Counted from the first letter of the stretch, positions 1 to 32,000 are shown. The stretch is 32,000 nt of DNA from Candidatus Thorarchaeota archaeon (GCA_003345555.1 PRDJ01000010.1:30001-62000), one strand, 5' to 3'. The notes: generated from the letters alone by a model not told the origin. Translations and numbers: made by a program.

Positions 1-1
1 A

Positions 2-1387
2 AGAGATGGTTCTGGTGTCTGGGGAAAGGACACGAGTGTGACCACCAGTCAGCTCCTTCAAGAAACAGATTCGCAAGCGGAAGTGGCGTGTATAGGTCCC
101 GCTGGAGAGCACGGAGTCAAGCTGGCCGCAATAATCACTGACCGACATCGTGCTGCTGGACGTGGCGGCGTTGGGGCAGTCATGGGGTCAAAGAATCTGA
201 AAGCTGTGGTTGTCCGAGGGACGACCAAAGTGGCAGTTAGCGACGAAGAAGGTCTGAACAAGACCGTCGAGCGAGCCCGTCGTCTCATAAAGAAGAATCA
301 GGTAACCGACAAGTCGCTGCCAATCTACGGGACGCCAGTCTTGGTTAGTCTTATCAATGAGCATGGAATGCTGCCCACCTTCAATTTCCAAGAGGGAACA
401 TTCAACGATGCTGAAGGTGTTTCCGGAGAGAAACTGCTAGAACGCTTCTCCGTTCGCCAGTATCATTGCTTCGGGTGCCCTATTGGCTGCGGGCGGATAA
501 GTCGACTTGGCGGGGAGGAGGTCGGTGGACCCGAATATGAGAGCCTATGGGCATTGGGTCCGGAGTGCGGCATAAACGACCTCGAGTGGATTATCACAGC
601 GAACAATCGCTGCAATCTCATGGGTCTCGACACAATATCCGTCGGGAGCACTGTCGGTTGTGCAATGGAACTTACTCAGAAGGGCAAGCTGGATTCTTCC
701 CTCAGATTTGGTGAGACCGAAGGCGTACTCGAGCTCATTGACGATATTGCATTCAGAAAAGGTCTAGGAGCAGAGCTCGGCGAGGGATCCAGAGCCTTTG
801 CTTCGAACCATGGTTCTCCAGAATTGGCCATGCAGGTCAAGGCTCTTGAGCTGCCGGCATATGACCTCCGAGGGGTTCAAGGCCATGCGCTGGGTTCTGC
901 AACTTCCAACCGCGGCGGCTGCCATCTGAGGTCCTATCTCATTGGACCTGAGGTTATGGGCGCTCCGGTCCTTGTAGATCGCGACCGGACAGAGGGTAAG
1001 CCAGAGTTGGTTATTCTCTTTCAGAATCTCTCGGCCGCTATGGACTCGATGGTGCTCTGCAGATTCACAAGTTTCGCTTGGAGTATCGACGACTATGCCG
1101 AGATGCTGACCAACTGCACCGGGGTTCGGATCTCTGGTCCTAGTCTTCTTGTCATCGGAGAGCGTATCTGGAACCTTGAACGTTTATTCAATAACCGGGA
1201 GGGTTTCACTTCCCGAGATGATCAGTTACCGCCGCGTTTCTTCAAACCGCTACCTGAAGGCGGTTCACGGAATCGAGTTGTCCATCTCGAAGAGATGCTG
1301 CCCAAGTACTATGCTCTCCGGGGCTGGGACAAAGAAGGTCGTCCAACTAAGGAGCGGCTCAAACGCGTTGGTATTGACAAGACCTAG
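2..1387 (+). CDS. aor: Tungsten-containing aldehyde:ferredoxin oxidoreductase family protein (5'-partial, starts before the window)
   Basis: Frame is open from position 2 (RDGSGVWGKDTSVTT, matching the AOR 'LWGKDT' region). Motifs IGPAGE, AAGRGGVGAVMGSKNLKAV, CFGCPIGC, GPEYE, DTISVG, RGGCH. Confidence 0.92.
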   Translation, partial: RDGSGVWGKDTSVTTSQLLQETDSQAEVACIGPAGEHGVKLAAIITDRHRAAGRGGVGAVMGSKNLKAVVVRGTTKVAVSDEEGLNKTVERARRLIKKNQVTDKSLPIYGTPVLVSLINEHGMLPTFNFQEGTFNDAEGVSGEKLLERFSVRQYHCFGCPIGCGRISRLGGEEVGGPEYESLWALGPECGINDLEWIITANNRCNLMGLDTISVGSTVGCAMELTQKGKLDSSLRFGETEGVLELIDDIAFRKGLGAELGEGSRAFASNHGSPELAMQVKALELPAYDLRGVQGHALGSATSNRGGCHLRSYLIGPEVMGAPVLVDRDRTEGKPELVILFQNLSAAMDSMVLCRFTSFAWSIDDYAEMLTNCTGVRISGPSLLVIGERIWNLERLFNNREGFTSRDDQLPPRFFKPLPEGGSRNRVVHLEEMLPKYYALRGWDKEGRPTKERLKRVGIDKT

Positions 1388-1433
1388 GTCAAGCCGCGTT
1401 CGTGACGAATGACCAAGACCATGAAGATGGGGA

Positions 1434-3395
1434 TTGATTCAACTGGCAAGAGGACTGAACCGCGGAAGGAAGTTTCGTCGTGGACATGCACCGTACCTGA
1501 CAAGAATCAGGTTCTATTGGTGTGAGAGCTGCAATGTTCCCCGAATCGCCAATACCCGGTGCTCTGTTTGTGGAGGCTCGCCAAGACCTGTTGGGTTATC
1601 CCCTCCTGGTGATCCCTATCCGGCGATGGATGGCCATCTTAAACGCGCAAAGAAGACCATCGACCGGCAGTTTGGAGATGGCATTGGCCAAGCGTTGTTG
1701 CCCTCCACGAAGACCATAGTCATGAATAAGGTGTCATCACTGGATGCCATGTATGAAATCATTGTTGATGGTCATGTGGTAGGTCGATTGAGATTCGATA
1801 TTCCTCAGTGTGACTATACATTCGTGCTGTCACTTGAGGGTGGCCGAAGGATTGGTGCCTTGAGGGCTCAGAAATGGGTCTCATGTCAAGATGGTGTTCT
1901 AGAGTACCTCAAGAAGGGGGCCAACCTACTGGTTCCTGGTATCATAGACTGCGACACGGCCATTGATGCAGGTGATGAAGTTTGGCTGATGGACTCGCAG
2001 CACCAAGTGATTGGCGTGGGAGTGGCCCGCATGACGGGCGCGCAGATAAGAGAATCCAAGACAGGCTATGCTGTCAAGATACGAGAAGTGGATGATCCAC
2101 GCGAACAATCACTCAACACCCATGCTTCCTCGTGGGACGGGGCTGTAGATGCAAACCTTGCTGACTTGCGTGCGATAGAAGCCGAAGCTATCAGCTTCAT
2201 TCGAAGCACCTCTGAGCAGTTGGGTACTAACGTAGTGGTGGGATTCAGTGGAGGAAAGGACTCTCTCGTAACCTATCTTCTTTCTGAGAAGGCCCTGAAT
2301 AGGAGTCCTCCCGTGTTTTTCACTGACACGGGCCTAGAACTGCCTGAGACCGTATCCTATGTGAGGGAGTTTGCCAATAGCCGCAGTGTGCAAATCATTG
2401 GACACAGTGCCGGCGAGCAGTTCTGGAACTCTGTCGAAGTTTTCGGTCCGCCTGCTCGCGACTTCCGCTGGTGCTGCAAGGTGCTGAAGCTTGGTCCAGC
2501 AGCAAAATCGATAGCAGAAGAGCTAGGTGGAAAAGCCTTAGTTCTCATGGGTCAGAGAAAGCTGGAATCCTTTCAACGTTCTGTCGAACCTAGAGTAGCA
2601 TCTAATCCGTGGGTTCCGGGGCAGCTTTCTGCAAGTCCAATCCACAATTGGAATGCGCTCGAAGTATGGTTGTACGTCTTCAAAGAAAAGGCAAAGTTCA
2701 ACCTGCTCTACAACAGAGGCTTTCTGAGGATGGGATGCTACCTCTGTCCAGCCACTCCCATGGCTGAGCTCGAGAGTCTTGCGGAGACACATCCTCTTCT
2801 TTACGAACGGTGGTATGGGAAACTGAGGGAGTGGGCAGAGAGATACGGGTTTCCAGAAGAATGGGCTAAGCTCGGTTTTTGGCGATGGAAGAAACTGCCG
2901 AACGGTCAAATGAACTTGATTAATGAATTGGGACTAAAGGTGAAGGCCGATCGGCAAGCGCCATCGCAGACCTTGGAGCTAAACATTGTGAAGGGAGTCT
3001 CTCCATGCACGTCTTCTGGCTTCAGCTTGGAAGGTCAGTTCTCCACAGGAGTAGATCTCAACAGAGTCTCAAAGATCATGCCCATCTTTGGCACTACTCA
3101 CTATTCTGAGGATTTGGGCGCTCTCAGGACAAACGCCGACGATGCCAATATAACGCTCTTTAGTTCGGGCTCTCTAATCGTACGTGGTGACAATGAAGAA
3201 AAAGTTGGACTAGTAGCTGGCCAACTGGAGCGCGCCGTCCGACGCGCTATGTTTTGTCAAGCGTGTGGCTCCTGTGTACCACAGTGCGAACAGGCCGCGT
3301 TGGACCTGCAGGAAGGCAGAATATCGGTCGACGAGAGCAAGTGCGTTCACTGCTTGAAATGTGATAGCTGGCCATGCCCCACTTATTTGGGGTAG
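1434..3395 (+). CDS. PAPS/APS-reductase-family protein with N-terminal Zn-ribbon and PUA domain and C-terminal 4Fe-4S ferredoxin-like domain
   Basis: N-terminal CESC...CSVC; PUA-like KGANLLVPGII...GDEV; PP-loop FSGGKDS; RWCCKVLK and RMGCYLCP cluster motifs; C-terminal CQACGSCVPQC and CVHCLKC...C. TTG start, exact start uncertain. Confidence 0.85.
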   Translation: MIQLARGLNRGRKFRRGHAPYLTRIRFYWCESCNVPRIANTRCSVCGGSPRPVGLSPPGDPYPAMDGHLKRAKKTIDRQFGDGIGQALLPSTKTIVMNKVSSLDAMYEIIVDGHVVGRLRFDIPQCDYTFVLSLEGGRRIGALRAQKWVSCQDGVLEYLKKGANLLVPGIIDCDTAIDAGDEVWLMDSQHQVIGVGVARMTGAQIRESKTGYAVKIREVDDPREQSLNTHASSWDGAVDANLADLRAIEAEAISFIRSTSEQLGTNVVVGFSGGKDSLVTYLLSEKALNRSPPVFFTDTGLELPETVSYVREFANSRSVQIIGHSAGEQFWNSVEVFGPPARDFRWCCKVLKLGPAAKSIAEELGGKALVLMGQRKLESFQRSVEPRVASNPWVPGQLSASPIHNWNALEVWLYVFKEKAKFNLLYNRGFLRMGCYLCPATPMAELESLAETHPLLYERWYGKLREWAERYGFPEEWAKLGFWRWKKLPNGQMNLINELGLKVKADRQAPSQTLELNIVKGVSPCTSSGFSLEGQFSTGVDLNRVSKIMPIFGTTHYSEDLGALRTNADDANITLFSSGSLIVRGDNEEKVGLVAGQLERAVRRAMFCQACGSCVPQCEQAALDLQEGRISVDESKCVHCLKCDSWPCPTYLG

Positions 3396-3490
3396 TCGCG
3401 GACTCGCCGTTGGTTGAAGACTGAAGCAAAGAGCTGGAGGACAGGTCCCTGCCTGTTTTCGTAATATGACGATTGGGGATTCCTCTTCTA

Positions 3491-3507
3491 CAAAAGATTA
3501 ATTAAAA
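3491..3507 (+). promoter_or_regulatory. Putative BRE/TATA promoter of the GT-C gene
   Basis: CAAAAG followed by ATTAATTAAAA, about 60 nt upstream of ATG 3569. Confidence 0.45.
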
Positions 3508-3568
3508 CGTCAGCCCGGGAGCCGATACTAGTTCTTTTTCGCACCAAGAATTACGGCGGTCTCCTAGA

Positions 3569-4909
3569 ATGCTTAGCGCCATCTCATACAAGATATACGA
3601 GATGCGAAAATACTTGGTTCTAAGCATCATCATATCCATAATTGCAATACCAATAGCAGACTCCTTTGTAATCGAGCGTGACCGCAACAGGAATGAGATG
3701 TACGGCGAGGCATTCTGGATTTACGGGTTCGGAGTCTATAACATGACGGACACAGAGGTCGCTGGAGCTCTGCCGGCATTCAACGACACCAGACATACGT
3801 TACCTTCCTATCTTGGCACTGTCACATACGAGTACCCTGTGTTCGGTCTAATCTTCTTCGCTATAGCTACTTGGCTGTTCCCGGGCCAAGAGAGTCAGCT
3901 TCAACACTGGTGGTTGAACTTCCTGCTGGTTCTTGTCTTCAATCTCAACTTGGTGCTGATAGCCATTCTGCTGAAGGACAAAATCTACATCACGAGTTGG
4001 GCGCGTACATTCTTCGGCGGATACTACGTCTACGGCCTGTTGATGTCGGCCGGGGGCGGCAAGAACGAGCCCCTTGCTGACTGCTTGATGCTGATGGCGC
4101 TCGTACTCTGGAAAGAAGGTCAGATGGGAAAAGCGATGTTTGCACTCGGCCTTGCTGTCCAGACCAAGGTATACCCCGGAGTGATCTTTCCGCTTCTCTT
4201 CCTAGACTCGCCAGTATCGTCTGTCTGGTTCATGCTTTCCATGCTCCTCACAGTGATTCCGTTTCTGTTCTTGGGAGCCAATTTCGATTCACTGGTATCC
4301 CATTTTCTGAACACCACAACCTACTCGTCCTACGTTGTGAACCCGATGTACCCGGGTCTCTGGCTTGGCACTCCCGATTTCACACACGATCCAGTGACCT
4401 ATTACTTGTGGCCTCCGGCGCTGATACCGCTCATCCTCTATGCCGCGTTCATGCTCTACACAGTCCGCCTTTACATTCCTAGAAGGAGTGAGTTCCGAGA
4501 CAAGACGCTGCTCCAGAAGGTCCGTGTTTTGATGCCCCTCTATGTGTACCTTCTTCCTTCTATAATGTTCATCTATCGCTGGGTCATGCCTTGGTATCTC
4601 TTCTGGCTCGGCGTCGCGATTTTCGCTTTTGAAAACGATAAGCAGGCAGTCGGTTACCTGAAGGAACTAACCGTCGTAGGCCTGCTGTATGTCTATGGAG
4701 TAGCATGCAATTGGTGGTATTTTGTTAGTGGCCCTCTTCCGGATTTCATGGGCCACTTCACATCCGGCTGGGAAACACTCCTAGGGCTAGCGTTAATGGG
4801 CTTTCTTACATTCGTGTCTTACCGCGTATGGAAGTGGACCTACGAACACAGAGAACAGAAAGTGCGTCTCATTCATGAAGCTCAGGATCGGGGCGAGCTT
4901 GTGATTTGA
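3569..4909 (+). CDS. Polytopic membrane GT-C-fold glycosyltransferase (GT87/PIG-M-like)
   Basis: About 10-12 hydrophobic segments; first extracytoplasmic loop ends in TYEYP; GGKNEP and TKVYP motifs resemble PIG-M/GT87 TYRYTP, RGNAE and KIYP. Confidence 0.6.
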   Translation: MLSAISYKIYEMRKYLVLSIIISIIAIPIADSFVIERDRNRNEMYGEAFWIYGFGVYNMTDTEVAGALPAFNDTRHTLPSYLGTVTYEYPVFGLIFFAIATWLFPGQESQLQHWWLNFLLVLVFNLNLVLIAILLKDKIYITSWARTFFGGYYVYGLLMSAGGGKNEPLADCLMLMALVLWKEGQMGKAMFALGLAVQTKVYPGVIFPLLFLDSPVSSVWFMLSMLLTVIPFLFLGANFDSLVSHFLNTTTYSSYVVNPMYPGLWLGTPDFTHDPVTYYLWPPALIPLILYAAFMLYTVRLYIPRRSEFRDKTLLQKVRVLMPLYVYLLPSIMFIYRWVMPWYLFWLGVAIFAFENDKQAVGYLKELTVVGLLYVYGVACNWWYFVSGPLPDFMGHFTSGWETLLGLALMGFLTFVSYRVWKWTYEHREQKVRLIHEAQDRGELVI

Positions 4910-5372
4910 GTGCTCGTTCTCTGCCGTTCTCGCTGTAGTATTCGATTATCCTTCTTCTGATAATAGTAGAAGAAGATAGTCCGCTCACCTTTCCCTTCTC
5001 AAGCCGTACTATCTTCGTATGTAATCCGTGTTCCGTGATGCTTCTCTCCAGCGCCTCGACGTCAGTCCTCTGGTCGTACCCCAGTGCGACGATATCGGGC
5101 CGGTTGTCAACTACGATTGAGGTATGGTCGTCGGTGTCGTATCCTAGGATTGCTCTGTCAACGATTTTCAAAGACTCAACTAGCCGTCGTCTCTGTTCTT
5201 CAGGAAAAACAGGCGGCGCCCCTCTTTCTCTCTGTATCGTTTTATCCAAAGCAACAACAACAATGAGCTCGCCGTCCGGTCCAGCCAGCTTCTTGGCCTG
5301 TTCGAGATACGCCAAGTGACCAAGGTGAAGAATGTCGAACTTGCCCGCAGTCAGCACTTTCTTGGCAGTCAT
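4869..5372 (-). CDS. ribL: FAD synthase (cytidylyltransferase family)
   Basis: TAGKFDILHLGH (HxGH), LIVVVA, RPDIVALGYDQ, SSS tail; archaeal RibL layout. Overlaps the convergent GT-C gene by 41 bp. Confidence 0.8.
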   Translation of the reverse strand: MTAKKVLTAGKFDILHLGHLAYLEQAKKLAGPDGELIVVVALDKTIQRERGAPPVFPEEQRRRLVESLKIVDRAILGYDTDDHTSIVVDNRPDIVALGYDQRTDVEALERSITEHGLHTKIVRLEKGKVSGLSSSTIIRRRIIEYYSENGRERALKSQARPDPELHE

Positions 5373-5401
5373 AGGCAGGTGACCCCCAAGGGCAGCCTCA
5401 T

Positions 5402-5662
5402 CTAGTCCTCATCAACGGCTAGGAACTCGGTACCTTCTCCGATTATCTCGATGCGCCGTTTTGTTTTTGTGATTTGGCTTACATGTATGAGTCCATTGAT
5501 CTCCAGCTGCATGAGAGCAGAGTTCAACTCGGCTTCGCTTGGTTCGGCTCCGAGTTCCTTCTTGAGTGCACGGTTTAGTTCATCGTCAAGTGTCACACCG
5601 TGACGCTTCTTCAGTATGGTTACTACAAGGCTTCTAAGCGGTACCGCATTCCAACCTGACAA
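5402..5662 (-). CDS. Small winged-helix-like protein of unknown function, downstream of cdc48
   Basis: 86 aa; three predicted helices, then LMQLEINGLIHV and a beta-wing (KRRIEII), and an acidic tail. TTG start with an SD-like GGAAAGTGA; 20 bp from the cdc48 stop. Confidence 0.7.
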   Translation of the reverse strand: MSGWNAVPLRSLVVTILKKRHGVTLDDELNRALKKELGAEPSEAELNSALMQLEINGLIHVSQITKTKRRIEIIGEGTEFLAVDED

Positions 5663-5682
5663 TTCGTATCACTTTCCATTGT

Positions 5683-7875
5683 TCATATGTATCCCGGGGG
5701 CCCGGCAGAAATTGTCGTCGTCCTACGTAGCTCTTGGTTAATCTTCTGGAAGCGCTGAAGGTCTTCCGGTCTCACTGATGGATGAATCGACTTCAGCGCG
5801 TCATCGAAATTCCTCCAAGTGACTCTCTCAGCATTCATGTTTTCTCTGAGTGCGCGCATTCCTGCTTCTCTGCATAGCGCTTCGATGTCTCCTCCAACGA
5901 AATATGGAGTGAGTTCGACGAGCTTCTTGATGTCAACATCTGAGTCAAGAGGCATATCGGCCGTGTAGATTTTGAATATCTCTTCCCTGCCTTTATCGTC
6001 GGGCGCACCGATGTAGACAAACCGATCGAATCGACCGGTGCGAAGAAGGGCTGGGTCAATAAGATCAGGCCTGTTGGTTGCAGCCAGCACAAGCACATCT
6101 TTTGTGGTTTCCAACCCGTCCATTTCTGTCAGAAGTTGGCTAATGACTCTCTCAGTAACGTGACTATCGCCGGCGCTGAATCCTCTTGTGGGAGCTATGG
6201 CATCTATTTCGTCGAAGAATATGATTGCCGGTGCTGCAGTCCTAGCCTTCCGGAAAATCTCCCGAATTGCTTTCTCGCTCTCACCCACCCACTTGGAGAG
6301 GAGTTCCGGTCCCTTCACACTGATGAAGTTCGCTTCGCTCTCTGTAGCCACAGCCCTTGCCAATAGAGTCTTTCCGCATCCGGGGGGGCCAAATATCAAC
6401 ACCCCCTTTGGAGGTGTGATTCCCATGCGCCGAAATGCCTCGGGTTTCTTCAGAGGCCATTCAACTACCTCAATCAACTCCTGTTTCTCTGCAGACAGGC
6501 CACCTATCTCTTCCCATCTAACGTTGGGTATCTCTATGAAGACCTCTCTGACAGCAGAAGGCTGCACTTCTCTGAGAGCTCCGGCAAAATCCTCGACGTT
6601 GACCTCGAGTTGATCGAGGACCTCCTGAGGTATTTCCTCCTCCTCGAGATTTATGTGGGGAAGGTATCTCCTCAGGGCTTTCATGGCGGCTTCTCTGCAG
6701 AGGGCCTGGAGGTCAGCACCTACAAACCCGTGTGTGACCTTGGCGAGATCCTGCAAGTCAACTCGGTTGTCACCGTCTGTTGTGAGCGGCATGCCTCTAG
6801 AATGAATGTGGAGAACCTCTAGCCTGCCTGCTTCGTCAGGAACTCCAATCTCTATCTCTCGGTCGAATCGTCCCGGTCGCCTCAAGGCCGGGTCTAGTGC
6901 ATTGAGTCTGTTCGTCGCTCCAATGACGACTACCTGTCCCCGAGCCTTCAGACCGTCCATGGTAGCAAGCAGTTGGGCGACTACTCGGCGCTCCACCTCT
7001 CCTTGAACTTCCTCTCTCTTCGGCGCTATGGCATCCAGCTCATCGATGAAGATAATGCTTGGAGCGTTCTCTTCAGCGTCCTCGAATATCTTCCTCAGCT
7101 TCTGTTCAGACTCGCCATAGAACTTTGACATGATTTCCGGGCCGTTGATATGAGTGAAATTCGCCTCTGACTCACTGGCTACAGCTTTGGCGAGAAGCGT
7201 CTTCCCTGTGCCCGGCGGTCCATGTAGTATGAGCCCTCGTGGTGGATCTATTCCAAGTCTCTTGAAAATCTCGGGATGGCGCATCGGCAACTCGACCATT
7301 TCCCGGATTCTCTGGATTGGCTCTGCGAGTCCACCGATTTCCTCGTACGTGACTTGAGAAGCGCCGGCTGCCTCCCCTGTCGGCTTTTCTGCAATTCCAA
7401 GGATGGTCGAGTGCTGTACTACGACCGTGCCTACAGGCTTTGTCGAAGTAACCTTGAATGGAATTGCTCGTCCAAGAATCGGTATGAAGACAGTGTCTTG
7501 AGCGCTAACAGGGCAGTTCAAGAGTTTGCGTTTGACGAATTCCTCGAACCTCGGCTCAGGACGGATTGGCACTGAAGTCGGAGCCAGTGTCACGTTCCTA
7601 GCGGGTTCTTCGTTTGCCCGTGCAACTGTCACTTTCTCACTAAGGCTTACGCCAGCATTTCTCCTAATTCGGCCATCCATTCGAATTATCTCGCGGCCCT
7701 TGTCCCCCTGGTACGCAGGCCAGGCAATGGCTGCGGTCATCCTCTTGCCTTTGATTTGTATGATGTCTCCTGTTCTTACGGCGAGGTTCTCCATGGACAC
7801 GGCGTCAATCCTTACGATGAACCTACCAATGTCTCTATGCTCGGCCTCAGCCACTTTGAGTACAATCTCCACCAC
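5683..7875 (-). CDS. cdc48: CDC48/p97/VAT AAA+ ATPase
   Basis: N-domain ([13 protein letters not shown]); D1 [14 protein letters not shown]; D2 [14 protein letters not shown]; [11 protein letters not shown]; C-terminal GYI with penultimate Tyr. GTG start preceded by GGAGG. Confidence 0.97.
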
Positions 7876-8049
7876 TGGCTTGACACATCCTCCAAAGTAT
7901 GAGCTCGATTCCAGGAAACAGTGACAGCATGCGTCTGTGTCCTTGGACGTCCTTGTCCTATTTGTTCTTGTCTTGCTCTCTTGAGCATTTCTCTGCCCAC
8001 AAGAACTTCTATGCGGGAGTACGGCGTCTTCGTGCTCGACGCGGCAGAA

Positions 8050-8070
8050 ATCTCATATAAACTCTGAGAT
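8050..8070 (-). promoter_or_regulatory. Putative cdc48 TATA box inside an inverted repeat ATCTCA-N9-TGAGAT
   Basis: Minus strand reads ATCTCA GAG TTTATA TGAGAT. Confidence 0.45.
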
Positions 8071-8091
8071 GAAGAGAAAAGCATTATTCAC

Positions 8092-8373
8092 CTAGACCCT
8101 AGAAACCATCTCAACTTCGACCTGTGCCACGCCTTTCAGAGCCTTGATTGATTCTTCGACGTCATCTGTACCGCCTAGTGATTCATCCTTGGCCACATTC
8201 ATCCTGAGCGCCTTGAGGCCGAAAGCTATAGGCACTATCTCTGTCGCCCTTATCTCCGTACCCTTCGGAATCACTTTTCTTATACGCTTGAGCAGATTGT
8301 CCAAACTGACATCAACGTCTTCGGGCAGAATCTTTAGGGTAATGACTACTCTGGCCACAGTTAGCACACTCAT
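8092..8373 (-). CDS. ef1b: Translation elongation factor aEF-1beta
   Basis: VVITLKILPEDVDV, PIAFGLKAL, VAQVEVEMVSR. Alternative GTG start at 8358. Confidence 0.93.
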   Translation of the reverse strand: MSVLTVARVVITLKILPEDVDVSLDNLLKRIRKVIPKGTEIRATEIVPIAFGLKALRMNVAKDESLGGTDDVEESIKALKGVAQVEVEMVSRV

Positions 8374-8379
8374 TTCTAC

Positions 8380-8547
8380 CTATGGGCCCTCAAAACCGCA
8401 ACTGGGGCACTTGTACCTATTAGAGAAGCGTCTGCAGGACTCACAGCGCCATATCGTGAAACTGCCGCAGGCCGGGCATTGAAACTTGACGCTGTTCTCC
8501 CTTGGGGAGACCGAACCGTGACACGACGTGCATCTGATTGCTTTCAT
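8380..8547 (-). CDS. Zn-finger micro-protein (DUF1610/HVO_2753 family)
   Basis: CTSC...CPACG...RCESCR...[11 protein letters not shown]; this family is habitually found upstream of aEF-1beta. ATG 8547 preferred over the track start at 8568. Confidence 0.88.
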
Positions 8548-8610
8548 GATCGACAAGATAATCACCAAGGAACTCCAGAGAGTGCTAGTCCTCAGCCTCG
8601 AGCGGAGGGG

Positions 8611-8620
8611 TTTTTATAAA
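8611..8620. promoter_or_regulatory. Bidirectional TATA-like element between the Zn-finger/ef1b unit and fen1
   Basis: TTTTTATAAA reads as a TATA box on both strands in a divergent intergenic region. Confidence 0.5.
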
Positions 8621-8741
8621 TCTACCGAAGAGTCGATGATTGGTAATTAACCTAGAACACTCGATGTGCTGGGATGAGCGGCTCAAACCATATATGGACG
8701 GCCTGCGAGCACCGTGACAGCCCGATTCTGGAGTTGATTCA

Positions 8742-9755
8742 TTGGGAACCAAGCTTGGTGATATCATTAAGGCTGACGTAATATCACTGCGTCAGCTTTC
8801 AGGTCGTGCCATTGCAATAGATGCCTACAACACAATCTACGCTTTCCTATCGACGATTCGTCAGCCTGATGGGACTCCTTTGATGGATAGAAAGGGCCAC
8901 GTAACCAGCCATCTGAGTGGGCTTTTCTATCGAAACCTCAATCTACTTGAAAACGGTGTGCGTCCGATATACGTATTCGATGGTACGGCCCCCGTATTGA
9001 AGGCAGGCGAAGTCCAGCGTAGACGTGAAGTGCGTGATGCCGCTTACCAAGCATGGCAACAGGCCAAGGAAGAGGGACGCATCGAAGATGCTAGAAAGGC
9101 CGCGCAGGCGAGCTCCAAACTTACGTCAGATATGGTGGACGAAAGCAAGGGTCTAATCTCTTCGCTTGGCATTCCGGTCGTTCAGGCTCCGTCTGAGGGC
9201 GAGGCAGTCGCCGCACAGATGGCAAGAGAAGGACATGCATGGGCCAGTGCGAGCCAAGACAATGATTCTCTTCTCTACAACTGTCCTAGAATGATTCGCA
9301 ACCTGACAATCAGCGGACGGCGCCGAATAGCAAGATCGAACGCGTACAGGACCATTGAGCCCGAACTAATAGACTTGGATCTGAACCTGAAGCTGCTAGG
9401 CATCACCAGAGAGCAGCTCATTGACATAGCGATCCTTGTCGGCACTGACTACAACTCGAGTGTGAAGGGAATCGGTCAGAAGACGGCGCTGAAACTGGTG
9501 CGAAAGCACGGCGCACTCGAGAGAATCGTAGCCGAAACAGATACGAAACTAGACTTCGAGTTTCAGGAGATACGCGACATATTCCTAAACCCGCCAAAGA
9601 TACACTTGGATTCTCCCAAGTGGTCTGCCTTGGAGCCTGAGAAGATTGTCAAAATCCTTTGTGATCAGCATGACTTCAGTCTGGACAGAGTTGAAGGGTC
9701 TATGAAGGAGTTTGTCGGTTCATCAGAACAGAGGTCATTGACGGACTACTACTAG
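8742..9755 (+). CDS. fen: Flap endonuclease 1
   Basis: IAIDAYN, TSHLSGLFYR, YVFDG, APSEGEA, SQDND, LVGTDYN, GIGQKTALKL; C-terminal PIP box QRSLTDYY. TTG start with upstream GGAG. Confidence 0.97.
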   Translation: MGTKLGDIIKADVISLRQLSGRAIAIDAYNTIYAFLSTIRQPDGTPLMDRKGHVTSHLSGLFYRNLNLLENGVRPIYVFDGTAPVLKAGEVQRRREVRDAAYQAWQQAKEEGRIEDARKAAQASSKLTSDMVDESKGLISSLGIPVVQAPSEGEAVAAQMAREGHAWASASQDNDSLLYNCPRMIRNLTISGRRRIARSNAYRTIEPELIDLDLNLKLLGITREQLIDIAILVGTDYNSSVKGIGQKTALKLVRKHGALERIVAETDTKLDFEFQEIRDIFLNPPKIHLDSPKWSALEPEKIVKILCDQHDFSLDRVEGSMKEFVGSSEQRSLTDYY

Positions 9756-9787
9756 CCCGAGGTCCTCAGTTGCTGTATTCCGAGAAC

Positions 9788-9804
9788 GATAAATACCGAC
9801 TCAG
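9788..9804 (+). promoter_or_regulatory. TATA plus ACCGACTCAG element, promoter of RPA2-like/aIF2beta
   Basis: GATAAATACCGACTCAG; same motif and spacing as at 11109 and 12891. Confidence 0.5.
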
Positions 9805-9837
9805 ACATCAACGGTTGCGAACAGGTGGATTATAGTC

Positions 9838-10554
9838 ATGCGAGAGCGACTGGTCGCCGTCAGAGCATCTGTTGCTGACATAATAAATGGCACATATAGC
9901 GAAGACGATGGGCCCAAGATTGTGTCTCCATTGGGGGTCGAGCTAAGACGTGTGGTGCTTGTTGGAGTCGTCGTAGATCGCTACTCTGGCCAAGGGAACT
10001 TCGCGAGCGTGACGCTTGATGACGGAACAGAGACCATCCGGGCGAAGGCTTGGGGTGCTGAGTCTACATCGCTGGAGGCAGTTGTACTCAACACACTTGT
10101 TATGATTATAGGGAAGGTTCGGCAGTATGACAACGAGGTCTACGTAGCTCCTGAGATTGTCCGTGAGTTGACGGATCCGAACTATCTCACACTTCACAAC
10201 CTTGAACGCCTCAGGGCTATGATTACTCGCAGCGGGATATCCACCGCCGAGACGAGCCTAGCCGAAGAAGACGTGATAGGCACTACTGTCTCTGTTGAAG
10301 CACGTCCTGCTGCAACCGCTTCTGAGGTTTCGGCTTCGGTTGAAGATACTTCCTCTGAACTAAGGCCGAAGCAGATTCTTCAATTCATACAGAAGCATGC
10401 GAAGTCCGATGGCGTGCCGATTGAGGACATTGTTGCCTTCTTTGAGAAGAAGGGCCACTCCAAGTCTCAAATCCAGCTAAAGGTGATTGACTTGCAGGGG
10501 GAAGAGAGAATCAGAGAAGTGAAGGTCGGGCGCTACGTCTTGACGGATACGTAA
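9838..10554 (+). CDS. RPA32/RPA2-like OB-fold ssDNA-binding subunit with C-terminal winged helix
   Basis: OB fold (RVVLVGVVV, VTLDDGTETIRAKAW, VMIIGKVRQY, VAPEIVR), low-complexity Ala/Ser/Glu linker, C-terminal wH-like segment (ILQFIQKH...GVPIEDI...IREVKVGRY). Confidence 0.78.
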   Translation: MRERLVAVRASVADIINGTYSEDDGPKIVSPLGVELRRVVLVGVVVDRYSGQGNFASVTLDDGTETIRAKAWGAESTSLEAVVLNTLVMIIGKVRQYDNEVYVAPEIVRELTDPNYLTLHNLERLRAMITRSGISTAETSLAEEDVIGTTVSVEARPAATASEVSASVEDTSSELRPKQILQFIQKHAKSDGVPIEDIVAFFEKKGHSKSQIQLKVIDLQGEERIREVKVGRYVLTDT

Positions 10555-10643
10555 CCGTGGCTGGATTCATATCTCCCCGAGTTGAATGTGGTCCGTGTTG
10601 TTCTAACAGAAGATTCAATAGAGCAAGGGTTGTCGACACGAAC

Positions 10644-11057
10644 ATGGACGACTACGAGAAGATGCTCCAGCGAGCTAGGTCTCAAGTACCTGCTGATGCC
10701 TTCAAGCGCTCAGGAGAGCGTTTTCAGGTCCCGAAGGTTCAGCTGATGGTACAGGGAAACAGGAGTATCTGGCAGAACTTCCACGAAATCGTAGAGGTCC
10801 TCAATAGGCCGGGAAAAGAGGTCCTCAAGTACATCTCCGGACAACTTGCGACGGCTGGCGGTTTCGAAGGCAGCAACGCTGTCTTTCAGGGCAAGTTCAC
10901 TGCTGACGCGGTGGACGACGTCCTAGCTCATTATGTTGACTACTATGTGATATGCCCGGTCTGTGGACGCCCCGATACAACCGAAGTGAGGGACGAAAGC
11001 GCCTATTGGCTGAACTGCTCTGCATGTGGAGCGAGGACTTCAATCCGGCCGGTCTAG
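10644..11057 (+). CDS. eif2b: Translation initiation factor aIF2 beta subunit
   Basis: YEKMLQRA, RFQVP, NFHEIVEVLNRP, YVICPVCGRPDT, CSACGA. ATG 10644 preferred over GTG 10557. Confidence 0.95.
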   Translation: MDDYEKMLQRARSQVPADAFKRSGERFQVPKVQLMVQGNRSIWQNFHEIVEVLNRPGKEVLKYISGQLATAGGFEGSNAVFQGKFTADAVDDVLAHYVDYYVICPVCGRPDTTEVRDESAYWLNCSACGARTSIRPV

Positions 11058-11108
11058 AGTGGGAGGTACACCACTGGGGTCTTGGGTCCAGACTTCTGGT
11101 CCACAATA

Positions 11109-11141
11109 CTTTATAGCCATCTCAGGCACTCAGTTCTGAGA
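11109..11141 (+). promoter_or_regulatory. TATA plus GCCATCTCAGG element and TCTCAG-N10-CTGAGA inverted repeat, promoter of DUF424/NMD3
   Basis: CTTTATAGCCATCTCAGGCACTC, 18/23 identical to 12891-12913. Confidence 0.5.
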
Positions 11142-11243
11142 CCGCCGACATTGCTGTGAGCGTAATCGAGAGTCTCACTGGTGTCCAACAGTCTTGAGTG
11201 TTCACAAACGTTTCCAAGCAATTCAATCGTTGAGGGTCACACA

Positions 11244-11543
11244 TTGGCATCTGTCTATATGCGTGTGCGAGAGACATCAGAGCATTATGTTGTTGCTATA
11301 TGCGACAAGGACCTGCTAGGTCGAACATTGGTAGAGGGCAAAATCAAGTTCAAGGTAAGCCAGGAGTTCTATGGTGGAGAGCTTGTCGAGATAGGCACAT
11401 GTCTTCAGCATCTCAAGAAAGCCACGATTGCGAATATGATTGGCAGTGAGACGGTGAAGGCTGCCATTGACGCAGGAATAGTCCACAAGCAGGCTGTGAT
11501 ATATATTGACGGCCACCCTCATGCACAATGGGTCCGGCTGTAG
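11244..11543 (+). CDS. DUF424 family protein
   Basis: VVAICDKDLLGRTL, VSQEFYGGE, ATIANMIG, IDGHPHAQ; typical neighbour of aIF2beta and NMD3. TTG 11244 (alternative ATG 11259). Confidence 0.88.
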   Translation: MASVYMRVRETSEHYVVAICDKDLLGRTLVEGKIKFKVSQEFYGGELVEIGTCLQHLKKATIANMIGSETVKAAIDAGIVHKQAVIYIDGHPHAQWVRL

Positions 11544-11656
11544 GGGTCTGCGGTGGCTCGCTCCCGTCACCACGACTTGAATGCACGCTCCTGTTGCCGG
11601 TTGTTATGGAACAATCCTCCACATTTTAAGTGCAAGATGATGTAAGACGTTGGGTG

Positions 11657-12769
11657 ATGGTGTTGGCGGCTCCCTGCTATATCTGCGGCAAGCCTGCAGT
11701 ACTTGATGGTCTCTGTGCCGAGTGCTACGATGGCGCACATCCGCTGGTCCACGTAGCGTCACCCTTGGAAATTCAGACGTGCAAACGATGCGGCTCCGTT
11801 AAGGTGCCTGGCGGGTGGAAGACGATTATACTCTCCTCCTCTGAGGCTGACGAGCTTGTAAAGCGGCAAATCGACAGGCTCCTTTCCCAGCAGGTCGAGC
11901 GCATGGTCAAGACCGCTGAGGTCTCATACGAGATTGAGAACAGGCTGGACAGAGTTGTACACATCCGCCTGAAAGCAGTCGGTCAGTCCCATCCTGCATT
12001 AGCACCGCATGAGGAGGAGTATCCTGTTGAGGTGCGTCTAAGCTATTCTACGTGCGACACCTGTGGCATGATCAGTGGTGGCTACCATGAGGCAATCCTT
12101 CAGATCCGGGCCGATGGTCGGGATGTCACAGAGGCGGAGGAGCAAGAGATGCTTGACATTGTCACACGAATAGCAGCGAAGGAATATGGTCGCGATTCGA
12201 AGGCTTATGCCACTGAGCGAGACAAAACGCGGAAGGGATTTGACCTCGAACTAGGTTCGGAACATATGTGCCGGCTTGTTGCAGACGAAATCCAGTCTGC
12301 ATACCTGGCCGAGAGAAAAGAGAACTACAAGCTGGTCGGCCAAGAAAAGGGGGGAAAGAGGAAGTATCGGGTAACAATACTCCTCAGGCTACCTAGATGG
12401 ACAGTTGGCGACTTCGTGAAGGTTGGAGACAAACCATGTCAAGTAGTCGCTGTTGGCAAGGGAAGCCTAACGTGTCATGATCTTGCCACAGGCGAGAGGT
12501 TCACGATTACGCCCAAGAGCTCAAGTTGGCGCCTACTGGCTTTCGCCGCTCCCGAATCCGATAAGCGTCAATATCAAGTTCTGTCTAGAGCATACGGACA
12601 GCCTGCCCAGCTGATGGACGCAAGGACTTTCGAAATGACCGACATCAATCAGGAGCAACTGGATCCTGATTTAGTCCCGGGTGAGACCGCCTTCTTCATT
12701 ATCATAGACAACAAGCTTTACGCTTTGCCCAAGGACCACTCCTTGTCTCCTCCTGCGAGTTCGGAATAG
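11657..12769 (+). CDS. nmd3: NMD3 family large-subunit ribosome biogenesis factor
   Basis: Four CxxC pairs (CYIC, CAEC, CKRC, CDTC), GGYHEAILQIR, plus a C-terminal SH3/OB-like extension. Start uncertain (11630-11663). Confidence 0.9.
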   Translation: MVLAAPCYICGKPAVLDGLCAECYDGAHPLVHVASPLEIQTCKRCGSVKVPGGWKTIILSSSEADELVKRQIDRLLSQQVERMVKTAEVSYEIENRLDRVVHIRLKAVGQSHPALAPHEEEYPVEVRLSYSTCDTCGMISGGYHEAILQIRADGRDVTEAEEQEMLDIVTRIAAKEYGRDSKAYATERDKTRKGFDLELGSEHMCRLVADEIQSAYLAERKENYKLVGQEKGGKRKYRVTILLRLPRWTVGDFVKVGDKPCQVVAVGKGSLTCHDLATGERFTITPKSSSWRLLAFAAPESDKRQYQVLSRAYGQPAQLMDARTFEMTDINQEQLDPDLVPGETAFFIIIDNKLYALPKDHSLSPPASSE

Positions 12770-12890
12770 TGGAATTGAGGGAACGCCGTTCATTAGTGAG
12801 GCATCTCCTTGACCATCGCCTTACAAGAGAGGCTACTGCGGGTCGAACGCAGAGTTACTGCATACTCATGGTTCGCAACGTGTCGGTACG

Positions 12891-12913
12891 CTTAAATGCC
12901 GTCTCAGGGACTC
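12891..12913 (+). promoter_or_regulatory. TATA plus GCCGTCTCAGG element, promoter of aIF1A-RIO1-KH
   Basis: CTTAAATGCCGTCTCAGGGACTC, 53 nt upstream of the aIF1A start. Confidence 0.5.
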
Positions 12914-12965
12914 GACGTAGAAGGCCCGAAGACCGTGTTGGCCGGCCGCAGAACGGAGGATTATC

Positions 12966-13298
12966 TTGTCCAAGGAACCGGGTGTGAAAACCGATGCGGA
13001 GTCCTCACCTGAAGAGCTCGTGAGAGTGAGGGTTCCAAAACGGAATGAAGGCGAGATGTTTGGAGTCATAGTCCAAATGCTCGGATTCGACAGGGTCCGG
13101 GTCAGATGTGAGGATGGAGAGGTCCGCGTCGGACGCATTCCCGGAAGGATGAAGAAGAGAGTCTGGATGAGGATAGGAGATACGGTATTAGTAGTACCTT
13201 GGGACTTCCAGTCAGACCAGAAATGCGACGTGATTTGGCGATACAAGGACAATGAACTCGACTGGTTGAAGAAACGCGGTATCCTCAAGATGTTCTAA
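12966..13298 (+). CDS. eif1a: Translation initiation factor aIF1A
   Basis: GVIVQMLG, VRCEDG, RIPGRMKKRVWMRIGDTVLVVPW, DVIWRY. TTG start after GGAGGA. Confidence 0.96.
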   Translation: MSKEPGVKTDAESSPEELVRVRVPKRNEGEMFGVIVQMLGFDRVRVRCEDGEVRVGRIPGRMKKRVWMRIGDTVLVVPWDFQSDQKCDVIWRYKDNELDWLKKRGILKMF

Positions 13299-13362
13299 TG
13301 TCAACTGCTTTTTGATGTGATAGCGTTCACTTTACGTCATCTGGCTTAACACCAGAGCATTC

Positions 13363-14181
13363 ATGCAGGGCTTGAAATTGAAGAGCATCGACACGAAATA
13401 CAAACAGATTGAGTCCGACATCGAACGCCGTAGAACGAAACGGCGGAAAGATGACGACGAGTTCAAGGTCGTAGAGGGCGTCATAGACCCTCCAACTCTC
13501 AAAGCCGTGTACAAACTGCTGAGTCGCGGCACTCTTCGCGCCCTCCACGGCGCAATCAGTACTGGCAAGGAAGCGAGCGTCTACCGCGGGGAGGACAGAG
13601 ATGGGCGATCCTTGGCAGTGAAGATATACAGAGTTACTACCGCTGAGTCGGATTTCATGCTTGATTACATCGTTGGCGATCCGCGTTTCAAGAATGTCCG
13701 GCGCAGACACCGGTCATTAATCCCTATGTGGGCGCTCAAGGAGTACAAAAATCTGCAACGGTACGACGAAGCAGGGGTTAGAGTGCCCAAGCCAATCGAC
13801 ATACAGAGAAATGTGTTGGTCATGGAATTCATTGGCGATGCTCAAGCCGGTGTAGCTGCCCCTCTCCTGAAGAACGTCACAGTTGTCTCCCCTGTAGATA
13901 CTTACGACGAGATAATAGAAATGATTGAGACGGGCTACAAGAAGGCCGGCTTGGTCCACGCTGACCTGAGCGAGTACAATATTCTGTGGCATAATGGGCC
14001 TGTGATAATCGATGTCTCGCAGGCTGTATTGACAAGTCACCCCAACGCGCAGCGATATCTCTACCGAGACCTTCAAAACATAACCAACTTCTTCAAGAAG
14101 ATAGGAATCGAACCTGAGGATCCTCAGGTAATAATGAAGGATATTCTATCCGCTGGTGGGCAGCACAATGGCGTTTCGTGA
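13363..14181 (+). CDS. rio1: RIO1 family serine kinase
   Basis: ISTGKEASVY, AVKIY, VHADLSEYNIL, IIDVSQAV. Confidence 0.95.
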   Translation: MQGLKLKSIDTKYKQIESDIERRRTKRRKDDDEFKVVEGVIDPPTLKAVYKLLSRGTLRALHGAISTGKEASVYRGEDRDGRSLAVKIYRVTTAESDFMLDYIVGDPRFKNVRRRHRSLIPMWALKEYKNLQRYDEAGVRVPKPIDIQRNVLVMEFIGDAQAGVAAPLLKNVTVVSPVDTYDEIIEMIETGYKKAGLVHADLSEYNILWHNGPVIIDVSQAVLTSHPNAQRYLYRDLQNITNFFKKIGIEPEDPQVIMKDILSAGGQHNGVS

Positions 14182-14734
14182 AACCATCAAGGTGCCGGTG
14201 GAAAGAATCGGCGTCATAGTAGGGCACGATGGTAGAGTCAAGAGCAGGGTTGAGGAGCTTACCAATGTTCAACTTGAAGTCACTCCGGATGGTGCGGTAA
14301 TAATCACAGCCGTACCGGATGCTGGTGACCCGGTTCTTGCTTGGAAAGCTCGTGATATTGTGCGGGCTATGGCTAGAGGTTTCAGTCCCAGTAACGCATT
14401 GACTCTGATTGACGAGGACTCAAGACTGCTCGTGATTTCCCTCCGCGACAGCGTTGGCACTTCGCCGGATCAGCTGAAGAGAGTTGCCGGCAGGATAATA
14501 GGAGAACGAGGTCGTACGAGGAGAGTCGTGGAGCAAATCACTGAAACCAAGATATCGGTGTATGGTCACACAGTGTCTATAATTGGAACTGACCCCGGTA
14601 TCGAGTATGCCGCGCGAGCTGTCAACATGCTGATTGAAGGATTGCCACATGCCAACGTGTACAAATACCTAGAAAGCATGCGAAGGTCCATGAATCGAGA
14701 GAGAACTGAGATATGGGAGACTTCACAGGAGTAG
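14168..14734 (+). CDS. KH-domain RNA-processing protein (Dim2/Pno1/Krr1 family)
   Basis: RIGVIVG and GRIIGERG GxxG loops, ARGFSP, KISVYGHTVSIIG. Overlaps the rio1 stop. Confidence 0.92.
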   Translation: MAFRETIKVPVERIGVIVGHDGRVKSRVEELTNVQLEVTPDGAVIITAVPDAGDPVLAWKARDIVRAMARGFSPSNALTLIDEDSRLLVISLRDSVGTSPDQLKRVAGRIIGERGRTRRVVEQITETKISVYGHTVSIIGTDPGIEYAARAVNMLIEGLPHANVYKYLESMRRSMNRERTEIWETSQE

Positions 14735-14797
14735 AGTCGTGCCTCCTGTAATACCGGCTCTAATAAGACAAACCAACGCTTCCTCGATGCGAGCAGC

Positions 14798-16321
14798 ATG
14801 AGTGAAGAGGTGCAGTTGGCGGCCGTCTTCAATAGTATATCTCCTGCAGAGTTCTTCTACAGAAACCGCCATATGGCCGGCTTTGGGAACGCCACATTGG
14901 CCGTCTACTCGACAGTGCGGGAGCTCGTGGAGAATAGCCTCGATGCCTGCGAAGATTCAGGACGCTTGCCGTTCATTATCGTTGACTTGGTTGATGAATC
15001 TCATGATTTTGTTTCAGTTACCGTTGCTGACAACGGAACTGGAATTCCCTACCAACATGTATCCGAATCTTTTGGAAAAATGCTATTCGGAAGTAAATAT
15101 GACACTCGCCAGAAGCGTGGAACCTTTGGACTCGGCGCTACAATGGCAGTACTCTACGGACAGATTACGACAGAGCATGCGGTAGAGGTGCACACTCAGA
15201 CTGGGACTTCCGGAGGCCATGCATACCGACTCCTGATTGACATAGAGCACAATGTACCTATTGTGGAGTCGGATAGCACTCTGGATCGAGATGGCCCGGG
15301 GACCACTGTGACAATACACATCAAGGGCGATCTCAAACGTGCTCAAGACAGGATTCTTGAATATCTGCGCATGACAACGATTGTCACTCCACACGCTAAG
15401 GTCTTACTCAGGATAAATCGCATCGCAACAGCTACGTTGGGACGCTGGACAGAACAGCTGCCGTCTGTTCCCGTTGTGTCAAAGCCGCATCCACGAGCTG
15501 CTGACCTTGAGATGCTCAAGAGGTTGATTGCAGAGAATAAACAGAAGTCAGTGAGGAGTATTCTGGTCGAATCATTCCAGCAGGTTGGTGACCACACCGC
15601 TGCTAGGCTGCTAAGGCACGCAGCACTCGACTCACGAAAAGTCGGCTGGTCTCTCAGTCGTGAGGAGATCTCACGACTTAGCGCGGCTCTGAAGAGCTTC
15701 GACGGGTTCGCACGTCCGGACGGCTCATGCCTGAGTCCTGTGGGTAGAGACTCATTCCTGACATCAGTGAAATCCGTGTTTCCGGTCTCATTCTGCAGTT
15801 ATGGGCGGAGAGGGCCGTCGGAATGGGAAGGTAACCCGTTTGTTGTTGAGGGGGTTCTAGCTTCAGGCGACAGCGTCGACGAGTCAGATGTTCCCGTTCT
15901 CTACAGGTTTGCGAACAAGGTCCCTCTTCTGTACGATGCAAGCGACGATGTTTTCATGAAGGTTCTGAAGAAGATTGACTGGTCCAAGTATTGCGTACGT
16001 GGTGCTCGCCAAGTCTATGTCTTTGTTCATCTGTCTTCAACGAGAATACCATACAGGGCCGCTGGAAAACAATCGATCGCGCTCGTACCTGAAATTGAGG
16101 CCGAAGCGCTTACTCTGCTCAGAGGTCTTGCTAGGGAATTGGGCAAATCTGCAAGGGAATTGGGTCACCGAGGCCGCAGCGTGAAGAAGATGCATGAGTT
16201 CGCGAAATCGTTCAGATTGATAGCGAAGTTTGGCGCTTCTCTTGCAGAGTCTGACATTCCACCCACTGAACGTCTGATATCGGGTTTATTTGAGGGGAGT
16301 GATAATGGTCGAGTCGACTAA
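14798..16321 (+). CDS. top6B: DNA topoisomerase VI subunit B
   Basis: ISPAEFFYRN, GHKL motifs ELVENSLDA, DNGTGI, RGTFGLG, GTTV; transducer RFANKVPLLYD. Confidence 0.96.
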   Translation: MSEEVQLAAVFNSISPAEFFYRNRHMAGFGNATLAVYSTVRELVENSLDACEDSGRLPFIIVDLVDESHDFVSVTVADNGTGIPYQHVSESFGKMLFGSKYDTRQKRGTFGLGATMAVLYGQITTEHAVEVHTQTGTSGGHAYRLLIDIEHNVPIVESDSTLDRDGPGTTVTIHIKGDLKRAQDRILEYLRMTTIVTPHAKVLLRINRIATATLGRWTEQLPSVPVVSKPHPRAADLEMLKRLIAENKQKSVRSILVESFQQVGDHTAARLLRHAALDSRKVGWSLSREEISRLSAALKSFDGFARPDGSCLSPVGRDSFLTSVKSVFPVSFCSYGRRGPSEWEGNPFVVEGVLASGDSVDESDVPVLYRFANKVPLLYDASDDVFMKVLKKIDWSKYCVRGARQVYVFVHLSSTRIPYRAAGKQSIALVPEIEAEALTLLRGLARELGKSARELGHRGRSVKKMHEFAKSFRLIAKFGASLAESDIPPTERLISGLFEGSDNGRVD

Positions 16322-17357
16322 TACTCGTGATATCCTTGTTCAGTTAGGAAAGAAGGTTGTCCAGAGTATTCTGAATGAGGAGTTTCCCCGCCTCGAGATA
16401 CCTGATCGAAGTACCGACAACATAGTTTTCGACCCAGAACAGGGGCAATTTGTCCTCGGTACCACCCGTGTAATGCGAGATTCCAGCAAAATAAGGCATG
16501 TCAAGAGCTTTGCGCAATTGGTCTGGGTCGCCTCGTTCGCGAAGGACCTCTTAGATGCCTCACGGACCAGTTCACTTAGAGATCTTTACTACTCAAGCGA
16601 AGCGTTCGGTGTCAAGTTCGTTGACCAAGCCGAATCCGACCGTATCGTGGCCGACCTTGAGTCTCTGAGCGGGATGGCCCGCGAAGATTTCGGGGTCTTT
16701 CCAGAGGAGCATTCATCAGTATATGGCCAAGTGACGATGCGCTACACAGTGCCCGGGTATCTCGGGCGCGAAGTGGATCTCACTGTGAGTCCAGATGGCC
16801 TGCCAATAGGACCTGCTTTGATGACAGCTGAGCCTGTGAAGTCCAACGCAGAGATTGTGCTTGCTGTTGAGTGTGGAGGTATGTTTGCCAGACTTATCGA
16901 GACGAGGGCTTGGGAGCGGTTCAAAGCAGTGCTAATTCATCTTGGCGGGCAGCCCCCGCGTTCAACACGGCGATTAATGCGTCTGCTTCATGACAGGTTG
17001 GATTTGCCGGTCTACATTTTCACTGATGGAGACCCTTGGGGTATGCATATCGCACAAGTCATCATTACCGGAAGTGCAAACGCGGCTCACATCAGGGGGC
17101 TCACGATTCCTGATGCTAGATGGATTGGTGTCACGCCGGAAGACATCGTTGAGTATTCACTGCCATGCGATTCAATGAATGACGCCGATATTAAGCGACT
17201 GGACGAGTTGGCTCTCGACTCTAGGTACACGGGACCTGAATGGCAACAGCACATTAGTGGCTTCAAAGATCTGCGAAGAAAAGCAGAGCAGCAAGCTTTC
17301 AGCAGATATGGCATGGACTACGTGGTCGACACCTACCTGGCTGACAAGCTCGCCTAG
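16305..17357 (+). CDS. top6A: DNA topoisomerase VI subunit A
   Basis: SLRDLYY (catalytic Tyr), TOPRIM VE..GMF, FTDGDPWG, KAEQQA. ATG 16305 after GAGGGGAGTGA. Confidence 0.96.
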   Translation: MVESTNTRDILVQLGKKVVQSILNEEFPRLEIPDRSTDNIVFDPEQGQFVLGTTRVMRDSSKIRHVKSFAQLVWVASFAKDLLDASRTSSLRDLYYSSEAFGVKFVDQAESDRIVADLESLSGMAREDFGVFPEEHSSVYGQVTMRYTVPGYLGREVDLTVSPDGLPIGPALMTAEPVKSNAEIVLAVECGGMFARLIETRAWERFKAVLIHLGGQPPRSTRRLMRLLHDRLDLPVYIFTDGDPWGMHIAQVIITGSANAAHIRGLTIPDARWIGVTPEDIVEYSLPCDSMNDADIKRLDELALDSRYTGPEWQQHISGFKDLRRKAEQQAFSRYGMDYVVDTYLADKLA

Positions 17358-18391
17358 AGCCAACCTATTCCTAACGGGTGCGCCAACAGAAGAAGGAACA
17401 CACCAGTATAGGCAACCAGAATCTGAAGCAAAATCAGCAGCTTGACGTTCTTCTTCTCAGTCATTCTCTTTGACAGGTACGGCAGAATCCAGTACATCGT
17501 GTACGGTCCGGCAACTTCGAGAGTTCCATCCTGACGAGGAGCGGCGAACTTTGCATATCCGGCACCCGAGCGTCTGACATGTAATCTGTAGAAGATGTAG
17601 AGTAGGAAGTTTATGAAGTACGTGCTGAAAAGTATCACTGCGAGTCGGTCCATGTTTCCTAGAATCAGCGCAGTGGCTAGGGTCGCACCCAAAGGCAGGT
17701 TTCCGACGTCACCTGACAGAATCTTAGCGGGATATCTATTGAAGAAAAGGAATGCAAGTGATGCGCCAAACAAGGCCGCTGCCACCGTAGCGGCATTTGT
17801 TCCTGCATCTGTGATATTCTCTCCAGAGAAAAACGGGGTGAGTATGACATAGACCACAACTGCCGAGGAATTAACGCTTGCAAGTCCGGCTTCCAAACCA
17901 TTCATGCCAGCATACATATTGGTTGCATCGATTATGAACGTCATGAAGAGCGGCACGACTACCAGAGGATACAGCACGCCTAGATTCACTGTTCCAATCA
18001 AAGGAAGTGAGAAAGTGGGAATTCCAGTGGCCATTGCTACCATCGGGATAGAGGCAAGCATAGGCAGCACTATCTTTGTCCTGTTCCTGAAATCCAGATT
18101 GTCATCGAGGACTCCTATCATGCCCGCCATAAGAATGGACACGAGGGCAGCGAGAAGAGACGGGTCTACCACGTTTTCTTCTTGGAACGTAGTAATGCCT
18201 ACTACCACTAACAGACTGGTTACGATTGCAAAGAGGATAACGACCCCTCCTCCCTTCGGGATCTCTGGCCTACTCGGTTTATGGACATCGGTTCCAGTCC
18301 ATCCCTTATCTGTAAACATCCTTATCGCCTTGGGCGTAACTGCCAGTACGATCAGGAAGGAGACCATAAGAGCAATGAGGATCATGAGCAT
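17354..18391 (-). CDS. UDP-GlcNAc:dolichyl-phosphate GlcNAc-1-phosphotransferase (DPAGT1/Alg7/AglH-like, MraY family)
   Basis: DVHKP..PEIPKGGG, GVLDD, NMYAGMNGLEAG, FNRYPAKILSGDVG; polytopic membrane protein. Start ATG 18391 or TTG 18397. Confidence 0.88.
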   Translation of the reverse strand: MLMILIALMVSFLIVLAVTPKAIRMFTDKGWTGTDVHKPSRPEIPKGGGVVILFAIVTSLLVVVGITTFQEENVVDPSLLAALVSILMAGMIGVLDDNLDFRNRTKIVLPMLASIPMVAMATGIPTFSLPLIGTVNLGVLYPLVVVPLFMTFIIDATNMYAGMNGLEAGLASVNSSAVVVYVILTPFFSGENITDAGTNAATVAAALFGASLAFLFFNRYPAKILSGDVGNLPLGATLATALILGNMDRLAVILFSTYFINFLLYIFYRLHVRRSGAGYAKFAAPRQDGTLEVAGPYTMYWILPYLSKRMTEKKNVKLLILLQILVAYTGVFLLLLAHPLGIGWL

Positions 18392-18466
18392 GTACAAACC
18401 CTCGATGGAGGGGTGGCCACTTGTCCTGTTATTACACTTTTCGGACCATGCTTATCAAAGTACAAC

Positions 18467-18482
18467 TTTCGTATCTACGAAA
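18467..18482. promoter_or_regulatory. Inverted repeat TTTCGTA-TC-TACGAAA between divergent promoters
   Basis: Perfect 7-bp arms, flanked by TATA-like GCTTATCAAA (minus strand) and TATTTAA (plus strand). Confidence 0.4.
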
Positions 18483-18577
18483 CGTATTTAACGAATTCAG
18501 AAGCTCGACCGAATCGTTTGCGACAAGCCGGGCCAGATACGACCTGTCGCTGACAATTCAACCCACGGTGACAAGTC

Positions 18578-21535
18578 TTGAGCCTGTTGTGTAGAAGGGT
18601 TGCCGCCCTAATGCTGCTCGTACTGCTTACTACGAGCTGTATCATGATGATTGTGCCATCGAGTGAGTATTCTGTCTCACATACGCAAGATCTCAACGCA
18701 CTACGAGCAGTAACAACCGCTCAATCTTCGCTGAATGCCTCGGTTCCATATGTAGATGTTCATTACGGTCATGCGGACGGAATTATCGACCCGACCGAAT
18801 ATGCCTACAACTACACCGATCCTGTGACTGGAATCACAATCTGTCTGGAGCACAATTCAACAATCCTCTTTGTAGGTCTGTCTGCTCACACCTCAGGTTG
18901 GGTCGCTTTCAGTTGGAAGAACGGCACTTCAGACTTCGCTGCAGAAGGCATCAATGGAAGTGATGTGGTGTTTGGATATGCACCTGGAACTCCTCACTCG
19001 GATTACCAAAGAGTCACAGGTGCTCAACCCATCACGGTACACTACAAGCTAATAATGAGAAACGGTACAGTCCTTCAAGAGGGAAATGCACCTGATGATT
19101 CCTCCACGAAAGTGTTTAGCAACGAAGGGCTCCTTCCGGCTTACAAGGCTAATATCTATGGTATGCGAATAGGCGAGGTGCGCCATTTCGTAATTCCTGC
19201 ATCTCAAGGTTATACTAGTCCAACGGACACGCTGTACGGCCAAGACTTGGAGTATATTGTCCAAGTCACCCGAATCGGCAGCAATTTCACAAACCCCGCT
19301 CAAACCAGTCGAGTCTCGTACAGCTATGGTCATGGGGTAAGCACGCTGCAGCATCTGGTCTACGCAAATCAGAGCAGGATACTATCCGCCAATGCTAGTG
19401 ACAATGGCGTCACTACCCAAGTCGAGTATTACATCAAGATGAACGGGACGGGCTCCGAAGGCATTGCCCTACAGAACTCAACAAGTCTGAGCTTCCCGTT
19501 TCTTCTCATGTTTTCCAGCAGTGAGGATTTAGATGCTTTGCCCACTCAACACAGTGACTGGTCATACCCTCTTGAGGTTCAGATGATACCCAATGCAGCG
19601 CCCTTGCTCCTGCTTCAGAGTCCCAAGGTAAATGAATCGCTGACATGGGTTGCCGACATAGCTCTGAACGCGACTGATAACACGTTCGTCAGGAGGGCAT
19701 TCTACAAAGTAGACGAAGGGAACTGGACGAAGCTGAATCACAACTTCAACACATCATTATGGGAAGCCGTGGTCGCCCTTGCAAAGTACTCAAATGGGAC
19801 TCACTTGTTCCGATTTAATGCTACAGATCCATCGAATCTAACATCAGTTGTGTCGTTCAACCTTACAATTAGCCGGCCATACCTTTCGCTATTGGGGATG
19901 CGTCTGAGTGTCAGTCGGACAGTGAGCGACTTGACCTATCACACGACGCAGGTGGCCGATGTGTTTACAATCGTGAACAACGGCTCTGCGCCGATTAGCG
20001 CATTTGAGATGTACCTGCCTTCCACATACATGTCCAACTTCCTCTCCCTATCCGCAGAGGACGGTTCCAAGAGGCCACTCAGCGTTATACGACTCAATAA
20101 CACCGGGGAGCTGATGCATTGGCGAATCTATCTGTTCGAGCCAGCTGGGTTCGGGGAGTTGCACACTGTCAAGACCATCATGTATCTGCACTCTATCGAC
20201 GCTCTGAACGATTTCAGCAACAATCGCTACCAGATAGCATTCTTGAAGTACCCTGTGGTCCCGTATGTTTTATCTTCTGCAACGTTAACCCTTGCCCTTC
20301 GGAGCGGCGAAACTGGTCTTGGATCATCTCCTGAGGGACGAGCCAGCGATCTCCCTCCAATGACAATAACGCCGTTCACGTTTCTGATGACTTCGTATTC
20401 CCCGATGATACTGGCAACTAGAGTAACTGACATCACAGTGGATCCTTGGGGCTGGCTGACGTATCAGGAGACAATCACAATCAAGAACACAGGGCCCGCA
20501 ACCGAGAGCTCCATAGTGTTGACTATCCCTGCATATTCCTCGAATATCAAAATATACGACACAGTGGGTCTCCTCACATCTACGCAACTCTCTCTTCAGG
20601 GCAAACCTTGGAATAGTTCAATCTCTCTCACAGTCAACCTCAAGACCGACCGATTCGGTGACGACTTCTGGCCAGGCAATGAATACACTTTCCAGCTTTC
20701 ATACAGGCTCTTGTCCTCTGCTCATCAGAATTCAACTCCCGCTGGCGACGTTCTGAGAATCCCGGTGAGCGATCTGGGAAACCTGAGAATCACCAAGCAA
20801 ATCATCAATCTGATTTTGCCCATCTCGGTTAGCGTGCGGGAAGTATCTTCGGGCTATAGGCTCCTCTACGGTGTCTTTGGCACCATACTTAGGTATACAG
20901 TATACAATACGACCTCGTACAATTCGCCTGAAATATCGTTGAGCTATGACATCTCCGTTTGGACTGTGGCAAGGCCATTGATGTTCTCGCTAATCGTGGG
21001 CTTGGTAGCAATCGCCTACATATCTTACAGAAAGCTCTGGACTCCGGCAGCGGTCGCAGCCGAGGCTGGGTCAGAAGCTCCTACAACCGCAACCAAGCAG
21101 GCCCTCGCTCCACCCGAGCTACTACGGAAATTCGCTGCCACCTACTCGAAGAAGACGTCACTTGAGCTGGATTTGGAGAGACTCGAGGATGATTTGAAGA
21201 GAGGCAAAGTGAAGAAGAGAGAGTTCATGGTTCGGGATAGCGATATCAAGTCACAAATGGATGGAATAGACAAGGACTTGATTGCGCTCAAGAATGAAGT
21301 TGTCTCACACGGGCCGAAGTACAGGGATATGGTAGCTCAGCTAGATCTTCAAGAAGAACGAATCGCAGGTGCCAAAGCCGGTCTCAGGCAGCTTCTGCTT
21401 CGCAGAAAGAAGCAAAAAATCAGTTCTGGTGCCTTTGAAAGGACTCGTCAAGACTACCTCAAAGCTATCAAGAAAGCCGTAACAGCTACTGACCGAATAC
21501 TCCTGACAATTCAGGAGGAAGCAGGGGAGGTCTAG
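18578..21535 (+). CDS. Single-pass membrane glycoprotein: DOMON-like domain with FKBP-like insertion, Ig-like domain, ribophorin-I-like luminal region, TM helix and cytoplasmic helical bundle
   Basis: N-terminal signal/TM; DGIIDPTEY and GWVAFSW...GSDVVFG (DOMON); TVHY...GMRIGEVRHFVIPASQGY (FKBP); RVTDITVDPWGWLTYQETITIKNTG (ribophorin I R.IEVSHWG.I.VEE-like); TM LMFSLIVGLVAIAYISY; Lys/Arg/Glu-rich helical tail; more than 20 N-X-S/T sequons. Confidence 0.72.
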   Translation: MSLLCRRVAALMLLVLLTTSCIMMIVPSSEYSVSHTQDLNALRAVTTAQSSLNASVPYVDVHYGHADGIIDPTEYAYNYTDPVTGITICLEHNSTILFVGLSAHTSGWVAFSWKNGTSDFAAEGINGSDVVFGYAPGTPHSDYQRVTGAQPITVHYKLIMRNGTVLQEGNAPDDSSTKVFSNEGLLPAYKANIYGMRIGEVRHFVIPASQGYTSPTDTLYGQDLEYIVQVTRIGSNFTNPAQTSRVSYSYGHGVSTLQHLVYANQSRILSANASDNGVTTQVEYYIKMNGTGSEGIALQNSTSLSFPFLLMFSSSEDLDALPTQHSDWSYPLEVQMIPNAAPLLLLQSPKVNESLTWVADIALNATDNTFVRRAFYKVDEGNWTKLNHNFNTSLWEAVVALAKYSNGTHLFRFNATDPSNLTSVVSFNLTISRPYLSLLGMRLSVSRTVSDLTYHTTQVADVFTIVNNGSAPISAFEMYLPSTYMSNFLSLSAEDGSKRPLSVIRLNNTGELMHWRIYLFEPAGFGELHTVKTIMYLHSIDALNDFSNNRYQIAFLKYPVVPYVLSSATLTLALRSGETGLGSSPEGRASDLPPMTITPFTFLMTSYSPMILATRVTDITVDPWGWLTYQETITIKNTGPATESSIVLTIPAYSSNIKIYDTVGLLTSTQLSLQGKPWNSSISLTVNLKTDRFGDDFWPGNEYTFQLSYRLLSSAHQNSTPAGDVLRIPVSDLGNLRITKQIINLILPISVSVREVSSGYRLLYGVFGTILRYTVYNTTSYNSPEISLSYDISVWTVARPLMFSLIVGLVAIAYISYRKLWTPAAVAAEAGSEAPTTATKQALAPPELLRKFAATYSKKTSLELDLERLEDDLKRGKVKKREFMVRDSDIKSQMDGIDKDLIALKNEVVSHGPKYRDMVAQLDLQEERIAGAKAGLRQLLLRRKKQKISSGAFERTRQDYLKAIKKAVTATDRILLTIQEEAGEV

Positions 21536-21586
21536 CAGAGCTGTTCAGCAATTCTTATCATGTAAGGCAGGCACTGAAGAAACTGT

Positions 21587-22456
21587 ATGGGGCGCAAAGC
21601 CATGGCCAGAGGAACAGCATTCGACCGTGAAAGGGTCAGCGTCCGCAGTCTCCTGAAACCGGGTACCAAGGCGCTGGAAATGTATCAGTATCTAAGCATG
21701 TCGCCAAAGGTCCAGACCTACTTACGAAGTGCAAATCGGATGGCGGTGTCGAGACTGGGCTATACAGACCATGGTCCAACGCATGCAGAAGTGAGCACAT
21801 GGAATGCTCTCACGGCATTTGATATCCTGTCCGACACCTTTCAGCCCAATGTGGTTGCAGAAGGAATAGGTGACATTGACGATGCACGCATGGTGGTCCT
21901 TGCTTCCACGTACCTTCATGACATAGGCATGGTTGTTCATCGGAACGAGCATCCACAAGCTGGAGTCTTTCTAGCCAGTAGCATCCTTGAAGATAAGCTC
22001 GGAGCACTCTACGAGGATCCCGCAAAAGCAACCGACATACTGTCTTTTGTGCTCCACGGCGTATATTCGCACGATGACGATACTCCGTGCCTGACTTTCG
22101 AGGCCGGCGTGACCAAGCTAGGCGACGGCTGCGATATGACGAAAGGAAGAACATCGATACCCTATCAGCAAGGCAAGGTCGACATCCACTCAGTGAGTGC
22201 CATGGCGATCAATGATGTGTACCTGGAACATGGCGAAGAGAAGCCGCTTCTGATATCCGTCGACATGGACAACCCTGCGGGTGTTTTTCAAGTTGAGGCG
22301 GTTCTTGAGAAGAAGGTATCAACATCGGGATTGGAAGGCAATCTGGCCATAGTAGTACTAGTCAACGGCGAACGGCTGGTTCTTTCGCAAGTCAAGAGAC
22401 TGTTCAGGGTCCAGATGACGGATTCGCCGCCTGAGATGAGTGTCAAGGAAAAATGA
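21587..22456 (+). CDS. HD-superfamily metal-dependent phosphohydrolase (COG3294-like)
   Basis: DHGPTH, YLHDIG, HD, LGDGCDMTKGR, DIHSVSA, NPAGVFQVE. Confidence 0.85.
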   Translation: MGRKAMARGTAFDRERVSVRSLLKPGTKALEMYQYLSMSPKVQTYLRSANRMAVSRLGYTDHGPTHAEVSTWNALTAFDILSDTFQPNVVAEGIGDIDDARMVVLASTYLHDIGMVVHRNEHPQAGVFLASSILEDKLGALYEDPAKATDILSFVLHGVYSHDDDTPCLTFEAGVTKLGDGCDMTKGRTSIPYQQGKVDIHSVSAMAINDVYLEHGEEKPLLISVDMDNPAGVFQVEAVLEKKVSTSGLEGNLAIVVLVNGERLVLSQVKRLFRVQMTDSPPEMSVKEK

Positions 22457-22564
22457 TGGTAGCCCCGCAAGGATTCGAACCTTGGTTTCCGGGGATCTTC
22501 TTCGCATGGCACAAGGCAATGCAAAACCAAAGCCCGGAATGCTTGACCACTACACCACGGGGCT
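22457..22564 (-). tRNA. tRNA-Gln(TTG) with a 32-nt intron at 37/38 (22495-22526); CCA encoded
   Basis: Acceptor AGCCCCG/CGGGGCT, anticodon stem CCGGG/CCCGG, loop CT-TTG-G, T-arm CAAGG-TTCGAAT-CCTTG, A73-CCA. Canonical BHB: CTTT pairs with GAAG, then a 7-bp intron helix TTTGCAT/ATGCGAA. Confidence 0.95.
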
Positions 22565-22596
22565 AGTGCAATCAGGCGCACATCGCGTCAGATATA

Positions 22597-22917
22597 TCAG
22601 GTTTGGGATGTAAGCCCAAAGGGTATACCCTTCTTGAGTATATCGACTGGCACACGATCTTTCCATCTCTCTAGAAAAGCGGTCTCCTCACTTTTCTGTC
22701 GCCCTTGCATTCTCAAATCGTCCGGAAGCATGCACGCAATCCCATCGATGACAGGGTACCACCGACCGCATTTGGGACAGGTGATAAGTGCCTCATCGAT
22801 TTCTTCACTACTCGACCCCTCGACTTCCACATTATGGGACCTGTATACCTCAAGACGGAGCTTGTTCCTACAGTCACTGCGAGGACACGCAAGGATATCC
22901 ATCAGCCAGCGCTTCAT
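22597..22917 (-). CDS. trm112: Trm112-like methyltransferase activator
   Basis: MKRWLMDILACP..C, ITCPKCGRWYPVIDGIACMLPDDLR. Confidence 0.92.
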   Translation of the reverse strand: MKRWLMDILACPRSDCRNKLRLEVYRSHNVEVEGSSSEEIDEALITCPKCGRWYPVIDGIACMLPDDLRMQGRQKSEETAFLERWKDRVPVDILKKGIPFGLTSQT

Positions 22918-23058
22918 TCTGTTTTCACCGCCGATACATGTTCGATTAGTCGGAACGATTTAAAACCAATGCCGCGGGCACGGTCGTGACTAATCCAAAG
23001 ACGTATTTGGCTTACGCATTGCGCGGTACCTCGTGTCAAACTAGGGCGGTGCAGTACA

Positions 23059-24462
23059 TTGGATTTTAGACATCCGTATCTCCCGATCACACAAGAAGAT
23101 GAAAAGTTGATGCTCAAGTCGATTGGACGCGCATCAATGGAAGAGCTCTTCAGTACCATTCCGGAGAAATATCGACTGAGACGGGATCTCAAGATACCGG
23201 ATTCGCACAGTGAACTTGATGTTACACGCAGAATACAGGAGCTGGCCAATAAGAACCGGCCGATGGGAGACGGCCGAATATTCCTGGGCTCAGGAGTTGG
23301 ACTGCACTACATTCCTGCGGCTGTCCCTGCCCTTGCGGGAAGGTCCGAGTTTGTCACTGCGTACACCAGCTACCAACCAGAAATCAGTCAAGGCATGCTT
23401 CAAACACTGTTCGAGTATCAGAGCCTGATGGCAGAGATCCTCGATATTGATGTCGTAAACAGCAGCATGTATGACATGGCCAGCGGTATTGCGGAAGCAG
23501 CAAGGATGGCGGTTCGGGTTGCTACGCACCGTTCACGAATCTTAGTTCCTGGTACAATCAACCCACGCCACTACAAGGTGCTGTTGACCTATACAGAACC
23601 TGCCAATATCGAAGTCGAGAAAGTTGAATACGACTCGAAGACTGGCCTGATGTCAATAAGTGATCTCAAGTCGAAAATGGACGAAAATGCTGCAGGAGTC
23701 TACATTGAGAACCCGAGCTACTTGGGATTCATCGAGACTCAGGTTGATTCGATCAACAAGATTGTGCATGACGCGGGTGCGATACTCATTGCCGGCGTGG
23801 ATATTCTTTCGCTGGGCATAGTTAGGCCTCCAGGCAGCTATGGTGCTGATGTTGTTGTGGGTGAAGGCCAAGAACTTGGATTGCCCATGTCATATGGAGG
23901 TCCTCTTCTTGGAGTGTTCGGATGCAAGATGGATAGGAAGCTTGTCTACCAAATGCCAGGCCGACTTGTCGGCATGACGCGGACCATGGCGGAACCATAC
24001 GAGCGGGGTTTTGTGTTGACTCTGAGCCCTCGGGAGCAGCACATTCGCAGAGAGAAGGCTACTAGCAACATCTGCTCAAACGAGGCATTGGCAGCCGTAA
24101 CCAGCGCCATCTACCTTTCACTTCTCGGTCCCGCTGGACTAGACCAAGTCAGTGAGGCAATAGCTTTCAGGTCCAACTACGCGGCGAAGGAACTTGGTTC
24201 AATACCCGGCGTCGTGGCTCCCGCTATTGGGAGGTCTATTTGGAAGGAATTTGTTGTCAGATTCGAGAAAGGGCCGTCGGCTCGGGCCGTGCATGAAGGT
24301 CTTCTTGCACGGAACCTACACGGAGGCACGATTCTGACAGATGAATTCCCGGCCCTCGGTGAATCAATGCTATTCAGTGTTACCGAGGTGCACAGCAAGC
24401 CAATCATAGATGAGCTTGTCAAAACGGTTAAGGACATCGTGACACGAGGAGGTCGACGGTAA
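23059..24462 (+). CDS. gcvPA: Glycine dehydrogenase (decarboxylating) subunit 1
   Basis: FLGSG, RSEFVTAYTSYQPEISQGMLQTLFEYQS, NSSMYD, MSYGGP, REQHIRREKATSNICSN. TTG start. Confidence 0.96.
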   Translation: MDFRHPYLPITQEDEKLMLKSIGRASMEELFSTIPEKYRLRRDLKIPDSHSELDVTRRIQELANKNRPMGDGRIFLGSGVGLHYIPAAVPALAGRSEFVTAYTSYQPEISQGMLQTLFEYQSLMAEILDIDVVNSSMYDMASGIAEAARMAVRVATHRSRILVPGTINPRHYKVLLTYTEPANIEVEKVEYDSKTGLMSISDLKSKMDENAAGVYIENPSYLGFIETQVDSINKIVHDAGAILIAGVDILSLGIVRPPGSYGADVVVGEGQELGLPMSYGGPLLGVFGCKMDRKLVYQMPGRLVGMTRTMAEPYERGFVLTLSPREQHIRREKATSNICSNEALAAVTSAIYLSLLGPAGLDQVSEAIAFRSNYAAKELGSIPGVVAPAIGRSIWKEFVVRFEKGPSARAVHEGLLARNLHGGTILTDEFPALGESMLFSVTEVHSKPIIDELVKTVKDIVTRGGRR

Positions 24463-26027
24463 TGACTGGTCGTACTATCAGTGGCACTGGTCGTCAAGCC
24501 AAGTGGGACGAGCCCCTGATCTTTGAGAGGGCGACGCCTGGCGTTCTTGGGCATGTCCTTCCGTCTGTGGAAGATGGCATAAGAAGAGCAATTGGCTCGC
24601 TAGAAGCTATTCTTCCCAAAGAAATGCAGCGCGCTGAGAGTCCTAGACTGCCTGAGGTCTCGGAACTGCAGGTCACGCGTCACTACACACGACTGTCTCA
24701 GATGAATTTCGCAGTCAATGTTGGAACCTACCCACTCGGAAGCTGTACGATGAAGTACAACCCGGCCGTGAACGACTGGGCTGCCGCGAATCCGGGCTTC
24801 TCTCTTCTTCATCCGTTACAGGATGTTACAACAGTGCAGGGCGCATTGGAAGTGATGTGGGAACTTGAGCAGTGGTTGGCAGAGATAACTGGGATGGACG
24901 CAGTGACACTCCAACCAGCTGCAGGAGCTCATGGAGAACTCACAGGCGTTCTCATCATGCGACAGTACCACAAGTGCGTGACGAATGAGTGCAGCCAGCG
25001 AAATGAGATGCTGATACCTGATGCAGCTCATGGCACGAATCCGGCCTCTGCAGCTATGGCCGGATACAATGTTGTCGTAGTGCCTTCGAACAAGGATGGC
25101 CTTGTTGATCTTGACGCGTTGAAGAGCGCGGCGGGTCCACACACTGCCGGTCTCATGCTCACCAATCCGAACACGATTGGGCTATTCGAAAGCAACATCG
25201 AAGAGGTTGCCGGGATTGTGCACGATGCAGGCGGGCTGCTCTACTATGATGGTGCCAATTTCAATGCCATCGTAGGAGTTGTCAGACCAGGCGACATGGG
25301 GTTCGATGTTGTGCATCTGAATCTTCACAAGACGTTCTCAACGCCTCACGGAGGCGGCGGCCCCGGTGCTGGCCCTGTGGGCGTCAAGCAGAATCTTGCG
25401 GAGTTCCTGCCGGTGCCGCGTATCGTCCGAAAGAAGGATGGTGCGTTTGACTTGAAGTACGACCTTCCTCGTTCAATCGGGAAGGTTCATGGCTTCTACG
25501 GCAATTTCGGTGTTCTCCTCCGAGCCTACTCGTACATATACACGATGGGCCGACAGGGGCTCAAGAGGGCATCCGAGACAGCAGTTCTCAATGCCAACTA
25601 CTGCGCCTACCATGTCAGCCGCATTCCCGGGTTCAGTTTGCCCTATTCCCAAGATGCACCACGAATGCACGAGTGTGTCGTTTCTGCTGAAAGCCTCAAG
25701 GCCGAGACAGGAGTCGCAGCTATGAATGTGGCCAAGCGCCTCTTGGATTACGGAGTTCACGCTCCGACAATCTACTTCCCTCTGATAGTACCTGAGGCAT
25801 TGATGATTGAGCCCACTGAATCTGAATCAAAGCAGGAAGTTGACGCGCTTATCGACAGTATTCGACAGATATCCGAAGAAGCGCATCGAGACCGTGAGAC
25901 AGTAATGAATGCACCACATTCCACAGCACGTGGACGCCTTGATGAATACAGAGCCGCTCATCCAAAAACGTTGACTCTATCATGGCGCATGCATCTAGCA
26001 CGCGGTCAAGAGGAAGATGACAGCTAG
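24462..26027 (+). CDS. gcvPB: Glycine dehydrogenase (decarboxylating) subunit 2
   Basis: YPLGSCTMKYNP, QPAAGAHGE, AHGTNPASA, PLP-lysine motif NLHKTFSTPHGGGGPG, EPTESE. TAATG overlap with gcvPA. Confidence 0.96.
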   Translation: MTGRTISGTGRQAKWDEPLIFERATPGVLGHVLPSVEDGIRRAIGSLEAILPKEMQRAESPRLPEVSELQVTRHYTRLSQMNFAVNVGTYPLGSCTMKYNPAVNDWAAANPGFSLLHPLQDVTTVQGALEVMWELEQWLAEITGMDAVTLQPAAGAHGELTGVLIMRQYHKCVTNECSQRNEMLIPDAAHGTNPASAAMAGYNVVVVPSNKDGLVDLDALKSAAGPHTAGLMLTNPNTIGLFESNIEEVAGIVHDAGGLLYYDGANFNAIVGVVRPGDMGFDVVHLNLHKTFSTPHGGGGPGAGPVGVKQNLAEFLPVPRIVRKKDGAFDLKYDLPRSIGKVHGFYGNFGVLLRAYSYIYTMGRQGLKRASETAVLNANYCAYHVSRIPGFSLPYSQDAPRMHECVVSAESLKAETGVAAMNVAKRLLDYGVHAPTIYFPLIVPEALMIEPTESESKQEVDALIDSIRQISEEAHRDRETVMNAPHSTARGRLDEYRAAHPKTLTLSWRMHLARGQEEDDS

Positions 26028-26103
26028 GCTCTGTCCGGTTTGGCTCGGGCCGATTAAATTTCACCGAAAGCGTTAGAGGCTCAAAGGAGATCTTGCAGTA
26101 GCA

Positions 26104-26475
26104 ATGAGAATTGAGAAGAAAGCCGGGCGCCACTCCATAATTCTGGATGCGAGCGCTATTGGCCGGGATCTGTTGGTCGTGATTTATGGTGGCGATGAAC
26201 ACCACATAGGCGCAGTTACGGTTGCATATCCGACAAAAAGCCCGAACAGGGGGGACACAACGGTAAGCCTCAGTTCGATAGGTATGCCGGGTCACAAAGA
26301 CTACATCTTAGCTAACTCGGCCGCAGAGAGAATATGTCATGCACTAGGTGTTGTCACGACAGTCGTGGCTGGAATTCACATGGACAATGCGTCACGAGAC
26401 GAGATTGAGGGGGCTGTGAAGACGGCAGGTCTCATGGTGGATGAGATGATATCTCTGCACAAGAGGTCCACCTAG
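26104..26475 (+). CDS. LpdD / PAC4-like fold small protein
   Basis: GRDLLVVIYGG..HHIGAV, PGHKD, VVAGIHMDNASRDEI. Own TATA-like ATTAAATT at about 26051-26058. Confidence 0.7.
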   Translation: MRIEKKAGRHSIILDASAIGRDLLVVIYGGDEHHIGAVTVAYPTKSPNRGDTTVSLSSIGMPGHKDYILANSAAERICHALGVVTTVVAGIHMDNASRDEIEGAVKTAGLMVDEMISLHKRST

Positions 26476-26496
26476 AGAAACGATGGGGCAAGCACG

Positions 26497-26778
26497 ATGC
26501 GTATTACGTTCAAATCCTTCGGCCAGCTACGAAGAATTCTTGGCAATCAGTCATTGGAGGTTGATGTGCCCGAAGGGTCTACAGTAAGAAGGGCAATCGA
26601 GAAAGTGATCGCACTTGGGGGACCAGATTTGGAACGTTATATTATGGATGGGAATCGCATCTCTGGAAATCTGATATTGCTGCTAAACAAGAGAGATATC
26701 GACACGCTTGCCGGGGAAGATACGGTAGTAAAAGGCGGGGATGAACTGGCTGTATTGCCTCATGTGCAAGGCGGGTAG
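26497..26778 (+). CDS. Ubiquitin-like beta-grasp protein (SAMP/MoaD/ThiS family)
   Basis: 93 aa; LLLNKRDI..L.G..T.VK.GDELAVLPHVQGG with terminal Gly-Gly. Confidence 0.9.
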   Translation: MRITFKSFGQLRRILGNQSLEVDVPEGSTVRRAIEKVIALGGPDLERYIMDGNRISGNLILLLNKRDIDTLAGEDTVVKGGDELAVLPHVQGG

Positions 26779-26784
26779 TTGCAC

Positions 26785-28074
26785 ATGGACTTCAAGTTCT
26801 ATCTTGAGACCTATGGCTGTTCTCTGAATTCCGCTGACTCCGATCTTATTATGAGTCAGATGAGGAGAATGGGGGCAACCCGCGTCGACCGAGCAAGAGA
26901 GGCAGACGTTCTCATTATCAACACCTGCGGCGTAAAGGAGCGAACAGAGAACAGAATAATCTACAGAATTGAGGAACTGTCTCATCAGGGGGCTCCCTTA
27001 GTTATCGCAGGCTGTCTGCCTAAGATATCCTTTGAACGAGTGAGACAAGCAGATTCCCGGTTTGCAGCTATTATCGGTCCTCAGTCAATAGCAGCAATCC
27101 AGCCAATCATCAAGCGCGTCCTTGAGGGTGAACGGGGCGTCGTTAATTTGGACGCAGACTCCGCCTCGAAGTTGAGCTCATTTGAAGGACCACCCGGCGG
27201 CGTTGTGTGCACCGTGCCAATCTGCGAAGGATGCCTTGGGCATTGCGCCTATTGTGCAGTCAGGCTTGCCAGAGGGCATGTTAAGAGCTACAGGACATCC
27301 GAGCTACAGCGGGTGGTCGAGCGCTGCGTGCATCAAGGATATCGTGAGATACGCTTGACCGCTCAGGACGTCTCGGCTTTTGGACATGACACCAATGAGA
27401 ACCTTACAGGATTACTTAGAGCCTTGGACACTATTGAAGGCCAACATGTCTTTAGGCTCGGCATGTTGAATCCGAATCTTCCTAGTGACAAACTGCATGA
27501 ACTACTTGACGTAATGAAGTCCGACCATTTCTTCAAGTTCTTCCATATTCCTCTGCAATCGGGGAGCGACCGGATACTTCGTGCAATGGGCCGAGACTAC
27601 TCGGCTGCCGATTGGATGTCTGTTGTACAGTGCATTAGACGGGTCTTTCCTGGTGCGACACTTGCTACAGACATCATCGTGGGTTTCCCGGGAGAGTCGG
27701 AAGATGATTTTCAGGAAACAGTCGGTATTATCGAGAGTACGACTCCTGAGATAGTGAACATATCGAAGTACGGTGACCGTCCCGGGACCCCAGCATTTGT
27801 ATCGTCTGACAAAGTGAACACATCGGTTAAGAAAGCAAGGAGTCAAAGACTATCCATTGTCCGTGTTAAGTCGGCTCTCGAGGCGGACAATTCTTGGATT
27901 GGCTGGACTGGTCGCGTGATTGTCACAGAGGCTGGGCCAAGAGGCGGGGTTGTCTGTAGAAACTGGGCATATCGACGAATAGTAATCCACGAATCAGTGT
28001 GCTTGGGCGAAGATATCGAGGTTCGCATAGTTTCTGCCAATAGAACCTATTTCACGGGAGCGCCTCTGCCCTGA
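26785..28074 (+). CDS. tRNA methylthiotransferase (MtaB/CDKAL1-like radical SAM)
   Basis: ETYGCSLN..DS, INTCGV, AGC (UPF0004 domain); CEGCLGHCAYC (CxxxCxxC); PLQSGSD, TDIIVGFPGE; C-terminal TRAM-like region. Start ATG 26785 or TTG 26779. Confidence 0.9.
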   Translation: MDFKFYLETYGCSLNSADSDLIMSQMRRMGATRVDRAREADVLIINTCGVKERTENRIIYRIEELSHQGAPLVIAGCLPKISFERVRQADSRFAAIIGPQSIAAIQPIIKRVLEGERGVVNLDADSASKLSSFEGPPGGVVCTVPICEGCLGHCAYCAVRLARGHVKSYRTSELQRVVERCVHQGYREIRLTAQDVSAFGHDTNENLTGLLRALDTIEGQHVFRLGMLNPNLPSDKLHELLDVMKSDHFFKFFHIPLQSGSDRILRAMGRDYSAADWMSVVQCIRRVFPGATLATDIIVGFPGESEDDFQETVGIIESTTPEIVNISKYGDRPGTPAFVSSDKVNTSVKKARSQRLSIVRVKSALEADNSWIGWTGRVIVTEAGPRGGVVCRNWAYRRIVIHESVCLGEDIEVRIVSANRTYFTGAPLP

Positions 28075-29060
28075 ACAGTGATATCAAGAACCTTCCCTGA
28101 CTTTGCGCTCGCCCTCGCGGCTTCCACAATGCGCAGGGCCGCGACACCATCTTCGAGTCCTACTTTCGGTGCTGCATTGGTCTCTATGCATTTCAGGAAG
28201 TCGTTCACCACTTCCTGCGCTGGTTCGCCGTATGCCTTTATGGTGAGACCCCTCTCAGGGAGCTGCAATGACCTGCTGTCAGAAGAAGGCGCCTGATCCA
28301 TATCCTGCACCGTTATAATCTGGGCAAACAAATCCAGCACAAGCGTTCCTTTTGTTCCGGAAATGTCCATGTATCTTCTTCTTCCTGCATACTGCCTTGA
28401 CAGGTGGAAGGTATGCTCGGTGCCGTTCTCGAACTTGACGATGACCGTAGCAACGTTCAAAATCCCGCCTTCGGAATTACACTGAGCATAGAGCTTTGCT
28501 CGACCTGTGCTTATCCTGGCCATTATGTCGAAGTCGTGCACACCTATGTCTTCGAGAACGTCGCCAAGTGACGGAAGCCTAGATGCTTGGACAAAACCTC
28601 TCCTATCATGGACAACGTTCCTAGGTGTGCCAATAGCACCCGACTGTATCAGAGACAATGCACGATCGACCACAGGATTGTAAACCTCGGAATGAGACAC
28701 GACAGTTGCGATGTTTCTGGAGCGCAACAAGCCTGCTACTCTGTTTGCGTCCTCAAGATTGCTGGCAAGTGGTTTCTCAATGAGTAGTCCCTTGACCGAG
28801 TCGTAGTTCTTGACTATCTTCTCCGTAATGGCTGCGTGTGTGGGTGTGGGAGTAGATATTATGACTGCATCCAGTTCTGCATCCTCGATCATGGACTCGA
28901 AATCATCGAACGCTTTCACATTGTATGTGGCTGCGATTTTCTTCGCTTTCTCGAAATCACTGTCTGCAATTGCAGTGAGCGCCCGCATGTTCCCGAGCAC
29001 TCTGGCATGAATCTGACCCATGCTGCCGACGCCGATAATCCCAATCCTTGCTGCGACCAT
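28047..29060 (-). CDS. Gfo/Idh/MocA family NAD(P)-dependent oxidoreductase
   Basis: IGIIGVGSMG, DAVIISTPT..H, LIEKPLA, DIGVHDFD, GTKGTL. Confidence 0.92.
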   Translation of the reverse strand: MVAARIGIIGVGSMGQIHARVLGNMRALTAIADSDFEKAKKIAATYNVKAFDDFESMIEDAELDAVIISTPTPTHAAITEKIVKNYDSVKGLLIEKPLASNLEDANRVAGLLRSRNIATVVSHSEVYNPVVDRALSLIQSGAIGTPRNVVHDRRGFVQASRLPSLGDVLEDIGVHDFDIMARISTGRAKLYAQCNSEGGILNVATVIVKFENGTEHTFHLSRQYAGRRRYMDISGTKGTLVLDLFAQIITVQDMDQAPSSDSRSLQLPERGLTIKAYGEPAQEVVNDFLKCIETNAAPKVGLEDGVAALRIVEAARASAKSGKVLDITVQGRGAPVK

Positions 29061-29115
29061 GACTTAGGCTCCTTTGGGCTATGCCTTTGGGATAGCGCAT
29101 ATCCTTTATAGGTTC

Positions 29116-29156
29116 CCCCGCGGGGCATTCTCTTCTTGTCAAGAACGCCAAGGCGT
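29116..29156. repeat. Three adjacent short palindromes upstream of the Gfo/Idh/MocA TATA box
   Basis: CCCCGCGGGG (29116-29125), TTCTTG-T-CAAGAA (29133-29145), ACGCC-AA-GGCGT (29145-29156); minus-strand TATAAA at 29105-29110. Confidence 0.45.
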
Positions 29157-29246
29157 ATCCGTGTTAGGTTTCAATTCTGCATTCCCAGTTTGCGCTCTAC
29201 AGTATAATGGATGATTGATGGATGTCATATGAGTTCAGAAGTGGTC

Positions 29247-29334
29247 TGGTGCGGAGGGAGGGATTTGAACCCTCGAACCCCTGCGAGACAGGCGCCTCAG
29301 GCCTGCGCCTTTGACCTGGCTTGGCAACCTCCGC
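29247..29334 (-). tRNA. tRNA-Leu(GAG), intronless, CCA encoded
   Basis: GCGGAGG acceptor, anticodon arm CAGGC-CT-GAG-GC-GCCTG, long variable arm, T-arm GAGGG-TTCAAAT-CCCTC, A73-CCA. Confidence 0.96.
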
Positions 29335-29767
29335 AAAGAATGCAATGCCTGAACAAGCTCAGAGCCATGTGCGGCACTTTTTATCTTTTCGGCAGTTGCC
29401 ATGCCCTTCCACTATAGATGCTTCTATCTGTCCGACGATAACAGCAGGATTGAAAGAAGAACGAAACATTAGATATGAAAGTGCTCGGCCACGAGGCCGG
29501 GTTATGTTCGATTACCTTGTGGCCGCCGCGTACCACTCGAAAGGAGGGAGTGGTCTTTCCCGCTTGTTCTTCTGTTCTTCCTTCTTGTTATGCTTCACTG
29601 CATTTCACCTCCGCCCTCCTGCTCCGGGAAGTTGCTGCCTGAATGTTAAGAAGGCTGATGAAGTGTGCAGAGATTCTGCCCGATATCTGGAGAAGATGTT
29701 TGTCGTGTCCTCGGTCCGCCTATGAGCGCCGTTGCTGCAGATGTTGGACCTTGACCAAGAAGTGAGA

Positions 29768-29879
29768 TGGAGCCTCCGGCGGGAATTGGACCCGCGACTT
29801 TCCGCTGTTTTGGCCTACAGGTTGTCATGTTGCTGCAAAGCTTACGAGGCGGACGCTATAGCCACTAAGCCACGGAGGC
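29768..29879 (-). tRNA. tRNA-Thr(CGT) with a 36-nt intron at 37/38 (29807-29842); atypical T-loop; CCA encoded
   Basis: Acceptor GCCTCCG/CGGAGGC, U73-CCA, anticodon stem TCCGC/GCGGA, loop CT-CGT-A|A, T-stem GCGGG/CCCGC. T-loop reads TCCAATT (C55). Confidence 0.85.
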
Positions 29880-29959
29880 CTGACTTAGCCGAAAACCGGT
29901 CCGGTTCTCTAATAAAGGTTTATCATCAATCAGTGAAGGAAGTTATGGAGGCATGGTTG

Positions 29960-30952
29960 TTGACAATCCGTGACGTGGGCGAGCGCGATTTCATTGCGAG
30001 TATAGCAAGCATGGTCAAGCAAGTAAAAGGCGCACGGCTTGAATTTGACGACGATGCGTCAGACATACCTCTTGCTGGCGGAACTCACATGGTTGTCAAG
30101 GTTGATACTTTCAATAGTGGGTCAGACTGGTTACCTGGCATGACCGAGGCCCAAGCCGGAAGGAAGACTGCAGTCTTGGTAATCAGCGATCTCGTGACGA
30201 AGGGTGCAACTCCAATCGCAAGCATGCTGTCACTGTGTGTCCCACCAGACCGCGATGCAGCTGGAGTCCAGGACATGATTCGGGGATTCTCCCAGTATTG
30301 TGTGCAAAGCGGGGCGAGTTTCGTCGGCGGTGACATGGGTCTCTCGTGCGAGACAGTCCTTACCGGCGTAGGACTGGGCACTGCACCTAGTAATGGAATT
30401 GTTCCGAGGGGCGGAACGAAGAAGGGCGACATTATCGCAGTAACCGGACTATTTGGGTTGACATCTGTCGCATTCAGAATACTGTTGGATGGTTTGGACG
30501 CTCCGAATCCATTGAAGGCGATGGCTCTCGCTGCAGCTTACAAACCCGAGCTTGACCTGACGCTAGTACGGATGCTTGCGAAGGAAGGGGCAATCACTGC
30601 ATCAATGGACAGTAGTGATGGCCTTGGAATCACGCTCAATACAATGGCTGCACACAGTCAGCTTTCTTTCGACATAGAGCAGCTTCCAGTTGCCCAAGGC
30701 GTCTCGGAGTTTGCGGAAGCGAACAACATCGGCCTTCTCGACTTGATTATGCGCGGCGGAGAGGAATTTCGTATTGTACTTAGCTTGCCCATCGACAAAT
30801 GGGACAAAGCAGTATCCATCGCGAGAAGAGCCCGCGCCGAGCTCATTCCTATCGGACACGCGCAAGATGGCAGCGGCGTGACGTGGAAGAGCCCTAAGGG
30901 TCCAATAACCATCCCTATGAAGGGTTACGATGACTTCAGGGAGTGGAGCTAG
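29960..30952 (+). CDS. thiL: Thiamine-monophosphate kinase
   Basis: GERDFI, DDA, VKVDT, ISDL..KGATP, FVGGD, GDIIAVTG, MDSSDGL, GGEEF. Real start is TTG 29957/29960 after GGAGG; the track start at 29732 overlaps tRNA-Thr. Confidence 0.92.
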   Translation: MTIRDVGERDFIASIASMVKQVKGARLEFDDDASDIPLAGGTHMVVKVDTFNSGSDWLPGMTEAQAGRKTAVLVISDLVTKGATPIASMLSLCVPPDRDAAGVQDMIRGFSQYCVQSGASFVGGDMGLSCETVLTGVGLGTAPSNGIVPRGGTKKGDIIAVTGLFGLTSVAFRILLDGLDAPNPLKAMALAAAYKPELDLTLVRMLAKEGAITASMDSSDGLGITLNTMAAHSQLSFDIEQLPVAQGVSEFAEANNIGLLDLIMRGGEEFRIVLSLPIDKWDKAVSIARRARAELIPIGHAQDGSGVTWKSPKGPITIPMKGYDDFREWS

Positions 30953-32000
30953 CTGGATCGGGTTGTCATTGTAGACGGCTATGTTGACGAGCCGACGTGC
31001 TTGGGTGTTCCTCCGTATATCAGCCCTTATCCGAGATACATAGCGGGCGCGATATGGACACACTCTCCTCAGACACAGATTCTCTACCAGACTATCGATC
31101 AGCTGCGAGAGGCAGCAGACGAGACGCGTTCAAGTTGGACTCATGCCGGAGCAGTCATGCTGATTGCAGGGATGATCGTACCGGGCAAGTACATCGGTGG
31201 AACTCCAATCTCCGTCAGGGAAGCAAGAGAGTTCTTTTCAGCACCTGAATCGGCTGGCATACCAAAGCTGTTGGTTGGCCCGTGGGCACGATTCGGTTGT
31301 GGGCTAGAGGGCGGAAGGTTTGCACTGGGTTCAGATGTCTTATCTCCACCATTCGATTACATTGTCCGAGGAGACGCCGAGATCGTAATTGGCAGAGCGG
31401 CGGAAGACGGGTGGGACTTTTCGGCTGTTGATCTTGATGAAACTAGAGGCAGTCCTCAGGACATCAGTGAATACGCTGTCAGAGGTAGCGCGATCGTAGA
31501 GCAGCATCCCGGCCATTCGATGGGCTATCTCATCTGTGAAATCGAGACTTACAGGGGATGTCCTCGATATGTATCAGGTGGGTGTTCCTTCTGTATTGAA
31601 CCCCTCTATGGGCTACCAGCACAACGTGAGCCAGAAGACATTATCAGGGAGATTGAGTCGCTATACAATCACGGCGTTAGAGCATTTCGGATTGGGAGGC
31701 AGGCGGATTTATTCACTTATGGTTCAACAGAGATGGGCGAGACTGAGTTTCCTACTCCTTCTCCTAGAATTATCGAGTCTCTGTTTTCCGGAATACGTAC
31801 AGTTGCACCGAAGCTGCAAGTTCTGCATATCGACAACGTGAACCCGGGAACGATTGCGGCACACCCCGAGGAGAGTAAGGCGGTTGCCCGCATTATCATG
31901 AAGTATCACACAGTCGGAGATGTGGCCGCGTTTGGTGTTGAATCGCTCGATCCTGAGGTGAAGAAACGGAACAACCTGAAGGTCACTCAGGAGGAGGCCG
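30953..32000 (+). CDS. Radical SAM protein of COG1031-like family (3'-partial)
   Basis: Frame 2 is open from 30953 to the window end: VIVDGYVDEPTCLGVPPYISPYPRYIAGA, IAGMIVPGKYIGGTP, EIETYRGCPRYVSGGCSFCIEP (CX7CX2C), HIDNVNPG. Absent from the ORF track because there is no stop in the window. Confidence 0.88.
   Translation, partial: MDRVVIVDGYVDEPTCLGVPPYISPYPRYIAGAIWTHSPQTQILYQTIDQLREAADETRSSWTHAGAVMLIAGMIVPGKYIGGTPISVREAREFFSAPESAGIPKLLVGPWARFGCGLEGGRFALGSDVLSPPFDYIVRGDAEIVIGRAAEDGWDFSAVDLDETRGSPQDISEYAVRGSAIVEQHPGHSMGYLICEIETYRGCPRYVSGGCSFCIEPLYGLPAQREPEDIIREIESLYNHGVRAFRIGRQADLFTYGSTEMGETEFPTPSPRIIESLFSGIRTVAPKLQVLHIDNVNPGTIAAHPEESKAVARIIMKYHTVGDVAAFGVESLDPEVKKRNNLKVTQEEA

Follow-up and report, generated by a model that had tools for sequence, protein, structure and literature searches.

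A lineage-wide DOMON, FKBP and Ig extension on the probable OST1/ribophorin I subunit of Thorarchaeales

Introduction

The role that ribophorin I plays for the clients of the oligosaccharyltransferase (OST) is loosely defined, and FKBP11, which sits at the human translocon, may work there either as an enzyme or as an adaptor. Ribophorin I homologues (OST1) are already known from Asgard archaea, and neither of the two most pertinent papers mentions FKBP (PMC10307638; PMC11417166). A locus of a Candidatus Thorarchaeota genome brings the two subjects together. Within the window, a 32,000-nucleotide stretch of DNA, the original prediction described a ribophorin-I-like protein fused to a DOMON domain that itself carries an FKBP-like insert, and proposed an OST subunit with a built-in prolyl isomerase. 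Here, we ask whether this protein is real, how widely it is found, and what an FKBP domain might do on a subunit of the OST.

Identity of the protein

The gene is an intact open reading frame of 985 codons at positions 18578–21535 on the plus strand, as are all protein features given below, with a TTG start and no internal stops. Hydropathy reveals two hydrophobic stretches, at residues ~1–30 and ~792–818. The first is a signal peptide or anchor (residues 1–30, 18578–18667; helical at residues 3–20 in the model), and the second marks a single transmembrane (TM) helix placed by hydropathy and the model at residues 796–820 (20963–21037), giving the type I topology, with an N-terminal signal and one C-proximal TM helix. 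All 24 sequons, of which the original prediction had noted more than 20, fall in the ectodomain between residues 53 and 777, and 13 of them persist in 50 or more of 65 orthologues. The model of the whole protein (pLDDT 85) contains the signal helix, a DOMON domain enclosing an FKBP domain, an Ig domain, two beta-sandwiches, the TM helix and four cytoplasmic helices.

The two beta-sandwiches (residues 438–795, 19889–20962) identify the protein as a relative of ribophorin I. When the full-length model was searched with Foldseek, every one of the best eight matches was a chain from a human or yeast OST structure (E 5e-28 to 4e-16), the assignment to RPN1/Ost1 being read from chain length, and the tandem domains adopt the RPN1 fold. 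Human RPN1 and yeast Ost1 (8B6L chain O, 6S7O chain E, 6EZN chain A), the best structural matches, share the topology of the archaeal protein, but identity is 12–15% and neither carries a fused DOMON or FKBP domain. Pfam Ribophorin_I (PF04597) scores 18.4 bits on the protein, under the cut-off of 25, and searches of the genome with Ribophorin_I and with OST48_N returned no match, as they did in every control, and so carry no information.

A cytoplasmic four-helix bundle (residues 842–985, 21101–21532), in the original prediction simply a helical bundle, ties the protein to the Asgard homologues. Residues 842–975 match PDB 8WHN (E 2.5e-7; 1.3e-9 with a profile), the cytoplasmic domain of OST1 from Ca. 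Prometheoarchaeum syntrophicum MK-D1, a bundle that pulls down ribosomes (PMC11417166). MK-D1 OST1 (607 aa) likewise has a signal peptide, a pair of extracytoplasmic ribophorin domains, a single TM helix and the cytoplasmic bundle, whereas the Thorarchaeales protein has ~390 extra N-terminal residues, made up of the DOMON, FKBP and Ig domains, relative to other Asgard OST1 proteins (open frames of ~580–660 aa). Homology to these short proteins likewise supports the ribophorin assignment, and in other Asgard families the OST1 homologues cover residues ~425–985 only. The gene is single-copy and encodes the sole OST1 detected in the genome, which also encodes AglB/STT3. Taken together, these data make it very probable that the protein is OST1/ribophorin I, an identity far more secure than any reading of its function, and we infer from its homology to MK-D1 OST1 that it associates with AglB/STT3 and the ribosome.

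In one metatranscriptome, four contigs at least 99% alike lie inside the OST1 gene and none on neighbouring genes, a weak hint of expression given that none bridges a domain junction and that contigs cannot show transcription.

An FKBP domain nested within a DOMON domain

The N-terminal extension consists of a DOMON domain whose two halves (residues 53–138, 18734–18991, and residues 240–337, 19295–19588) flank an FKBP domain (residues 146–234, 19013–19279), followed by an Ig-like linker (residues 340–433, 19595–19876). An AlphaFold2 model of residues 52–338 (pLDDT 93.5, pTM 0.89) aligns end to end in VIA-align with 2ivf_C (Z 15.8, rmsd 2.8, 168 residues aligned), and further DOMON-family structures follow: 7b04_C (Z 14.0), DBH 4zel (13.4), CDH-type cytochromes (12.6–12.7) and CBM9 (12.3). 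A structure atlas places the DOMON model at TM 0.53 to the PF03351 cluster. The intervening model residues ~93–184 (protein residues 144–235) align with FKBPs instead, SlyD 3cgm giving Z 12.4 at rmsd 1.9. Foldseek concurs, and Pfam FKBP_C is found at residues 149–216, at the cut-off. Both an FKBP fold and a DOMON beta-sandwich are therefore present, the former where residues ~150–233 had been proposed to form it. In a profile alignment with uninterrupted Asgard DOMON-TM proteins (HH probability 99.6), a single insertion of ~100 columns appears at the FKBP site, so that the predicted splitting of the DOMON domain by the FKBP insert is seen in structure and profile alike. The linker is modelled as an all-beta Ig-type sandwich, in line with the Ig-like domain first proposed, and the equivalent region of a sister-family orthologue scores above the cut-off for Big_7. 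Each structural feature of the original prediction is thereby borne out.

The DOMON domain has lost one of the residues with which such domains ligate heme. Heme-type DOMONs (the EBDH gamma subunit 2IVF_C, the CDH cytochrome and Asgard PF03351 surface proteins) share its sandwich and mostly its His position, but in Thorarchaeales the Met ligand is replaced by Leu, Ile or Phe throughout and an FKBP domain interrupts the fold. Here the Met position is Ile125 (18950–18952), as originally noted. Across 69 orthologues of the protein's family it is Leu in 64, Ile in five and Met in none, and in the sister family it is Phe. The His position (His325) is His in 57 of the 69 and Arg in 10, and His259 is kept in 64. 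In free Asgard DOMONs, Met and His are both retained in at least 90% of rows, whereas the OST1 DOMON has the His alone, and that in most orthologues. Heme binding of the usual type thus appears unlikely from these residues, and a heme-binding cytochrome was rejected as the main reading on the absence of the Met ligand in all 69 orthologues.

DOMON domains are known to bind heme or sugars (PMC4846438), and the domain could in principle be a ligand-binding unit, either a CBM9-like glycan lectin, on the model of malectin with RPN1, or else a heme/redox unit, with the module serving glycoprotein quality control. The match to CBM9 (Z 12.3), the retention of His325 and His259 in most orthologues, and the reported action of animal malectin through ribophorin I (PMC9144812) speak for such a role. 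Nevertheless, its nearest sequence relatives are Met/His heme-type DOMONs rather than CBM9, the Met ligand is absent from both families and His325 is Arg in 10 orthologues, and we consider ligand binding quite improbable.

Distribution and origin of the module

The fusion architecture is real and lineage-wide in Thorarchaeales. A survey of 250 Asgard genomes recovered the intact module from 58 of the 60 that belong to Thorarchaeales (57 of 59 and 1 of 1 in the two families), while the 190 other Asgard genomes returned no intact DOMON-FKBP module, their matches being to FKBP alone or DOMON alone. Full-length orthologues are present in all 24 sampled same-family genomes, two of them being split or truncated where contigs end, as well as in the sole sister-family genome, and homologues are labelled Candidatus Thorarchaeota. 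An artefact of misassembly on one contig, a concern raised with the original prediction, was rejected on this spread. When 1.84 billion representatives were searched with a profile, the nested module turned up in Thorarchaeales OST1 and in a rare ribophorin-less paralogue only, and no DOMON-FKBP nesting beyond Thorarchaeales was found among near-length homologues either. One 60%-identical match among these, on a 2.6-kb contig, is labelled Deltaproteobacteria and is probably mis-binned.

The paralogues, which have the order DOMON-FKBP-Ig-Ig-TM and no ribophorin part, occur in a few Thorarchaeota (2 of about 70 genomes). Because the same module rides there on a plain Ig-Ig-TM stalk, one could see the extension as an appendix of the cell surface that takes no part in glycosylation and for which OST1 is merely the membrane anchor. 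However, in a quick FKBP tree (94 columns) the rare paralogues fall within the OST1 clade and look like later partial copies, and the fusion is near-universal across Thorarchaeales and better conserved than the ribophorin domains, all of which makes such an appendix very improbable. The paralogues do show that the module can stand apart from the OST, a point against the OST-bound role favored below.

Other Asgard families have the building blocks as separate exported membrane proteins: DOMON-TM proteins, with both Met and His, and FKBP-TM proteins, with basic or Cys-rich cytoplasmic tails. The latter share a flap and a last-strand motif with the insert, and some also have Tyr at the F99 position. 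In trees, the insert clusters with exported Asgard FKBPs at moderate support, those sequences having been picked by similarity, so this possible kinship is best taken as a lead. The FKBP inserts of the two Thorarchaeales families may have separate origins, in that a free tree splits them, but their joint grouping was not rejected (p-AU 0.09, 96 columns).

Searches of titles and abstracts in the openly accessible literature found no paper on the fusion, consistent with the original view that the architecture was undescribed. What is new is thus the DOMON(FKBP)-Ig extension, confined to one order, on an otherwise known subunit. To our knowledge, Thorarchaeales are not the sister group of eukaryotes, and the fusion is accordingly a parallel to eukaryotic arrangements and not their ancestor.

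A remodelled FKBP pocket

To assess the FKBP domain, we scored pocket positions in the 69 orthologues of the protein's family, drawn from GTDB species, using FKBP12 numbering taken from ungapped alignments to solved FKBPs. The protein has Y156 at Y26, L166 at F36, Q167 at D37, L186 at I56, Y189 at W59, Y212 at Y82 and Y226 at F99, confirming that the Phe-Asp pair is replaced (FD to LQ). Y26 and Y82 are kept in 69/69 orthologues and the I56 position is Leu in all. The F36 position is mostly Ile, Leu or Val, the D37 position is Gln in 54, Glu in 14 and Asp in one, and W59 and F99 are each Tyr in 68/69. The canonical set (Y26, F36, D37, I56, W59 or Phe, Y82, F99) is thus broken in this protein and in nearly all of its family, while the sister family has a canonical pocket, two of its proteins (L026 and P0127) keeping F36, D37, V55, I56, Y82 and F99. 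The domain also lacks the IF chaperone subdomain of SlyD, the flap being ~12 residues long; SlyD and short archaeal FKBPs have its fold in common, but the Thorarchaeales domain differs from them in its missing IF subdomain, its pocket and its position inside another domain.

Despite these changes the insert is not decaying, since mean identity among orthologues is higher for the FKBP domain (58.7%) than for the ribophorin domains (42.7% and 46.7%). The Ig linker stands at 44.6%, and the cytoplasmic bundle, at 73%, is the best-conserved part of OST1. The pocket of this family is maintained but remodelled.

Studies of other FKBPs indicate what the substitutions may mean. SlyD D23A, equivalent to D37, retains 78% of activity (PMC5034536), so the enzyme survives the loss of D37 by itself. 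At the F99 equivalent, SlyD F128A leaves 30–40% of activity (PMC5034536), and FKBP52 F130Y, at the equivalent position by established numbering, is described as abolishing PPIase activity while retaining protein-interaction function (PMC4514735; PMC12718141). The original prediction, in which an active prolyl isomerase outside the cytoplasm is wired to the OST and would couple folding to N-glycosylation by isomerising X-Pro bonds of emerging proteins, could draw on the tolerance of D23A, the invariant Y26 and Y82 with a hydrophobic residue at I56, and the canonical pocket of the sister family. It could also draw on the genome, where the OST1 insert is the only FKBP found with an export signal, the other FKBP being of the cytosolic FKBP26 type, and where no cyclophilin or further exported FKBP was found at 93% completeness. 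Against this, F99 is Tyr in 68/69 with F36 mostly Ile, Leu or Val, changes at the F99 equivalent are reported to cost SlyD and FKBP52 most or all of their activity, and the three pocket changes are each fixed throughout the family. We regard an active isomerase as rather doubtful overall, and more likely for the sister family than for the family of this protein. The OST1 identity behind the original prediction held, through 8WHN and the Foldseek matches, while its built-in isomerase is weakened here and plausible in the sister family.

Other OST subunits and genomic context

Both large subunits of the Thorarchaeales OST carry a DOMON-like domain. The genome has one AglB, and its C-terminal domain of ~180 residues resembles Asgard DOMONs (HH probability 96.1, E 3e-9), with atlas features at 0.92 to the EB_dh/CBM9_1 clusters. 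This tail is found in the same clade as the OST1 module (57/59 and 1/1, or 58/60 Thorarchaeales genomes), and outside Thorarchaeales the only matches were short standalone DOMON proteins. A further explanation draws on this distribution: the OST1 module and the AglB tail would form an architectural scaffold, an enlarged outer platform of the OST that replaces the lumenal domains of RPN2/OST48 and leaves clients untouched. Also in its favor, Eme et al. report WBP1/SWP1 homologues in Heimdallarchaeia only (PMC10307638). However, the matching distributions amount to a single evolutionary event and not to independent or statistical support, AglB tails vary in other Asgard archaea anyway (open frames of 590–1305 aa), and a scaffold leaves the invariant aromatics of the FKBP pocket unexplained, which makes this explanation unlikely. 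A complex prediction for the OST1 ectodomain (residues 52–795) with the AglB tail scored 0.00, informative in neither direction.

Near AglB lies a gene for an OST3/6-family protein of 147 aa that matches the Pfam model over its membrane part only, which suggests a DC2-like subunit and an OST of the co-translational type. Upstream of OST1, a Glycos_transf_4 gene (Pfam) for an AglH/Alg7/DPAGT1-like GlcNAc-1-P transferase (17354–18397, minus strand) is divergently oriented, and this head-to-head pair persists in every Thorarchaeales locus that reaches far enough upstream, even after loss of Top6. The adjacency counts as moderate support only, because the whole gene block around OST1 is syntenic (Top6, Gcv).

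A possible role for the FKBP module and a human parallel

The closest functional parallel is human FKBP11, which binds the SEC61-OST-A translocon as an adaptor, with its nominal catalytic site buried by CCDC134 (PMC12804085; PDB 9N9J/9YGY). Like the Thorarchaeales domain (fold match Z 10.2), it is a membrane-anchored lumenal FKBP at the ribosome, translocon and OST, and its site is thought to be a docking surface. Unlike that domain, which is permanently fused and nested in a DOMON, FKBP11 is a separate protein, dynamically recruited, with its own ribosome-binding helix; FKBP11, CCDC134 and malectin are all separate recruited proteins in eukaryotes. The likeness is one of functional analogy and no orthology is claimed. 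It is nonetheless closer than the analogy first drawn with the thioredoxin domain of OST3/6; the short OST3/6-family protein of this genome matches the membrane part only.

We tentatively favor, as the leading candidate, a role for the FKBP module as a client-holding or adaptor unit on the co-translational OST, its isomerase activity being weak or absent in the family of this protein, as has been proposed for FKBP11. OST1 would be a subunit of that complex together with AglB and the short DC2-like protein. Its cytoplasmic bundle would anchor it beside ribosome and translocon, and its two ribophorin domains would pack on AglB outside the cell, as homology implies. We propose that in an ancestor of Thorarchaeales a surface DOMON lost its heme Met, gained an FKBP domain in a hairpin loop and joined OST1 through an Ig spacer, and that in the family of this protein the pocket was then remodelled and thereafter strongly conserved. 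The FKBP domain could thus offer a tethered site near the translocon exit and the AglB site, where secreted proteins would be held by their proline-containing or hydrophobic stretches as they emerge or, alternatively, where a partner would dock next to the site of glycosylation. Two points count against this role: an F99Y that arose naturally, in a pocket that evolved along with it, may behave otherwise than an engineered one, and the domain has no IF subdomain to give it client affinity.

A broader and less likely possibility is that the module is a permanent folding station that Thorarchaeales built independently on the co-translational OST, with an FKBP that still acts as an enzyme in one family and has become a trap for clients or partners in the other, working with the AglB DOMON as a one-chain prokaryotic counterpart of FKBP11 and OST-A. 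With a canonical pocket in one sister family and a remodelled one in the other, the question of enzyme or adaptor becomes testable with two soluble fragments of 290 residues. Fusion of an FKBP to OST1 in one lineage also points to recurrent selection for having such a domain where chains leave the translocon, and shows Asgard OST complexes being elaborated lineage by lineage.

Finally, proteins of this kind are labelled 'FKBP-type PPIase' or 'hypothetical' in databases, and such labels hide Thorarchaeales OST1 from Pfam-based surveys.

Companion subunits and gene neighbourhood

In the genome under study, AglB/STT3 carries a DOMON/CBM9-like C-terminal domain of ~180 aa (L155:837-1382, equivalent to contig C26:2336-2881, minus strand). 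This tail is present in 58 of 60 Thorarchaeales genomes, was found on no other Asgard AglB searched, and is distributed identically to the DOMON(FKBP)-Ig module of OST1. Contig C26 also encodes, ~4 kb from aglB, a 147-aa OST3/6-family protein (L193:1495-1938, minus strand) that is DC2/OSTC-like and lacks a thioredoxin domain.

An HD-domain gene (window 21587-22456, plus strand) follows the OST1 gene, an order seen in both families at all Thorarchaeales loci extending that far. The sister-family locus continues with genes for a BBS-like beta-propeller protein, PadR, and actin (L190:6763-9781). In several Thorarchaeota genomes (L044, L085, L086, L097, L105, and L112), the block upstream of the AglH-like gene is otherwise conserved but lacks Top6B/Top6A. 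Because a Glycos_transf_4-like gene also adjoins the short OST1 gene of another Asgard family (L036:4762-6144, plus strand), there is a hint that the link between these two genes predates the DOMON(FKBP)-Ig fusion.

Related exported proteins

A few Thorarchaeota encode DOMON(FKBP)-Ig paralogues in which the module sits on an Ig-TM stalk without ribophorin (L031:3525-5318, plus strand; also L103, P0048, P0085, P0090, and P0124-P0126). Other Asgard families export standalone FKBP proteins (L120-L131, L138, L139, L157, L158, and L032) in which a signal peptide precedes the FKBP domain and a single TM leads into a cytoplasmic tail, a layout reminiscent of human FKBP11. The tail is B-box-like and rich in Cys (6-8 residues) in some of these proteins and strongly charged in the others. 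One subgroup has Tyr at the F99 pocket position and lacks D37. Other Asgard families likewise encode exported proteins of the DOMON-TM type (L140-L153, P0130, P0147, and P0150), which retain the Met/His heme ligands and in some cases carry DOMONs in tandem.
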